DNA of 64,000 bases from Acidobacteriota bacterium (GTDB lineage: Bacteria > Acidobacteriota > Aminicenantia > UBA2199): positions 13,818-77,817 of the forward strand of contig JBDLJQ010000001.1 in the NCBI GenBank assembly GCA_039714255.1, in the 5' to 3' direction. Numbering within the stretch: the stretch's first letter is position 1; each line of letters begins with the position of its first letter. The position numbers were made by a program, and so were the translations under genes. Below, piece by piece: positions 1 to 64,000 of this stretch. Under the pieces are notes generated by a model. It ran no database searches and was not told where the DNA came from. It saw only the letters and a list, made by a program, of their open reading frames with translations.

Positions 1-392
1 TCTATTATTATAATATCATTTCTACCGGCTATTGCGGATATAACACCGAGATTTGTCTGAAAACCTGTCGAGAACATCAGAGCCTCTTCTTTTCCCATAA
101 AATCTGCTATCTTTTCTTCCAGTTTCACATGAAGAGAATATGTACCGTTAAGAAATCGTGAACCGCAGGTTGATGACCCATATTTTTGTACAGCCTCTAT
201 TGTTGATTTTTTTATATCTTCATTGTCAAAGAGTCCAAGATAATTGTTTGAGCCCACCATAAGTATTTTTTCACCGCCCACCCATACATTATCACCTTCG
301 ACTTTTTCAATCTCAGTAAAATAAGGATAAAGCCCTGAGGCTTTTGCATCTTCAACCCTGGTATAATCATAACATTTTTTAAGAATATCCAT
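1..392 (-). CDS. PLP-dependent alpha-oxoamine synthase family acyltransferase (BioF/Kbl/serine palmitoyltransferase-like). Only the N-terminal ~130 aa are present; the gene runs off the left edge.
   Basis: Not in the ORF track because it is truncated. Hand translation of the minus strand from the ATG at 390-392 gives MDILKKCYDYTRVEDAKASGLYPYFTEIEKVEGDNVWVGGEKILMVGSNNYLGL...GSSTCGSRFLNGT...FSTGFQTNLGVISA, the typical N-terminal layout of this family. An AAAGGAG RBS lies just upstream. Confidence 0.7.
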   Translation of the reverse strand, partial: MDILKKCYDYTRVEDAKASGLYPYFTEIEKVEGDNVWVGGEKILMVGSNNYLGLFDNEDIKKSTIEAVQKYGSSTCGSRFLNGTYSLHVKLEEKIADFMGKEEALMFSTGFQTNLGVISAIAGRNDIIII

Positions 393-428
393 TAATTACT
401 CCTTTAAATATAGTAAAGAAAAAACTGA

Positions 429-908
429 TTATCTCTTTTTTAAATTTTTACTCTTTCTCGAGGTAAATCCTGCACTGAACTTCTGGAAGGTTTTTACTGA
501 CCATTTGTCTTTGAAAATAGCTGTAAATATCACTTCCCCGTTTAATCTCTGTTTTCCTGTCAGAGAAGTATCTTTGACCTTGAATCTTATTGATTTTTCT
601 TCCTCATCAAACTTATAAAAAATAAAATTATCTTCCTGGATCGTATTATAATCCAATTCCGCTCCGGTAAAAAAAACCTTGGAGAATTGGATATTCTCAT
701 TTTTATTAAAATTGATCCGGATATCCGGATTTGATGATATTCTTATTCCTTCAGTGGGAATGATCTTTATGGATAACTCTCCCTCCTGGCCCTGTCTGAT
801 CACTTTCGGGTTAACTGATGTCTTCAGCCTTATCAGTTCATCCTGGGATGATTTGTTAAAGCCTGTCAGAGATAATATAATAAGTAAAATAAGAAATATC
901 CTGCTCAT
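429..908 (-). CDS. hypothetical secreted protein (N-terminal signal peptide)
   Basis: 159-aa ORF. Hydrophobic N-terminus MSRIFLILLIILSLTGF. No recognisable catalytic motif. Confidence 0.5.
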   Translation of the reverse strand: MSRIFLILLIILSLTGFNKSSQDELIRLKTSVNPKVIRQGQEGELSIKIIPTEGIRISSNPDIRINFNKNENIQFSKVFFTGAELDYNTIQEDNFIFYKFDEEEKSIRFKVKDTSLTGKQRLNGEVIFTAIFKDKWSVKTFQKFSAGFTSRKSKNLKKR

Positions 909-962
909 AATAATACAATTTTATACTATATTTCAAACAAAATGTCAATGTAAATAGAGGTT

Positions 963-1898
963 TTACCCTTTGGAGAGATGGTCATATCCTTCATGAGATA
1001 TTTCCAGGATCTTCCCTCCTTCCATAATTTTCAAACCTTTTTCTTTAACGATCTTACCGATTATCCGGTATGAGATCTTTTTTTTGCTCAATAATTTTTC
1101 AGATCTTTCATCAATTGTAAAGAGGAGTGCAAAATCTTCACCGCCGGAAAGGACAAACTGTTTTTTATCAAAAGAATATTTTTTACAAATATCCTCCATT
1201 TTTTTAGTGGCCGGGATCTTCTCATAGTGGATCACAGCACCTTTTCCTGAACTTTCCAACAACCTCTTCAGATCAATTATAAGCCCGTCAGAAATATCTA
1301 TCATAGAGCTTACATATCCGTTCAGTTCAAGGCCCTTTACAATTTCAGGTTCTGTTTCTATGTGCTTTTTTGCAAAATAATTATTTTTTATTCCTGCTTT
1401 CAAGAGTTCCAGCCCTATGGCCGACTCACCTGTTATCCTGGAAACACCTACCAGGTCTCCTGTCTCTGCTCCGGACCTCCTGACAGGAGAGGGTGAAGTT
1501 CCTACCATTGTTATGGAGATGAATATTTCAGAAGCTTTGGAATAATCTCCTCCGGCAAGTTCCACATCCCACTTTCTACACCCTTTTTTTATTCCTTTAA
1601 AAAAATCTTTCAGATCAATTTTTCCCGACTCAGAAGGGAAACCCAGCCCCAGGTAGAAATATTCAGGTTTTCCACCCATAGCTGCTATATCACTTATATT
1701 TACCTCAATTGCCTTCAGAGCAATATCTTCCATTGAAAAATAATCCCTGTTAAAATGAATATTTTCTACAAGGATATCTTTTGTAATAAGCTGATATGTA
1801 TCTCCTGTTTTTATTATAGAGGTATCATCACCAATACCAACTCCTCTGGAAAAAGAAAAATCCCTCTTCAGAAATTCTACAAATTCAGTCTCATTCAT
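963..1898 (-). CDS. thiL: thiamine-monophosphate kinase (AIR synthase-related fold)
   Basis: GIGDDTSII near the N-terminus, VENIHF, and NISDIAAMGGKP, which are typical ThiL/PurM-like motifs. Length 311 aa. Overlaps the lon stop by 8 nt. Confidence 0.8.
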   Translation of the reverse strand: MNETEFVEFLKRDFSFSRGVGIGDDTSIIKTGDTYQLITKDILVENIHFNRDYFSMEDIALKAIEVNISDIAAMGGKPEYFYLGLGFPSESGKIDLKDFFKGIKKGCRKWDVELAGGDYSKASEIFISITMVGTSPSPVRRSGAETGDLVGVSRITGESAIGLELLKAGIKNNYFAKKHIETEPEIVKGLELNGYVSSMIDISDGLIIDLKRLLESSGKGAVIHYEKIPATKKMEDICKKYSFDKKQFVLSGGEDFALLFTIDERSEKLLSKKKISYRIIGKIVKEKGLKIMEGGKILEISHEGYDHLSKG

Positions 1899-4278
1899 TA
1901 AACACTTTATCTTTTAAGGCCTCATTTACTGCTTTTTCTATATCTGTTACAAATATAAATTCGATACCTGCAAGATAAATTTCCTTTATATCTTTAAGGT
2001 CTTTTTTATTTTTTTCCGGTAATATTATTTTTTTTATCCCGGCCCTCTTTGCCGCCAGAACTTTCTCTTTAATACCACCCACAGGAAGGACTTTGCCTCT
2101 GAGAGTTATCTCCCCCGTCATGGCAACCTTTCTGTTAACTTTTTTTTCACAAAATACCGATGTAAGAGCTGTGATAAGGGCGACTCCTGCAGAAGGCCCG
2201 TCTTTCGGGATAGCTCCCTCCGGAAGGTGAATATGAATATCATTGTTTTCGAACAATTCTTTTTTTATGGACATTTCATCAACTTTTGATTTCAGAAAGC
2301 TGAGTGCTGCTGAAGCTGACTCCTGCATAATTTTTCCCAATGAACCGGTCAATATTAATTTCCCTTTTCCGGGAATAAGTTTCGTTTCAACAAATAATAT
2401 ATCTCCTCCATAAGGTGTCCAGGCCATACCGGTAGAAACTCCAACCATATCCTCTTCCAGTAGCTGATCCTTGAATAATTTAGGAGGCCCCGTATATTTT
2501 TCAATATTTTTCACTGTAATTTTATATAAGCGTTTCTCTCCTGATGCAACCTTCCTGGCAACCTTTCTGCAAATATTTCCTATTTCTCTCTCAAGATTCC
2601 TTACCCCGGCTTCTCTTGTATTCAGGCTTATAATATTTTTTATGGCTCCGGTAGAAAATTCTATCAAATTTTTATTGAGGCCATTTGATTTGACCTGCCT
2701 GGGTAGGAGATGTCTCTTTGCAATTTCCACTTTTTCCTCTTCCGTATATCCGTGAATGTGAATGATCTCCATCCTGTCCCTGAATGCGGGCTGTATAGGC
2801 TCAAGCATATTTGCCGTTGTAATAAATAACACTTTTGAAAGATCAAAAGGAACCCCAAGATAATGATCCGTGAAAGTATCATTCTGTTCAGGATCAAGGA
2901 CCTCCAGTAACGCTGAGGATGGATCTCCTCTGAAATCTGCACCTATCTTATCAACTTCATCCATCATAAATACAGGATTGTTTGAACTGGCTTTCTTCAA
3001 TTCCTGGATTATTTTCCCTGGTAAAGCACCTATATATGTCCTCCTGTGGCCTCTTATTTCTGCTTCATCCCGTACACCGCCAAGTGATATCCTTACAAAT
3101 TTTTTATTTAACGCCCTTGCGATTGATTTACCCAGAGATGTTTTTCCCACTCCCGGAGGGCCGACAAAACAGAGGATTGGCCCACTTGCTTTTGATGTAA
3201 GTTTCCTCACACTCAAATATTCCAATACCCTCTCTTTTACTTTATCCAGGCCATAGTGGTCCTGGTCAAGGATCTTTTTTGCTCTCTTCATGTTAAGATC
3301 ATCCTTTGTTGATACTTCCCACGGCAGATCCATCATCCAGTCAAGATAATTTCTTACAACTGTACTCTCTGCAGATTCAGGATGCATTTTTCTGAGGCGA
3401 TCAATGTTTTTTTCTATCTCTGCCTTTGCATCCTTGGGTATTTTTATCTCTTCAAGTTTTTTTATATAAGAGTTGATCTCATCCTCATTCTCATCACCTT
3501 CGCCAAGTTCCTTTTTTATTGCTTTTAACTGCTGTCTGAGGAAATATTCTCTCTGATTCTTGTCCATTTCACCCTGTGCTTTTAAATTTATCTGGTTCTG
3601 GATATTCAGCAATTCAAGTTCATAATTTAAAAGGTCATATACTTTTTTTAACCTTGAGATCGAATTTTCCTCTTCAAGTATTGATTGGGAATTCTCAAGT
3701 TTCAGGTCCAGATTGGAAGCTATTATATCTCCCAGCTTCCCCGGTTCACTTATATTCTCCGTAATTACAAATATCTCATTGGGGATCTGTTTGCCCAGTT
3801 TCCCTGTCTGTTCAAATTTTTCTCTGACATTCTTAATGATAGCCTTGTTCTTTATGGTGAGCCGCTTCGGTTCTTTATCCTCTACCAGATCAATTTTTGC
3901 TATTCTTACCTTACCGTCATCATTAATGGTTTTTACTTTTGCTCTTGACAGTCCCTGTGCAAGTACTCTCATCCTTCCGTCCGGTAACTTTAACATTCTT
4001 ACTATCAGTGCAACTGTACCCATTCTGTACATTTCATCAATGGAGGGATCTTCAACCGCTGCATCTTTCTGAGTAAGAAGGAGGATCATCCTGTCACCAT
4101 TCAACGCTTTATCAACAGCTTTTTTTGATTTGACCCTTCCCACATAAAGAGGAACTATCATATAGGGAAATACTACTATATCCCTTAAAACCAGAACCGG
4201 TAGTGAATCCGGTATATCAATTTTTTCCTCATTAATCTGCTTTTTGTTTATTTTTTTTTTATTTTTTTCTTCAGCCAC
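1891..4278 (-). CDS. lon: ATP-dependent Lon protease
   Basis: 795 aa. LON N-domain, Walker A GPPGVGKTS, and the protease serine motif PKDGPSAGVA. Confidence 0.95.
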   Translation of the reverse strand: MAEEKNKKKINKKQINEEKIDIPDSLPVLVLRDIVVFPYMIVPLYVGRVKSKKAVDKALNGDRMILLLTQKDAAVEDPSIDEMYRMGTVALIVRMLKLPDGRMRVLAQGLSRAKVKTINDDGKVRIAKIDLVEDKEPKRLTIKNKAIIKNVREKFEQTGKLGKQIPNEIFVITENISEPGKLGDIIASNLDLKLENSQSILEEENSISRLKKVYDLLNYELELLNIQNQINLKAQGEMDKNQREYFLRQQLKAIKKELGEGDENEDEINSYIKKLEEIKIPKDAKAEIEKNIDRLRKMHPESAESTVVRNYLDWMMDLPWEVSTKDDLNMKRAKKILDQDHYGLDKVKERVLEYLSVRKLTSKASGPILCFVGPPGVGKTSLGKSIARALNKKFVRISLGGVRDEAEIRGHRRTYIGALPGKIIQELKKASSNNPVFMMDEVDKIGADFRGDPSSALLEVLDPEQNDTFTDHYLGVPFDLSKVLFITTANMLEPIQPAFRDRMEIIHIHGYTEEEKVEIAKRHLLPRQVKSNGLNKNLIEFSTGAIKNIISLNTREAGVRNLEREIGNICRKVARKVASGEKRLYKITVKNIEKYTGPPKLFKDQLLEEDMVGVSTGMAWTPYGGDILFVETKLIPGKGKLILTGSLGKIMQESASAALSFLKSKVDEMSIKKELFENNDIHIHLPEGAIPKDGPSAGVALITALTSVFCEKKVNRKVAMTGEITLRGKVLPVGGIKEKVLAAKRAGIKKIILPEKNKKDLKDIKEIYLAGIEFIFVTDIEKAVNEALKDKVFNE

Positions 4279-4288
4279 GATGGACTCC

Positions 4289-4693
4289 TTATTTTATTTT
4301 AACTGAGATTTTTTCTACCAGTTTTTTTTGTATTTCAATAACTAATACACCATTTTCCATAACAGATCTTATTTTTTCACTCTCAATAGGAAAATCGATC
4401 AGGATCTTTTTCTGAAAACTACCAAATTTCCTCTCAAAAAGATAATAATTAATTCCGGTATCCATATACCGGGGTTGTTCTTTTACACCTTTCACAATCA
4501 GTTGTCTGTTATCGGTCAGAACAATTGATATATCATCAATAGGTACACCAGGCAATTCCATTTCAATTATAACAAATTTATCTGTTTCATAAATATTGGT
4601 AAAGGGTTCCCAGTCCTGGTTGGTTCGAATTCCGGCAGGGAATTCTTCTTTATCTTCAATCTCAAAAAACGGATAATTTTTTTTTCCCATCAT
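4289..4693 (-). CDS. Hsp20/alpha-crystallin family small heat-shock protein
   Basis: 134 aa. The alpha-crystallin core pattern (FVIIEMELPGV...GVLVIEI) is consistent with an sHSP, and it sits next to lon. Confidence 0.8.
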   Translation of the reverse strand: MMGKKNYPFFEIEDKEEFPAGIRTNQDWEPFTNIYETDKFVIIEMELPGVPIDDISIVLTDNRQLIVKGVKEQPRYMDTGINYYLFERKFGSFQKKILIDFPIESEKIRSVMENGVLVIEIQKKLVEKISVKIK

Positions 4694-5145
4694 TCCTCCT
4701 TTTTTAAAAGGACATGAAGCTCATTCATAAATTCCTCCAGGCTTCTGAAATCAAAATAAACAGAAGCAAATCTGACATAAGCTACTTTATCAAGTGATTT
4801 CAATCTATCCATAATAAATTCTCCGATCTGCTTTGTGGAAATTTCTTTTTCAGACCCTGATACTTTCTCTTCTACCTGAGTGGATATCTGTTCTATCTGT
4901 TTTCTCGGAACCGGCCTTTTTTCCACAGCTCTGTAAAGCCCTTTTCGTACTTTGTCCAGGTCAAATTCTTCTCTTCTGCCATCTTTTTTTACTACCATTA
5001 ACAAAATACCTTCGATCTTTTCATATGTCGTGAACCTTTTCCCGCACTCCAGACATTCTCTTCGCCTTCTTATATATACTCCATCCTTGCTCTCTCTCGT
5101 CTCAATGACCCGGTCTTCAAAATTATTACAATCAGGACATTTCAT
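4690..5145 (-). CDS. nrdR: transcriptional repressor NrdR (zinc ribbon + ATP-cone)
   Basis: MKCPDCNN...RRRRECLECGKRFTTYE zinc ribbon followed by an ATP-cone. 151 aa. Confidence 0.9.
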   Translation of the reverse strand: MKCPDCNNFEDRVIETRESKDGVYIRRRRECLECGKRFTTYEKIEGILLMVVKKDGRREEFDLDKVRKGLYRAVEKRPVPRKQIEQISTQVEEKVSGSEKEISTKQIGEFIMDRLKSLDKVAYVRFASVYFDFRSLEEFMNELHVLLKKEE

Positions 5146-6196
5146 CTTTCTTCTCTTTTATTTTTTTAATATTTTTTAAGTTAATCCCCTTTGATAACAA
5201 TGCGATCACTCCGGGAATAATAATAACAACAAGGATCAGAACATGAACGAGAAGGGTATATGCAATAGCATCATCCCCGGTTATTATACTTCCTTTATTA
5301 TTTTTATACAGTTCAAGTAATCCTTTTTTTGATGCCAAATCAAAACTCCCCGCCATTGCAGGAGTAGGTATGGCTGCGGCAAAAACAATTATGCTGAAAT
5401 ATGGAATTATCTCAAAAAGGGATAGGGAACTACCAAAAGGAAATCCCTGCATCAGGAACCAGTAGAAAGGGATAAGAAATATCCAAACCAGAGCAGAGGA
5501 TAGAGAAAGTTTAATATAATCTACGAAACCAAGATTTAATTTCAGAGCTCCCATAAAATTTATCAAAAAGTCAACCACTTTTTCCCTGAATTTCATAGGA
5601 ATTAATTTTGACAAGAATCTGATAAATCTTTCAAATAAAGCAGAAATCTTTCCGGTATTTATAAGGAAAAAAGAGGCAAACACAATCAACACAACAGGGA
5701 GAAAAATAGAAGCACCTTTTTTAAGCTGCACTAACAATGGGGAACTATCACCTTTCATGAAGGAAAGTGAGACAAAAAATAAAAGCAGGACCACCAGGAA
5801 GTCTATCATCCTCTCAAGAACAACAGTTGCAAGTCCATGGCTTCTTTTCACAGATTCCTCATCCGCGATCATAATCCCGCGTGCAGGTTCGCCAATCCTG
5901 CCGGGAATAATTGTATTTATAAGAAAACCGATCACAGTATAATTATATAAAGTTAAAAGCGATATTTTCTTTTTATAAGGCCTGAACAGAATACCCCACC
6001 TGTATCCCCGTATAAAAAATTGAAGGAAAAGGCCAATCAAAAAGACCAACGGATAAATAAAGTTAACTCTTGATAATAATTTCCACACATTGGCAAGGTC
6101 CACATTGTTGAGAAATACATAAAGAAGAAAAATAACAACAATCAGTACCAAAATGATTTTTATATATTTCATTGGCAAAATATAGTATTTTTTCAC
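5132..6196 (-). CDS. flippase-like / lysylphosphatidylglycerol-synthase TM-region family (UPF0104) integral membrane protein
   Basis: 354 aa with multiple TM segments. Contains the RGYRW and PGRIGEP motifs typical of UPF0104. The start could be the second Met (MKYIK). Confidence 0.6.
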   Translation of the reverse strand: MKKYYILPMKYIKIILVLIVVIFLLYVFLNNVDLANVWKLLSRVNFIYPLVFLIGLFLQFFIRGYRWGILFRPYKKKISLLTLYNYTVIGFLINTIIPGRIGEPARGIMIADEESVKRSHGLATVVLERMIDFLVVLLLFFVSLSFMKGDSSPLLVQLKKGASIFLPVVLIVFASFFLINTGKISALFERFIRFLSKLIPMKFREKVVDFLINFMGALKLNLGFVDYIKLSLSSALVWIFLIPFYWFLMQGFPFGSSLSLFEIIPYFSIIVFAAAIPTPAMAGSFDLASKKGLLELYKNNKGSIITGDDAIAYTLLVHVLILVVIIIPGVIALLSKGINLKNIKKIKEKKDEMS

Positions 6197-6251
6197 TTTA
6201 AAGTCAATAAATTTAAATATAACTTAATTAGTTAAAAAATATTTAAAACAG

Positions 6252-6280
6252 TTGACAAAATGTTAAAAAATACTTATATT
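6252..6280 (+). promoter_or_regulatory. sigma70-like promoter (TTGACA-17 nt-TATATT) for the Rrf2 gene, implying a leaderless or near-leaderless mRNA
   Basis: TTGACA at 6252-6257, exactly 17 nt of spacer, then TATATT at 6275-6280. The ATG is at 6289, only 8 nt after the -10 element, and there is no SD. Confidence 0.4.
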
Positions 6281-6288
6281 TTAAGCTC

Positions 6289-6693
6289 ATGAAGATAAAT
6301 ACAAAGATAAGATACGGCCTTAGGATGCTGGTTCTTCTTGCTGAAAAGGGAGAAGTGGTCAACACAGAGATTCTCGGCAAGAAGATGCTGGTATCTCCGA
6401 AATATCTCAGAAAACTAGCCGGCCCAATGGAAAGATCAGGATTAATAACAAGTATCCAGGGAAAATATGGGGGCTACAAACTCAACAAAAAGCCTGAAGA
6501 AATATTCATATCCTCTATTTTCGAATCCTATGATGAGTCATTGAAAATATCAGGATGTTCAAGGGAGTCAGGATGCCCTCTGGGGGATGAATGTGTAACC
6601 GCCGATGTGTGGTCTCATTTTGAGGATCTTGTAAAAAAAGAGTTCTTCAAGATTTCGATTAAAAATATACTAAAACACGATTTCAAACATTGA
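6289..6693 (+). CDS. Rrf2 family transcriptional regulator (IscR/NsrR-like, three C-terminal Cys)
   Basis: MKINTKIRYGLRMLVLLA is the typical Rrf2 N-terminal wHTH. Cys ligand candidates in GCSRESGCPLGDEC. Confidence 0.85.
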   Translation: MKINTKIRYGLRMLVLLAEKGEVVNTEILGKKMLVSPKYLRKLAGPMERSGLITSIQGKYGGYKLNKKPEEIFISSIFESYDESLKISGCSRESGCPLGDECVTADVWSHFEDLVKKEFFKISIKNILKHDFKH

Positions 6694-6705
6694 TCCCGGC
6701 AAAGA

Positions 6706-7197
6706 TCATTTTCTCTTTTTTAAAAAATCTGATATAGATTTTGGTATCTGGGAAGATACATCATTCATAACACCTGTTATTTCCCTGACCTTGACCAGGA
6801 TATCATCTTCTCCTGCCCAATATGATTTTACTTTACCGACAAGTTTTTCGTCACCACTGTTAATAATCTTATTTAAAATAATTACAGTTATCAAAAGGTC
6901 ATCAATCAAGCCTGCAACAGGTATAAAATCCGGAATGATATCTATAGGGGATATCAGATAGGCAAAACCCATAACAATAAATCCCTTTATTCTGGGAGGT
7001 ACCTCTCTATCAGAAAAAAGCTTTATAAGGAGATGGACAAGATCGGGAAAAACAAGGAGATACTGAAGAAAATTATCAGTCCATTTTCCTGTTTTCTTAT
7101 CCAGTTTACCACTCTTAAACCAGCTTAAAATTTTCTTTCTGATCCTGTGGTAAAAATCATCAAAACTTCCCTTTTTTGAAACTGATAGCTTATCCAT
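6706..7197 (-). CDS. DUF1232 (YkvA-like) membrane protein
   Basis: Characteristic ISPIDIIPDFIPVAGLIDDL motif. Confidence 0.7.
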   Translation of the reverse strand: MDKLSVSKKGSFDDFYHRIRKKILSWFKSGKLDKKTGKWTDNFLQYLLVFPDLVHLLIKLFSDREVPPRIKGFIVMGFAYLISPIDIIPDFIPVAGLIDDLLITVIILNKIINSGDEKLVGKVKSYWAGEDDILVKVREITGVMNDVSSQIPKSISDFLKKRK

Positions 7198-7266
7198 TTT
7201 TTATCCCCTTTAAATTATAACGTCAAACAAAGAGAACTTCTACTTCAAACAGTAAAACTGCAGGAA

Positions 7267-8520
7267 TTATTTTTCCAGTTCTTCGAGTTCTTTCAGATAA
7301 TCTTCCCTCTTTTTCCTCTTTATATAAATATCTTTGAACATTTTATTATATTCATTGTTCTTCTTTACATACTCATCGCTTTTTGAGGGGTCAACCTTTA
7401 TCATCTCTCTCCAGAGAAGTCCCATATATGAGTAAGGGTTAGGATATTCGGGAGAAAGTTCAATTGCTTTATTCAGAGACTTAAAGCCAAATTCAATTGC
7501 TTCCCGTCTATCTTTTGCAGGAAGGATATCTTCATCCACCGGTGTCTGGTAACTTTTGTTCCATGCAACAACACCAAGAGAATAATAAGCTTCTGCCAAT
7601 TTCAATTTTTCTTCATCACTCTTTTCGTTCAATTTTGCTTCAACTACTGCAACGGCTTCATTCATTTCAGTTTCTTTTGCTTTTATCTGATTTATTGCTT
7701 CTTCCATAGTGGGGAAATTTTCCAGTTCTTTCCTCTTTTCTGAGGTAAGCTGCTTTCTGGTCTCAGCCGGGATCGCTTTATTCTTTTCAACATTTGTTAT
7801 ATATTTATTAATATCACTTATTCTTGTTATATCTGCTTTTATCTTGTCTATATCCTTGAAATAATCAAGCAGGCTGTTATCTATCATAGAGAATATTCTC
7901 TTTTTGTGAGCATCTACTGCTTTATCCCACATTCTGTAATTCTGAAGATAAACTGCAAAATAGTGATAGGCAGAAGGATCTTTGGGATCAAGTTCTATCC
8001 TCTTTTCATACATCTCTTCAGCTTTGATATATTTACCATTCTGGGAATAAAAATTAGCCAGAGTATAATAGGCTTTCGGATCATCTGATGATTTCTCCAG
8101 AATCTTAAGAAAATATTTCTCCGCTTCGTCAAAGTTACCAAGCTTATCATACATACTGCCCAGAGCAATAATTACATTATCCTGTTCAGGAAAAGCTTCT
8201 TCCGCTTTCAGCAGAAACTTAATTGAATTCTCGCTGTATGCTTTATTTCTTTCTGTATCTTTGCCCGGTTTATATAGAGAACTATAACATGTTCCAAGAT
8301 AAAGGTATGCTACTTTAAGATCCGGATTTTTTTCAAGAGCTTTTTCATATTCCTCTGAAGCTTTCCTGAATTTTTCCTGTGTATAAAGTTTGTTACCCTC
8401 TTTAAGATGTTTATTTGCACTTAAATTGGAAACTTTTAATTTCTGGCAACCAGTCAAATTTAACAAGAAAAATACTGCCAGTGTGAGAACTAAAAATGAG
8501 AGTAATAATTTTTTCATCAT
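7267..8520 (-). CDS. TPR-repeat lipoprotein
   Basis: Signal peptide with lipobox LNLTGC. Repeated A..Y..LG..Y TPR-like units. Confidence 0.75.
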   Translation of the reverse strand: MMKKLLLSFLVLTLAVFFLLNLTGCQKLKVSNLSANKHLKEGNKLYTQEKFRKASEEYEKALEKNPDLKVAYLYLGTCYSSLYKPGKDTERNKAYSENSIKFLLKAEEAFPEQDNVIIALGSMYDKLGNFDEAEKYFLKILEKSSDDPKAYYTLANFYSQNGKYIKAEEMYEKRIELDPKDPSAYHYFAVYLQNYRMWDKAVDAHKKRIFSMIDNSLLDYFKDIDKIKADITRISDINKYITNVEKNKAIPAETRKQLTSEKRKELENFPTMEEAINQIKAKETEMNEAVAVVEAKLNEKSDEEKLKLAEAYYSLGVVAWNKSYQTPVDEDILPAKDRREAIEFGFKSLNKAIELSPEYPNPYSYMGLLWREMIKVDPSKSDEYVKKNNEYNKMFKDIYIKRKKREDYLKELEELEK

Positions 8521-8629
8521 ACCTCCTCAAAGTGTAAAATATAGTTTAATACTTAATAAATGTCAAGCAATTTAAAAAATATATATAGAGCTAAATGCAA
8601 ATGAAGATCCTGGCGTCATTTGATCACGA

Positions 8630-8974
8630 TTATTTCACCCTGTAGAACCACATGAGAAATAACCACAGGTCCTGAATATAAGGGATTAGCTTGTTATTCA
8701 GATAAATTTTTGTGGTTTCCTGCTCTTTGACAAGTTCAAACAACTCATAGAGAGCATCCACCTCTTCCGGAAAATAACTGACATATACCTTATAGAATTC
8801 ACCTTCACCTTCATCCATGAAAGTGGGATTTTTTTTGGCAAGTTCCACAGCCTTTTCATATTTTTTTGACAAATGCTTCTGGAACCTGATAGTGATCTTA
8901 AATTCTTTATTACTCTTTTTAGGATTAAGTATATTTGACAGCTTTTCCTCTTCGATCTTTGTTCTTGCATCCAT
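8630..8974 (-). CDS. hypothetical protein
   Basis: ORF 8630..9010. The more likely start is the internal Met (MDARTKIEE) at 8974. No recognisable domain. Lies downstream of the helicase gene. Confidence 0.35.
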   Translation of the reverse strand: MDARTKIEEEKLSNILNPKKSNKEFKITIRFQKHLSKKYEKAVELAKKNPTFMDEGEGEFYKVYVSYFPEEVDALYELFELVKEQETTKIYLNNKLIPYIQDLWLFLMWFYRVK

Positions 8975-9024
8975 AGTAAAATTATAATACAGAAACCATA
9001 TAACTATCAAGTAGAGATACTAAT

Positions 9025-11106
9025 TTAATCTTCGTGGAATTGGAGGTTTACTATTGATGTATCGATGAGTTTTTCCCCTCTTTCACTGAAATTGATCAGA
9101 ATCTTATTGTCATCAATCTGTTTGATTATCACACCTTCTCCGAAGATGGGGTGAGAAACTATCTTTTCAGGTTCTTCAGGTTCACTTTCAAAAGGGGCAA
9201 ACTGCCCGGAGGGTACGAAACTGTTCAATAATTCCCCATATGAATATGCAATATTAATTGAATTTAGATCTGTTTCAGATAAAAACTTTGATTCCCTCGG
9301 GCCTCCTGTTGAAATAATAAGGCGGTCAACTGCTCTTGTGGAAGCAACATATAACAGCCTCCTTTCCTCTTCAATTTCCGACTGCCCTTTCCTCATAAAA
9401 AAAGGTAAAAATGTTGAGTTTGCTCCTGCAATAATAACAGTGGGGTATTCCAGCCCTTTCGAATTGTGCATGGTCAGAAGGAGGACTTTTGCAGACCTTT
9501 TTTCCTCCTTTCCACCCGATTCCAGGGAGAGACGGTCAAGAAGTTCTGAAAAATCTTTGTTATTCTCGCTTTCCAGTTCCCATTTTTCAATAAATTCTTT
9601 CAATTCATCAATATTGAATAGCCTGTCATTTTCCCCCCTCCTTTTCAGATAATCAATATAACCTGATACATTCAGCAGGATTGAAAGTATTTCAGAAACA
9701 CTCATTTCATCTTTTTTTTCATTTAATTTAAATATATTTTCAAAGAGTGGTTTTGAACTGAACTTTTCCGGAAAATGATTTTTAAGGGTTTCCACAAGGG
9801 AGAGTTTTTTCTCCATTCCGGTCTTACGGATCACAGACATTGTCTTTTCACCTATCCCCAGAGGGAGAAAATCTGTCACCCTTACAAATGAGATGTCATC
9901 CTTAATGTTCAGTGTAAGCTTTAAAAGGGCGATTGTATCTTTGATCTCTTTCCTGTCAAAAAACCTGAGTCCCTTAACGATCCTGTAATCAATATCACGT
10001 TTTTGAAAGACCGTTTCAAAAGGGAAAGACTGGGAATTGATCCTGTATAAAATTGCAACAGGAAATATTTCAGGTTTTTCTTTTAAAAGGAATTCAATCA
10101 GATCACCAATATTTTCCGCTTCACTCTCTTTTGAACTTGTCAGATAGAGAGTGACAGGATTCCCTTCATCCTTTTCAGTCCACATCTCTTTATACTTTCT
10201 GAACCTGTTCTTCCTGATAATTTTATTGGCAAAAGAAAGTATATGCTTTGTGGAACGGTAATTCCTTTCCAGTTTCAATATTTTTGTACCTTTAAAATCT
10301 TTTTCAAAATCAAGAAGAAAACGGATGTTCGCTCCTCTCCATGAATATATTGCCTGATCATCATCACCAACAACAGTGATTCCCCTGTGGCCTGATGCAA
10401 TAGACTTCATTAATTCATACTGGTTCGGGTTTGTATCCTGAAACTCATCAACCATTACGTATTTAAACCTGGTTTCATATTTTTTTCTTAAGCCGGGATC
10501 ATTTCTCATAAGGATAACAGGGAGGGAGATCAGGTCCTCAAAATCCCATACTTTATTCTCCTTCTGAAAATTATAATAATAGGAAAATATATCAATCTCT
10601 GCTTCCGATAACCCCCTTCTGTAAAGAATATCTTTATTATTGGGATAATTAAGATTCATTTTTTCCCTGTTTATTTTTTTTATAACATCATCAGCCATAT
10701 CATTTGTAAAATATGAAAATTTTTCTTTTATATATTTTTCGATTACCTTTTTCTGATCTTTATCATCACCTACACTCCAGTTATGATCATACCCATAAGC
10801 TTTTCCCGCTTCTCTGAGGATCCTCAGCCCGAGAGAATGAAAAGTTGATATATTGAATAACCTGGGGTCAAGTCCGGTCATTTCGGTTATTCTGCTTTTC
10901 ATCTCATTTGCCGCCTTATTTGTAAATGTCACACCGAGAATATTCAGGGGAGAATAATTCATCTCTTCTATCAGGTAGGCAATCTTCATTGTTATAACTT
11001 TGGTTTTCCCGGACCCTGCCCCGGCAATTATCAGGAGTGGTTCCCCTGTGAATTTGACCGCTTCCGCCTGTGCTTTGTTCAGATCATTAAGAATACTATT
11101 TTTCAT
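9025..11106 (-). CDS. UvrD/PcrA/Rep-type ATP-dependent DNA helicase (SF1)
   Basis: Walker A AGAGSGKT, DEFQDTN (motif II), and VGDDDQAIYSWRGA. 693 aa. Confidence 0.9.
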   Translation of the reverse strand: MKNSILNDLNKAQAEAVKFTGEPLLIIAGAGSGKTKVITMKIAYLIEEMNYSPLNILGVTFTNKAANEMKSRITEMTGLDPRLFNISTFHSLGLRILREAGKAYGYDHNWSVGDDKDQKKVIEKYIKEKFSYFTNDMADDVIKKINREKMNLNYPNNKDILYRRGLSEAEIDIFSYYYNFQKENKVWDFEDLISLPVILMRNDPGLRKKYETRFKYVMVDEFQDTNPNQYELMKSIASGHRGITVVGDDDQAIYSWRGANIRFLLDFEKDFKGTKILKLERNYRSTKHILSFANKIIRKNRFRKYKEMWTEKDEGNPVTLYLTSSKESEAENIGDLIEFLLKEKPEIFPVAILYRINSQSFPFETVFQKRDIDYRIVKGLRFFDRKEIKDTIALLKLTLNIKDDISFVRVTDFLPLGIGEKTMSVIRKTGMEKKLSLVETLKNHFPEKFSSKPLFENIFKLNEKKDEMSVSEILSILLNVSGYIDYLKRRGENDRLFNIDELKEFIEKWELESENNKDFSELLDRLSLESGGKEEKRSAKVLLLTMHNSKGLEYPTVIIAGANSTFLPFFMRKGQSEIEEERRLLYVASTRAVDRLIISTGGPRESKFLSETDLNSINIAYSYGELLNSFVPSGQFAPFESEPEEPEKIVSHPIFGEGVIIKQIDDNKILINFSERGEKLIDTSIVNLQFHED

Positions 11107-11800
11107 CCTTTCCCCTTATGAACGGGACAAAAGGAACCGGTATCAGGTTTGTCCTTTTAAGGTTTCCCGATGCATCTTTTTCAATAAGAATAAACTCCTG
11201 CACTTTTGAGGAATAACTCACGGGAATTATCATCCTCCCATTAACGGCAAGCTGTTCCAGAAGGTCGGGAGGAATATGGTCTGGCGAATAAGTGCATATT
11301 ATTCCGTCAAAGGGAGCATAGCCCTTCCAACCCAGTGCACCATCCCCGATCCTGAACTTTATATTTTTATAGCCCAGAGAGTCAAGTTGCCTCTTTGCTT
11401 TTTTTGCCAGTAAAGGCCTGTTCTCAATAGTAAAAACCTCTTTAACAAGTTCAGCAAGAATTGCTGCATGAAAACCGGACCCTGTACCTATTTCAAGTAC
11501 TTTTTTATTATAATCAGGTGCAATGACATATGTCATCATGGCAACTACATAAGGCCGGTCAATTGATTGCCCCTCACCGATCTCAAGCGAAAAGTCTCCA
11601 TAGGAATCTTTCCTGAATTCTTCCTTTACGAAAAGGTGCCTTTTAACTCTCATGAATGCATTGATCAGCCTTTTATCGGTAATTCCCCTTTTCAATATCT
11701 GTTTGTCTACCATATTCTTACGTAGAAGAAAATAATCTTTTCCCCCGACAGACACAAAAAACACGGGGAATATCAGCATGGCAAGGATCAGTTTTTTCAT
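11096..11800 (-). CDS. pcm: protein-L-isoaspartate O-methyltransferase, with signal/anchor N-terminus
   Basis: VLEIGTGSGFHAA SAM motif and overall PCMT layout. Overlaps the helicase start by 11 nt. Confidence 0.85.
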   Translation of the reverse strand: MKKLILAMLIFPVFFVSVGGKDYFLLRKNMVDKQILKRGITDKRLINAFMRVKRHLFVKEEFRKDSYGDFSLEIGEGQSIDRPYVVAMMTYVIAPDYNKKVLEIGTGSGFHAAILAELVKEVFTIENRPLLAKKAKRQLDSLGYKNIKFRIGDGALGWKGYAPFDGIICTYSPDHIPPDLLEQLAVNGRMIIPVSYSSKVQEFILIEKDASGNLKRTNLIPVPFVPFIRGKDEK

Positions 11801-11899
11801 CCTTTTATTGTAACAGAAATACAGGTAACAGTAAATTTGTTCAGCACCGGATTTACTCTTGTTGATATTGCCAAAAAATTGTACTATATTCTTTACAAA

Positions 11900-14044
11900 A
11901 TGATTAAAAGATTTTTTGAGCTTCAGGAAAGGGTTTTAAACTATCACAAAAATGCTAATACTGAACTTTTAAAAAAAGCATATTCAATAGCTGCAGATGC
12001 ACACCTGAACCAGACAAGAGCATCCAAAGAATCATATATTACCCACCCATTGTCTGTTGCTGCTATCCTGGCGGACATGAAACTGGATGAAATATCTATT
12101 GCTTCCGGCCTGCTTCACGATGTGGTTGAAGATTCTTCATATTCTATAGAAGATATAAACAGGCTTTTTGGAAAAGAGATCGGAGATATTGTCTGGGGTG
12201 TTACAAAGATCACCAAGATATCGGATATGGATGCAGAGAATGCAAAAGCAGAAACGCTAAAAAAAATGATCATTGCAATGACTCATGATGTCAGGGTCAT
12301 TCTGATAAAACTTGCAGACAGAATGCACAATATAAGTACACTGGGGGCTCTCAAAGCTGAAAAGAGAAAAAGGATCGCAAAAGAGACTCTGGATATTTAT
12401 GCTCCTATTGCCGCAAGGCTGGGAATGGGAAAAATAAAAGGTATCCTGGAAGATACTTCATTCAAATATTCATATCCTGAGGAACATGAAAGGATCAGCA
12501 GTGAAATAGGAAATAAAAAAGAATGGGCCCAACAGAAACTGGAGTTGTTCCAGAAAGAGTTGAAAAAAATATTGAAAGATTTTGGAATAAAAGGAGATAT
12601 CCATTACAGGATAAAGAGAGAGATATCTATCTACAGAAAATTAAAAAGACAGAATATTGATCTCAACAGTGTTTTTGACCTTCTGGGCCTCAGAATAATA
12701 CTTAATTCAATAGAAGATTGTTATGCAATAATGGGGGAGATCCATCAGAGATACAGGCCTATTCCGGGAAGGTGGAGGGATTTTATTGCTAACCCGAGAA
12801 ATAACGGCTACCAGTCTATACATACAACAATAATTTCCGGAGAAGGAATAAAATATGAGATACAGATAAGGACTAAAGAGATGCACAGGGTTGCAGAAGA
12901 GGGAATCGCAGCTCACTGGAAATATAAAGACGGAATTTCATTTCTTGAAAATGATAACCGGCTCCACTGGTTCAGGGAGATGATAGAGATTCATAAGGAA
13001 AACCCTAATCCCACAGATTTTCTGAACCTGGTCAAAGGTGACCTTACTGAAAAAGAGCTCTATGTTTTTACTCCCAAAGGTAAAGTGATAAATCTGAAAG
13101 CAGGATCAACACCAATTGATTTCGCATATGCCATACATACTGAAGTAGGCGATCATTGCAAGGGAGCTATCGTAAATGAACATATGGTGCCGATCAAAAA
13201 GCAACTGAGTTCCGGAGATGTAATTGAAATCCAGACATCAAAAAATGTATCTCCCAGTATTGACTGGCTGAAGCATGTAGCGACAAATAAAGCAAGAAAG
13301 AAAATATTAAATTTTATTCAGCAGAAAGAGAATAAAAAAAATATTGAAAAAGGCCGTAGATTGTGGAGTAAAGTGTTAAGGGAATACAAAAAAAAATATA
13401 AACTGAAACTGAATAGTGATGAAGTTCTGGGAAGGTTAAATAGGTTACACTATACAGATTGCGAAACCTTTTACAGAGATCTGGGGTCAAACAAAAAGAG
13501 TCTTGACAAAAAAACCCTCAGGACAATTTTCAGTGAAGTGGAAGTCCTGGAGATAAAACCTAAAAAAACCGTAACAAGAAAAAAGGACCAATTATATAAA
13601 TTGATAAGTGTTGAAGGATATCAGAATATAGATTTTGTGTTTGCCAAATGTTGTAATCCTGTCAAAGGGGAAAAAATAAGAGGATATATCACTTTGAACA
13701 GAGGCCTGGTAATACACAGGGATAATTGTTCCAGTCTGAAGAATGTTATCAGTGACAGGGTCAAAAGTGTTCAATGGAATGATACAGCAGAATTTATCCA
13801 GCTTGTTAAATATGATCTGATCGTTAATGACAGCCCGGGTATCCTCAGTCAGGTCTCAAACATAACGGCGAATCATAATTCGAATATTAAAAAGATCGAA
13901 AATGAAAATATTACACAGAATACAAGTAAAATCAAAATAACATTTGAGATCAGTGACATAAGCCAGCTAAAGAAGATCTATAAAGATTTTACGGACCTGA
14001 AAGATGTCTTTCAGGTGATCAGAAAAAGAATTTCTGAAAAGTGA
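11900..14044 (+). CDS. bifunctional (p)ppGpp synthetase/hydrolase (RelA/SpoT homologue)
   Basis: HD hydrolase domain (HPLSVA...LLHDVVEDS), a RelA_SpoT synthetase region, and TGS and ACT-like C-terminal domains. The track start 11837 is a TTG; the ATG at 11900 (MIKRFFEL) is more plausible. Confidence 0.9.
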   Translation: MIKRFFELQERVLNYHKNANTELLKKAYSIAADAHLNQTRASKESYITHPLSVAAILADMKLDEISIASGLLHDVVEDSSYSIEDINRLFGKEIGDIVWGVTKITKISDMDAENAKAETLKKMIIAMTHDVRVILIKLADRMHNISTLGALKAEKRKRIAKETLDIYAPIAARLGMGKIKGILEDTSFKYSYPEEHERISSEIGNKKEWAQQKLELFQKELKKILKDFGIKGDIHYRIKREISIYRKLKRQNIDLNSVFDLLGLRIILNSIEDCYAIMGEIHQRYRPIPGRWRDFIANPRNNGYQSIHTTIISGEGIKYEIQIRTKEMHRVAEEGIAAHWKYKDGISFLENDNRLHWFREMIEIHKENPNPTDFLNLVKGDLTEKELYVFTPKGKVINLKAGSTPIDFAYAIHTEVGDHCKGAIVNEHMVPIKKQLSSGDVIEIQTSKNVSPSIDWLKHVATNKARKKILNFIQQKENKKNIEKGRRLWSKVLREYKKKYKLKLNSDEVLGRLNRLHYTDCETFYRDLGSNKKSLDKKTLRTIFSEVEVLEIKPKKTVTRKKDQLYKLISVEGYQNIDFVFAKCCNPVKGEKIRGYITLNRGLVIHRDNCSSLKNVISDRVKSVQWNDTAEFIQLVKYDLIVNDSPGILSQVSNITANHNSNIKKIENENITQNTSKIKITFEISDISQLKKIYKDFTDLKDVFQVIRKRISEK

Positions 14045-14046
14045 CA

Positions 14047-14601
14047 TTATTTTTTTAACTGTCTGTTCCTGTCCCTCAATGAAAAAACACATCCACAATA
14101 ATCCTGATGTTTTATCCCCAGATCATGGCTCATTACCGTTCCGATTTTAAAGCCATCTCTTTTCTTAAAATTTTCCGGTAAAAAATCAACCCCGTATTTC
14201 CGGCTTAATAAATATCCTTCCCTGTTTATCTGGTCGATAGCTTTATATGGACTTATGGAAAGTGTCGATGCTACCATATCAAAATCATTTTCCTTTGCAT
14301 ATTGGAAAACTTTATCAAACCTCATATTAAAACAGATAGAACATCTTTCTCCCCTTTCGGGATCTTTCTCATGTCCTCTGATCAATTTGAACCAGTTTTT
14401 AATATCATATTCGGATAATATAACCTTCCAATTCAGTTTTTCTGCAACCTTTTTTGTTTCTTCAACCCTGAACTCATATTCTTTCACCGGATGAATATTG
14501 GGATTATAAAAAAACCCGGTGACATCATACTCCTCCATCAATTTTCTTACTACATAAACAGCACATGGTGCGCAACATATATGAAGAAGTAATTTTTTCA
14601 A
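14047..14601 (-). CDS. queH: epoxyqueuosine reductase QueH (DUF208)
   Basis: LLLHICCAPCAVY N-terminus and C-terminal DYCGC, typical of QueH. 184 aa. Confidence 0.85.
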   Translation of the reverse strand: MKKLLLHICCAPCAVYVVRKLMEEYDVTGFFYNPNIHPVKEYEFRVEETKKVAEKLNWKVILSEYDIKNWFKLIRGHEKDPERGERCSICFNMRFDKVFQYAKENDFDMVASTLSISPYKAIDQINREGYLLSRKYGVDFLPENFKKRDGFKIGTVMSHDLGIKHQDYCGCVFSLRDRNRQLKK

Positions 14602-14602
14602 A

Positions 14603-15460
14603 TTATTCCGCCTTTGTATTCCTCTCCCTCATCTCATTCACATTATGAGCATCACTGCCTCTTGTAAAGAAAAGGCCATATTTTTCTGTTTTTCTCCTGA
14701 TCAAAGCGAGAATCTCTTTTTGATAAGATCTTGAAAAATCACCGGGAGAAAGTTTGAAGTAATCATAAAAAACCTCAACTCCATCGAGGCCGTATCTGAG
14801 CAGATCAGTTATCATGGTATCAAGATTTACCTTACCGCTGTGGATATAATACCCGGGATGTGCAATAACAGCTTTTCCACCCGCATCTTTAATTATTTTT
14901 ACTATATCCTCTGATGGAAGTTTCGGCACTATGGTATCTGCCGGGCAATTTTTTGAGATCCACTTCGCTGCATCTTTATAAGAACTGAAAATATCTTTTT
15001 TCAGAAGTTCCCTCACTATGTGGGGTTTCATAAGTGTTTCTCTCCCTTTTACAAATATATCTTTTTCAGGAATGCCCTTTTTTCCAAGGTTCAGGTTTAC
15101 TTTATCAAGGATCTCCCCGATCCTTTTTTTTCTAAGAAAATGTATCTCTTCAAGATGCTGTAAAAGATTTTTATTGTGAATATCAAGATCATAACCGAGA
15201 ATATGTACCTCAATCCCGTTATACTCGCTATCAAGTTCAATACCTGTGATCAGTTCTATTCCAGAATCAGATCCTTTTTCTTTCAACCGTTTCCCGTCTG
15301 TTATATGTACACCAAGTCCGTCATGATCTGTAATTGAAATTTTTTGCAGCCCGATCTCTGCGGCAATATCTAATATCTCATCACCTGACATTTCTCCGTC
15401 CGAGGCAAAAGTATGAAGATGAAGATCCATTAGATGTGTGTCAATTTCGTTCAGGTTCAT
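14603..15460 (-). CDS. PHP (polymerase/histidinol-phosphatase) domain metal-dependent phosphoesterase
   Basis: DLHLHTFASDG at the N-terminus, AHPG, and GSDAH at the C-terminus. These are the PHP His/Asp motifs. Confidence 0.75.
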   Translation of the reverse strand: MNLNEIDTHLMDLHLHTFASDGEMSGDEILDIAAEIGLQKISITDHDGLGVHITDGKRLKEKGSDSGIELITGIELDSEYNGIEVHILGYDLDIHNKNLLQHLEEIHFLRKKRIGEILDKVNLNLGKKGIPEKDIFVKGRETLMKPHIVRELLKKDIFSSYKDAAKWISKNCPADTIVPKLPSEDIVKIIKDAGGKAVIAHPGYYIHSGKVNLDTMITDLLRYGLDGVEVFYDYFKLSPGDFSRSYQKEILALIRRKTEKYGLFFTRGSDAHNVNEMRERNTKAE

Positions 15461-15504
15461 AGTGGGTTATGTTACCACAATTTTACTTTTTTGAAAATTC
15501 AATT

Positions 15505-15723
15505 TTAAGCAAACTGAACATCCTCTTCACCAAATAATTCATTCAAAAGTTTTGTGATCTTTCCCGGTACATTTGTAGATATCTTCTTTTTCTCAGGTTC
15601 CCGATAGATAAGATTATACCTTCTTCTGATAAAACTGGGAGTTTCAATATCTCCAAGAGAGATCTGGCCATTCTTTAAAACATAATTCTTTGCAATTTCT
15701 TCAAGCTCTGAAAATTTTTCCAT
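15505..15723 (-). CDS. hypothetical small protein (72 aa)
   Basis: ORF preceded by an AGGAGG-like RBS (caggaggtaataatg on the minus strand). No recognisable domain. Confidence 0.4.
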   Translation of the reverse strand: MEKFSELEEIAKNYVLKNGQISLGDIETPSFIRRRYNLIYREPEKKKISTNVPGKITKLLNELFGEEDVQFA

Positions 15724-15811
15724 TATTACCTCCTGACAATATTATAAATGGGGGTGTAAGACAAATAATGTCGTTGCCGGAAGAAAAATTAATTTAGTTT
15801 AAAGTTATAAT

Positions 15812-16771
15812 TTAGATCTTGTATAATTTTTTCAGATTTTTTATTTTTTCTTTAACGAGGTCCCGGAGTTCCGGTGGAGATATAACCTCAACTTCCGATC
15901 CGAAACTTAAAATATCCTTTATTATTTCCCTGAAATCAGATACCTGTAGAGTCAGGACCACACATCCTTTCTCTTCTTCAATTTTTTGTCCCGGGAACCA
16001 TATCTGATCTTTTACAATCTTTGATGAATTTGGAGAGAATCTGAGGACCACATCTTTCTGTTCTCCTTCAAAAAAGATCCCATACTTTCCCTCGATCTTT
16101 TTTTTAAACCCGGTCTTTAATAATCTGGCCGGGATCGGATCTTTCAATATAATTGCTCCGCTTATCCTCGAAAGGACAAAATCACGGTAATCTTTCTTAT
16201 GTTCACAGAAAGCGATCAGATGCCAGTTTCCCATATAAAGAAGCAGATGGACAGGACTGATAACCCTCTCTGTTTTTTTTTCACTATAAGGAGAATCGTA
16301 AATGATCTTTAATTTTTTTTTATTGTTAAGAGCTAAAATCACCGATTCAAATATCCCCGGAGAAACTTTATAGTACCTTATATTTTTCAGAGAGATCCGT
16401 TTCTCAAGTTCCTCAAAATCTATCCCCGATTCATCAAAGATCTTTTTCAGGAACAAATCGAGATTTTTTTTCTTTTTTTTATGGGGGATCGTAGAGGATA
16501 ATCTTTTTGCTAAGATCAAAGTTATTATATCTTCTTCCGAAGCCCAGAGTCCCGGAAGTTCAAACTTGTCGTCGGAATAGTAATAACCTGATTCATCCGG
16601 TGAATATTCGATGGGGGCATTAAAAAAATTACGCATAAATTCGATCTCTCTCGATGCCTGGCGTGTCGAAATTTCAAATTTTTCCGAAAGGTCTGATATT
16701 TTCGGAAATCTGCCCCTTTTTATCCTGGCATGGAACCATAGATACCTCTCGTAAGACAGCTTCTTTGCCAT
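15812..16771 (-). CDS. HTH + WYL domain transcriptional regulator
   Basis: N-terminal HTH (ISDLSEKFEISTRQASREIEFM) and a WYL-type core (LLLYMGNWHLIAFCEHKKDYRDFVLSRI). The track ORF extends to 16987, adding a hydrophobic 72-aa extension that I consider non-coding. The Met at 16771 (MAKKLSYERY) or 16795 is the probable start. Confidence 0.7.
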   Translation of the reverse strand: MAKKLSYERYLWFHARIKRGRFPKISDLSEKFEISTRQASREIEFMRNFFNAPIEYSPDESGYYYSDDKFELPGLWASEEDIITLILAKRLSSTIPHKKKKKNLDLFLKKIFDESGIDFEELEKRISLKNIRYYKVSPGIFESVILALNNKKKLKIIYDSPYSEKKTERVISPVHLLLYMGNWHLIAFCEHKKDYRDFVLSRISGAIILKDPIPARLLKTGFKKKIEGKYGIFFEGEQKDVVLRFSPNSSKIVKDQIWFPGQKIEEEKGCVVLTLQVSDFREIIKDILSFGSEVEVISPPELRDLVKEKIKNLKKLYKI

Positions 16772-17054
16772 ATCCCATTTATACCAGTTAACCATCAAAT
16801 TTTCAATTTCTGCTTTGCCGGGAACTTTATCACCTGTCCCCTTTACCAAGCATTCAGCTTCCAGCCAAAAAATAAATCCGAAATTCGAATATCGAAGCAC
16901 GAAACAAATAATAATGACAAAAATACAAATGATCCAAACAAAACAGGAAATTATCTTTTGTTTCAGATTTCGAACTTCGTGCTTCAAATTTTAAATCCTT
17001 TTTTTATTATTTTCTACATGGAAATGTTTGTTGTGTTTTAGTAGAATTCTAAAC

Positions 17055-17654
17055 ATGGGAAAAATAAAAAGCATCTGTGTATTCTGCGGGTCCAGCAAAG
17101 GGAAGGATCCGTTATACCTCGAAACTGCCTACAAACTGGGCAACCTCCTTGCGGAAAATAATATTGAGATGGTATATGGCGGAGGAAATGTAGGCCTTAT
17201 GGGAATGGCGGCCAAAGGAGCACTGGACAGAGGAGGCAGAGTTACAGGAGTGATCCCTGAGAAACTTAAAGATATGGAAGTAGCCCACAACGGATTAACC
17301 GAGCTCAAAGTGGTTAAAACCATGCATGAAAGAAAATCCATGATGAACGACCTCTCGGGAGCATTTATTTCGATGCCGGGAGGGATCGGGACCATTGAAG
17401 AAACATTTGAAATATTCACCTGGTTCCAGCTTGGATACATAAATAAACCCATAGGGATCCTCAATGTGTCCGGATTTTTTGATCAATTACTGAAGTTCCT
17501 TGAAAATACGGTGAATGAAGGTTTCCTCAGGAAGGAACATTTTGATACTCTTGTAATTGAAAACGATCCTGATTCTCTGCTTAAAGAGCTATTGAACTTT
17601 AATCATATCCCCATTGAAAAATGGTTCGATAGAGAAAAAAATATAATAAATTAA
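17055..17654 (+). CDS. LOG family (TIGR00730-type) nucleotide 5'-monophosphate nucleosidase
   Basis: VFCGSS, VYGGGNVGLMG and the PGGIGTIEE motif. The ATG at 17055 (MGKIKS) is preferred over the track start 17028. Confidence 0.85.
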   Translation: MGKIKSICVFCGSSKGKDPLYLETAYKLGNLLAENNIEMVYGGGNVGLMGMAAKGALDRGGRVTGVIPEKLKDMEVAHNGLTELKVVKTMHERKSMMNDLSGAFISMPGGIGTIEETFEIFTWFQLGYINKPIGILNVSGFFDQLLKFLENTVNEGFLRKEHFDTLVIENDPDSLLKELLNFNHIPIEKWFDREKNIIN

Positions 17655-17657
17655 AAA

Positions 17658-19028
17658 TCACCTTTTTCTGAAAAGGTATTTCCCCGAGACATTATTAAGA
17701 TCAAAAAGCCCTTCTTTGAAAACCACCTTTCCACCAGCGATCACAATATCAGGCTTCCCTTTTAATTTAAATCCCTCATAAACGGATGTATCACAATTCT
17801 GAAATTGATCTTTTACCGATATTGAAAATTCAGTTTCCGGATCCCACAGGACCAGGTCAGCATCAGCACCTTTCATAATTGTTCCCTTTTGCGGATAGAG
17901 GCCGAAAATTTTTGCCGGTTTCGTAGAGATCATATTCACAAACTGGTTAATTGTTATCCGGTTTTCCAAAACCCCGAATGTATAAAGGAGCCCCAGCCTG
18001 TTCTCAATACTTCCAACACCTTTGGGTATCCGGGAAAAATCATCAATTGCATTTTCACCTTTATTATTAAAAGGGCAATGGTCTGTAGCAAGGGTCTCAA
18101 TTATCCCATCTTTCAGGGCACTCCAGAGAGCACTTTTATCTATCTCTTTTCTCAAAGGGGGGCTCATGATATACCTGGCACTTTCCGGCCCTGATCCATA
18201 GAGAGAATCATCCAGGAGGAGGTAGTGGGGGCATGTTTCTCCAAAAACAGGAATCCCTTCCTTTTTCCCCTCAAGCACTTTGTCAACTCCGTCTTTAGTG
18301 GAGATATGGACAATATAAAGAGGACAACCAGTCAGATGTGAAAAGGATATTGCCCTTTCAACAGCTTCAGATTCAACGATCGCCGGGCGGGACCGGGGAT
18401 AAAATTCAATGGTTTTTTTCCTTTCTTTTTTCAATTTTTCCCCTAGATAATCTGCACTATCACCATTTTCACAATGGATCATCGATATTCCACCTGCATC
18501 TCTGACCATATCCATTGCTTCCAGAATATCTCTGTCGTCCATACCCACAGAATCCTTATATGCCATATACATTTTAAAAGATATTATTCCATCTTCACTT
18601 ACAAGTTTTTTTAATTCATTTCTGATCCCTTCATAGACAGATACAATAGACATGTGGAGGCCATAATCACAGAATGAACTTTCTGCAGCTTTTTTTCTCT
18701 CAACCAATGCTTTGGCCAGGGATTCACCCTTCGATGGAGTTACGAAATCTATGATGGTAGTAGTCCCTCCGGCCAGTGCAGCTTTGCTGCCTGACCTGAA
18801 ATTGTCAGATGAAACAACTTCACCTGCAGTAAGTTCCATATGGACATGGGGGTCCACCCCTCCCGGAAATATCAGCAAACCTGATGCATCTATTTCCCTT
18901 CCTTTAAAACCTTTATTATCAGATACCTCACCCACAGAGACAATTTTACCTTCTGAGATGAAAATATCACCTGAAAATATTTTGTTATGTGTAACAATTT
19001 TACCGTTTTTTATCAGGATATTTTCCAT
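17658..19028 (-). CDS. hyuA: dihydropyrimidinase / D-hydantoinase (HyuA/YgeZ-like cyclic amidohydrolase)
   Basis: 456 aa. GGVDPHVHM metal-binding motif and overall hydantoinase layout. Sits in the yge/ygf-like neighbourhood. Confidence 0.85.
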   Translation of the reverse strand: MENILIKNGKIVTHNKIFSGDIFISEGKIVSVGEVSDNKGFKGREIDASGLLIFPGGVDPHVHMELTAGEVVSSDNFRSGSKAALAGGTTTIIDFVTPSKGESLAKALVERKKAAESSFCDYGLHMSIVSVYEGIRNELKKLVSEDGIISFKMYMAYKDSVGMDDRDILEAMDMVRDAGGISMIHCENGDSADYLGEKLKKERKKTIEFYPRSRPAIVESEAVERAISFSHLTGCPLYIVHISTKDGVDKVLEGKKEGIPVFGETCPHYLLLDDSLYGSGPESARYIMSPPLRKEIDKSALWSALKDGIIETLATDHCPFNNKGENAIDDFSRIPKGVGSIENRLGLLYTFGVLENRITINQFVNMISTKPAKIFGLYPQKGTIMKGADADLVLWDPETEFSISVKDQFQNCDTSVYEGFKLKGKPDIVIAGGKVVFKEGLFDLNNVSGKYLFRKR

Positions 19029-19043
19029 CTTGTTATTCTTATT

Positions 19044-20516
19044 TTATATTAAACCTGTCCTTTTATTGAAATCGGTTATCATATCATCCCACTTATCAGG
19101 TTGATTGAACAATTTACTCCAGATATCCCTGTCCTTCCACAACAGGTTCAGATCTTCCACATCTTTTTTCTGCTGTTCCACCCATGTAAAATATTTAAGG
19201 TTATGAATAGTTTTTTTATCTACATAGGACAACTCTTTATAATGATCTGTAGAAGCCCCCAGAATTATCCTTTCATAATCTACATTTCCATTGATGACGG
19301 TATAGTTACCCCTTTCGGTATTCATCTCCCCGATCCTTGATTCATAAAGGTCTGCAGAATCCGTTGCAACGGTGAAAATTATATCATCTGAGGTCAGTTC
19401 GAAATATTTAGCTGTTTTTATGGAAGAAATAAGGTTTGAAATAGAGGAAATCCCGAAAAGAGATAACTGACCCACAATATCAGGATCGGCCCCATTGGAT
19501 ACCAGTGCTTTTTTTCCTTCTTCTTCATTAAAGAGTCTTAGAACCTTCATGCAATCCTCGTCATCAATTGCAGTTATAACATCGGTATTTTTTAAATTAT
19601 GGATCCAGGGAACATGTTTATCTCCTATTCCCTCTATTCTGTGCCCTCCGAATCCGTTGTAAAGAAGTGTGGGGCACTGCAAGGCTTCAGATGCTATGGT
19701 CCTCATCAACGGGAATCTTTCTTTAAGGTAATCACCGGCTGCAATGGTCCCGGCTGATCCTGTGGCGGAAACATATGCTGCCACATTGCCATCCATCTTC
19801 AGGTTTTTTGTAAAAATTTCTTCAATGGCACTGCCTGTAATATTATAGTGCCAGACACTATTCCCGAATTCATCAAACTGATTGAATATAACAATATCAT
19901 CACGGGTTTCCCTTAATTCCCAGCATTTATCATATATCTCTTTTACATTGGATTCACATCCCGGTGTGGCAATCACTTCCGACCCGATATCTTCAAGCCA
20001 GTCAAACCTTTCCCTGCTCATCTCTTCAGGTAAAATTGCTATTGATTCACAACCCATCAGATAAGAATCAAAAGCCCCTCCTCTACAATAATTTCCTGTT
20101 GAAGGCCAGACCGCTTTATGGAAAGTCGGATCAAAACCTCCGGTTATTATTCTGGGGGCAAGGCAACCATAAGCAGCTCCAACCTTATGAGCACCTGTGG
20201 GAAAATACTTTCCAATTAATACAACAATTCTGGCTTTTACTCCCGTAATTTCCTCCGGAAGCTCAATATAGTTCACATCTCCGAACAGTCCCCCTTTCTC
20301 CTTCCTTTCATTTTTCCATGTAATTCTGAAAAGGTTTAGTGGATGAAGGTCCCAGAGCCCTATGCCCTTCAATTGATCTTTTATCTTTCCGGGGATCAGT
20401 TCCGGCTCCTTCAATTGTGCAAATGTTGGCAAAATGATCCCTTTCTCCCGGAATCTTTCAACTGATCTTTTCAGTACATCTTCATTAACAATTTTATCTG
20501 TTAAATTTATCATCAA
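19044..20516 (-). CDS. fold-type II (TrpB/cysteine-synthase-like) PLP-dependent enzyme, long 490-aa form, function unknown
   Basis: Candidate PLP-lysine in YFPTGAHKVGAAYG. Gly-rich loop SATGSAGTIAAG. About 100-aa N-terminal and about 120-aa C-terminal extensions relative to cysteine synthases. Confidence 0.6.
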   Translation of the reverse strand: MMINLTDKIVNEDVLKRSVERFREKGIILPTFAQLKEPELIPGKIKDQLKGIGLWDLHPLNLFRITWKNERKEKGGLFGDVNYIELPEEITGVKARIVVLIGKYFPTGAHKVGAAYGCLAPRIITGGFDPTFHKAVWPSTGNYCRGGAFDSYLMGCESIAILPEEMSRERFDWLEDIGSEVIATPGCESNVKEIYDKCWELRETRDDIVIFNQFDEFGNSVWHYNITGSAIEEIFTKNLKMDGNVAAYVSATGSAGTIAAGDYLKERFPLMRTIASEALQCPTLLYNGFGGHRIEGIGDKHVPWIHNLKNTDVITAIDDEDCMKVLRLFNEEEGKKALVSNGADPDIVGQLSLFGISSISNLISSIKTAKYFELTSDDIIFTVATDSADLYESRIGEMNTERGNYTVINGNVDYERIILGASTDHYKELSYVDKKTIHNLKYFTWVEQQKKDVEDLNLLWKDRDIWSKLFNQPDKWDDMITDFNKRTGLI

Positions 20517-20605
20517 TTCTCCTTCTTTTTAAGTTATTTATAGTAAAATGATATAGATTTTATTCTGTTTTTGTCAACTTATCACTTTTTACTCTAAGCA
20601 AAGTG

Positions 20606-21880
20606 TTAAGATTTACCCATTTTATCCCAGAGGGAACGGCTTAATTCCCTTGAAATAGAATAAATATTCTTTTCATCAATATTAAGGACTTTTCCTTCTT
20701 TCATTACAATATTGCCTCTGGAAATAACCGAACTTACATCACTCCCTTTTAATCCATAGATAAAATGAGAACAAAAGTTATTTTCAGTTAATTCTGTCGG
20801 AGGTTTATAATCAAAAATCACAAGGTTATTATTTCCATCGCCTTTAAATCCGTTATCTCTTAAATACTGATGATTTTTCCTCAGCCTTCGGTAAATCATT
20901 TCAGGAGAATTTCCCCCGGAGAAATTACCGGAAAGAAAAGCAGATCTGGCAGAGTTTATCATATTACTATTCATCCCGTCTGTCCCGAGCAGAACTCTTT
21001 CTCCTATCCCTTCCGGGTTAAATATTCCAACTCCGTTATTCAGATTGCTCTCTGCATTCTGCACAACCCAGGCTTTACTGTTCTTTAAGAGCTTTCGCTC
21101 CTCTTTATCTATATGAATACAATGTGCAAGAATTGATTTATCCATATCCAGAATTCCCGAATCATTCATCCTCTGAATAACCGATCTTCCAAACTTTTTT
21201 TTTGTAACCTTCTGGTCAATCATATCTTCAGCTGCATGAATATGAATACCTGAATCATATTTTTTTGCCAGTTTTACAGATTTTCCCAAAAGTTCATCAG
21301 AAACTGTAAATGATGCATGCAGCCCGGTTAGAGCAGGTTTTCCTGACATCAGATAATTTTCTGTTTCTTCAATGGCATTACCCCTGACCTTATCCCCGTC
21401 TCTGTCAGACATTTCATAACATGGGAGACATGATATTCCTGCAGAGCTGAATGCTTTGGTTATGGCCAGGAGAGACCCTTTAACAGAAAAAGGGGAAGAG
21501 TGGTGATCGATCACAAAAGTAACTCCATTTCTGATTGATTCAATAGCTGAAATAAGGGCAGATATTTCGATCATTTCCGAAGTAAGAGATTTATCAAGTT
21601 TCCACCAGATAAATTTTAATATTTCAAAAAAATCTGCAGGGTTTCTTACAGGAGGCGGCATTCCCCTTGCCAGAGTAGAATAAATATGGTGGTGGCTATT
21701 TACAAATGATCTTGTTATTATTTTATCTCTGCAATTAAGAACTTCTGCTCCATCAGGAATGGTTTTTGTAAATTCAATTCCACCGCTTTCACCTTTTCCC
21801 ACTTTAATTATAGATTCATTAAACTCCAGCGTAAAAGGGTCTATAAATATTCCACCATCCAGATAAAGGCTCATTGTCAC
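20606..21880 (-). CDS. ssnA: SsnA-type putative aminohydrolase (amidohydrolase superfamily)
   Basis: FVNSHHHIYSTLARGM and HAAED motifs. About 424 aa. The track start is a GTG at 21880, and an ATG at 21874 is an alternative. It abuts or overlaps the stop (21877-21879) of the upstream kinase gene. Confidence 0.8.
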   Translation of the reverse strand: MTMSLYLDGGIFIDPFTLEFNESIIKVGKGESGGIEFTKTIPDGAEVLNCRDKIITRSFVNSHHHIYSTLARGMPPPVRNPADFFEILKFIWWKLDKSLTSEMIEISALISAIESIRNGVTFVIDHHSSPFSVKGSLLAITKAFSSAGISCLPCYEMSDRDGDKVRGNAIEETENYLMSGKPALTGLHASFTVSDELLGKSVKLAKKYDSGIHIHAAEDMIDQKVTKKKFGRSVIQRMNDSGILDMDKSILAHCIHIDKEERKLLKNSKAWVVQNAESNLNNGVGIFNPEGIGERVLLGTDGMNSNMINSARSAFLSGNFSGGNSPEMIYRRLRKNHQYLRDNGFKGDGNNNLVIFDYKPPTELTENNFCSHFIYGLKGSDVSSVISRGNIVMKEGKVLNIDEKNIYSISRELSRSLWDKMGKS

Positions 21881-24333
21881 CTCTTCAATTCTTTTTTTAT
21901 TGAAACAATAAATTCTTCAAGGGAATAAGGTTTTTTTATATATTCTCCGGCTCCGAGATCCTGTGCTCTTTTCACCCTCTCTGTTTCAGAAAAACCACTT
22001 ACAATAACTGCTTTGATATCAGGCGATATTTTTTTGAGTTCTTTAAATGTTTCAAGCCCGTCAATACCAGGATCCATCAACATATCAAGCACAACCAGAT
22101 CATATTTTTTTATCTGAACAAGATCAACTGCTTCTTCTCCGCTTGATACCTTATCAACATTAAAATTCAATTTTGTCAGGAATTCAGCTGCGATCTCCCG
22201 GGGATGGTCTTCATCATCTACAACAAGGATCTTTTCCCTATTTCCCATATATTTTTTTAGTGGAAACTCGTTATTTTTAGCCTCAAGCTCCTTATCGGTT
22301 GCAGGGAAGAACAATTCAAAAGTAGTACCCCTCCCCTTTTCACTTTCAATATTTATGATACCGTCATGATCATTAACTGTTCCCCATACCACAGACATTC
22401 CAAGGCCTGTTCCACTCATACCCATAATTTTTTTTGTATAAAAAGGTTCAAAAATTTTTTTTTGTTCTTTTGGGCTTAAACCTATCCCCTCATCGGTGAT
22501 AGACAGACAAATATATTTTCTACTGATAATTCCTCTCTGAAATTCTTTTCCGGCGATATTTTTTGTCGATATTTTAATAATCCCTTTTTTGATCATCGAT
22601 TCAACCCCATTCAGGAAAAGGTTCATTATGGTTGCATCCAGGTGGATTTTTGAACCGCTCATATTGAGCAGATCTTCAGCAAGATCTATTTTTACTTCAA
22701 TTTCAGGACAACCTTTTACAGCTTTTTCATATTGTGGTGATTGAATAAAATTTTTAATGACACTGTTGAGATTTATTATTTTAAAATTTGTAACACCCCT
22801 TCTTGCCAGTGTCAGGAGATCCTCAACAATGGCAGCAGCTTTCTGGCCGGAATCCTTCATTTTTGCAGCATATTTTTTTATTAATTTTTTTTCATCAATA
22901 TGCATCTTTATAAGTTCCGGATAACTGACAATAGCTGTTAATACATTATTCAGATCATGAGCGACTCCTCCCGCCAGTCGGCCCAGAGCTTCCATTTTTT
23001 CTGACCTTATCAATTTTTCCTGAAGTTCTTTTTTTTCTATCTCATATTTTTTCAAGTGTGATATATCATTAAATGTCATTACCCTGACTTTCCCTTCACT
23101 GGGGTTGAACCTTCTGATAGTACTTATACAATAGATCGGTGAACTGTTTTTTTTTAGAACTTTTACTTCAAAAAGATTACAAGGCAATTTTTTATCTTTA
23201 TTTCTAAAAGTTTTAAGGGAATCACTATGAAAAAAATTTGTTATATGCTTTCCGAAAAGGCTGGAAAACTTAAATCCTGTTAATTGCTGAAATGCCCTGT
23301 TTGCATCAGTAATGATCCCTTTATGGTCATAGAATATTATACCCTCTTCTGCTGCATCTGAAAGGTTTCGGAACCTCCGTTCACTCTCTTTAACAGATTC
23401 TTCAGATCTTTTCTGACTTATAGCGGAAGCAATAGTACTGGAAATTATCGAGAGTACTTCCATATCTGACTCGGAATAAGCTTTAGGATCCAAATAGCTC
23501 TGAACTGCAACAATTCCTATTATTTCTCTTCCGGGGACTTTAAGAGGAACACCAAGCCAGGATTCAGAATCTTTTCCTATAAGTTTGATCTCAGAACTTT
23601 CCATAAGTTCTTCCTGCCTGAACTTATTTGCAAGCAGAGGTTTTTCGGTCTTTAGCACATAGTCGGTAAAACCTCCTCTCAGATCAATAACATGTCCAAA
23701 GTTTTCCATATCTTCCGGATTCTCATCAAACATATAGGGTATTCTGTATAAACTTTTTGCTCTATTCACAACAAGAGCAATATAGAAATTTGTGGAATCC
23801 ATCAGTTTGCCGATCTCATCCCTGATCAATCTTGCAAGTTGTTCAATAGTATTTGATTCTCCTGCTGCCTTGGAGATATTAAAAAGAACCTCATTTACCT
23901 TTTCCGCTTTTTTCCTTCTTGTAACATCCCGGACAACTGCTATAAGGTTCTTTGATCCTTTTTTTTCGATCAGGTTAAGGCTCACTTCTGTATCAAAAGG
24001 ATCCTTGTTATACTTTGTATGCTTCCATTCGAAGAACTGCGGAATGCCGTTTAATGCATCATTTACCTTCTTTAATGCTTTATCTTTGGAAAGACTTCCA
24101 CAGGGTTGAAATTCAGGTGATAATTCATACGGCTTCATGCTGATAAGTTGCTTTTTTGTACTACAGCCATATAGTTCAATTGCTTTCTTATTACAGTCAA
24201 TAAAATTCATCCCTTCCATTAAAAGTACAGCATCATTGGTTGAATCAAGAATAGTTGATGCACCAATCCCTAAGTTGCTAAAAGTTAACGTTTTATTGTT
24301 ATTTTTCGATTTCTTTTTTCCAGGCATAACCAA
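21877..24333 (-). CDS. hybrid sensor histidine kinase (PAS-GAF-PAS-HisKA-HATPase-REC)
   Basis: H-box GGVAHDLNNVL, G-boxes GIGLS and GTGLGMS, and a C-terminal receiver (ILVVDDE...VLDMLMP-like DMLMDPGIDG...K). 818 aa. Confidence 0.85.
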   Translation of the reverse strand: MVMPGKKKSKNNNKTLTFSNLGIGASTILDSTNDAVLLMEGMNFIDCNKKAIELYGCSTKKQLISMKPYELSPEFQPCGSLSKDKALKKVNDALNGIPQFFEWKHTKYNKDPFDTEVSLNLIEKKGSKNLIAVVRDVTRRKKAEKVNEVLFNISKAAGESNTIEQLARLIRDEIGKLMDSTNFYIALVVNRAKSLYRIPYMFDENPEDMENFGHVIDLRGGFTDYVLKTEKPLLANKFRQEELMESSEIKLIGKDSESWLGVPLKVPGREIIGIVAVQSYLDPKAYSESDMEVLSIISSTIASAISQKRSEESVKESERRFRNLSDAAEEGIIFYDHKGIITDANRAFQQLTGFKFSSLFGKHITNFFHSDSLKTFRNKDKKLPCNLFEVKVLKKNSSPIYCISTIRRFNPSEGKVRVMTFNDISHLKKYEIEKKELQEKLIRSEKMEALGRLAGGVAHDLNNVLTAIVSYPELIKMHIDEKKLIKKYAAKMKDSGQKAAAIVEDLLTLARRGVTNFKIINLNSVIKNFIQSPQYEKAVKGCPEIEVKIDLAEDLLNMSGSKIHLDATIMNLFLNGVESMIKKGIIKISTKNIAGKEFQRGIISRKYICLSITDEGIGLSPKEQKKIFEPFYTKKIMGMSGTGLGMSVVWGTVNDHDGIINIESEKGRGTTFELFFPATDKELEAKNNEFPLKKYMGNREKILVVDDEDHPREIAAEFLTKLNFNVDKVSSGEEAVDLVQIKKYDLVVLDMLMDPGIDGLETFKELKKISPDIKAVIVSGFSETERVKRAQDLGAGEYIKKPYSLEEFIVSIKKELKR

Positions 24334-24397
24334 TTTAAATTATATCATATGGCAAAATTTATCAAATAGAATTATACAAAAAATTTAAAAAAGCTAA

Positions 24398-26950
24398 TTA
24401 GATATTTTTTAATGGAAGTTTATTTCTGATAGTACCATCAAAGGAGAAAAATGCATTTGCTACAGCAGCAGCAGTGGGGACCAGGCCTATCTCCCCGATC
24501 CCCTTGGCACCATAGGGGCCGACAGGATCTTTAACTTCGATCCCCTTTACAATGATCTCAGGTGTATCCTTGATCTTTAGTAACCCCAGGTCACGCATTT
24601 TTGTACTTACAGGGAAACCATCCTTCACCTGAAATTCCTCTGATAATGCATATCCAAGCCCCATATGGACAGCACCCTCTATCTGCCCCTCAAAAAGAAC
24701 CGGATTGATAATCTTTCCCCCGTCATGGGCTGCTATCACCCTACTGATATTCCCATTTTTGTCCAGTATTACCAGCTGGGTTGCATAACTGTAAGAATAG
24801 TGTGTAATAACCTTGCCGGATGCACCGGGTTTTGTTGAATCATCAAAACTCCATCTTCCGGAATAAATTTTACCCACAAGGCCGGACAGATCATTATTTT
24901 TCAGGTCCTCTTTTAATTCTTTTGAAGCTTCAATAATCCCGTTACCAATAAGAGATGTCCCCCTGCTTGACGTGGTCATACCCGCAATTGCTCCATCAGC
25001 AGTACTCACTTTCACCTCTATTATATCAGGCGGAATCCCTGTCTCAGTGCTCAAAACCTGAACCGCCACCGTATTCACTCCCTGTCCCATTTCGGTCCAT
25101 CCATGATAAAGTACAACTTTGTCCGGTGCCTTTATCTCAATTTTTATTTCAGAAAAATCTATCATTCCGTTTCCGATCCCGCAATTTTTCAGGCCGCAGG
25201 CAATTCCGCAAAAATCTGCTGAATAAAATTCATCCTTAACTGCCATGAGGGTCTCCCTAACCCCCACTCCATCTCCCAGCACCTGTCCTGTTGCAGTTTC
25301 CGACCCTTTTTTCAGGGCATTTTCATACCTGAACTTCCACCTGTCAAAATTTCCCTGTTTACACAACAGATCGATACAACTTTCCAATGCGAATGTCACC
25401 TGATTAACACCGAATCCTCTCATTGCTCCTGATGGTATATTATTCGTGTAAAGTGTCTTTGCATTTATATCAACAGCAGGTATGTGATAAGCTCCCGTGG
25501 CATGGCCGGCTGCTCTTTCAAGTACTTTTGTCCCCACTGAAGCATACGCTCCCGTATCACCGATGATCCCGGCTCTTAATGCAGTCAGATTTCCTTCTTT
25601 ATCACATGACAATTCATAATCCATTATAAGGGGATGTCTTTTCGGATGCATTATCATCGATTCTTCTCTTGACAACCTCAGTTTAACCGGCTGCCTGAGA
25701 AAATAAGAGAACAATGAGGCATGTCCCTGTACTGTCATATCTTCCTTTCCCCCGAATCCTCCTCCATTTGAAAGTAATGATACTGTTATTTTTTCTTCTG
25801 CTATTCCAAGAATTTTTGAGATCTGCCTTCTGTCCTCATATACTCCCTGGCTCTGTGAAAATACCTTCAAACCATCATTTCCATCCGGCATCGCCACAGC
25901 TGCTTCTGTTTCAAGAAATGCATGTTCAATTCTTTGTGTTTCATATCTTCCCGCTGCATAATAGGGAGAATCCTTTATAATTTTATCAACATCATCACCC
26001 CTCTTTATTGTTGCAGTTTCCAGAAGGTTTCCCTTTTCGTGAACCTTTATATCACTTTTTTCAGCTTTTTCCATGTCTGTCAAAGGTTCAAGAATTTCAT
26101 ACTCGACCTTTATAAGCTCCACACCTTGTCTGGCCTTCTCCTCGCTTTCAGCTACCACACCGGCAAGAACATCACCTACATATCTTGTAGTTTCCCCTTC
26201 AGCTACCATTAAAGGCCAGTCATTATAAATAAGCCCGTAATATCTCTCTCCGGGAATATCTTTCCACGTAAATACCCTGATCACGCCGTCGAGCTTTACA
26301 GCTTCTGAAATATTTATATTTTTTATACGGGCCCTGGGATGGTCAGAAAACTTCAGTGCAGAAAAAACCATATTTTCAAAACTGAGATCATCAACGTAAG
26401 GGGCTGTACCCATCAGTTTTTCATAACCTCCGTATTTGGGGAAACCTGATCCCACTTTTCCACTTTTATCCGGTGTTGTCTCACTTTCTCCATTAAGAAT
26501 ATCTGCTGCTGTCTTAACTGCTTCAACAATTTTTTTATAACCTGTACACCTGCAATAATTTGATCTTAAGGCTTTAATGATATCTTCTTCCGTAGGAGAA
26601 GGATTGTCCTCAAGTAAAATTTTTGTTCTTGTCAGGATACCGGAAGAGCAGAATCCGCACTGCACAGCGCCTTTGTTAATAAAGGATCTTCCAATTATCT
26701 CCCTCACATTTTCAGGGAAACCTTCAAGCGTATTGATCTCAGCACCTTTAATTTTACTCATCGGTGTGACACAGGATAGGGCCGGTTTTCCGTTTAGCTC
26801 AACCATACATGCCCCACAGAAAGCCTGCCCGGAACATCCGTCACGTACACTATAAATATTTTCATGCTCTCTCAGATATTTTAACAGGGATAATTCTTTA
26901 TTCCCGTTGAAGATTTTATTTTTTCCGTTTAATTTAAAGTTTACATTCAT
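24398..26950 (-). CDS. xdhD: molybdenum hydroxylase with a fused N-terminal [2Fe-2S] domain (XdhD-like; 'selenium-dependent molybdenum hydroxylase' type)
   Basis: 2Fe-2S motifs CSGQAFCGACMV, CGFCSSG and CRCTGY, followed by an aldehyde oxidase/xanthine dehydrogenase Mo-pterin domain. 850 aa. No FAD domain. Confidence 0.85.
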   Translation of the reverse strand: MNVNFKLNGKNKIFNGNKELSLLKYLREHENIYSVRDGCSGQAFCGACMVELNGKPALSCVTPMSKIKGAEINTLEGFPENVREIIGRSFINKGAVQCGFCSSGILTRTKILLEDNPSPTEEDIIKALRSNYCRCTGYKKIVEAVKTAADILNGESETTPDKSGKVGSGFPKYGGYEKLMGTAPYVDDLSFENMVFSALKFSDHPRARIKNINISEAVKLDGVIRVFTWKDIPGERYYGLIYNDWPLMVAEGETTRYVGDVLAGVVAESEEKARQGVELIKVEYEILEPLTDMEKAEKSDIKVHEKGNLLETATIKRGDDVDKIIKDSPYYAAGRYETQRIEHAFLETEAAVAMPDGNDGLKVFSQSQGVYEDRRQISKILGIAEEKITVSLLSNGGGFGGKEDMTVQGHASLFSYFLRQPVKLRLSREESMIMHPKRHPLIMDYELSCDKEGNLTALRAGIIGDTGAYASVGTKVLERAAGHATGAYHIPAVDINAKTLYTNNIPSGAMRGFGVNQVTFALESCIDLLCKQGNFDRWKFRYENALKKGSETATGQVLGDGVGVRETLMAVKDEFYSADFCGIACGLKNCGIGNGMIDFSEIKIEIKAPDKVVLYHGWTEMGQGVNTVAVQVLSTETGIPPDIIEVKVSTADGAIAGMTTSSRGTSLIGNGIIEASKELKEDLKNNDLSGLVGKIYSGRWSFDDSTKPGASGKVITHYSYSYATQLVILDKNGNISRVIAAHDGGKIINPVLFEGQIEGAVHMGLGYALSEEFQVKDGFPVSTKMRDLGLLKIKDTPEIIVKGIEVKDPVGPYGAKGIGEIGLVPTAAAVANAFFSFDGTIRNKLPLKNI

Positions 26951-27061
26951 TTTTCAGATCCGGACAGATTATACATTATAGTAAAAAAATTTGGGAATCT
27001 TTACATTTCAGGGTTATTTATACTAAAATTAAACATAAAAAATTTTATAACGGAGGAAAAA

Positions 27062-27673
27062 ATGTCAAAAAAATTTGCATTCGGATGCGGTACATTCTTA
27101 ATTATAGGACTTGTCCTTGCAGTAATTATTTTCATGTGGGGTGTCAAGCTAAACAACAATATGGTCGCTAAAGAAGAAAATGTGAAAGAAAAATGGAGCC
27201 AGGTTGAAAATGCATACCAGAGAAGGTTTGACCTGATACCAAACCTTGTTGAAACAGTTAAAGGATATGCAAAACATGAACAAGATACATTTATAGCTGT
27301 CACAGAAGCAAGAGCCAAAGTCGGCGGGCAGATAAACATGTCAAAAGATGTAATAAATAATCCCCAGGCCTTTCAGCAGTTCCAGCAGGCACAAAGTTCA
27401 TTAGCAGGTGCATTACAAAGGCTGATGGTGGTTGTGGAGAAGTATCCTGATCTGAAAGCTAACGAAAACTTTCTCAACCTTCAGAACCAGCTGGAAGGGA
27501 CAGAGAACAGGATCGCAGTAGAGAGAAGGCGTTTTAATGAAGCTGCAAAAGACTTCAATACATATATAAAGGTATTCCCTAACTCTTTTATTGCATCTTT
27601 CAGGAATTTTAAGGAAAAAGTATATTTCCTTTCGGATGAAGGAGCAAAAACCGCTCCCAAAGTTCAATTCTGA
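27062..27673 (+). CDS. lemA: LemA family protein
   Basis: N-terminal TM, then WSQVENAYQRRFDLIPNLV and EGTENRIAVERRRFNE, which are classic LemA motifs. Confidence 0.9.
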   Translation: MSKKFAFGCGTFLIIGLVLAVIIFMWGVKLNNNMVAKEENVKEKWSQVENAYQRRFDLIPNLVETVKGYAKHEQDTFIAVTEARAKVGGQINMSKDVINNPQAFQQFQQAQSSLAGALQRLMVVVEKYPDLKANENFLNLQNQLEGTENRIAVERRRFNEAAKDFNTYIKVFPNSFIASFRNFKEKVYFLSDEGAKTAPKVQF

Positions 27674-27678
27674 TAAAG

Positions 27679-28359
27679 ATGAGAAAACTTAAGTTTTCAA
27701 AAGAGGATCTCAGGAAAATAAGTAATTCGGTAAAAGAAGCAGAGAGTACTACTTCAGGCGAGATCAAAGTTGCTTTCATTAAAGAAAGTTATGATTATGC
27801 AAAATATGAAGTGATCTTTGCCCTTTTTACCGGGATTATTTATCTAATAACAATTTTTCTTTTTCAGAATCAGGTTGAAACTATTATCAGGAATATGTCA
27901 TGGGATTATTCCCCTTTCTATTTAACTGTTTTTTTCGGAATATCTCCATTTGTTGTTATGACAATATTTTATCTAGTAGCAAATATTCCTTTTGTAGACA
28001 GGCTGATAATACCGGGAAGGATTCAGAGAAAGAAAGTTAATGAAAGAGCTGTAAGATATTTTATTGAATCAGGAGTTCACACCACAAGGGACAGAACAGG
28101 AATACTTATCTTTCTCTCATTCCTTGAAAAAAGAGTTGAACTCCTTGCTGACAGCGGAATAAATGCCAGGATCCCCCAGGAAAAATGGGATGGGATAGTT
28201 TCTCATATTATCGAAGGAATAAGTTCGGGTAACACAGTGGAAAATCTGACTGAATCTGTCCTTGAGTGTGGGAAACTGCTCTCCGAATCAGAAAATTTTC
28301 CCATAAAACCTGATGATACAAATGAGTTGAAAGATGATGTTTCAATACTGGAGGAATAA
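27679..28359 (+). CDS. TPM-domain membrane protein (LemA-associated)
   Basis: GEIKVAFI...TRDRTGILIFLSFLEKRVELLADSGI pattern, and the conserved position after lemA. Confidence 0.65.
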   Translation: MRKLKFSKEDLRKISNSVKEAESTTSGEIKVAFIKESYDYAKYEVIFALFTGIIYLITIFLFQNQVETIIRNMSWDYSPFYLTVFFGISPFVVMTIFYLVANIPFVDRLIIPGRIQRKKVNERAVRYFIESGVHTTRDRTGILIFLSFLEKRVELLADSGINARIPQEKWDGIVSHIIEGISSGNTVENLTESVLECGKLLSESENFPIKPDDTNELKDDVSILEE

Positions 28360-29079
28360 ATGAAAAAAAAGATATTAATAATACTTTTTCTTTTTATCTC
28401 ATTATCCCTTCAGTCAATAGATTTTCCCGAACTTAAAGGGAGGGTAAATGACTACGCAGGCATTCTGGATCCCACTGAGGAAAATAACCTTGAGCTGCTT
28501 CTCAGAGACCTTGAAAATAAAACTTCCGCCCAGGTTGTTCTTCTTACCATAAAGTCGCTGGAAGGTAATACAATAGAAGATTATTCCATAAGGCTCACCG
28601 AACAGAAAGACTGGAAAATAGGACAGAAAGGCCTTGATAACGGTGTGATCCTTTTGATATCAATGGCAGAGAGAAAACTCCGGATAGAGGTGGGTTACGG
28701 GCTTGAGCCTTCACTTACAGACCTGAAAAGCAGTTATATCATAAGAAACCTGATAGTCCCGAAATTCAAGGAAGGGGACTACTATGAAGGTATTCTGAGA
28801 GGTATAGCCCAGATCTCCGGAATTATCACAAAAGAATCTGATATTTCACGGGAAGACCTGAAACAATTCACGAAAAAAAAGAAAAAAAGTATCCCCTGGC
28901 CATTCATCATTTTCATAATTGTGTTTTTTATCCTGCCGATGTTCTCAAAAAACAAGGGGGGCGGCGGTTCGATCTTCTGGGGCGGCGGATTCGGAGGAGG
29001 TTCTTCCGGTGGCGGATTCGGAGGATTTTCCGGCGGTGGCGGAAGTTTCGGAGGAGGAGGTTCTTCCGGTGGCTGGTGA
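28360..29079 (+). CDS. TPM-domain protein (YgcG-like) with a C-terminal TM and a glycine-rich tail
   Basis: VNDYAGIL...QVVLLTI...GVILLISMAERKLRIEVGYGLE. Tail GGGGSIFWGGGFGGGSSGGGFGGFSGGGGSFGGGGSSGGW, encoded by a 21-nt DNA repeat (28993-29013 and 29053-29073). Confidence 0.75.
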   Translation: MKKKILIILFLFISLSLQSIDFPELKGRVNDYAGILDPTEENNLELLLRDLENKTSAQVVLLTIKSLEGNTIEDYSIRLTEQKDWKIGQKGLDNGVILLISMAERKLRIEVGYGLEPSLTDLKSSYIIRNLIVPKFKEGDYYEGILRGIAQISGIITKESDISREDLKQFTKKKKKSIPWPFIIFIIVFFILPMFSKNKGGGGSIFWGGGFGGGSSGGGFGGFSGGGGSFGGGGSSGGW

Positions 29080-29120
29080 TCAACCGCTTAAAAGAGATTC
29101 CGGCGGAATAATAAATCTAC

Positions 29121-29759
29121 ATGTCCGAAACAGCTCCTTATGAAACTGCAGATACAGTTGACAGGTATGAAGCCTGGTTTGAAAATAATATACCGGCATA
29201 CAAATCGGAATTACTGGCAGTAAAAGAGCTTTTACCGGAAAATAAGACCGGGATCGAGATCGGTGTCGGGACAGGCCGGTTTTCCGCACCTCTGGGAATA
29301 AAGATCGGGATCGATCCTTCAAAAGAGATGGGTTCCCGGGCCAGAAAAAAGGGGATCCATGTGATCAGAGGAGTTGCTGAATCTCTCCCTTTAAGAAACA
29401 GTTCAATTGATTTTTTATTGATGGTGACGGTAATCTGTTTCCTGAAAGACATTAAAAGATCTTTCATGGAGGGATTCAGAGTTTTAAAACCCGGTGGTTA
29501 TTTCATAACAGGGTTTGTCGACAGGAACAGCATTATCGGAAGATCATATTCGGGGAAAAAAGATAAAAGCACCTTTTACAGCGCAGCAGAGTTTTATTCA
29601 CCTGATGAAGTCAGGAGACTTCTCGCTAAAACGGGATTTGGTAACTTTTCCTTTGTCCAGACCCTCTTCGGTAAACCTGATGAGATCAAAAAACCACAAA
29701 AATTTAAAAAGGGATATGGAGAAGGATCGTTTGTGGTTTTAAGAGGCATCAAACAATAA
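29121..29759 (+). CDS. class I SAM-dependent methyltransferase
   Basis: Motif I GIEIGVGTGRF and post-I/II pattern LKPGGYFI. Confidence 0.8.
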   Translation: MSETAPYETADTVDRYEAWFENNIPAYKSELLAVKELLPENKTGIEIGVGTGRFSAPLGIKIGIDPSKEMGSRARKKGIHVIRGVAESLPLRNSSIDFLLMVTVICFLKDIKRSFMEGFRVLKPGGYFITGFVDRNSIIGRSYSGKKDKSTFYSAAEFYSPDEVRRLLAKTGFGNFSFVQTLFGKPDEIKKPQKFKKGYGEGSFVVLRGIKQ

Positions 29760-29775
29760 TTAAGGAGAATAGAAA

Positions 29776-30042
29776 ATGGAAAAAAAGATCAGCCGTGAGA
29801 TATCAGATAAGATAGAACTTTTGATCTGTGAAGGGAAAAAAATAGAAGCCATAAAAGAAATTCGTAAAGTTACAGAGTGGGGATTAAAAGAATCAAAAGA
29901 ATATGCAGACAACCTGACAATTGAACTTTATGAAAAATATCCCGGCAAATTTAAATATGACCCGACCAAATCAAAAGGGTGTGGAACAGCAGCACTTTTT
30001 TTTGTTTTATCCATTAGCGGAATATTTTATCTGCTGGTATGA
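29776..30042 (+). CDS. hypothetical small membrane-anchored protein (possible L7/L12-C-terminal-like fold)
   Basis: 88 aa. GGAG RBS upstream and a C-terminal TM. The weak KIEAIKEIRKVTEWGLKESKEYADNL pattern resembles the L7/L12 C-terminal domain. Confidence 0.4.
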   Translation: MEKKISREISDKIELLICEGKKIEAIKEIRKVTEWGLKESKEYADNLTIELYEKYPGKFKYDPTKSKGCGTAALFFVLSISGIFYLLV

Positions 30043-30138
30043 TCACAAATAAAACTTAATCTGTAAATATTTTTTGAATTAAATCAACTTTCTTAACATA
30101 ATAATATTGCATAATATTTTATCCTGCAAGGATTTAAT

Positions 30139-31260
30139 ATGGCAACAAAGAATGCGGAAACTATTGTAAGGGAATTGCTTTCCATAGCCGGAGTTACCGT
30201 TAGTGGCAGCAACCCGTTTGACATCAATGTACATAATAAAAATTTCTACAATCGGGTACTGAATGATCACACCCTGGGGTTGGGGGAATCCTACATGGAT
30301 GGCTGGTGGGATTGTGAAGCATTGGATCAACTGATCGACAGAATTTTACGTGCAAAACTTCAGGATAAGATAAAAAACAGTTTAAAGTTGAAGTGGCATA
30401 TACTTCGTTCAAAACTATTCAACCTTCAGAAACCCCGCCGTTCATTTCAGGTGGGGCGAAAGCATTATGATATTGGAAATAACCTTTTCATGGCCATGCT
30501 GGATAAGCGTATGAATTATAGTTGTGCATACTGGAAAAGTGCAAATAATCTTGATGAGGCGCAGGAAAACAAGCTGGAACTGATATGTAAAAAATTAGGA
30601 CTGAAGCCCGGAATGAAAATACTTGACCTGGGTTGCGGTTGGGGATCCTTTGCCAGATATGCTGCAGAAAAATTTAAAGTTCATGTGACAGGTTTGTGTG
30701 TCTCAAAAAATCAGATCGAATACGGGCGGGAATTATGTAAGGGTTTGCCTGTGGAACTTAAAGTACAGGATTACAGGAAGGCAGATGGAAAATATGACCG
30801 TGTTATTTCAATAGGTTTTATGGAACATGTGGGTTACAAGAACTACAGAACGTATATGAAAGTTGTAAACAGCACCCTGAAGGAAAATGGGATCTCCCTC
30901 CTTCATACCATCGGAGGAAATGTAAGTATGACCACTGCAAACCCCTTTACAACAAAGTATATTTTTCCCAACGGTAGTATCCCTTCCATAACACAATTGG
31001 GCAGAGCTATAGAGGGAATATTTGTGGTTGAAGACTGGCATAATTTCGGCCCTGATTATGAAAAGACACTTCTGGCATGGTACCGGAATTTTGAAAAAAG
31101 TTGGCCTGAATTGAAAAATGAATATAACGAACGTTTTTTCCGTATGTGGCGTTATTACCTGCTTACCTCAGCCGGAGGATACCGTTCAAGGCTGAATCAA
31201 TTGTGGCAGATCGTTCTGACCAAACCGGGAAATAAACAGCCAGACTGCCGCTTCAGTTAA
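30139..31260 (+). CDS. cfa: cyclopropane-fatty-acyl-phospholipid synthase
   Basis: HYDIGNNLF, SCAYW and ILDLGCGWG motifs. 373 aa. Confidence 0.85.
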   Translation: MATKNAETIVRELLSIAGVTVSGSNPFDINVHNKNFYNRVLNDHTLGLGESYMDGWWDCEALDQLIDRILRAKLQDKIKNSLKLKWHILRSKLFNLQKPRRSFQVGRKHYDIGNNLFMAMLDKRMNYSCAYWKSANNLDEAQENKLELICKKLGLKPGMKILDLGCGWGSFARYAAEKFKVHVTGLCVSKNQIEYGRELCKGLPVELKVQDYRKADGKYDRVISIGFMEHVGYKNYRTYMKVVNSTLKENGISLLHTIGGNVSMTTANPFTTKYIFPNGSIPSITQLGRAIEGIFVVEDWHNFGPDYEKTLLAWYRNFEKSWPELKNEYNERFFRMWRYYLLTSAGGYRSRLNQLWQIVLTKPGNKQPDCRFS

Positions 31261-31275
31261 ACTACCGGTACCTGA

Positions 31276-32451
31276 TCAAACCCCGACTGTTTTTTTGTAG
31301 TTTACCGGGTCGGTGTCGCCTTCAGTATTGATCACTATAACACGGGAATCCGCCCCCAGTCCAAGTTCTCCCTTTGCCTCTTCCAACCCTTTATCCTTCA
31401 TTAAAGCTATTAGAGCCGCTAATCCTGATGCTCCGGATTCACCCGAAACAACCCCTTCGGAAGCATATACCCTCATCGCCTGTTCAGCATATTTATCGTG
31501 GATGGAGATAAAAAGGTCTGCAGAATCCCTCAGGATCGGCCACGCTACAAGTGACGGAACACCACAGTTCAACCCTGCCATAATGGTCTCCATTTTTCCA
31601 CTTGCAGGAATTGCTTCCCCTTTTCCAAACTTAACAGATTCAAGGAAACCGGCAGCTTCCACCGGTTCTGTTATCACAATTTTCGGCCTCTTTTTTCCGA
31701 ACCTGCCGGAAAGATAACTTGCTCCTGCAGCTGCAAAGGCACCCACTCCGGCCTGCAGAATTACAATGTCTGTTGTCAGCAGGTCAAGTGTACCCATTTG
31801 TGATTCCAGCTCCCTGAATATTGTGGTATAACCGTTCAACACCCATGAGGGGATCTCGGTATAACCCTGGTATGCAGTATCACCGATCTCTATCCAATTG
31901 TGTTTCAAAGCATCTTCAGAAATTTTCCTTACACAATCATCATAAGTCCCTTCCACAAGAACCACATCGGAACCTTCACTCTTTATATTATCAATTCTCG
32001 ATCTTACCGTATCCCCGGGCATATAGATCACCGCATTCTGCCCCAGCCTTCCTGCAGTCCACGCAACTGCCCTCCCGTGATTTCCGTCTGAAGCAGCACA
32101 AAAAGTCATCTTTCCAAGTTTCTTCAGTTTGTTCTTTTCTTTAAATATATTAAAGTTAAATTCTGTCCCGAACTCTGATTCCCATTTTTTTTTCAATACC
32201 CGAAAAATTGCATAACTGGCCCCCAGGGCTTTAAAAGCTTTTATTCCGAAACGTGTGGATTCATCTTTAACAATAATATCTTTTAATCCCAGGTTTTTTG
32301 AAACACTCTTCAGGGGAACTATTTTTGTAGCTTCATATCCCCTTAATGTTCTATGGAAATCGAGCATGTCATGGTTTTTTAAAAAAGCAAAACCTGCACC
32401 TTCCCATTCGGGTTCATCTTTCCTGAACTGATTAAAAGAAAATTCACACAT
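31276..32451 (-). CDS. ygeX: diaminopropionate ammonia-lyase (YgeX-like, fold-type II PLP)
   Basis: VKDESTRFGIKAFKALGASYAI and SDGNHGRAVAWTAGRLGQNAVIYMP closely mirror E. coli YgeX as I remember it. 391 aa. Confidence 0.85.
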   Translation of the reverse strand: MCEFSFNQFRKDEPEWEGAGFAFLKNHDMLDFHRTLRGYEATKIVPLKSVSKNLGLKDIIVKDESTRFGIKAFKALGASYAIFRVLKKKWESEFGTEFNFNIFKEKNKLKKLGKMTFCAASDGNHGRAVAWTAGRLGQNAVIYMPGDTVRSRIDNIKSEGSDVVLVEGTYDDCVRKISEDALKHNWIEIGDTAYQGYTEIPSWVLNGYTTIFRELESQMGTLDLLTTDIVILQAGVGAFAAAGASYLSGRFGKKRPKIVITEPVEAAGFLESVKFGKGEAIPASGKMETIMAGLNCGVPSLVAWPILRDSADLFISIHDKYAEQAMRVYASEGVVSGESGASGLAALIALMKDKGLEEAKGELGLGADSRVIVINTEGDTDPVNYKKTVGV

Positions 32452-32468
32452 AGTTCACTCTCACCATA

Positions 32469-33905
32469 TTATTTTCCTTTTATCTTATTATAAAAATAAC
32501 TTGCAAAGGGGGGTGATACAAGCGAGACCATCATCCCTATCGTCCCCGCTTCCGGAGGAGAATATCCATTGATATATAAAAAGATACAAATAAACAGACC
32601 GGATAGAGAGGAAAATATAGCTCCGGCCTTATTAACCTTTTTTGAAAATAATCCCCAGACAAAAGGGCCGAGGAATACCGCGCCGATAGCTCCCCATGAA
32701 ATACTGAGAACAGCTACTATGGTGTCTATATTCATATATGCAAGTATTACCGAGATCAATACAAAAAATCCGTTCATTATCCTCATTAAAAATGTCAGTT
32801 TTTTGTCTGAAACTTCAGGATTTATAAATCCTCCGTAAAAATCTTTGACAAAGGATGAACTGGAAATTAATACCAGTGCAGCAAGGGTGGACATGGAAGC
32901 AGAGAGGATCAGAAGAAGTATCAGAACAGAAAGTGATTGTGGAATAACCTTTGCGAGCAGCTCGGGCATAAGGATATCCGCCACCGGTTTTCCACCTTTA
33001 AATGCAGCCGGATTTGAAGCAGGTGTCAGGAAAACCCTTGTGGTTGCACCAATAAAATAAGCCACTCCACCTATCAGCAGTGCAAAAAATGTGGAGGCCA
33101 CCATACCTTTTTTAACCGACTTTTTATCCTTTATGGCATAAAATTTTTGTACCAGCTGCGGCATGGCAAAAGGAGCCACACTGGTGAGAAAAATAAGAGA
33201 AAAGAGGGGCCATAACCCCGGAGGGCCCACAGCAGAGGCAAGCCCCGGATCTATTGTTTTAAGTTTTTGAACAATATTCAGTAATCCTCCACCTTTGTTA
33301 AGTGCAGATAATAGTAAAACAACAACCCCGAATGTCATGATCATTCCGAAGATCATATCGATCATCGCCATGGATTTGTAACCGCCCAGAACAATATAAA
33401 CTGCAGTAAAGAGGCCTATGAATACAAGCGCCTGCCAGTATTCTATCCCGAAGTTTGATTTGAACAGATATGATAACCCCATGAAAACTGCAGCTGAATA
33501 GGGGATAAGAAAAACAAATATTGCCAGTGATGAAAATAATTTTAAAAATTTACTGTTATATCTTTTTTCCAGGAATTCGTTCATGGTTGAAACATTGTAT
33601 TCCATCGACATCTTTTTTATTTTCCAACCCATAAGGCCCCATACACCCAGAACACCCACAAATGCATTAAAAAGTGCTATCCATAAACCCGAAAGTCCGA
33701 AACCCCATCCGATCTTACCGGCAAAACCGATGAAAAGAACAGCAGAAAAATATGCAGTGCCATAAGAGAATGCTGTCATCCAGGGGCCTATCTTACCCCC
33801 TCCAAGGAAAAAATCAGAAAAAGACCTTGTACGCTTCATCCCGATAATACCAATTACAATTATCATCACCGCATAGAGGCTTAAAACCACAATCTTAGTA
33901 ATCAT
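32469..33905 (-). CDS. sodium:solute symporter (SSS) family transporter
   Basis: 478 aa, about 13 TM segments, and an SSS-like N-terminal pattern (FFLGGGKIGPWMTAFSYGTAYFSA). Confidence 0.8.
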   Translation of the reverse strand: MITKIVVLSLYAVMIIVIGIIGMKRTRSFSDFFLGGGKIGPWMTAFSYGTAYFSAVLFIGFAGKIGWGFGLSGLWIALFNAFVGVLGVWGLMGWKIKKMSMEYNVSTMNEFLEKRYNSKFLKLFSSLAIFVFLIPYSAAVFMGLSYLFKSNFGIEYWQALVFIGLFTAVYIVLGGYKSMAMIDMIFGMIMTFGVVVLLLSALNKGGGLLNIVQKLKTIDPGLASAVGPPGLWPLFSLIFLTSVAPFAMPQLVQKFYAIKDKKSVKKGMVASTFFALLIGGVAYFIGATTRVFLTPASNPAAFKGGKPVADILMPELLAKVIPQSLSVLILLLILSASMSTLAALVLISSSSFVKDFYGGFINPEVSDKKLTFLMRIMNGFFVLISVILAYMNIDTIVAVLSISWGAIGAVFLGPFVWGLFSKKVNKAGAIFSSLSGLFICIFLYINGYSPPEAGTIGMMVSLVSPPFASYFYNKIKGK

Positions 33906-33916
33906 TAACCACTCCG

Positions 33917-35212
33917 CTATTTTATTTTATACATAAGTTCAATTCTGAACCAGTTATAACTTTCTGCTTTTTCAAAGTAAAAATTTCCCGGATCAAAATG
34001 TTCAAATACAACATGGCCGGATAATACGCTGCTGAACCTGTAATCGAATCTCCCGGTGAACAGGAAACCCCTGGCAATACCGTTACCCCTGTAATCGAGG
34101 CAACTGCATCCCCTCTCAGGTGCAGTCAAAAAATACAAAGCCGTACTGAGAACCCCGTTCTTTACCGGATTGAGGTCCAGGGTGAAAAAAAAACTGGAAA
34201 GGTTGCTCCAGTATGCTGCACCTCCCTCCATAACAAGAGTATAGATGAACGATTCACTCCATTTGGGCCACCTGGAGAATACCGGATCCCACCCCTCAAT
34301 TTTATCTGTAAAGGGATCATCTCCGCTCAGATAGAGGCTTCCAAAGGTCAATCCCTTCAGAACGGAAATCCCGGAAATGGGGATGTACCTGAAATAAAAA
34401 TAACCTCCCGCTGCAGAAACGGGTATATCACCACTGTTTCCCCACTGGTATGCAGCTTCACCCACAACAGCCATATCGTCTGACATGGGGAGTACCATTC
34501 TGGCACCTGCTACAGTATAGTTCCTTTTCTCAATAACATTTTCTCCATAGGATTTTTTTACAAGATAGAGGTCCATATCTTTTTTTTTCCATTTTCCGGA
34601 ATAATAGAAACCGGCCCCAGTCGAAGAATTCTCATTCAGTAACTGTCCCCTGTCATTCAGTACAGGGAAGAGATCATCCTCTTTCGGAGCGGATAAGTAA
34701 AAGGCGGTAAGCCTGCCTGAATTACCCAGGGAAATATCACCCCTCACTGCATCAAACCAGATGGACCTTGATCCGTCCAGTGGGCCGCCGTCCACAATTA
34801 TGAATCCCTCCCCGAAAAAAAGATTCTGCCTTCCTGCAGTGATTGTAAGGGGAAGATCACATATATTTTTTAACTTTAAGTAAAAATTATCAACAAAGAT
34901 CTCATTAATATTAAAATCTCTGCCTTCGGGTTTAAAATAATACCTGAACTCATTAGTAGCTTTAAAGTAAATATCGAGGCCGGAAAATGGTTTCCACAAC
35001 AGGCCCAGAGAGGTCCTGTTCCTGGTAAAGGCCGAACCCTCCTCCGAACTGCTGTCCAGGGTCACAGGATTGTCCCAGGAGACGAACCTGAACCTTTCGG
35101 TAAAATCAATTTTGATCTTCGTCCCTCTTTCGGAACCTGTATCACCATTCGCAGGGGAAAAAATGAATATTAAAATAAATACACAAATTAGAAACGGGGT
35201 TTTAAACATCAT
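33917..35212 (-). CDS. putative outer-membrane beta-barrel porin (alginate-export/AlgE-like)
   Basis: Signal peptide and alternating beta-strand pattern. The ERFRFVSWDN motif resembles the alginate-export family. Confidence 0.4.
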   Translation of the reverse strand: MMFKTPFLICVFILIFIFSPANGDTGSERGTKIKIDFTERFRFVSWDNPVTLDSSSEEGSAFTRNRTSLGLLWKPFSGLDIYFKATNEFRYYFKPEGRDFNINEIFVDNFYLKLKNICDLPLTITAGRQNLFFGEGFIIVDGGPLDGSRSIWFDAVRGDISLGNSGRLTAFYLSAPKEDDLFPVLNDRGQLLNENSSTGAGFYYSGKWKKKDMDLYLVKKSYGENVIEKRNYTVAGARMVLPMSDDMAVVGEAAYQWGNSGDIPVSAAGGYFYFRYIPISGISVLKGLTFGSLYLSGDDPFTDKIEGWDPVFSRWPKWSESFIYTLVMEGGAAYWSNLSSFFFTLDLNPVKNGVLSTALYFLTAPERGCSCLDYRGNGIARGFLFTGRFDYRFSSVLSGHVVFEHFDPGNFYFEKAESYNWFRIELMYKIK

Positions 35213-35318
35213 CGGAAATTATAATTGAAACAACCACCCTTTTCAAGGAGTAAGAATACAGGAGCAAGAAGACAGTTTCTTCTGTCCCCTGACTTCTGAC
35301 TTCTAAAAAAAATGTCTT

Positions 35319-38264
35319 TTATTTTATGGTGATCTCGTCGGCGAAGATCCATGCCTTTCCATCATATTGATAACCCTCATGCCCTTGAGGGCATTTACCG
35401 ATATTCTTACCTACTATTCTGATATACCTTCCTTCTGCCTTTAATTTATCAACTTTGAATTCTTTAATAACTGAACCCTGCTTCTTAAAAGAAATTGTAT
35501 TTTTTACCCTGCCGGCCCTCTTATAATCTTTTCCATTTTCAGATATGAAGAAGTCAACAAATTCCGGTATAAATATCCACGATTTAATATCCTGCAGAAA
35601 TGAAATTTTAATGCCATCTATCTCCTTAACCTTTTTCAGATCAACCACAACATCCAGGTTTACGCCCTGATAACCCTGCCATCCTCCGGTCTTAAAATCA
35701 TTACCCCCTTTTAAACCGTCAATAAGGGCATTATCACCACCTGCCCTGTAAAGTTTGCTGTATTTTGTATTAAGCCTGATCTCCTTCCCCCGGGGTAGTT
35801 TAGAATATACAGATGTTATAACCCTGCTTTTTTTCCCTTCTTTTTCTGTATAGAACTTTATTTCTGATGATTTGCTGATCTTAAATGGATTTTCATAGAG
35901 AAGAAATTTATCTTCCCCGTTGATTGAATAGTAGATTTTTCCATTTTCTTCAGGGGATTTCAACTCAAGTGAAAAATCTCTATCAAATGATTTCTTTGAT
36001 CTGTTTGAATATGGATTCATTATGATCTGATTATCCTTTATTGCCGAAAATGGCAAATCAGCTCTATCTAATAAGAGGTTTTTATTTGGTGTAGAACTCA
36101 TATAAAATGTCAGGGTCCCCCCTGCCATTATATCTTTATGCTGAATATAGAGTTTTTTGTAAGATTTTCCATTGAGCATGACTTTCCTGACATAATAATT
36201 GGCATCAGAAAGCCCTTCCGCCCTTATTTTAAATTTGTTTCCATTCTCAAGGTTCAGACAAGCTTCTTTAAAAGAGGGCGTTCCTAAAACATACATATCA
36301 CTTCCCGGAACCACCGGATAAAAACCAAGGGTAGAAAAAACATACCAGGAGGACATCTGCCCGCAATCTTCGTTCCCGCAAAGCCCCGCAGGCCCTGTTT
36401 TGTACATACCTTCAACTATTGCCTTCACTTTTTCCCGGGTTTTCCAGGGAGCGCCGGCAAAGGAATATAAATATGCAATATGATGGCTCGGTTCATTTCC
36501 ATGGGCATACTGGCCTATCAATCCGGTAATATCAGATTGTTTTCTTCCCGCCATTTCAGAATCCTCTGAAAAAAGATCATCCACCATTTTTATATATTTT
36601 TTTTCCCCTCCCAAAAGTTCAATATGTCCTCTGATATCATGGACAACCGCAAAATTATACTGCCAGGCATTTGCCTCGGTAAAATGAAAATTAACCTCCT
36701 TTGGATTGAAGGGATCTATCCATCCGCCGTTCAACTTCGGCCTGAAAAACCCTGAAGACGGGTCAAAAATATTCTTATAATATTGTGCTCTTTTAATATA
36801 TTTTTTGAAAATTCCTTCATCTGATATTGCTTTTGCAAATAAAGCGATACACCAGTCATCATAAGCATACTCAAGGGTTTTTGATATTGATTCCGACCCT
36901 TTATCTCCCGGAATATACCCATATTCTTTATATTGTTTAAGCCCCCTTTTATCAGATTCGGCACTGAAAGTCATTGCCTTCAGTGCTTTTTTTGTATCAA
37001 AACCGGTTATTCCCTTAATATAAGCATCTGCAATAACCGAGACACTATGATAACCGATCATTGTATCTGTCTCATTTGCCGAAAGTTCCCACACGGGAAG
37101 TTTGCCTCCCTGTTCATATTGTTTTAAAAAAGTATTAATAAAATCCAGGGTACGTTCTCTCTCAATTATTGTAAAAAGGGGATGGGTTGCCCTGTAAGTA
37201 TCCCAGAGTGAAAAGAGTGTATAATAATCAAATCCATCTCCATTGTGAACTTTAAGGTCCCTTCCCCTGTATCGGCCGTCAACATCCATATAAAGATTGG
37301 GATTTAATAACGAATGGTACAGAGCTGTATAAAAGATCGTCTTTTTTGATCCATCACCTGGGACACCACTGATATGAATTTTGTTAAGTGATCTTTCCCA
37401 GCTTTTATCAGCTTCATCACGAATTTTTTCAAAATCCCAATCAGGTATCTCTTTTTCCAGATTTTTCCGGGCTCCGTTAATATCTACCGGGGAAATACCC
37501 ACTTTAACAAGAATTTCATCACCTTTTTTCAGATCAAAAGTAAAATATGAAACAAGATTATTCCCTTTTGCCACTCTCAGATTTTTAATTATTTTTTTAT
37601 TTAATGATATACCGGCCGATTTGAATGGTTTTGAAAATTTTGCCACAAAATATACATGCTGCTCATTTGCCCATGAGTGTGATATCCGGTGCCCTTCTAT
37701 CTCATTATTACTAACGATCTTTAAATATGAGTCTAATACCTTGTCACGGTGTTTAAGGTCAAGAACAATATGAGGATTATTTGAACTGGTAAATTTATAT
37801 TTATGAAATCCGGCCCTCTTTGTAACAGTTAATTCAACTCCGATATTAAAATCCTTCAATAGAACTGAATAAAATCCCGGGCGTGCTTTTTCATCTTTAT
37901 GAGAAAAACGTGACCTGTATCCCGAATCCGGATCCTTTTTTGTACCGGGCATAAGTTTAACTTTACCGTTTGATGGGATAAACAGGATATCACCATAATC
38001 AAGACATCCTGTCCCACTGAGATGGGTATGGGAAAATCCGATAATTGATCTGTCGGAATAATGATATGCAGAACACAGGTCCCATCCCTCAAGCCCTGTG
38101 TCGGGCCCCAGCTGGATCATCCCGAAAGGGAGTGAGGGGCCGGGGTATGTATGGCCATGAGCGCCTGTCCCTATAAAGGGATCAACGTAAGAAGTTTTTT
38201 TTTCCGTGGCAGAAAAAATAATAAAGGGAAACAAAAAGATAATTATAATATTTTTAAAAGTCAT
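35319..38264 (-). CDS. GH92 family alpha-mannosidase with C-terminal carbohydrate-binding (discoidin/F5-8 type C-like) extension
   Basis: YVDPFIGTGAHGHTYPGPSLPFGMIQLGPDT is the GH92 N-terminal signature. 981 aa with a signal peptide. Confidence 0.9.
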   Translation of the reverse strand: MTFKNIIIIFLFPFIIFSATEKKTSYVDPFIGTGAHGHTYPGPSLPFGMIQLGPDTGLEGWDLCSAYHYSDRSIIGFSHTHLSGTGCLDYGDILFIPSNGKVKLMPGTKKDPDSGYRSRFSHKDEKARPGFYSVLLKDFNIGVELTVTKRAGFHKYKFTSSNNPHIVLDLKHRDKVLDSYLKIVSNNEIEGHRISHSWANEQHVYFVAKFSKPFKSAGISLNKKIIKNLRVAKGNNLVSYFTFDLKKGDEILVKVGISPVDINGARKNLEKEIPDWDFEKIRDEADKSWERSLNKIHISGVPGDGSKKTIFYTALYHSLLNPNLYMDVDGRYRGRDLKVHNGDGFDYYTLFSLWDTYRATHPLFTIIERERTLDFINTFLKQYEQGGKLPVWELSANETDTMIGYHSVSVIADAYIKGITGFDTKKALKAMTFSAESDKRGLKQYKEYGYIPGDKGSESISKTLEYAYDDWCIALFAKAISDEGIFKKYIKRAQYYKNIFDPSSGFFRPKLNGGWIDPFNPKEVNFHFTEANAWQYNFAVVHDIRGHIELLGGEKKYIKMVDDLFSEDSEMAGRKQSDITGLIGQYAHGNEPSHHIAYLYSFAGAPWKTREKVKAIVEGMYKTGPAGLCGNEDCGQMSSWYVFSTLGFYPVVPGSDMYVLGTPSFKEACLNLENGNKFKIRAEGLSDANYYVRKVMLNGKSYKKLYIQHKDIMAGGTLTFYMSSTPNKNLLLDRADLPFSAIKDNQIIMNPYSNRSKKSFDRDFSLELKSPEENGKIYYSINGEDKFLLYENPFKISKSSEIKFYTEKEGKKSRVITSVYSKLPRGKEIRLNTKYSKLYRAGGDNALIDGLKGGNDFKTGGWQGYQGVNLDVVVDLKKVKEIDGIKISFLQDIKSWIFIPEFVDFFISENGKDYKRAGRVKNTISFKKQGSVIKEFKVDKLKAEGRYIRIVGKNIGKCPQGHEGYQYDGKAWIFADEITIK

Positions 38265-38279
38265 AAATAACTCCCTGGA

Positions 38280-39386
38280 TCAAATTTTTCTATCTATCTC
38301 ACTTAAAGCAAATGAATATGCCCCGATGGAAACAGCTTTTGATGTTCCCAGCCTGGATATTCCGACTCCGACCCTTTGAAGCGGATCATATATTACTTTT
38401 TTATCAGAAAAAGGGATATCTATCTCACGTTTTTCACCTTTAATAAATTTATCAGTTTCATTCTTATCTTCCAGGTTAAACGCAGTTACTTCCATCTTTT
38501 TGATATTTTTCCCTTCCGAATGAAACACTCCGTTCATTTCAGCTACTGTCTCATTCAAAAAAACTCCTGACGCTCCACTCAATCCTCCACCGATAACAAT
38601 AAGAGAATCAAAAAGGGTCACCACACTGGAAAGTGTATCACCCAAAACCTTTCCAAATGAAGTAAAGGATCTTTTCGCTGCATCTTTGTCCCCTTTCATC
38701 TCACCATTTGCGATCTTATATATTTCAAGAGGTTCAGGGGCTTCTTCAGGATCAATACCTGTATCAGCAGAATAAAAGTTTTTTAACCCCCTTATGCTTA
38801 AGGATTCTTCTACATTTTTGTCCTCTTCAAATCCATGGTTCAATAACCATATCTCACCGCCACATGAATTATCACCCACAAGAAGTTTCCCATCCATAAC
38901 AAATCCACCACCGAAACCTGTCCCCAACGTAACTCCAAAAAGATTTTTAAATCTTTTCCCGCTCCCATTTTCTTCCATGAGCCTGTTTATATAAGGAAGG
39001 AACCCGGCAATTGCTTCACCATAAACAAAAAGATTTCCATCATTATTTATAAAAGCAGGTACCTTGAAAATATCTTCAAGCATTGGCCCCAATGCAACAC
39101 CTCCTTTAAAACCCGGCAAATTCCAGAGATCTCCGATTATTCCGGCCGGATAATCTGCAGGGCCGGGAAAAGCAAAACTTATTGCTGCAGGCTCAGATTT
39201 TATCTTTGCTTTTATCTGTTTGAACCCGTTGATAATAGTTGAAAGGCATTTTTCCAGATCATCCCCGAAAGAGGGATAAATAATAGGTTTTACTATCTCT
39301 TCATTGCCTGAAATGGCCGAAAAAACAAAGTTTGTCCCTCCTGCATCCAGGGTCAGAACAATTCTTTTATCATTTTTGTAGTCCAT
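38280..39386 (-). CDS. ROK-family sugar kinase-like protein
   Basis: LDAGGTNFVF ATPase motif and FGVTLGTGFGGGFVMDGKLLVGDNSCGGEIW ROK-like signature. No CxCGxxGC zinc motif seen. Confidence 0.65.
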   Translation of the reverse strand: MDYKNDKRIVLTLDAGGTNFVFSAISGNEEIVKPIIYPSFGDDLEKCLSTIINGFKQIKAKIKSEPAAISFAFPGPADYPAGIIGDLWNLPGFKGGVALGPMLEDIFKVPAFINNDGNLFVYGEAIAGFLPYINRLMEENGSGKRFKNLFGVTLGTGFGGGFVMDGKLLVGDNSCGGEIWLLNHGFEEDKNVEESLSIRGLKNFYSADTGIDPEEAPEPLEIYKIANGEMKGDKDAAKRSFTSFGKVLGDTLSSVVTLFDSLIVIGGGLSGASGVFLNETVAEMNGVFHSEGKNIKKMEVTAFNLEDKNETDKFIKGEKREIDIPFSDKKVIYDPLQRVGVGISRLGTSKAVSIGAYSFALSEIDRKI

Positions 39387-40521
39387 CCTGTCCCCTCTTT
39401 AATGTCAGAATAGAAACAAAGGTTATAAATATCACAGAAGCCAGGGGGATAAGAAAAGTTAAGGTAACAGAACGGTCGGCAATCATACCCATGAAGAATG
39501 GAATTATTGCACCGCCTACTATTGCCATTACCAGCAACCCTGACAACTCATTATTCTTTTCCGGAAACTTATCCACAAGGATGGAAAAAATAAGCGGGAA
39601 AATATTTCCAAATGCCAGTCCTGTTAAAAATATTGAACCTATTACAACAAACTTAATTTTAATAAATAACCCCAGTATACCTAAAACGGAAAAGATCGAT
39701 GTTAATAAAAAGAATTTTGAAGGAGATATCCAGTTTAATATAATTGAGCCCAGAAGCCTCCCGATCATAAGAGCAAAGAAAAAGAATCCGATACTCAGAG
39801 TTGCCAGCGATTTTATATCAAGGTTGAACAGATCGTGAAGGTAAGTTGCTATCCATGAATTTATCCCGACCTCCGCACCTACATATAGAAAAATCCCGAA
39901 AACCATCATAAAAATATATGGGTCGCGTAAAAGTGCAAAGCTCGATCTTATACTTGCCCTCTCCTCTTTTTCCCCGCTTTTCTCTTTTATCCTGAAAAAG
40001 AAGATAAGAAAAAGTGTAATAGCTGTCAGGAAAGCATAAAGTGGAAAAAGATCTTTCCAGTTTTTCAGGATCACGAGCCCTATCAGGAATGGCCCCGCAA
40101 GAGAACCTATTGCCTTAATGAACTGGGCAAAAGTCAGATTCCTCGAAAAATTCCCCTCACTGGAAACCTCTCTCATAACAGGATTACCTGCAACCTGCAG
40201 GACTGTGATTCCGGAACCTACCAGAAATATTGATAAAACCAGGAGATAAAAACTTGAGAGAGAAATAACAGGGATCATAAATCCGATAAGTACCACAATT
40301 AATCCCAGCAATAAAACAAACCTTTTCCCTTTTCTATCAGAAAGAACTCCAAAGGGTACGGAAAATATACCATATGCCATAAACCCTACAAATGGCAAAA
40401 GCCCTGCTATGGTTTTTGATATTTCAAACTCTTCTCTGGCAAAAGCAACCAGAGTGCCCACAATATCTCCAAAACCCATTATAAAGAATACAAAAAACAC
40501 AGAAAATACTCTGATCCTCAT
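39370..40521 (-). CDS. MFS transporter (sugar porter, FucP/glucose-galactose-like)
   Basis: 383 aa, about 12 TM segments, and the DRKGKR loop motif between TM2 and TM3. Confidence 0.8.
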   Translation of the reverse strand: MRIRVFSVFFVFFIMGFGDIVGTLVAFAREEFEISKTIAGLLPFVGFMAYGIFSVPFGVLSDRKGKRFVLLLGLIVVLIGFMIPVISLSSFYLLVLSIFLVGSGITVLQVAGNPVMREVSSEGNFSRNLTFAQFIKAIGSLAGPFLIGLVILKNWKDLFPLYAFLTAITLFLIFFFRIKEKSGEKEERASIRSSFALLRDPYIFMMVFGIFLYVGAEVGINSWIATYLHDLFNLDIKSLATLSIGFFFFALMIGRLLGSIILNWISPSKFFLLTSIFSVLGILGLFIKIKFVVIGSIFLTGLAFGNIFPLIFSILVDKFPEKNNELSGLLVMAIVGGAIIPFFMGMIADRSVTLTFLIPLASVIFITFVSILTLKRGQDGLQK

Positions 40522-40605
40522 TTTTACCTCACTTATTTCAATTTATTAAAATTTAAGTTTAAATAAAATTCAAAAGTATATCAATATCTAAATAGTTTAG
40601 ATTAA

Positions 40606-40625
40606 AAAAAAGTGCCTGTCCCCAT
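40606..40625 (+). repeat. direct repeat copy 1a (aaaaaagtgcctgtccccat)
   Basis: Identical 20-mer at 40776-40795. The 18-nt core is also at 58953-58970 and 59247-59264. Confidence 0.95.
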
Positions 40626-40775
40626 CCCATGTGGTTGGCTCTCGCCGTCATCTGCAACGCTTCCCGCTACGGATGTTATCATCCGCTTAACGCTGCTGGC
40701 TGCGGAGCGATCGGCATTCGAGCCGCTCCTGTAGTGCCCGCTTTAGCAGAAGGACGGCTGCGCCAAAATTGAAAG
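40626..40775. ncRNA. candidate structured ncRNA, or a TIR-bearing miniature element (GC-rich island). Family unknown and strand undetermined.
   Basis: 89 of 145 bases are G+C over 40621-40765, against AT-rich flanks. Long-range helix or TIR between 40637-40655 and 40746-40764. Hairpins at 40670-40685 and 40704-40729. No SD-preceded ORF. Confidence 0.3.
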
Positions 40776-40795
40776 AAAAAAGTGCCTGTCCCCAT
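40776..40795 (+). repeat. direct repeat copy 1b (aaaaaagtgcctgtccccat)
   Basis: Perfect copy of 40606-40625, 170 nt downstream. Confidence 0.95.
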
Positions 40796-40810
40796 TTTGT
40801 TATTATAATA

Positions 40811-40856
40811 TTGCAAAGAAAATTTTATTGTGTTACGATATTTTATTAAATAGCAC
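40811..40856 (+). promoter_or_regulatory. putative nik operon promoter (TTGCAA-17-TACGAT) overlapped by a candidate NikR operator (GTGTTAC-N13-ATAGCAC)
   Basis: TTGCAA at 40811-40816 and TACGAT at 40834-40839. GTGTTAC at 40830-40836, then 13 nt, then ATAGCAC at 40850-40856, which is 5 of 7 matches to the GTAACAC half-site as I recall it. Lies 28 nt upstream of the first nik gene, and nikR is encoded at the other end of the operon. Confidence 0.35.
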
Positions 40857-40883
40857 TGCCAGACAGATTTTCGGGAGGATCAG

Positions 40884-41351
40884 ATGAATATGTTAAAAAA
40901 CTGTTCCCTGTTTATTTTATTTTTTCTGTTCTATTCACTCATCTTTTCTCATAGCATAACCTATAAAAATATCAATGGCGGTATTGGCCTGCAGGTTAAT
41001 TATGACAGCGGAGATCCTGTTTCCGAAGCTGATGTTCAAATATTTTCCCCCACTGACAGAGAATTGATATTTCAACATTTATCGACAGATATAAACGGCA
41101 GGTTTCTTTTCTATCCTGATAAAACAGGAAAGTGGAAAATTAATGTAAATGATGGAATGGGACACGGGCTTGTAAAAGAGATCATAATAGAAAATTTACA
41201 AACAAAAAAAATATCAGAGACAGAACATCCGGAATATAACAGATTTCACAAAATAGTGATCGGAGTTTCAATTATTTTCGGTCTTACAGGAATACTTTTT
41301 TTCCTGTCTGCAAAGAAATATTTAAAACGGAGCAATAATGCACATCCCTGA
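40884..41351 (+). CDS. putative periplasmic Ni/Co-binding accessory component of the ECF importer (NikK/DUF4198-like beta-sandwich with C-terminal TM)
   Basis: Signal peptide, then a short beta-rich domain (DVQIFSP...INGRFLFYPDKTGKWKINVNDGMGHG), then a TM anchor. GGAGG RBS. Overlaps the cbiM start. Confidence 0.5.
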   Translation: MNMLKNCSLFILFFLFYSLIFSHSITYKNINGGIGLQVNYDSGDPVSEADVQIFSPTDRELIFQHLSTDINGRFLFYPDKTGKWKINVNDGMGHGLVKEIIIENLQTKKISETEHPEYNRFHKIVIGVSIIFGLTGILFFLSAKKYLKRSNNAHP

Positions 41352-41958
41352 CGGATTCCTGAACCTCCCGGTTTTATTGTCAACAGGGGCAATTTCAGGC
41401 GCTTTCCTTATCCCTTCTGTCAACAAGATCAACAGGGAGTCCACACCTGACAGAATACCATTAATGGGACTCTCAGCAGCTTTTGTTTTTGCAGCACAGA
41501 TACTGAGTTTTCCCGTTTTCGGAGGCACTTCAGCTCATATTTCCGGAGCAGTCCTTATATCAATTTTACTGGGGCCTATGTCCGGATTTTTAATAACTGC
41601 TGCAGCAGTCATTCTTCAGGCTCTGCTTTTTCAACATGGAGGAGTTTTAACTCTCGGGGCAAATATTTTGAATATAGCTATATTACAATCATTTCTGGGA
41701 TACTATATTTTCAGGATCTTCTCCCGGAAATTTTATTCAGCCGGGATTATAATTGCTACGTTTATTGCTTTGATCCTTGGAGCGACAATATGCGCATTTG
41801 AATTGATCCTTTCAGGAACTATACCTTTAAAAGAGGGGTTGATCGCAATGATATCTTCCCATATAATAACAGGTTTTATAGAGAGCGGGGTTACTCTCCT
41901 TATAATAGGGATGATCAAAAAGCTAACCCCGAAACTCCTTGAACTTAAAAAGATATGA
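41338..41958 (+). CDS. cbiM: ECF-type nickel/cobalt transporter substrate-capture subunit CbiM/NikM
   Basis: N-terminal MHIPDGFL, the hallmark metal-binding N-terminus of CbiM/NikM. Multi-TM, 206 aa. Confidence 0.9.
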   Translation: MHIPDGFLNLPVLLSTGAISGAFLIPSVNKINRESTPDRIPLMGLSAAFVFAAQILSFPVFGGTSAHISGAVLISILLGPMSGFLITAAAVILQALLFQHGGVLTLGANILNIAILQSFLGYYIFRIFSRKFYSAGIIIATFIALILGATICAFELILSGTIPLKEGLIAMISSHIITGFIESGVTLLIIGMIKKLTPKLLELKKI

Positions 41959-42590
41959 AACACTCATTCTGGGACAATTACAGTACTATTAAAAGCCCTG
42001 TACACAAAATCAGCCCCGGGATCAAATTGATTACTGCTTTTTTACTTCTGATGATTCTGGCTGTCCTTCCCTATAGATATCTTCTCTGGGGCGCACCGGC
42101 CATTACGGTTTTTCTTCTTATCTCAACTTTGATCTCGAAAATACCTCTCATCCCGACTCTCAGGAGGATACTTATAATACTTCCCATTGTGGTGCCCGTT
42201 ATCCTGATAAATTCTGTTTTCATGACAAATGGGGGAAAAAATTCACTTGTCCTGGCAATTAGATCTTTTTTAAGCATTTTTACACTTATAATTCTGATCT
42301 CTGTAACAAAATTCAGTGATATTTTAAGGACATTGAGATCGTGGCATTTTCCAAAGATCCTCCTGATGATACTCTCATTCATGTACAGATATTTTTTCCT
42401 TCTCACCGATGAACTTGAAAAAATGGTCAGGGCAACAAAAATGCGGTGGGGGAAGAGGAGTGGTTTGAAGGTTATTAAAGTTTACGGGCAGATTCTTGGG
42501 ATACTATTTATTAAAAGTTACATTCGTGCCGAGAGGGTATACCATGCAATGGTAATGAGAGGATTTAACGGAAACGGAGATATTATATGA
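41955..42590 (+). CDS. cbiQ: ECF transporter transmembrane (T) component CbiQ/NikQ
   Basis: 211-aa multi-TM protein. Position between cbiM and cbiO, with 4-nt overlaps on both sides. Confidence 0.8.
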   Translation: MKHSFWDNYSTIKSPVHKISPGIKLITAFLLLMILAVLPYRYLLWGAPAITVFLLISTLISKIPLIPTLRRILIILPIVVPVILINSVFMTNGGKNSLVLAIRSFLSIFTLIILISVTKFSDILRTLRSWHFPKILLMILSFMYRYFFLLTDELEKMVRATKMRWGKRSGLKVIKVYGQILGILFIKSYIRAERVYHAMVMRGFNGNGDII

Positions 42591-43306
42591 AATCCATCGA
42601 GGTAAAAAATATCAGCTATACTTATCCTGATGGGATAGAAGTATTCAGGAATATATCTTATTCTGTATCCGGAGGGGAATCTTTTGGGATTGTGGGCCCT
42701 AACGGAGCAGGAAAAACTACAATGCTTCTTGCATTATCAGGATTGATAGACATTGCAGGTGATATTATTATTGAAGAAAATAAGATAAACAAAAAAAATA
42801 TCAGGGAGATCAGAAAGAAGATAAGTTATGTTTTTCAAAACCCTGATGATCAGTTATTCATGCCCACGGTATTTGAAGATATATCTTTCGGCCTTGAAAA
42901 ACTTGGCTATTCGGATGAACAGATCAGAACAGAAGTGGAAAGATCACTTGAGATGGTAAGCCTTGAAGGTTTTGAAGAGAGGAGCAGCCACCACCTGAGC
43001 CTGGGACAGAAAAAAAGGGTGAATCTTGCATCCGCATTTGCACGAAATTCCGGAATACTACTTCTTGACGAACCGACAAATGAACTTGATCCGAAGGGCA
43101 GGAGAGATTTTATTGAGCTTATTCAAAAATTCAAAGGTACAAAGGTTATAGTAAGTCATGACCTTAACATGATTGCAGAATTATGTAATAAAGTGATGAT
43201 CCTGAATAATAAAAAAATTGAATCAATGGGAGAGACAAAGAAGATCCTTTCCAATAAAAAGCTGATGGAAGAAAATTCCCTTGAAGTACCCTGTATCTTA
43301 AAATAG
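42587..43306 (+). CDS. cbiO: ECF transporter ATPase CbiO/NikO
   Basis: Walker A GPNGAGKTT, signature LSLGQKKR, and Walker B LLLDEP. Confidence 0.9.
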   Translation: MKSIEVKNISYTYPDGIEVFRNISYSVSGGESFGIVGPNGAGKTTMLLALSGLIDIAGDIIIEENKINKKNIREIRKKISYVFQNPDDQLFMPTVFEDISFGLEKLGYSDEQIRTEVERSLEMVSLEGFEERSSHHLSLGQKKRVNLASAFARNSGILLLDEPTNELDPKGRRDFIELIQKFKGTKVIVSHDLNMIAELCNKVMILNNKKIESMGETKKILSNKKLMEENSLEVPCILK

Positions 43307-43314
43307 AAAGGGAA

Positions 43315-43734
43315 TTATTGCAGGTCTGACCCCGTGGAGGTCATAATAAGTTTCCCGTGTTTTGTTCCACGTGTACTTGCCAACTGGTCGGTGATCTTTT
43401 TAATTTCCGAACTTTTTCCCTTTAGAATTATAACCTCGAGGCAATTGTGGTGATCTATATGAACATGGGTTGTTGACCGGATAACATCAAGGTTCTCATG
43501 CTGAATATTGTTAAGGATATTAGATAATTCATTCTGATGATGATCATATACCAGGCTGAAAACTCCAACAGTTTCTTTATCCCCGTCGCCCCATTCTTTA
43601 GATACAAGCTCTTCACGAATAAGGTCTCTGATGGCCTCGGAACGGTTTTTATATCCCTTCCCTTCTATAAGGGTATCAAATTTTTTTAAAAGATCAGAAT
43701 CAAGTGAAACACCGAACCTTGTAACTTTTGACAT
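43315..43734 (-). CDS. nikR: nickel-responsive regulator NikR (RHH + ACT-like metal-binding domain)
   Basis: RHH N-terminus (TRFGVSLDSDLLKKFD) and a His/Cys cluster HVHIDHHNCLEV. 139 aa. Confidence 0.9.
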   Translation of the reverse strand: MSKVTRFGVSLDSDLLKKFDTLIEGKGYKNRSEAIRDLIREELVSKEWGDGDKETVGVFSLVYDHHQNELSNILNNIQHENLDVIRSTTHVHIDHHNCLEVIILKGKSSEIKKITDQLASTRGTKHGKLIMTSTGSDLQ

Positions 43735-43845
43735 AACATCTCCTCTCTCAAAATTATAATATCAAAATCAAAAATAAGTCAAACCTTTAAACTATTAAAC
43801 ATTCTCCCCCGCAAAACTTTAATATAAGGTATTCTCAGGTGATTC

Positions 43846-45900
43846 TTAAATATATCCAAGTGATTTGAGCGATTCAATATCACTCTTTCTTAACTTTGGT
43901 TTTAATATTTCAAACTTAATCTTTTCTGATCTCTTTATGTGATTAAAAAGATTGAAAAGAAGAGTTTTTCTGATTATTGTTTCCCCTTCAACAGGATTCT
44001 TTTCCCCGGGATCCTTTTCCAGATCATAAAGTTTGGCTCTTTCAGGTGAGAATGGGAAGTGAGTGATAAGTTTAAATGGATATTGCTGGGTCATATATCC
44101 CGGATAATTGAATATATTAATTGATCTTGCAATTAGTCTCCTGCCAGTATCTTTACTAAACAGATTCCTGCCGGACGTAACATTAGAATAAGGGTAGGAA
44201 AGCCCGAATATTTCAGTAATAGTTTTCACAAGATCTGATGTAATCACCTGACAGTCATAATGTTTTCCTTTTTTCCCGGGAATTTTAATAACCAAAGGTA
44301 TCCTTAAACCCTGTTGGTAAAGAACATGCCCGTGACCAATATTACCATTTTCTCCGATCGCCTCTCCATGATCGGAAAGAAACACTATCATTGTATCGCG
44401 GAGGAGTTTTCTGTTTTTTAATATTGAGATTATCCTGCCAAATACCATATCACCATATGCAAGATTTTCATCATAGATTTTTTTCAATAATTCTGTTTTT
44501 GGCCCCTCTTTTATGAAACTTTGGCCAAAAGCTTTCCCGAAATCCTTAAAATCCTTAGAAAGGGAAGTAAATTTACTCTGAAATTTTCCTAAGAATGGAT
44601 GGGGCATAATAAACGGATCATGAGGTTCGCGTATATGAAGGTAAATGAAAAAAGGCTTTTCTCCTGCTTTTTCCAGCATATTTTCAAAGGGTTTGATAAA
44701 TTCCGCAGCATCAACTACCGGATGGTCAGAAAATAACTCAAGAAAATCAGTAAATCCTATATTATAGTTAAATGCCTTACTATAATTCGGGTTACCTGTT
44801 ATGGAACCTGTATAATAACCTTTTATACTGAAAAGTTTTGCAAGGGTAATGCTTTTTTTGTTCAATGAAGAATATTGTTTTGAGATAACACTATGAAAGT
44901 CCGGGGGAAGCCCTGTAAGTAGTGTTCCGGTTGAAGCCAGGGTATATGAAGCTTCAGAATAACAATTTCTGAAAACAAAAGAATCTTTTGAAAAAGAGTC
45001 TATATTTGGCGTTGTATCTCTTTTATGGCCATTGTAACCCATATGATCATTTCTGGCTGCATCAAGAAGAATAAAAAGGAGATTTTTCCCTTTAGTAATA
45101 ACAGTCATATCGTCAATATTTTTTCTACCAACAGGATTTGTCCGGGCAAGAAGACTGTTTTCAATTCTGATATAGTTACCTTTCTGTCCTTCAGGTGTTA
45201 TTCTCACTTCCTGGAATCTACCTCCTAACAATTTAATTTTGAGTTTTTTGAGATTACCAGCTTTTATATAATATTTCAGATTTTTACTTTCTGAAAATAT
45301 TTCAACTTTAAGATTTACTTTCCTTTTTCCATTCAGATCCAGGGTTAGAATTAACTCTTCATCATGAAACGGATTGATAAAATAACGGATAGTCCCGGGG
45401 AGAAACAGGACTTTGTCATCCCTTATAAGTTCCCGGAAATTTCTTATACGGGTTATCCTTTTCGGATAAATATCCAAACTTCTAAATCTAAGCCCGGGTG
45501 AAGATAAAATAGTGAGGGAGTTCCTGCCTCTATTTATTTTTTTACTACTGATAAATTTGTTTTTTGCAGTTAGATTAAACTCTTTTTTGTTTAATTTCGC
45601 AGAGATTCCTTCGGTATCAGTTTCATATTGAGCGTTGAGTATATACCTTTCAGGCTTCAGAGCAATAAACTCCAGGCTTCCTTCTCCTTTTGTGAGTTCC
45701 CTTGAGAGTCTCTTATCTGATCTGAAAATTGGCGGCCCCCAGTTACCTGTAAAATAATTTTCCATGGAAAAATCACTGAATGAGAATGATGTAACTCCAT
45801 CAATAGTTTCCGGAAAGTATTCAGTTTCACTCACAACCTTTTTGCCACATGAATTCAGGAAAATAGAAATTAAAAGAATATAGAGAATTAAATTCTTCAT
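43846..45900 (-). CDS. sulfatase-fold (alkaline-phosphatase superfamily) protein with an about 260-aa N-terminal domain of unknown function. Lacks the C/S-x-P-x-R formylglycine motif.
   Basis: Lipoprotein-like signal (LNSCG). LFILLDAARNDH metal site. By hand alignment the nucleophile region reads SYTLASTGTLLTG, with Thr where Cys/Ser-FGly would be, as in LtaS/EptA-like transferases. Confidence 0.7.
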   Translation of the reverse strand: MKNLILYILLISIFLNSCGKKVVSETEYFPETIDGVTSFSFSDFSMENYFTGNWGPPIFRSDKRLSRELTKGEGSLEFIALKPERYILNAQYETDTEGISAKLNKKEFNLTAKNKFISSKKINRGRNSLTILSSPGLRFRSLDIYPKRITRIRNFRELIRDDKVLFLPGTIRYFINPFHDEELILTLDLNGKRKVNLKVEIFSESKNLKYYIKAGNLKKLKIKLLGGRFQEVRITPEGQKGNYIRIENSLLARTNPVGRKNIDDMTVITKGKNLLFILLDAARNDHMGYNGHKRDTTPNIDSFSKDSFVFRNCYSEASYTLASTGTLLTGLPPDFHSVISKQYSSLNKKSITLAKLFSIKGYYTGSITGNPNYSKAFNYNIGFTDFLELFSDHPVVDAAEFIKPFENMLEKAGEKPFFIYLHIREPHDPFIMPHPFLGKFQSKFTSLSKDFKDFGKAFGQSFIKEGPKTELLKKIYDENLAYGDMVFGRIISILKNRKLLRDTMIVFLSDHGEAIGENGNIGHGHVLYQQGLRIPLVIKIPGKKGKHYDCQVITSDLVKTITEIFGLSYPYSNVTSGRNLFSKDTGRRLIARSINIFNYPGYMTQQYPFKLITHFPFSPERAKLYDLEKDPGEKNPVEGETIIRKTLLFNLFNHIKRSEKIKFEILKPKLRKSDIESLKSLGYI

Positions 45901-45949
45901 GGGAAGATGGTATAATAAAGTTTCATATATATCAAACAGATACTTTCCA

Positions 45950-48900
45950 TTATTCTATTTTAGAGTTAATTGTTTTTTCATACAGAAAGTCAGGTATGGA
46001 TTCAAGCAGATATTTCATTGAAAAACAGATCCTCAGATCTAATTCTCCGGAGCTCGAAGACTTCAGATCTGTTTCCAATATTTTTAATGTATCCTCTTCA
46101 AGCACTATATCAAATTTTTCAGAACTATAATAAAGTTTTCCGTTATCTTTGAAAAAAGATGTAACTATTTCATTATCCTTATAATTTATCTTCTTCAGGC
46201 CTTTTTCAAAATAGGGGAAAAACACTTTGTTTTCATCATTGAAACTTTCTTTTGTCAGGCTTATTCTCGGTTTATCCAGAAATGGTACACCTGCTGTGGG
46301 GCAAAATGAGGTACAATTACCACACTGATTACAGAGGTCAGTTATATTGAGCACCTGGTATTCCTGAGTTATGGCAAAGTTCTCTTTCCCCGCTTCAACA
46401 ATTTTTCCTCCTGATACTATTAAGAGCGGTATCCTGTGATCAACTTTTTTTCCCTTATATGGAACATTTGCCCTGTTGGGGCATACAGTGACACAAACAT
46501 TACACAACTCATCACAATAAAGACACCTTGATGCTTCAGTTATAGCTTCCTCTTCAGTAAAGGTTTCACTTATCAAGTTAAAATCAAGCCTGCTTGCTGC
46601 CTCCTTTTCCTTTATCGGCTTACCCTTTATTCTAATGGCCCGTTTTATATTTAATTCCGAAAATCGAGCCTTAGTTCCACTCTTCTCAGGTTTTACTTCT
46701 TTTTTCAGCCCTGATTCCTGCAAAATAATTTCTGCAGCTTCTCTGCCATCTCCAACAGCATTTACTACGGTTGAGCTTCCTGTTCCGGCATCTCCTCCAA
46801 CAAGGATATTTTCAAAACTTAATAAATTATGGATCCTTTTAAATCTGTTACTTTCTATTCCTGAAAATCCCAGATCCGGTTTCTGGCCCACAGCAGGAAT
46901 AACAGTATCAAAATTTAACTCTTTTTCAGAACCTTCGATTTTGACCGGATATTTCCTTCCACTCTTATCCACATCACTCAGTTTTGTCCTGAAACAAATA
47001 AGACCGCTGACTTTGCCATCTTTAACAATGATTTTTTGAGGAGCAGTCAACTCCTCAATTTTTATTCCCTCTTCCATAGCTGCACGTATCTCTTCGGGGT
47101 CAGCAGGCATCTCTTTTTTTGTCCGTCTGTATAATATCGTTACACTCCCCTCTTTCCCGGCGACCCGCAGAGCCGTTCGTGCCGTATCCATGGCAGTATT
47201 TCCACCACCGATAACGGCAATTTTTTCTCCAAGCTCAAACTTTCTCTTTTTTCTGATCTCTGATAAAAACAGAAGGGGGTCAATTACACCTTCGTTCTCT
47301 ATCCCTTCTATCTCAAGTTTCACATTTGAATGGGCACCGGAGGCAACAAATATAAAATCACTTTTCCCTCTTAATTCTTCAAACTTATTTTTATCTATTT
47401 CTGTATTGTAAAAGATATTAAACCCTGCTGAACTTATACGATTTATATCGGTTGCAACCGAACCATCCGGAAGCCTGAACGGAGGAATAACTCCTGAAGC
47501 CATACCCCCCGGTTCACTGTCCCTTTCATAAACTTCAACATCCACACCACTTCCGGCAAGATAGTAACTGCATGTTATTCCTGCAGGGCCCGCACCGATC
47601 ACAGAAACCTTTACATTTTTCCGGCTACCGGCTTCCTGGTTTGTATTTTCTTTACTAAATTTTTCCGCAAGGAATCTTTTTATCTCTTTTATTTTTAAAG
47701 GGGTGTCATAATTTGTTCTGGTACATTTTGTCTGACATTTGTGGTCACATACCATCCCTGTCAGGGTAGGAAATGGATTTGTATCCATCACAACATCAAA
47801 AGCCTTCCTGAACTCACCCTTTGCAGTATAGTAAAGATAGTCCGGGACTCTCTGGCCTGTTGAACAGGATGTTATACAGGGTGCCTTTATACAGTCAAAC
47901 AAACCCAAAGTTGTGGAGGTTTTTGTATCCCTTTCCCTGAAACCGGACCTCTTCAGTCCAGGTTCATCTGTCACCCTGTCTCCATAATCTGACAAGTTAT
48001 CAAATGCACTTTTTCCTTTATCCCGGTTTCCGGTTCCTCTGTATTTTGTTATAAATTCATCTATATTTTCCGATCCTGTTTTAATAATTTCATCATTAAG
48101 ATTGTCAAGATACTGCTTTAACCTTCCATATCCTCCCGGTTTCAATATATCCGAGCATACTGTTACCGGAATAAGGTTTGAAGCAATTAAATTTTTTATA
48201 TTAAAAGCATCTGCTCCTGCAGAAAATGATATATCAATATCACCATCCAGGTCTGTCCTGAACTGTTTTGCAATATTTACAGATATGGGATGGATCACAT
48301 TTCCGCTTAAATATGACATCTTCTCTTTTGAGGGAAGGTATCCTTTTTTATTCAGGCATTCCAGGGTATTGGTAAGCTTAAGGCCAAAAAAACGTCCCCG
48401 TTCCGAAGCCACTTTGCCAAGATTTTTTACAATATTAAGTGCTTCATCATATTTTATATCGTGTTCAAACGCTGAATCCGGCACTGTTATATCGTATTCA
48501 AGCCGATCATTAAGTATTTCTCTGATCATTTCAGGGCCGAGAAGTGTGGGATTAAGTTTAAGTGTTGTGTGAAGCCCTGACTCTTCAAGAAGAAATCTTC
48601 CGATTATCTCGATCTCATCAGAGGGTGTGCCGTGCATTGTAGAAAGGGTTATATTATCAGATATTTTGTCAGGTATATCCACTTCATAAACTTCAGGATA
48701 AATTTTTACCAGTTTTTGCAGCATTACTTCTTTTTCGACACTGCAATTCTGCATACTCTTTAAAAAACCCTGAACTTTATCCCCTTTGATCCCCTTAAGA
48801 TCATATCCCGCGCTCATATTAAAAATAAATCCATGATATTTTTTATTCCATCTGAATTTATCCTTTAATAAATGAATAATTATCCAGGCCTTAAGGTATT

Positions 48901-49267
48901 CCAGATAAGATTCTCTGATGTTCAATTCCTGTGACCATTCACAATTGTATCCCTCTTCTCTCATATCTATACAGGGTTTTGAAACTTCAATATCATCAAG
49001 GTGCTGAACTGTTTTTAATTCGATATATCTTGCACCCATAAGCCATCCGGAAATTATATTCTGGGCCATTTGTGTATGGGGGCCGGCAGCCAGGCCTATC
49101 GGAGTATCGAGGGTCCTGCCATACCTGGAAATTCTTAAATTTTCAGATCTTTCCGGTTTGAAAAAAAGATCTTTATTTATTCCAAAAATACTTCCTGTTT
49201 TATACTCTTCAAGGATCCAATTCCAAAGTCTGTTTATTCCCATCGGAAAAAATTTATCAGTTTTCAT
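45950..49267 (-). CDS. ygfK: YgfK-type Fe-S/flavin oxidoreductase (DPD-like TIM barrel + GltD-like FAD/NAD(P) domain + ferredoxin domain; historically 'putative selenate reductase subunit YgfK')
   Basis: 1105 aa. GltD-type Cys cluster (CITSCSTGQ...CDHKCQTKC), dinucleotide motifs VIGAGPAG and VIGGGNTAMD, and C-terminal CxxCxxC...CP ferredoxin motifs. Adjacent to ygeW and ygeY. Confidence 0.85.
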   Translation of the reverse strand: MKTDKFFPMGINRLWNWILEEYKTGSIFGINKDLFFKPERSENLRISRYGRTLDTPIGLAAGPHTQMAQNIISGWLMGARYIELKTVQHLDDIEVSKPCIDMREEGYNCEWSQELNIRESYLEYLKAWIIIHLLKDKFRWNKKYHGFIFNMSAGYDLKGIKGDKVQGFLKSMQNCSVEKEVMLQKLVKIYPEVYEVDIPDKISDNITLSTMHGTPSDEIEIIGRFLLEESGLHTTLKLNPTLLGPEMIREILNDRLEYDITVPDSAFEHDIKYDEALNIVKNLGKVASERGRFFGLKLTNTLECLNKKGYLPSKEKMSYLSGNVIHPISVNIAKQFRTDLDGDIDISFSAGADAFNIKNLIASNLIPVTVCSDILKPGGYGRLKQYLDNLNDEIIKTGSENIDEFITKYRGTGNRDKGKSAFDNLSDYGDRVTDEPGLKRSGFRERDTKTSTTLGLFDCIKAPCITSCSTGQRVPDYLYYTAKGEFRKAFDVVMDTNPFPTLTGMVCDHKCQTKCTRTNYDTPLKIKEIKRFLAEKFSKENTNQEAGSRKNVKVSVIGAGPAGITCSYYLAGSGVDVEVYERDSEPGGMASGVIPPFRLPDGSVATDINRISSAGFNIFYNTEIDKNKFEELRGKSDFIFVASGAHSNVKLEIEGIENEGVIDPLLFLSEIRKKRKFELGEKIAVIGGGNTAMDTARTALRVAGKEGSVTILYRRTKKEMPADPEEIRAAMEEGIKIEELTAPQKIIVKDGKVSGLICFRTKLSDVDKSGRKYPVKIEGSEKELNFDTVIPAVGQKPDLGFSGIESNRFKRIHNLLSFENILVGGDAGTGSSTVVNAVGDGREAAEIILQESGLKKEVKPEKSGTKARFSELNIKRAIRIKGKPIKEKEAASRLDFNLISETFTEEEAITEASRCLYCDELCNVCVTVCPNRANVPYKGKKVDHRIPLLIVSGGKIVEAGKENFAITQEYQVLNITDLCNQCGNCTSFCPTAGVPFLDKPRISLTKESFNDENKVFFPYFEKGLKKINYKDNEIVTSFFKDNGKLYYSSEKFDIVLEEDTLKILETDLKSSSSGELDLRICFSMKYLLESIPDFLYEKTINSKIE

Positions 49268-49283
49268 AAAGTGGTTTTCTTTT

Positions 49284-50471
49284 TCAGATATTCTCTAAAA
49301 TTCTCTCCCTTCCGCTCTTTAATAATTTTTCCATCAATTTCAAAGGATCCCGGAACTTATTTGCGATCATCATGGCAGCAATTATATAGGGTTTATAACC
49401 TGCTTCCCTGTATGTATCAAGTCTGTATTTTTCGAATACTTTCGAGGTCACTTCCCCCCTTGCACAGGAGACATCTGAAATATCAGCAGGAAGACAGTGC
49501 ATATACAATCCTTCTCCTCCTTTTGTCAGAGCCATTTTTTTTTCATCACATTCCCAGTCCATAAATTTTTTATTATTTTCCAGACTTTTAATTTCAAGGT
49601 CTTCAAGCCCCTTTTTATCCTCATTTTTAAGAAGCTCTGTCCGTTCCACCATTGTTGAATAAGGTGCCCAGCTCTTCGGATATACTATATCTGCTCCTTC
49701 AAATGCTTCCTCCATGGAACTAACCCTGGTAAATTTCCCTCCATATTCCACCGAGTTTGACAAGGCAACATTATTTACATCTTCTATAAGATCATACCCT
49801 TCCGGATAAGCCAGTGATACTTCCATCCCAAGCCTGGTCATCAGGCCGATAATACCCTGAGGTACTGATAATGGTTTTCCGTAACTGGGTGAATATGCCC
49901 AGGTCATTGCAAGTTTTTTCCCTTTCAATGCTTCAAGTGATCCAAAATATTTTTTCAAATGGAGAAGATCTGCCATCGACTGGGTAGGGTGATCTATATC
50001 ACATTGAAGATTAATAATACCGGGCCTCCGTGGAAGAACCCCCTCCCTGAAACCTTCATCCAGTGCGTCCCCTACTTCTCTCATGAACCGGTTTCCTTCA
50101 CCAAGGAACATATCATCTCTGATCCCTATGATCTCGGTCATGAAAGAGATCATATTTGCAGTTTCCCTTACTGTTTCTCCATGAGCTATCTGTGATTTTT
50201 CTTCATCCAGGTCCTGTACCTCAAGGCCGAGTAGATTTGAAGCAGAGGCAAAGGAAAACCTGGTCCTTGTTGATTTATCCCTGAACAGGGAAACAGCGAG
50301 CCCTGAATCAAAACATTTTGATGATATATTTTTCTCACGGAGTCCTATCAGAGATTCTGCAATATACAGGATCATTTTAAGGTCATTAACTTCTTTCTCC
50401 CAGGTTAACAAAAAATCTTTTCCAAATAGTCCTGATTTTATCTTATCCATATTTTTAAATATTTCATCCAT
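49284..50471 (-). CDS. ygeW: knotted carbamoyltransferase YgeW
   Basis: Near-collinear with E. coli YgeW as I remember it: DFLLTWE, FRDKSTRTRFSFASA, GKSQIAHGETVRETANMISF, NLQCDIDHPTQSMADL, MTWAYSPSYGKPLSVPQGIIGLMTR, YMHCLPADIS. Confidence 0.9.
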   Translation of the reverse strand: MDEIFKNMDKIKSGLFGKDFLLTWEKEVNDLKMILYIAESLIGLREKNISSKCFDSGLAVSLFRDKSTRTRFSFASASNLLGLEVQDLDEEKSQIAHGETVRETANMISFMTEIIGIRDDMFLGEGNRFMREVGDALDEGFREGVLPRRPGIINLQCDIDHPTQSMADLLHLKKYFGSLEALKGKKLAMTWAYSPSYGKPLSVPQGIIGLMTRLGMEVSLAYPEGYDLIEDVNNVALSNSVEYGGKFTRVSSMEEAFEGADIVYPKSWAPYSTMVERTELLKNEDKKGLEDLEIKSLENNKKFMDWECDEKKMALTKGGEGLYMHCLPADISDVSCARGEVTSKVFEKYRLDTYREAGYKPYIIAAMMIANKFRDPLKLMEKLLKSGRERILENI

Positions 50472-50489
50472 TTTTCCCCTCTCCTCTGC

Positions 50490-51671
50490 TTAAAATTTAT
50501 AAGAATATGCAGTATAAAATGCCGAAGCTTTTACAATATCATCAATGGGGATCCGTTCATTCGGGGCATGGGCAAGTTTTTCATCACCGGGGCCGAATCC
50601 GATAACCGGTATTTTATACATTCCATTTATAGTGACACCATTAGTTGAAAAGGTCCACCTTCCCGTCTCAGGTTCTTTATTAAAAAGATCCCTGAAAGCT
50701 TCAACTCCCTTAACTACAAATTCATTATCCTCCGGGATTTTCCAGGTAGGATAATATTTTTTCATCCCGTATTTAAGCCCGGTATATGCAAGCCCATCAT
50801 AATAGGGAATTGTAACATCTGCATCCATTTCCTTTACAATTTCATTGATCTGGGAAACAGCCAGTTCTTCATCCTCCCCCCATGTAAGCCTCCGGTCTAT
50901 ATGGATCCTTGCAAAATCTGAAACTGCACAAAGAGAAGGGCTTCCTGAAATAAACTCAGATATTGTAATACTTCCTTTTCCCAGGAAATCATCAGATTTT
51001 AATCTTTCATTTAATTTTTCTATCTCAAGAGAAACTCGTGACCCCATATAAATTGCATTTTTACCTCTTTCCGGTGCTGAACCGTGAGAAGATATCCCTT
51101 TAAAAGTAACATTCATCTCCATCCTGCCTCTCTGGCCCCTGTAAATATTGAGATTAGTAGGCTCCGTACTTACAACTGCATCCGGCTTCAGTCCACCTTC
51201 TTCTATTATATATTTCCAGCACAAGCCATCACAATCTTCTTCCATGACACTGCCTATAAAATAAATGGTCAGATCATCCCTTACACCAAGTTCTTTGATT
51301 ATTTTTCCTGCTGTGACAAATGAAGCTGCACCTCCCTTCTGATCTACTGAACCCCGACCCCATACAAATTCATCGTCAACGATCCCGGAAAACGGATCTT
51401 TGTCCCAGTTTTGAGGATTACCTGTATCCACAGTATCAATGTGGGCATCAAAGGCCAGTATCTTTTTACCTGAGCCGATCCGTCCGATAACATTTCCCAG
51501 TGGATCCGTTTTCACCTCATCAAACCCTGCATCTTCCATCATGGATCCAAGTAATGCAGCCACTCCACCTTCTTCACCACTCATAGACTTTACCTTTACA
51601 AGATCTGATAAATTTTTTGCCGTAAATTTTCTATATTTTTCCGCATATTCATTAATTTTTTTATTATTCAT
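50490..51671 (-). CDS. ygeY: M20 family peptidase/amidohydrolase YgeY
   Basis: FDAHIDTV, GRGSVDQKGG and EEDCDG are M20 metal and catalytic motifs. 393 aa. Adjacent to ygeW. Confidence 0.85.
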   Translation of the reverse strand: MNNKKINEYAEKYRKFTAKNLSDLVKVKSMSGEEGGVAALLGSMMEDAGFDEVKTDPLGNVIGRIGSGKKILAFDAHIDTVDTGNPQNWDKDPFSGIVDDEFVWGRGSVDQKGGAASFVTAGKIIKELGVRDDLTIYFIGSVMEEDCDGLCWKYIIEEGGLKPDAVVSTEPTNLNIYRGQRGRMEMNVTFKGISSHGSAPERGKNAIYMGSRVSLEIEKLNERLKSDDFLGKGSITISEFISGSPSLCAVSDFARIHIDRRLTWGEDEELAVSQINEIVKEMDADVTIPYYDGLAYTGLKYGMKKYYPTWKIPEDNEFVVKGVEAFRDLFNKEPETGRWTFSTNGVTINGMYKIPVIGFGPGDEKLAHAPNERIPIDDIVKASAFYTAYSYKF

Positions 51672-51804
51672 AAATATAACCTCCAGAATTACAGGTCAAT
51701 AATATCACCTTTTAAATAATTTTTAAAAGACGGGAACAACACATTCAGTTTATTTTTATTTTTTTTCTTATTTGATATAATATTAAAAATAAGAGGAGGA
51801 GTGA

Positions 51805-52269
51805 ATGAAAAGATTGATATTACTTTTTGTCCTGGTTTTTATATTATTATTCTTTAATTCAACAGAACTGAAAGGTGGAGACGAAGAACTATTTCATAAA
51901 TATGGAATTCTTGCCGGTGATTCATTTAGAGATCTTTATTTTTATTTTGGTGTGAATGCAGATGTCCATTTAAGTGAAGGCTTTATGATATCACCTGAGA
52001 TAAACCTTATAACAAGGCCAGTTTGTAAAGTGATCTATCTTGAACCTGCTCTTATTTTAAATATAAAAGCAAAGACATTCTTTTTCGGAGCAGGCCCAAT
52101 GAAATTGTTCTTAATTGCCGGAGATAAAATCATACCTTCCTTCTGGGGATTAAAACTGAACTTTGGTTTTCGGGCTAATGATATGATATTCAGGTTCATT
52201 CAATTTTCTCCCTTTAATGATCTTTTTAAAGATAATTATTTTGGAATACAGGTTGGATTTGAATTTTAG
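51805..52269 (+). CDS. small secreted beta-rich protein, probable outer-membrane beta-barrel (paralogue A)
   Basis: Signal peptide, alternating hydrophobic pattern, and C-terminal ...GIQVGFEF. GGAGGAG RBS. Paralogous to the next ORF. Confidence 0.5.
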   Translation: MKRLILLFVLVFILLFFNSTELKGGDEELFHKYGILAGDSFRDLYFYFGVNADVHLSEGFMISPEINLITRPVCKVIYLEPALILNIKAKTFFFGAGPMKLFLIAGDKIIPSFWGLKLNFGFRANDMIFRFIQFSPFNDLFKDNYFGIQVGFEF

Positions 52270-52300
52270 AACTAATAATTAATTCAAAGAGGAGAAACTT

Positions 52301-52774
52301 ATGAAAAAAACACTTTTAACAATAATAATTATAACTATATTATTTTCTTTTTCACCTGCCCAATTGAAAGGTGACTCGTGGAAATTTTTTGCTAATTTCG
52401 GGATCATGACCGATGACTCATTCACATTTACAGACTATCTGTGGTATTTTGGTGCAAATATTGATTTTAAATTTAACGAACTTATAATGCTGAGTCCGGA
52501 GATAAATGCAATTACAAATAAATTCAATTTTGAAGCATTTTTTCTTGAACCGGCTGTTCTGCTGAATATAAAATTGGGAACTTTTTTTGCAGGGGGAGGA
52601 CTGACAAAATTACTCCTTATTGCAGGTGATTACCAGGGGTCCAGTGATTTTGCACTTAAATTGAATGCAGGATTCAGAAGCAGTCATTTAAGGTTCAGAG
52701 TATTTCTCATAACACCTTTTAATGACCTTTTGAAGGATAACCTTGTGGGAGTTCAGTTGGGGATCGGGTTCTGA
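52301..52774 (+). CDS. small secreted beta-rich protein, probable outer-membrane beta-barrel (paralogue B)
   Basis: Signal peptide and C-terminal ...GVQLGIGF. Collinear similarity to 51805..52269 (LSPEINAIT/ISPEINLIT, LEPAVLLNIK/LEPALILNIK, LLIAGD/FLIAGD, TPFNDLLKDN/SPFNDLFKDN). Confidence 0.5.
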   Translation: MKKTLLTIIIITILFSFSPAQLKGDSWKFFANFGIMTDDSFTFTDYLWYFGANIDFKFNELIMLSPEINAITNKFNFEAFFLEPAVLLNIKLGTFFAGGGLTKLLLIAGDYQGSSDFALKLNAGFRSSHLRFRVFLITPFNDLLKDNLVGVQLGIGF

Positions 52775-52782
52775 TAAATTTA

Positions 52783-55035
52783 TCAGTTTTTTAATAAGAA
52801 CAACAGAGCCTTCTCGGGTGTAATGGGTGCATTAAACTCAACTTCTGTTTCAGATTTTGCTGAGATCAATCCATTCTGAACTGCAAAATATCCACCGATA
52901 CCATACATAAATGGAGGCTCTCCCACAGCTTTTGATCCCATAACTGCATATGGGTTCTCTTCATCTGTTAAAAATTCTATTGCCACATCACAATCTGTAA
53001 ACTTCATGTCAGGAATTTTATATGTGGAGGAATTTCCTGTTATAAGGGTCCCTTTTTCATCATAGATAAGTTCTTCCACGATCATCCACCCAAGCCCCTG
53101 AATAAAAGCTCCCTCAACCTGGCCGGTATCGATTGTTTTATTGATACTTTTAGCAAGATCATGAACTATATCTGCTTTAACGATCTTATACGTCCCTTTA
53201 ATAATGTCTACTTCAGCTTCCACAAGTGCAGTACCATAAACATGATAGGAGAAAGGTTTTCCTTTCTCTTTTTTCTTATCAAACCAGATATCGGGAGTTG
53301 CATAATAAGCCTGGGAAGAAAGATTTACTCTTCTGTTATAGGCAGATGCTATAAGACTATTCCAACTAATTGATAAACCTGATCTTTTGTCAACAGCTTT
53401 AGCATCTTTAAAAACAATATTTTCAATTTCAGAATTTAATTCCTGTGCAGCAACTTTTTTTAACCTTGCAATCAGGTTTTCACATGCTGTTTCAGTGGCC
53501 TTTCCATTAAGGTCTGCACCCGAGCTGGCAGCAGTGGGGGATGTATTTGCCACTCTTGTTGTATTTGTAGTTTCCATTTTTACAAAATCCCGTGGGATTG
53601 AAAATACTGATGCGGCAACACTGAGGATCTTCATATTCACACCCTGGCCCATCTCAACCGCTCCGGTACTGACCGAAACCGAACCGTCTGTATAAATATG
53701 AACAAGTGCTCCTGCCTGATTCAGTATGGAATTTGTAAAAGATATTCCAAACGTGACAGGCATAACAGCCGCTCCCCTCTTTTTCAAAATATTTTTTTTA
53801 TTAAATTCTTTTATTCTCAGGAATGTTTCATTCATACCAAATTTTGATTCCAGCAGATTCCAGCTTTTTCTGATATCATAATTTTCAGTTCTCATTCCAT
53901 ATGGTAACTGGTCACCCTCCTCAAGCAGATTTAGCTTCTGAATAACACGGGGTTCTATTCCCAATGCTTTTGCAGCTTTTTTAATGGCAGACTCAATAAC
54001 AAATATGGCCTGGGGAGCTCCAAACCCCCTGAAGGCTGTAAAAGGCGGCAGGTTTGTATAACAGCTTAAGCCGGTTACATTAACATGGGGTATATAATAA
54101 GAATTGGTCGAATGTAGAAGAGCTCTTTCAAGGATCGCTGTTGAAAGATCGGCAAATGCACCACAATTCTGATAATAAGTTGCTTCATACGCAAGTATCT
54201 TTCCATTTTTTTTCAAACCTATTTTGAAATCAGAAGAAAAAGGGTGCCGTTTTCCTGTAAAGTTTAAATCCTCCTTCCTGGAAAGAACTATCTTTACAGC
54301 TCTTTTTAAAATAAATGTTCCCAGAGCGGCCAATGATGCCCAGGAAGTTGCCTGGTCCTCTTTCCCTCCAAATGCCCCCCCGAGCTGCCTTACATCAACC
54401 TCTATTTTATTCATTGAAATTCCCAGTATATTTGATATTGTTCTCTGCACTGCAGTGGGAGACTGGGTTGAGGATATAACTTTAACTCCGTCTCCCTCAA
54501 TGGGAAATGCAATTGACCCCTGAGTTTCCATATAAAAATGTTCCTGCCCCGAAGACTCAACTGCTCCTTCAACTATCACATCGCATTCTCTCCAGGCTTT
54601 ATCAATTTTCCCGAGGGAAAAAGTTCTTGAAGGTACTATCAGGTCACCATTTTCAAATGCTTTTCTCGGATCAGTAATCACCTGAAGTGGTTCTATTTCA
54701 ACATATATTTTTTCCCTGGCCTCCTCACCAGCTTCTATACTTTCAGCAAGGATCAATAATATGGGCTCTCCCTTAAAGCGAACAGTTCTTTCTGCCAAAA
54801 GTTCTTCATCCTTAATAATTGCTCCTATCTGGTTCTCTCCGGGAATATCATGATGGCCGAGGATACTTACCACACCATCTACAGTCAGGGCTTCCTTCAG
54901 ATCGATTTTTTTTATCTTCCCATGAGCTGCCGGAGAAGTAAAAACAACACCATAGAGCAGATCCTCACCTGATATGATATCATCAACAAAAACCGATTCT
55001 CCCTTAACATGCTTAACGGAATCAAAATTTTTCAT
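52783..55035 (-). CDS. xanthine dehydrogenase-family molybdopterin-binding large subunit
   Basis: 750 aa. Aldehyde oxidase/XDH a/b-hammerhead plus Mo-binding domains (GGAFGGKE, FRGFGAPQ, GQGVNMK). 4-nt overlap with the upstream FeS/FAD subunit gene. Confidence 0.9.
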   Translation of the reverse strand: MKNFDSVKHVKGESVFVDDIISGEDLLYGVVFTSPAAHGKIKKIDLKEALTVDGVVSILGHHDIPGENQIGAIIKDEELLAERTVRFKGEPILLILAESIEAGEEAREKIYVEIEPLQVITDPRKAFENGDLIVPSRTFSLGKIDKAWRECDVIVEGAVESSGQEHFYMETQGSIAFPIEGDGVKVISSTQSPTAVQRTISNILGISMNKIEVDVRQLGGAFGGKEDQATSWASLAALGTFILKRAVKIVLSRKEDLNFTGKRHPFSSDFKIGLKKNGKILAYEATYYQNCGAFADLSTAILERALLHSTNSYYIPHVNVTGLSCYTNLPPFTAFRGFGAPQAIFVIESAIKKAAKALGIEPRVIQKLNLLEEGDQLPYGMRTENYDIRKSWNLLESKFGMNETFLRIKEFNKKNILKKRGAAVMPVTFGISFTNSILNQAGALVHIYTDGSVSVSTGAVEMGQGVNMKILSVAASVFSIPRDFVKMETTNTTRVANTSPTAASSGADLNGKATETACENLIARLKKVAAQELNSEIENIVFKDAKAVDKRSGLSISWNSLIASAYNRRVNLSSQAYYATPDIWFDKKKEKGKPFSYHVYGTALVEAEVDIIKGTYKIVKADIVHDLAKSINKTIDTGQVEGAFIQGLGWMIVEELIYDEKGTLITGNSSTYKIPDMKFTDCDVAIEFLTDEENPYAVMGSKAVGEPPFMYGIGGYFAVQNGLISAKSETEVEFNAPITPEKALLFLLKN

Positions 55036-56462
55036 ATCAGATCCCCTTCGTTAACCAGGTCCGGAAACAGAAGGATAAAGTGTGAAAGGATCAATCTGTT
55101 TAGAAGTTCCTTTTTATATTCAGCCGAACCCCTGACATCAGAGATCGGAGATATTTCTGTTAAAGTTATCTTACTCAATTCTTTTAAATTTTCAATTGTT
55201 ATCTCTTTTCCGGTAATAAATTCACTACTTTTTTGCAGATAAAGGGGTACAGGGGATACGCCACCGGCAGATATCATACACTTTTTTATCTTCCTGTTTT
55301 CATTTCTGATCAATATTGCACTATTACAGGCAGCTATATCAAGATAATTCCTTTTTGAAACCTTTTCAAAGTTTATATACACATTGTTATCATAAGACGG
55401 GAATTTAAGAAATTCTATAAGTTCACCATCTTTCAGGTCCAAAACCTTGTAGCCTCTAAAAAAATCCTTTAATTTAATCTCCCTTGTAACCCCATCTTTT
55501 GACAGAACCAGAGAAGAGTCAAGAGCAAGAAAAAGAACAGATAAATCGCCTATTGGTGACGCATTTACAATATTACCACCTAATGTGGCCATATTACGTA
55601 TTATCCCGGAAGAGACCTGCTCCATAAAATTTTCAATTCCGGGAATATGTTCCCTGATAACTTCAGAATCCTTTATATCAGTAACCGAAACTCCCGCGCC
55701 AATCCGGATAAATTCATCCTTTTTTGAAATTAAATTTATATTTCCGGCCATATTTGAAATAAATCTGGTGTAATCAGCTCCGGTTCTACCTGATTTTTCC
55801 ACCAGAAGGTCAGTTCCACCACCTACAAAGATCATTTTTTCATTAATTTCATTTTTTATACTTTTATCTGTTAAAATTTTTTCTTTTAATTCTACAAGCC
55901 TGTCCCTTATTGTTAAAAAATACCGGGGGATAAATGATAATTCCACTAGTTTTTTTATCCTCTCTTCCGTATCCGGATACTCCGATACCGATTCAAGAAG
56001 TTTTTTTGCAGTTCTTTTTATGGGAAAATATCCGGTACATCTGCAAATATTTCCATCAATTGCATTAAGAATATTTTTGTAGGAAAGTTTCTCCCCACCG
56101 AGGAAAAAGCCGGTCAGAGACATTACAAATCCCGGTGTGCAAAAACCACACTGGACTGCCCCCTCATCCACCAGGGTTTTCTGAACAGGGCTGAGTTTAT
56201 CTCCATTGATCCCTTCAACGGTCACAAGATGTTTCCCGTTAAGTTTTCCTGCAGGCATGATACAGGTAGCTACATTTTTATATCTGATAATTCCATTCTC
56301 CGGAGTACCGAGAATAACAGTACAGGCACCACATTCTCCCTCACCGCATCCTGTCTTTACACTTGATATGCCCATTGTTTCTCTTAAAAGCCTCAATACC
56401 GGAAACATAGGATCTACTTCAATACACTTATCTTCATTATTAAGGATAAAATTTATTTCCAT
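55032..56462 (-). CDS. xanthine dehydrogenase-family fused [2Fe-2S] + FAD-binding subunit
   Basis: GCGEGECGACTV, CGFCTPG and CRCTGY, followed by an FAD-binding domain (FVGGGTDLLV) and a CO-dehydrogenase-flavoprotein C-terminal motif (GGVSPVP). Confidence 0.9.
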   Translation of the reverse strand: MEINFILNNEDKCIEVDPMFPVLRLLRETMGISSVKTGCGEGECGACTVILGTPENGIIRYKNVATCIMPAGKLNGKHLVTVEGINGDKLSPVQKTLVDEGAVQCGFCTPGFVMSLTGFFLGGEKLSYKNILNAIDGNICRCTGYFPIKRTAKKLLESVSEYPDTEERIKKLVELSFIPRYFLTIRDRLVELKEKILTDKSIKNEINEKMIFVGGGTDLLVEKSGRTGADYTRFISNMAGNINLISKKDEFIRIGAGVSVTDIKDSEVIREHIPGIENFMEQVSSGIIRNMATLGGNIVNASPIGDLSVLFLALDSSLVLSKDGVTREIKLKDFFRGYKVLDLKDGELIEFLKFPSYDNNVYINFEKVSKRNYLDIAACNSAILIRNENRKIKKCMISAGGVSPVPLYLQKSSEFITGKEITIENLKELSKITLTEISPISDVRGSAEYKKELLNRLILSHFILLFPDLVNEGDLI

Positions 56463-56465
56463 TTT

Positions 56466-57293
56466 TTAGTTCCGAAAATCCTTTGAAAGGTGTTTCAGCC
56501 CCTTCTTTTCATATTTTACTGACTGTATCTCAGCAATTATAGAAAGGGAAATTTCTGCCGGGCTCCTGCCACCTATATCCAGTCCTGCAGGAGAGAATAA
56601 AAAATCCGTTTGAAATGGTTCTTTCAGTTCACTTTTCAACCTTGATATCATTGTATCTATCTTTTTTCCGGAAGCCACAACTCCTATATATTTAGGCTTA
56701 AACCCTTTTTCAAGAATATTCTTTAATATTTTATAATCGAGTTCATGAGAGTGAGTTGCAATAACAACATTATTGTTATTTATCTCCCATATATTATTAA
56801 AAACAGTATCCGGATCCCTTAAATGTATCTTATTGAGTCCGGAGATACTATCCAGCATATCTTTTCTGTCATCAATAACAGTGACCCTGTAATTTAACCC
56901 CTTTAGATATTTGATCAGGTTTTTCCCGATATGCCCGGCACCAAACAGAAAGATCTGCTCATCAACACCTGTATGTTCGAGAAAAAGAGTAACATCTCCA
57001 CCACAAAGCATCCCTGTTCTTTCTGTATCAGATAGAACTTTTTCATCATCAAGCATATATTTTTTTATGATACTTTTCCCCGATATCATTACTTTTTCAG
57101 ACTCTTTTATAACAAGCTTTTCAAGGGTCCCTCCGCCGATGGTCCCATATATATCACCATCGTTAGTAACAATCATTCTCCCGCCGGTTTCAGAAGGGCC
57201 ACTCCCTTTTTTTTCAATAACCGTTACCAGGACGAATTCTGTTCCCGCAGAACCAAGTTCCAGAATTTTTTTATAAATATCAGAATTATTCAT
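56466..57293 (-). CDS. xdhC: XdhC/CoxI family molybdenum-hydroxylase maturation factor
   Basis: 275 aa. N-terminal XdhC_CoxI region (VLVTVIEKKGSGP...GTIGGG) and a C-terminal Rossmann-like region (LFGAGHIGK). Confidence 0.8.
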   Translation of the reverse strand: MNNSDIYKKILELGSAGTEFVLVTVIEKKGSGPSETGGRMIVTNDGDIYGTIGGGTLEKLVIKESEKVMISGKSIIKKYMLDDEKVLSDTERTGMLCGGDVTLFLEHTGVDEQIFLFGAGHIGKNLIKYLKGLNYRVTVIDDRKDMLDSISGLNKIHLRDPDTVFNNIWEINNNNVVIATHSHELDYKILKNILEKGFKPKYIGVVASGKKIDTMISRLKSELKEPFQTDFLFSPAGLDIGGRSPAEISLSIIAEIQSVKYEKKGLKHLSKDFRN

Positions 57294-57299
57294 ATCTTA

Positions 57300-58895
57300 T
57301 CAACGGGAATAAACCGGAAAAGTAAGTTTCCTGTTCCATTCCGGCTCAACCCTGTTTTTATCCATATGATCAATAAGAAGAAGAGCAAACTTTATTGTCT
57401 GTTTCAACCCGCCCAGATCCCAACCCGGATCATATTCATCTTTAACGGTATGGTATTTTTCTGACCAGAATTTTTTATATAGATTTTTCCCGGAATTATC
57501 ATCCTCTCCCGCACTTATCCATATTGAAGGAATATTAGCCGCAGCAAATGGAAACTGGTCTGAGCGGAAATAAAAACCCTGATTTGACATTGAAAAATAT
57601 GAATATTTCAGGCCATCCTTTTCTGTAAGTTGTTTCAGTATATTTTCCATGGTGGAAAATCTTGCACCTACTCCCATAATACTTCCGGCTTTTCCCCAGA
57701 CCGGGGTTGATTCAAAATTAATATTTGCAATTATACGGGACCTGTCAAAATTTTCAACAAAATATTTTGTCCCGAGCAATCCTGACTCTTCTGCATTTGG
57801 AGCCAGAATAATAATTGAATAATAAAGATTTTTCTCAAATCTTTTTAATATTTTTGCAGTGAGAAGCATCGAAGTAACAGCTGTGCCGTTATCAAGAGCA
57901 CCGTTGTAGATATTATCACCTGCTTTTGAGGTGTCCATACCGAGGTGATCGATATGGGCACTTAAAACAATGCTTTTATTTGTTTTCCCCTTTATAAAAC
58001 CGATGACATTGTTGTTCATCACTTCACGGTGTTTCCCTTCTCCAGTCACTTTAAACTTAACTCCCAGGGAAACAGGTGAAAAATTTCTTTTGAGAGACCT
58101 TGCATATAGGTCTTCAAGGGAAAACCCGTTTTTTGCTAAAATAGTTTTTAAACTGCTCTCTTTTATCCATGCCCTGAACTTCATGTTCCCTTTAAGGCCG
58201 GATTCTATATAAAGGTCCTCTCCTCCCCATGAATTTTGTATAACATTCCATCCGTATCCCGCACTTTCATCTGTGTGAATAAGGAGTATTCCTGATGCTC
58301 CTCTCCTCTGTGCCTCCTCTATGTGATATTTCCACCTTCCGAAATATGTAAGGACCTTTCCTTCAAATATATCTTCCAGGAACATTCCGGGATCGTTTAC
58401 CCGGGCAATAACAAACTTACCGTCAATGTCATAATCCTTATAGTCATCCCAGTCCCACAAATCTGTTTTAATACCAAAGCCGATAAATACTCCGTCACCC
58501 TCAATTTCAAAATTATCAGAACCTCCTGTATAAGTTCCCACAATATCTTCAGGATAATTCAGTTTCGTCCCGCTGCATTCCAATATAAGGTCCTTTGTGG
58601 CAAATCCGAATAGTTTAAATGGCTGAAAATATGATTTACCCAGGGATTCGATATCCATGAACTTAAGCATTCCTCTTACATATTTTTCAGCAAGTTCACC
58701 ACCACGGGTTCCGGGAGCCCTCCCTTCAAAAAGATCATCACTGAAAAACTGAACAACACTTTGCATTTCTCTTCTGGAAATACTTTCCGCTGCCTCAGCC
58801 ATGGTACCGGAAGAATTTACCTCACAATTACTATTACAGTTCAAAACGACCAATGCGAAGAAGGAAATTATAAGAAGTTTAATATATTTAAACAT
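57300..58895 (-). CDS. M28 family aminopeptidase with PA domain (secreted)
   Basis: Signal peptide, a PA-domain insertion, and M28 motifs (SAHIDHLG, GALDNGT, EESGLLG). Confidence 0.8.
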   Translation of the reverse strand: MFKYIKLLIISFFALVVLNCNSNCEVNSSGTMAEAAESISRREMQSVVQFFSDDLFEGRAPGTRGGELAEKYVRGMLKFMDIESLGKSYFQPFKLFGFATKDLILECSGTKLNYPEDIVGTYTGGSDNFEIEGDGVFIGFGIKTDLWDWDDYKDYDIDGKFVIARVNDPGMFLEDIFEGKVLTYFGRWKYHIEEAQRRGASGILLIHTDESAGYGWNVIQNSWGGEDLYIESGLKGNMKFRAWIKESSLKTILAKNGFSLEDLYARSLKRNFSPVSLGVKFKVTGEGKHREVMNNNVIGFIKGKTNKSIVLSAHIDHLGMDTSKAGDNIYNGALDNGTAVTSMLLTAKILKRFEKNLYYSIIILAPNAEESGLLGTKYFVENFDRSRIIANINFESTPVWGKAGSIMGVGARFSTMENILKQLTEKDGLKYSYFSMSNQGFYFRSDQFPFAAANIPSIWISAGEDDNSGKNLYKKFWSEKYHTVKDEYDPGWDLGGLKQTIKFALLLIDHMDKNRVEPEWNRKLTFPVYSR

Positions 58896-58949
58896 TACAG
58901 GACTCCTTGATTCATAAATTTAAATATAACAAATCACAATTTTGAATTC

Positions 58950-58976
58950 AATAAAAAAGTGCCTGTCCCCTTTATT
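58950..58976 (+). repeat. direct repeat copy 2a (aataaaaaagtgcctgtcccctttatt)
   Basis: Identical 27-mer at 59244-59270. Shares the 18-nt core with the 40.6-kb locus. Confidence 0.95.
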
Positions 58977-59051
58977 AAGCTTTCAGCTAAAAGAAGAATA
59001 TGTATAAGGTGAGGGGCGAGAGGCTAATGGCAAGAGGAAAAGCAATTTTCT

Positions 59052-59080
59052 GAATTCTAATTAAAGTGCATTTCCCTATA
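59052..59080 (+). repeat. possible degenerate third copy of the locus-2 repeat
   Basis: gaattctaattaaagtgcatttccctata compared with gaattcaataaaaaagtgcctgtccccttta. The gaattc prefix is shared, and aaagtgcatttccc matches aaagtgcctgtccc at 12 of 14 positions. Confidence 0.3.
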
Positions 59081-59243
59081 CTCAGTCACTTCTATATAGA
59101 TATAAAAAGAATGGCGCAACCGATTATCTCTTTTGCGGATGATGAGGAAGTTTTGAGAATGTCGAGAAACGACGAATACTTCAGCTGGGAAAATGAGAAC
59201 ATTTTCCGCGGTAGCAAAAGGGATATCGGTGATAGCCATTTGA

Positions 59244-59270
59244 AATAAAAAAGTGCCTGTCCCCTTTATT
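59244..59270 (+). repeat. direct repeat copy 2b (aataaaaaagtgcctgtcccctttatt)
   Basis: Perfect copy of 58950-58976, 294 nt downstream. Confidence 0.95.
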
Positions 59271-59381
59271 CCTCCGGAAGATCTCCTGCAGCCGGCAACC
59301 CGCTACCATTGTTATTTAGAATGTAACACTTTTTTGGATTATTGTCCTGAAATCAGGACAAAACCTGAAATTATTTCTGGC

Positions 59382-59401
59382 AAATTTATTGCAATAAATT
59401 T
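59382..59401. promoter_or_regulatory. 20-bp perfect palindrome (AAATTTATTG|CAATAAATTT), candidate operator upstream of the VWFA gene
   Basis: Verified base by base. Lies 44 nt upstream of the ATG at 59445. A separate perfect 8-bp-stem hairpin, ttgtcctg-aaat-caggacaa, is at 59342-59361. Confidence 0.3.
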
Positions 59402-59444
59402 TCAGACAAAATGTTATTTATTAACAAGTTTACAAGGAGAGATC

Positions 59445-61091
59445 ATGAAAAATATTATATTTGTCACAATTCTAATTCTATCATTTTTTGTTTTTTTTTC
59501 CGGAAGTACTGTTTATTCTTTCCCTGAAAAAAAGGATATAAAACTGGAATATGATGTAAGTGTTAATGCAGTTATAATTCCGGTATTTGCCCTGGATAAA
59601 AAAGGAAATCCTGTTTTTGACCTCAAAAAAAAGGATATTGTATTATATGTAGATGGAAATCCCGTGGAAATAAATTCATTGAGCAGATATTCCCTCGAAG
59701 AAGAGGAGAAGTATTCCGAAAAGGTTAAAAAAACCATTAAGATCCCTGTAGTAAAAAGAAAAAATGTTGTACGTGAGAGGTATATTTTTATCCTTATTGA
59801 TTCCATATTCAACAGCCGGGACGGATACAGAAGGACAAAGGAGATTGCTGAAAAACTTATAAATCAGGGCAAAAAAGGGGATAAATTCATAGTGATCGAG
59901 CACCATCCCCTGAAAGGGTTGAATTATATCGGAGGCCCGGAAACAGGTAATGATATTTTAATAGAAAGAATAAAAGCCCTTAAACTTAATTTTGATAAAT
60001 GGTCAAATGAACTTTTCAGGCAGAGGTTACTTGGAAGTAATCTGGATAATAATATTTTCAGCCCTTCCGAACAGAGGCTCAAGGTTTTCCTGAAAATGAG
60101 CCAGGACCACCTTAAATCGGACAGGATGCGTTACAGGAACCAGATCATAAGGTATAGCAATATGTTGTCAAAATTCAAATATGCATTAAAATCAATAACC
60201 AAACCAAAACTGGTATTTTTAATATCCGAGGGTATGTCGCAGGGAAGTTTTCTTGAAACAGCGATAGGATTTGCAGCGGCTGATGCTAATGAAATGGATA
60301 GAGCAAATGACATGAAAGCTTCCGGAATGGGTTCCGGACAGTGGTCTATCCTCTGGGATTCAGAGAGGAAAGACAATTTTAAAATGCTTTTCTCCGGAGT
60401 AATGCTTGGATATCTGAAGAATGTTGTAAAAGCAATCAACCAGGGAAATTCGGTACTTTATTCCATAAATCCTGCAAAACCTTCCGATACACATCAGCCG
60501 AATATTTCCGGGGATATGAGTTTGAGATATCTTGCGGGTGAAAGCGGAGGGAAATATTATACCGGAACCAACACTGTGGAGATAGTTGAAAGGATAAATA
60601 AAAATACTTCAGCTTACTATGAATTATCATTTCTTATCCCGGAAAACATGAAGAAAAACCTCCATGTGAAGATCAGGTGTAAAAGAAAAGGTGTTAAAGT
60701 GAATACGGTTCAATATACCGAACTTAAGAAAAATTATGCTGATATGGATAAACTTCAGAAACAGGTATTTGCCTACAACCTTGCCAAAGGGGGAAAATGG
60801 AGCAACCTGATAGCAAAGGTGGTAAAGGAAAAATTCATAGTAAAAAAAACAGAAGGGGAAAAGGAAAATACATATAATATTGAATTTCCGAAAATATTGA
60901 TCGGGAAACATGCAGACATCTATATTATTACCGAAGATCCTGCAACCATGAAAATTGACATTAAAAAGAGAAAGAAGGTTTTATTAAAAGATATCGAAGA
61001 GGTCAAAATAAAAAAAGAGAAGGATAAAAGATATTATCTTGTGGTAGTTGAACCTGAGGAGACCCTGTCAATATCACTTCAGTTGAAATAA
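59445..61091 (+). CDS. secreted VWFA-related protein (Acidobacteria-type 'VWFA-related domain' N-terminus)
   Basis: AGGAG RBS and the MKNIIFVTILILSFFVFF signal peptide at 59445. YDVSVNAVIIPVFALDKKGNPVFDLKKKDIVLYVDGNPVEI is the characteristic opening of this family. The track start 59253 (a GTG inside the repeat) is rejected. Confidence 0.7.
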   Translation: MKNIIFVTILILSFFVFFSGSTVYSFPEKKDIKLEYDVSVNAVIIPVFALDKKGNPVFDLKKKDIVLYVDGNPVEINSLSRYSLEEEEKYSEKVKKTIKIPVVKRKNVVRERYIFILIDSIFNSRDGYRRTKEIAEKLINQGKKGDKFIVIEHHPLKGLNYIGGPETGNDILIERIKALKLNFDKWSNELFRQRLLGSNLDNNIFSPSEQRLKVFLKMSQDHLKSDRMRYRNQIIRYSNMLSKFKYALKSITKPKLVFLISEGMSQGSFLETAIGFAAADANEMDRANDMKASGMGSGQWSILWDSERKDNFKMLFSGVMLGYLKNVVKAINQGNSVLYSINPAKPSDTHQPNISGDMSLRYLAGESGGKYYTGTNTVEIVERINKNTSAYYELSFLIPENMKKNLHVKIRCKRKGVKVNTVQYTELKKNYADMDKLQKQVFAYNLAKGGKWSNLIAKVVKEKFIVKKTEGEKENTYNIEFPKILIGKHADIYIITEDPATMKIDIKKRKKVLLKDIEEVKIKKEKDKRYYLVVVEPEETLSISLQLK

Positions 61092-61127
61092 TAGGAACAA
61101 ATAATTATTATCAAAAATGGAGAATAG

Positions 61128-62426
61128 ATGAAAAAAAGATCAATAAAAACAATCGCTCTATTTTTATCGTTTTTAATTTTACTTCCGGAAATATCAATAC
61201 CTTCTGAGAAAGCACTAAAAACATTTTACAAAAATGGTGTAACTTCCTATGAAAAAGGTGATTATGAAGAAGCTGTTTTTCATCTGAATACCGGCCTTGA
61301 ACTTGTTCCAGTGGAAAAACCTGTATTCAAGGCAAAGATATTATTAATACTTGCCTCATGCTATACAAAACTTGGCAATGTTGAAAAATCGGAACAAACA
61401 CTTTCTCTCCTTAAACAACTTATAAAGAAAAAGAAACTGGAAGGAATTCCTTCCATCTATTTAACCGATTCTGACCAGCTTGTTGTGGAATTAAATCCTT
61501 CAAAATTGGCTGGTTACAGAAAAGTATTTAAAGATAATAAATACAAAGTTAAAAGGCTGATAGAAAAAGAGGGTATCCAAAAGACATCAAAAAAAAATAA
61601 AAAAAAGATATTGATGATAACCGGGGCCGTTATTATAGCAATTATTGCTGCTGTAATGATATTTAAGAGAAAAAAGGAGGAACCACCCCCGGAAGAGCCC
61701 TACAGGGAGGTAGAGTGGATCACGATCCCGGCCGGTGAGTTTGAGATGGGTGATGATAAAAATATCGGTGATCCCGACGAAAGGCCGCTCCATAAGGTTT
61801 ATCTTGATGAATATTCGATATCAAAATATGAAATAACCTTTGAACAGTTTGATAAATTTTGTGATGATACAGGAAGAGAAAGACCCAGCCCTCAAATATA
61901 TGGATTTAACAAATCTCTACCACGGGGTAAATTCCCTGTTGTAAACATAAACAGGAATGATGCAAATGCTTATTGTGACTGGTTATCACAAAAACTGGGG
62001 AGGAATATACATTTACCTACAGAGGCGCAGTGGGAAAAAGCTGCCCGGGGAACGGATAAAAGGACATATCCATGGGGAGATCAGATGCCAACCTCTACTT
62101 TGACAAACTGGCTGCCTCATGCTCCTTCTCATAAACCGCATATTGTAGGGTCTCATCCTGAAGGTAATTCACCATATGGAGTTTGTGATATGGCGGGGAA
62201 TGTATGGGAATTATGTAACGACTGGTATGATAAAAATTATTATAATGTGTCTCCATATAAAAACCCTCAGGGCCCCTTAAGCGGATCATGGAGGATATTA
62301 CGGGGAGGAAGTTACATTCAAAGTGAAGGTCCATGTAGAAGCACATATAGAAATGGAGGAAGTCCTTTTAATTTAATTAGTATAAAATATTCAAGTATAG
62401 GTTTTCGGCCGGTGATGGAGCATTAA
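61128..62426 (+). CDS. TPR - TM - formylglycine-generating-enzyme (SUMF1/FGE-sulfatase) domain protein
   Basis: Signal/anchor, TPR-like region, and a mid-protein TM (ILMITGAVIIAIIAAVMIF). Then an FGE-domain pattern: WITIPAGEFEMGDD, HKVYLDEYSISKYEIT, GNVWELCNDWY, RILRGGSY, IGFRPV. Confidence 0.8.
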   Translation: MKKRSIKTIALFLSFLILLPEISIPSEKALKTFYKNGVTSYEKGDYEEAVFHLNTGLELVPVEKPVFKAKILLILASCYTKLGNVEKSEQTLSLLKQLIKKKKLEGIPSIYLTDSDQLVVELNPSKLAGYRKVFKDNKYKVKRLIEKEGIQKTSKKNKKKILMITGAVIIAIIAAVMIFKRKKEEPPPEEPYREVEWITIPAGEFEMGDDKNIGDPDERPLHKVYLDEYSISKYEITFEQFDKFCDDTGRERPSPQIYGFNKSLPRGKFPVVNINRNDANAYCDWLSQKLGRNIHLPTEAQWEKAARGTDKRTYPWGDQMPTSTLTNWLPHAPSHKPHIVGSHPEGNSPYGVCDMAGNVWELCNDWYDKNYYNVSPYKNPQGPLSGSWRILRGGSYIQSEGPCRSTYRNGGSPFNLISIKYSSIGFRPVMEH

Positions 62427-62517
62427 AATATTAAGACTTCAGGTTGTACCAAACTTTATGAGGAAAAACAATTGCCTGCTCTCTAATTAAATTTGATTTT
62501 TAAATTATAAATTTTGG

Positions 62518-62736
62518 TTATTCTTCTGCTGTTATAAGTTCCTTTGCCCGATCAAGATCATCTCTCCTGACAAGGATATTAACCTTTCCAAGGCCGTCCA
62601 TTGTTATACCAAGCAGCCGTCCTACAGCTTCAAATTTTAAAACCGAAGGGATCTCAAAGGAATCCAGTTTTGATTTGATAACTTCCGCTTCGACCAATCC
62701 GTCAACAACGATCAGTTTTTCAAGATCTTTATCCAT
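62518..62736 (-). CDS. DUF2007-like small putative signal-transducing protein
   Basis: 72 aa. The pattern EAEVIKSKLDSFEIPSVL...VLVRRDDLDRAKELI is typical of DUF2007. Confidence 0.55.
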   Translation of the reverse strand: MDKDLEKLIVVDGLVEAEVIKSKLDSFEIPSVLKFEAVGRLLGITMDGLGKVNILVRRDDLDRAKELITAEE

Positions 62737-62796
62737 AACAATTCACTCCCCTTTTACAATACAGGGATATTAGATATTTTTCAACAAAAAGAAAAT

Positions 62797-63780
62797 TTAA
62801 AACCTGATCACAGACCCGCTCCAGGTAAACCCGGCTCCAAAAGCTGCCAGAAGTACATTATCACCTTCTTTTATCCTTCCGGATTTTCTGGCATGGTCCA
62901 AAGCTATCGGAACAGTTGCAGCTGATATATTTGCTATTTTATCAATATTAACAAATGTTTTTTCCATGGGGATCTTGGCCCTTCTTATAGTGGCTTCAAT
63001 TATCCTCATATTTGCCTGGTGAGGAACAAACAGATCAATATCTTCACCGGTCAATCCGGCACTTTCCAGAGCTTTCATGGCAGCTTCCTGCATTCTCAGA
63101 ACCGCATGTTTAAAAACCTCATTACCTTTCATATGAACTGTATGAAGCTTTTCAACAACGGTCTTCTCTGAAGCAGGCATTGCACTGCCGCCTGCAGGTT
63201 GCAGAAGAAGATCTCCAAGATTACCATCAGCACCCCAGTTTGAAGAAAGTATCCCGTCATCAGGCTTATCTGAAGTTCTTAAAATTGCAGCTCCGGCACC
63301 ATCACCGAAAAGGACGCAGGTATTTCTGTCTTCCCAGTTGATGACCTTTGACATGGTTTCAGCACCGGCAACAAGTATGGTTTTTGCTACTCCGGACCTG
63401 ATCAGGGAATCCGCCATTTTCAGAGTATATAAAAATCCGGAACAGGCAGCGCCTATGTCAAAAGACGGTATCGGTTTTAAACCCAGTTTTTTTTGTGCCC
63501 AGTTAGCTGTTGAAGGATATGCATTGTCGCCGGTAATGGTAGCCACGATCATAAGGTCGATCTCAGATTTATCTATTCCGGCATCCTCAATGGCCAGCTT
63601 AGCAGCTTCTGTTACAAGATCAGATGTAGCCTGGTCCTCAGATGCAAAATGCCTCTCTTTAATGCCGGTCCTTGAGGTTATCCATTCATCGGATGTATCA
63701 ACAATTTTTGCCCAGTCATCATTAGTCATTACCTTCTCGGGAAGGTAAGATCCGGTTCCGATTATTTTTGTATTATTCAA
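62797..63780 (-). CDS. fabH: beta-ketoacyl-ACP synthase III
   Basis: TKIIGTGSYLPEKV N-terminus, active-site GAACSGF, HQAN, and GAGFTWSGSVIRF. The apparent start codon is TTG. Confidence 0.9.
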   Translation of the reverse strand: MNNTKIIGTGSYLPEKVMTNDDWAKIVDTSDEWITSRTGIKERHFASEDQATSDLVTEAAKLAIEDAGIDKSEIDLMIVATITGDNAYPSTANWAQKKLGLKPIPSFDIGAACSGFLYTLKMADSLIRSGVAKTILVAGAETMSKVINWEDRNTCVLFGDGAGAAILRTSDKPDDGILSSNWGADGNLGDLLLQPAGGSAMPASEKTVVEKLHTVHMKGNEVFKHAVLRMQEAAMKALESAGLTGEDIDLFVPHQANMRIIEATIRRAKIPMEKTFVNIDKIANISAATVPIALDHARKSGRIKEGDNVLLAAFGAGFTWSGSVIRF

Positions 63781-64000
63781 CGATATTCTCTCTGAAATAG
63801 ATAGAAAAGATCTGAATCCCGAGCAGCCTGTTATCAGAATTTTTCGGGTCTAACTTGTTAGGTACAAATGTTTTACCGATCTTTATTATAAATTTGAACT
63901 CATCTCCCTCACCCATTTTGGATGCAGGAACTATATAATCAATTTTAAAATCCAGTTCTGCAGGGGTAAATTCATCCAGGAGGCTATCATTTATAAACAA
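63773..64000 (-). CDS. hypothetical protein, C-terminal fragment only (the gene enters from the right edge)
   Basis: Open frame to the window edge, with its stop overlapping the fabH start by 8 nt. No recognisable domain in the 75 visible residues. Confidence 0.4.
   Translation of the reverse strand: MFINDSLLDEFTPAELDFKIDYIVPASKMGEGDEFKFIIKIGKTFVPNKLDPKNSDNRLLGIQIFSIYFRENIVE

Follow-up and report, generated by a model that had tools for sequence, protein, structure and literature searches.

The DNA analyzed here, called the window throughout, is a single stretch of 64 kb. At positions 40606-40795 it presents an intergenic region that is flanked on one side by an MFS transporter gene on the minus strand and on the other by a metal-uptake operon on the plus strand, consisting of genes for a 155-aa protein, CbiM, CbiQ and an ABC-ATPase. 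Within this region the 20-mer AAAAAAGTGCCTGTCCCCAT is found at 40606-40625 and again at 40776-40795, both times on the plus strand and with a period of 170, and the two copies enclose an island of unusual composition. The features of this locus, and of the related loci elsewhere in the window, are as follows.

40606..40625, plus strand: left copy of a dispersed repeat (A6-GTGCCTGTCCCC-AT), an exact match; very probably a solo terminal-repeat copy, and probably lineage-specific at this locus
40626..40775, no strand assigned: insert of foreign composition (the island), 150 nt, 58.7% G+C, recognized by its composition, its fold and its absence from relatives
40776..40795, plus strand: right copy of the repeat, taken as the resident, ancestral site on account of decayed orthologous copies at the same position in the relatives L130 and L131
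16832..16859, plus strand: partial copy of the repeat (CCTGTCCCC plus TTTACCAAGCATTCAGCT)
58953..58972, plus strand: third repeat copy, on the left of a second pair with both copies on one strand
58973..59246, no strand assigned: insert of the second pair, 274 nt, with a host-like 37% G+C
59247..59266, plus strand: fourth repeat copy, sharing 27 identical nt with the third (AATAAAAAAGTGCCTGTCCCCTTTATT)

The perfect 20-mers and their period had been reported in a preliminary description of this DNA, as had a G+C content of 89/145 (61.4%) over 40621-40765, and these observations hold to the nucleotide. In 100 dinucleotide-preserving shuffles, no match to the 20-mer was obtained within 3 mismatches. 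The G+C content of the full 150 nt between the repeats compares with 37.6% window-wide, and just 0.09% of 150-nt windows equal the island in this respect. The imperfect inverted termini and two hairpins noted earlier are likewise present: in the predicted minimum-energy fold of either strand, 40637-40655 and 40746-40764 form an imperfect closing stem, inside which lie hairpins at 40670-40685 and 40704-40729. An inverted-repeat tool reported no arm pair at the island termini because the arms contain an indel. At the left junction the 3' T-run is absent after the repeat core, and the island abuts that core directly.

Repeat copies in the window and across phyla

A mismatch-tolerant search with the 18-mer core of the repeat, AAAAAAGTGCCTGTCCCC, located two further plus-strand copies in the window, starting at 58953 and 59247, which bracket a second insert unrelated to the island. 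In total the window holds four perfect copies and one partial copy, all intergenic, and all three repeat loci sit between divergently transcribed genes. Beyond its motif, the partial copy at 16832 resembles the right flank of the copy at 58953 (24/27 nt aligned). The 274-nt insert at the second locus includes a degenerate motif-like stretch near 59063 and an ORF of 45-60 codons that ends at 59248; it returned no Pfam match, and the family HMM of the Y1 proteins described below found no Y1 remnant in it. Every copy in the window ends in CCCC followed by T or A, with both copies at the first locus reading CCCCAT and the others CCCCTTT. An inverted partner of the motif, allowing up to 2 mismatches, is found nowhere in the window. 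As single-stranded DNA, the four copies fold with -0.3 to -0.5 kcal/mol, no better than shuffles, while the complementarity of the flanks within copies, taken over all copies, is slightly above that of permuted controls (4.0 vs 3.44). A solo copy that forms a stem-loop with the 12-mer as its loop is a model that holds for Collinsella-type copies; those in the window are unstable in this form.

In a scan of a species-representative genome collection, the 18-mer was present in at least 117 loci, with at least 136 occurrences spread over at least 8 phyla; by our own estimate, chance alone would give about 17 in a collection of that size. The matches cluster in particular genomes, namely those of Collinsella species, Desulfoscipio geothermicus and several Clostridia, together with one MAG each from the Planctomycetales and the Acidobacteriota and two from the Aminicenantes. 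All copies have an identical 12-nt core, and their flanks differ from lineage to lineage. Over 932 kb, the dominant variants are GTGCCTGTCCCC (n=201) and GAGCCAGTCCCC (n=55), with mixed forms being rare. Most often the motif forms an inverted pair with GGGG facing outward, as in 84 of 143 adjacent pairs; another 22 are of the opposite inverted type and 37 lie on the same strand. Collinsella, Chthoniobacteraceae and a Lachnospiraceae genome likewise contain same-strand pairs with 100-500 nt between the two copies. In the Planctomycetales genome, two motif variants are carried inside a MITE of ~155 nt that has 17-nt terminal repeats and 8-bp target duplications, and the two 18-mers have stayed invariant though the MITE copies are only 68% identical overall. 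The motif is absent from viral contigs, 16 motif loci of other phyla gave no match to Rfam, and a search for the motif string in the searchable literature returned irrelevant primer matches only.

This distribution bears on the earlier proposal that the 20-mers are the target-site duplication of a miniature mobile element. The same 18-mer recurs at a second locus in the window and in at least 117 loci elsewhere, and since the core recurs at independent loci, it cannot be the footprint of one insertion. Moreover, the island is single-copy in the window, in about 1 Mb of fetched loci, in a metagenome probe and in plasmid and viral collections, which does not fit a miniature mobile element. The suspected link to mobile DNA survives in spirit; the duplication of a target site by a miniature element does not.

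Three other roles for the motif were considered and set aside. As a sigma-54 promoter on the minus strand (GGCAC-N-TTGC), it has a suitable spacing in the Desulfoscipio Y variant only, and sequence inspection shows the wrong spacing in the window, Collinsella and Planctomycetota copies. As an intrinsic terminator it has no partner arm, the terminator scan was empty, and the window copies all lie between divergent gene starts. For a CRISPR-like or integron attC array, the repeat is too short on inspection, the spacings are wrong and the R/L boxes are absent.

A Y1 transposase gene between inverted copies of the motif

At an Acidobacteriota locus (L114), two inverted motif copies 700 nt apart enclose an ORF with the residues HVTQRGN...NHIHLVV...YVEQNSVRAGL. 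Pfam Y1_Tnp recognizes the ORF at 6.8e-12, and among the NCBIfam models the best score, 58 bits, belongs to REP_Tyr_transpos, the model for the REP-associated tyrosine transposase. Inverted motif copies bracket the homologous gene at L035 and L063 in the same manner, and a Y1 gene lies near motif pairs at L079. All four of these loci had been found by way of the motif, and a reverse test was therefore run from the protein. At E<=1e-20 the L035 protein retrieves 1483 relatives, including some of 57-64% identity across WOR-3, Omnitrophota, Aerophobetes, WS2 and Thermodesulfobacteriota. For three members chosen by protein name alone, from Omnitrophota (L136), Aerophobetes (L137) and Thermodesulfobacteriota (L138), the gene was bracketed in 3/3 cases by aaaaGGGGACAGGCTACttttt upstream and aaaaaGTAGCCTGTCCCCtttt downstream. 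This site is that of the window with GTAG replacing GTG, giving the variant GTAGCCTGTCCCC.

The motif is associated with a Y1 gene: in six lineages, a conserved IS200-like Y1/HUH gene of ~220 aa lies between inverted copies of the motif or of its GTAG version. Proteins of the family match Pfam Y1_Tnp at 6.8e-12 to 4.7e-16 and score 58-83.5 bits against the NCBIfam RAYT model, whose cutoff of 80 is passed by two members. Within the 64-kb window itself, neither tblastn nor the family HMM detected a Y1 gene. RAYT-like genes flanked by terminal inverted repeats were named TIRtrons by Di Nocera 2013 (PMC3733652), with TIRYTs as their enzymes, and a GGGGWSAS consensus was found to be common to many of the terminal repeats. 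The reverse complement of the window motif starts with GGGGACAG, which fits this consensus, and the L035 protein carries NHFH, IWQGRY and YVEGNP, which match the signatures of TnpA-Y1 subclass 2.1 (PMC6006769, Table 1). Therefore, the 20-mers of the window are very probably solo copies of a TIRtron/TIRYT terminal repeat.

History of the locus and origin of the island

Homologues of the 155-aa gene led to two relatives in which the locus can be compared. L130 is fully syntenic (GH92-ROK-MFS on one side and 155aa-CbiM-CbiQ-ABC-NikR on the other) at 71% identity, and L131 is a syntenic relative at 79% identity. Neither has the island or the left copy. At the position of the right copy each has a single decayed motif, TGCCTGTCCCT / ccttgggTGCCTGTCCCTtttt in L130 and ACCTGTCCCCATT / aattctACCTGTCCCCATTG in L131, the latter with a local CCCCAT. 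Such empty sites, with one motif and no island, are what the preliminary description had proposed to look for. Given the decayed motif in both relatives and the CCCCAT of L131, the right copy is read as the resident site; the left copy looks like its duplicate. It is quite probable that the island and the left copy were gained in the window's lineage only. The gain did not come as a clean insertion: the window lacks ~52 nt, found in L130 and in part in L131, that separate a conserved block on the left from the motif. At the second locus, relatives of 68-73% identity have MetH as the upstream gene vs an M28 peptidase gene in the window, and their intergenic region of 111-113 nt is without the motif and without the 274-nt insert. 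The close relatives L133-L135 have no intact motif in about 55 kb. On this evidence the repeat family is patchy in its distribution and has been active recently in the window's lineage.

Repeated sequences are classic sites of misassembly, and a loop or chimera at the 20-mers had been raised at the outset as a possible cause of the arrangement. In Logan contigs of SRR27843389, an independent assembly, the left junction runs on into the MFS gene and the right one into the 155-aa gene, so that each is continuous with the correct flanking gene. Both island junctions are real. These contigs do break within the island, ending at ~40665 and restarting at ~40738, in both cases at the hexamer CCCGCT, and the breaks may reflect a co-existing internal deletion. 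The left junction is also polymorphic, reading CCCCAT-CCCATGT-GG in the window vs CCCCAT-AT-GG in Logan (a 5-nt indel and 1 SNP at the motif boundary), and thereby represents a distinct haplotype; moreover, the 20-mer is shorter than typical assembly k-mers. With the loop refuted, an assembly artefact of any kind is extremely improbable. Turning to the island itself, G+C-rich islands in A+T-rich genomes are often structured RNA, and the preliminary description had considered this reading as well. The island would then be a small structured non-coding RNA gene that came by chance to lie between two repeat copies. An extreme composition, in the top 0.09% of 150-nt windows, and a closed multi-hairpin fold speak for such a gene, with z-scores of -2.23 on the plus strand and -2.65 on the minus strand and 4/200 shuffles as good on each; when the repeats are included, the values are -1.55 and -1.96. 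However, the two strands give equal fold signals, which is what DNA-level palindromy would produce. Rfam 15 has no match at the gathering threshold anywhere in the window, and a search of 40450-40950 at E<=10 gave noise only. A scan found no sigma-70-like promoter and no intrinsic terminator of the island's own, and the island is outside both flanking transcription units. The syntenic relatives do not have it, and no homologue was found that could reveal conservation or covariation: a single 20-mer probe of the JGI metagenomes produced ten chance matches in G+C-rich coding DNA, plasmid and viral collections had none, and the only blastn match within the window or the fetched loci (about 1 Mb) was the island itself. 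An RNA gene is accordingly improbable and the structured-RNA reading unsupported. With no positive evidence for a new RNA family, and with the perfect 20-nt duplication no longer taken as an insertion footprint, a false lead is removed.

Several ways remain in which DNA of this kind may have come to lie between two repeats. Two solo repeats could have landed independently 170 nt apart on the same strand, around DNA that was acquired separately. Collinsella offers a precedent in same-strand copies that occupy successive intergenic spaces around small host-like pieces, and the composition of the second locus in the window is host-like too. At the first locus, however, CCCCAT is shared by both copies and the resident copy of L131 while the other copies read CCCCTTT, an indication that the resident site was duplicated; the left core runs straight into the island without a 3' T-run; and three rare events would be needed within 190 nt. 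Such a coincidence is very improbable. The main alternative to capture by a Y1 enzyme is instead an integrase or recombination event that left a remnant. Under this explanation, non-Y1 machinery produced the arrangement, and the island is what is left of a larger element or the outcome of recombination or a template switch between motifs. Candidates are a site-specific integrase for which the motif served as att core, with a later internal deletion, and illegitimate recombination with incoming foreign DNA bearing the same motif. Perfect 20-nt direct repeats around DNA of foreign composition are the classic picture of attL and attR, and possible donors exist among the G+C-rich phyla that also have the motif. 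The event was untidy, with about 52 nt of ancestral sequence lost. Further points on this side are the position of the second locus at a synteny breakpoint and the Logan breaks at CCCGCT, which hint at internal deletion variants. Against these points, there is no adjacent integrase or other mobile-element gene, a larger version of the element was not found, and the only documented partner of the motif is the Y1 gene. A remnant of non-Y1 origin is unlikely, if less so than coincidence or an RNA gene.

Two protein-coding origins were also examined. For a fragment of a protein gene, which the preliminary description had named as an outcome to check, the sole open frame of the island was searched with HMMER against 1.8 billion proteins and gave three marginal fragmentary matches, the best at 1.9e-5 over 19 residues; the remaining five frames contain stops, and the absence of support applies to the one open frame that the search covered. 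A decayed Y1 gene, either in the island or in the insert of the second locus, was likewise rejected, as tblastn gave weak results and the family HMM detected nothing among six-frame fragments of the window. A likeness of the second-locus ORF to a Y1 C-terminus, seen by eye, was withdrawn after the null result with the family HMM. The island is regarded as an orphan insert of foreign composition. Rather than a gene, it is probably passive cargo that came from a source richer in G+C, and we infer that it has no function.

Proposed capture at a resident site and its relation to known systems

Collectively, the best overall reading of the locus is that foreign DNA was captured at a resident repeat site, with a probability of roughly 0.6. 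Because the motif is common to G+C-rich phyla, a foreign donor is plausible. Capture by a Y1 enzyme is the leading route but a more tentative proposal, at somewhat less than even odds, in which the enzyme as maker of the junctions and the positions of its cuts are what we infer. The repeat core, A(4-6)-GT(A)G-CCTGTCCCC-T(3-6), is very probably the terminal inverted repeat of a TIRtron, understood here as a single IS200-like Y1/HUH gene of ~220 aa (a TIRYT, similar to TnpA-Y1 subclass 2.1) between GGGGACAGGC(T)AC...GT(A)GCCTGTCCCC. The right copy is probably an old resident site of the promoter region. The Y1 enzyme could cut directly 3' of a motif, between C and T or between C and A, and stay bound to the 5' end, leaving a free 3'-OH to be joined to another cut end. 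In this way, a segment that begins directly behind one motif and includes the next might be pasted behind the resident motif. The product would have the order motif-cargo-motif, with both motifs in direct orientation and no true duplication of the target, and its joints would fall at the 3' edge of the motif, which is where the two haplotypes differ.

For the IS200/IS605 enzymes, both ends are recognized on one strand, which leads to direct orientation. To our knowledge, no biochemistry exists for subclass 2.1 (TIRYT). The characterized Y1 enzymes recognize hairpins, and the solo copies in the window, at about -0.4 kcal/mol, are without a stable one, an observation that counts against capture. 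Also on that side are the lack of a cognate Y1 gene within the 64-kb window, the loss of the ancestral ~52 nt at the locus, the prevalence of inverted pairs elsewhere (84 vs 37 direct) and an island fold that somewhat exceeds chance, as would not be expected of passive cargo. With respect to the chemistry, related Y1 enzymes associated with REPs cut single-stranded REP DNA on the 5' or the 3' side of the site, between C and T or between C and A (PMC8266576). The enzyme becomes linked to the 5' end and joins it to a free 3'-OH that ends in C, and strand transfer has been obtained in vitro (PMC8266576).

These data bear on the spread and role of REP-like repeats and of single-copy Y1 enzymes. 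A large Y1 clade keeps an almost invariant site of 18-20 nt over at least 8 phyla, and this site can multiply to dozens of copies within one genome and can ride inside a DDE-type MITE. At the locus described here, the site brackets recently gained, polymorphic foreign DNA, and the empty site is preserved in related genomes. The locus therefore offers a defined substrate, consisting of the motif and a candidate cut 3' of it between C and T or between C and A, together with a defined natural product, which makes it testable in vitro. More speculatively, and with rather low odds in our view, both same-strand pairs could be a snapshot of how this Y1 clade moves DNA, using same-strand sites as ends, excising single-stranded DNA, pasting it after a resident site and capturing foreign DNA across phyla; or else the island could have been recruited as a structured RNA between the divergent promoters.

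Four known systems invite comparison. A MITE with its target-site duplication is similarly small and non-coding, with imperfect inverted termini and flanking direct repeats, and the genuine Planctomycetota MITE even carries the motif internally. In the window, however, the flanking repeat is a member of a dispersed family rather than a duplicated unique target, and the island has no second copy. IS200/IS605 elements and PATEs employ the same enzyme superfamily, have ends recognized on one strand in direct orientation and insert 3' of a short specific sequence with no target duplication, which is the logic of motif-cargo-motif. Unlike in those elements, the ends of the island have no demonstrated subterminal hairpins, only one copy of this putative mobile unit exists in the sequences searched, and there is no tnpA or tnpB nearby.

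The REP, BIME and REPIN sequences that accompany RAYTs (TnpA-REP) are closer in several respects. There too, short extragenic multi-copy repeats bracket a single-copy Y1 gene (the REPtron), a GTAG tag appears in the variant ascertained from the proteins (GTAGCCTGTCCCC), two subtypes alternate in orientation (X/Y here and Y/Z in E. coli), and two family proteins score above the cutoff of the NCBI RAYT model. The differences are that the conserved 12-mer is not palindromic and that the window copies form no stable hairpin, whereas the canonical REPs of RAYT groups 2 and 3 present a 5' GT[AG]G at the foot of a stable imperfect palindrome of 20-40 nt; the window copies have GTGC. Inverted doublets like those of REPINs are absent from the window, although they dominate in other motif-bearing genomes, and REPs are normally lineage-specific, whereas this motif core is common to several phyla. 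The window repeats are not canonical REPs.

TIRtrons provide the closest match. Some of their repeats were described as dispersed families that occur singly, as dimers or in groups, including in Acidobacteria and Rhodopirellula (PMC3733652). TIRYTs were later equated with TnpA-Y1 subclass 2.1, or Bertels group 1, by Quentin 2018 (PMC6006769), where the subclass is characterized by an HuH motif of NHVH or NH[YF]H, by W[EQ] and Y..NP and by a median length of 238 aa, and where REP-like repeats were not found for it. The present family agrees in the GGGGWSAS start of the reverse complement, in an IS200-like Y1/HUH gene between inverted repeats, in repeats that are dispersed as single, dimeric or grouped copies, in the reported occurrence in Acidobacteria and Planctomycetes, and in proteins with NH[YF]H, W[EQ] and Y..NP. 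It differs in that the published consensus is 8 nt from 26 genes while the site here is 18-20 nt, near-invariant over at least 8 phyla and present in dozens of copies in some genomes, and in that the window has solo same-strand copies only, with no TIRYT gene within 64 kb. The repeats of the window are thus already explained by a known system, the terminal repeats of TIRtrons and TIRYTs, and what extends the published picture is the invariance of an 18-20-nt site across phyla together with the motif-cargo-motif arrangement.

Motif copies elsewhere in the window

Besides the pair that brackets the G+C-rich island, the dispersed motif was located by sequence match at two further places:

58953-59266, plus strand: second same-strand motif pair, its two copies identical over 27 nt
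16832-16859, plus strand: partial motif copy CCTGTCCCC, followed by TTTACCAAGCATTCAGCT

The second pair encloses 274 nt of host-like composition, within which an ORF of 45-60 codons ends one base before the A-run of the right motif. The gene upstream of this pair encodes an M28 peptidase in the window but is MetH in the relatives, so the pair marks a break in synteny. TTTACCAAGCATTCAGCT agrees at 15 of 18 nt with the right-hand flank of the 58953 copy, and this match suggests that the genome has a longer subfamily of the repeat.

All four perfect copies and the partial copy lie on the plus strand. Most genes are on the minus strand (43 kb of ORFs of 200 aa or more, versus 11 kb on the plus strand), which is also the G-rich strand, the G-C skew being -0.11 on the plus strand. 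Divergent gene starts flank every motif locus in the window, as well as the solo copy in Aminicenantes L060; the independent loci are too few for statistics. In locus L035 (5665-6057), a host ORF runs on into the left terminal repeat of a TIRtron (...QQKGTGTFF...), so that the C-terminal codons of the neighbouring gene come from the repeat. Across the G+C-rich loci, spurious ORFs repeatedly contain translations such as KKVPVP and GTGTFF.

The island and its surroundings

Outside the island, the window reaches 55% G+C at just two places. One, at 28893-29131, is a 27-nt tandem repeat with many GGN codons (GGCGGCGGATTCGGAGGAGG...), and the other, at 38021-38212, falls within a 981-aa ORF (35319-38264). 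Two short features bear on the island itself and one lies beside it:

40663-40668: CCCGCT hexamer in the island
40737-40742: CCCGCT hexamer in the island
40829-40860: TGTGTTACGATATT.TA..AAATA.CACTG, a block in the upstream region of the 155-aa / CbiMQO operon

Logan contigs from an independent assembly (L118 and L119; SRR27843389) end and resume within the island beside the two hexamers, which is consistent with a co-existing island variant whose central 74 nt are missing. Two haplotypes of the left junction also exist, differing by a 5-nt indel and one SNP. Across the four related sequences of alignment A2 (the window, L130, L131 and L132) the TGTGTTACGATATT block hardly varies, and a NikR-type regulator gene lies downstream (RHH_1 and NikR_C in L130; 43315-43734, minus strand, in the window). 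The block is probably the NikR operator mentioned in the preliminary description.

A MITE with Y1-type sites and the two 12-mer variants

A MITE of about 155 nt is present in L005, L017, L024, L029, L082 and other loci of Planctomycetales CAZEEJ01, and also in L072 (Phycisphaerae). Its ends are 17-nt terminal inverted repeats (GTACGTGTTTAGCGTCC), and inside it are the Y1-type sites GGGGACAGGCAC-T6 and A6-GAGCCAGTCCCC. The copies are 68% identical overall, yet their 18-mers are invariant (alignment A1). Because 8-bp target duplications are present (for example GCAATCCC, CATCGCGT and CTTGCTAC), the arrangement implies that the MITE would have moved by DDE-type mobilisation while carrying Y1 sites.

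Across 932 kb, comprising loci L001-L117 and the window, the core 12-mer occurs in two main variants, GTGCCTGTCCCC (n=201) and GAGCCAGTCCCC (n=55). Mixed forms account for only 8 copies, and thus positions 2 and 6 switch together. Either variant, paired with the other's complement, shows two A.A or T.T mismatches, and both Desulfoscipio and the Planctomycetales MITE have their copies in this mismatched arrangement.
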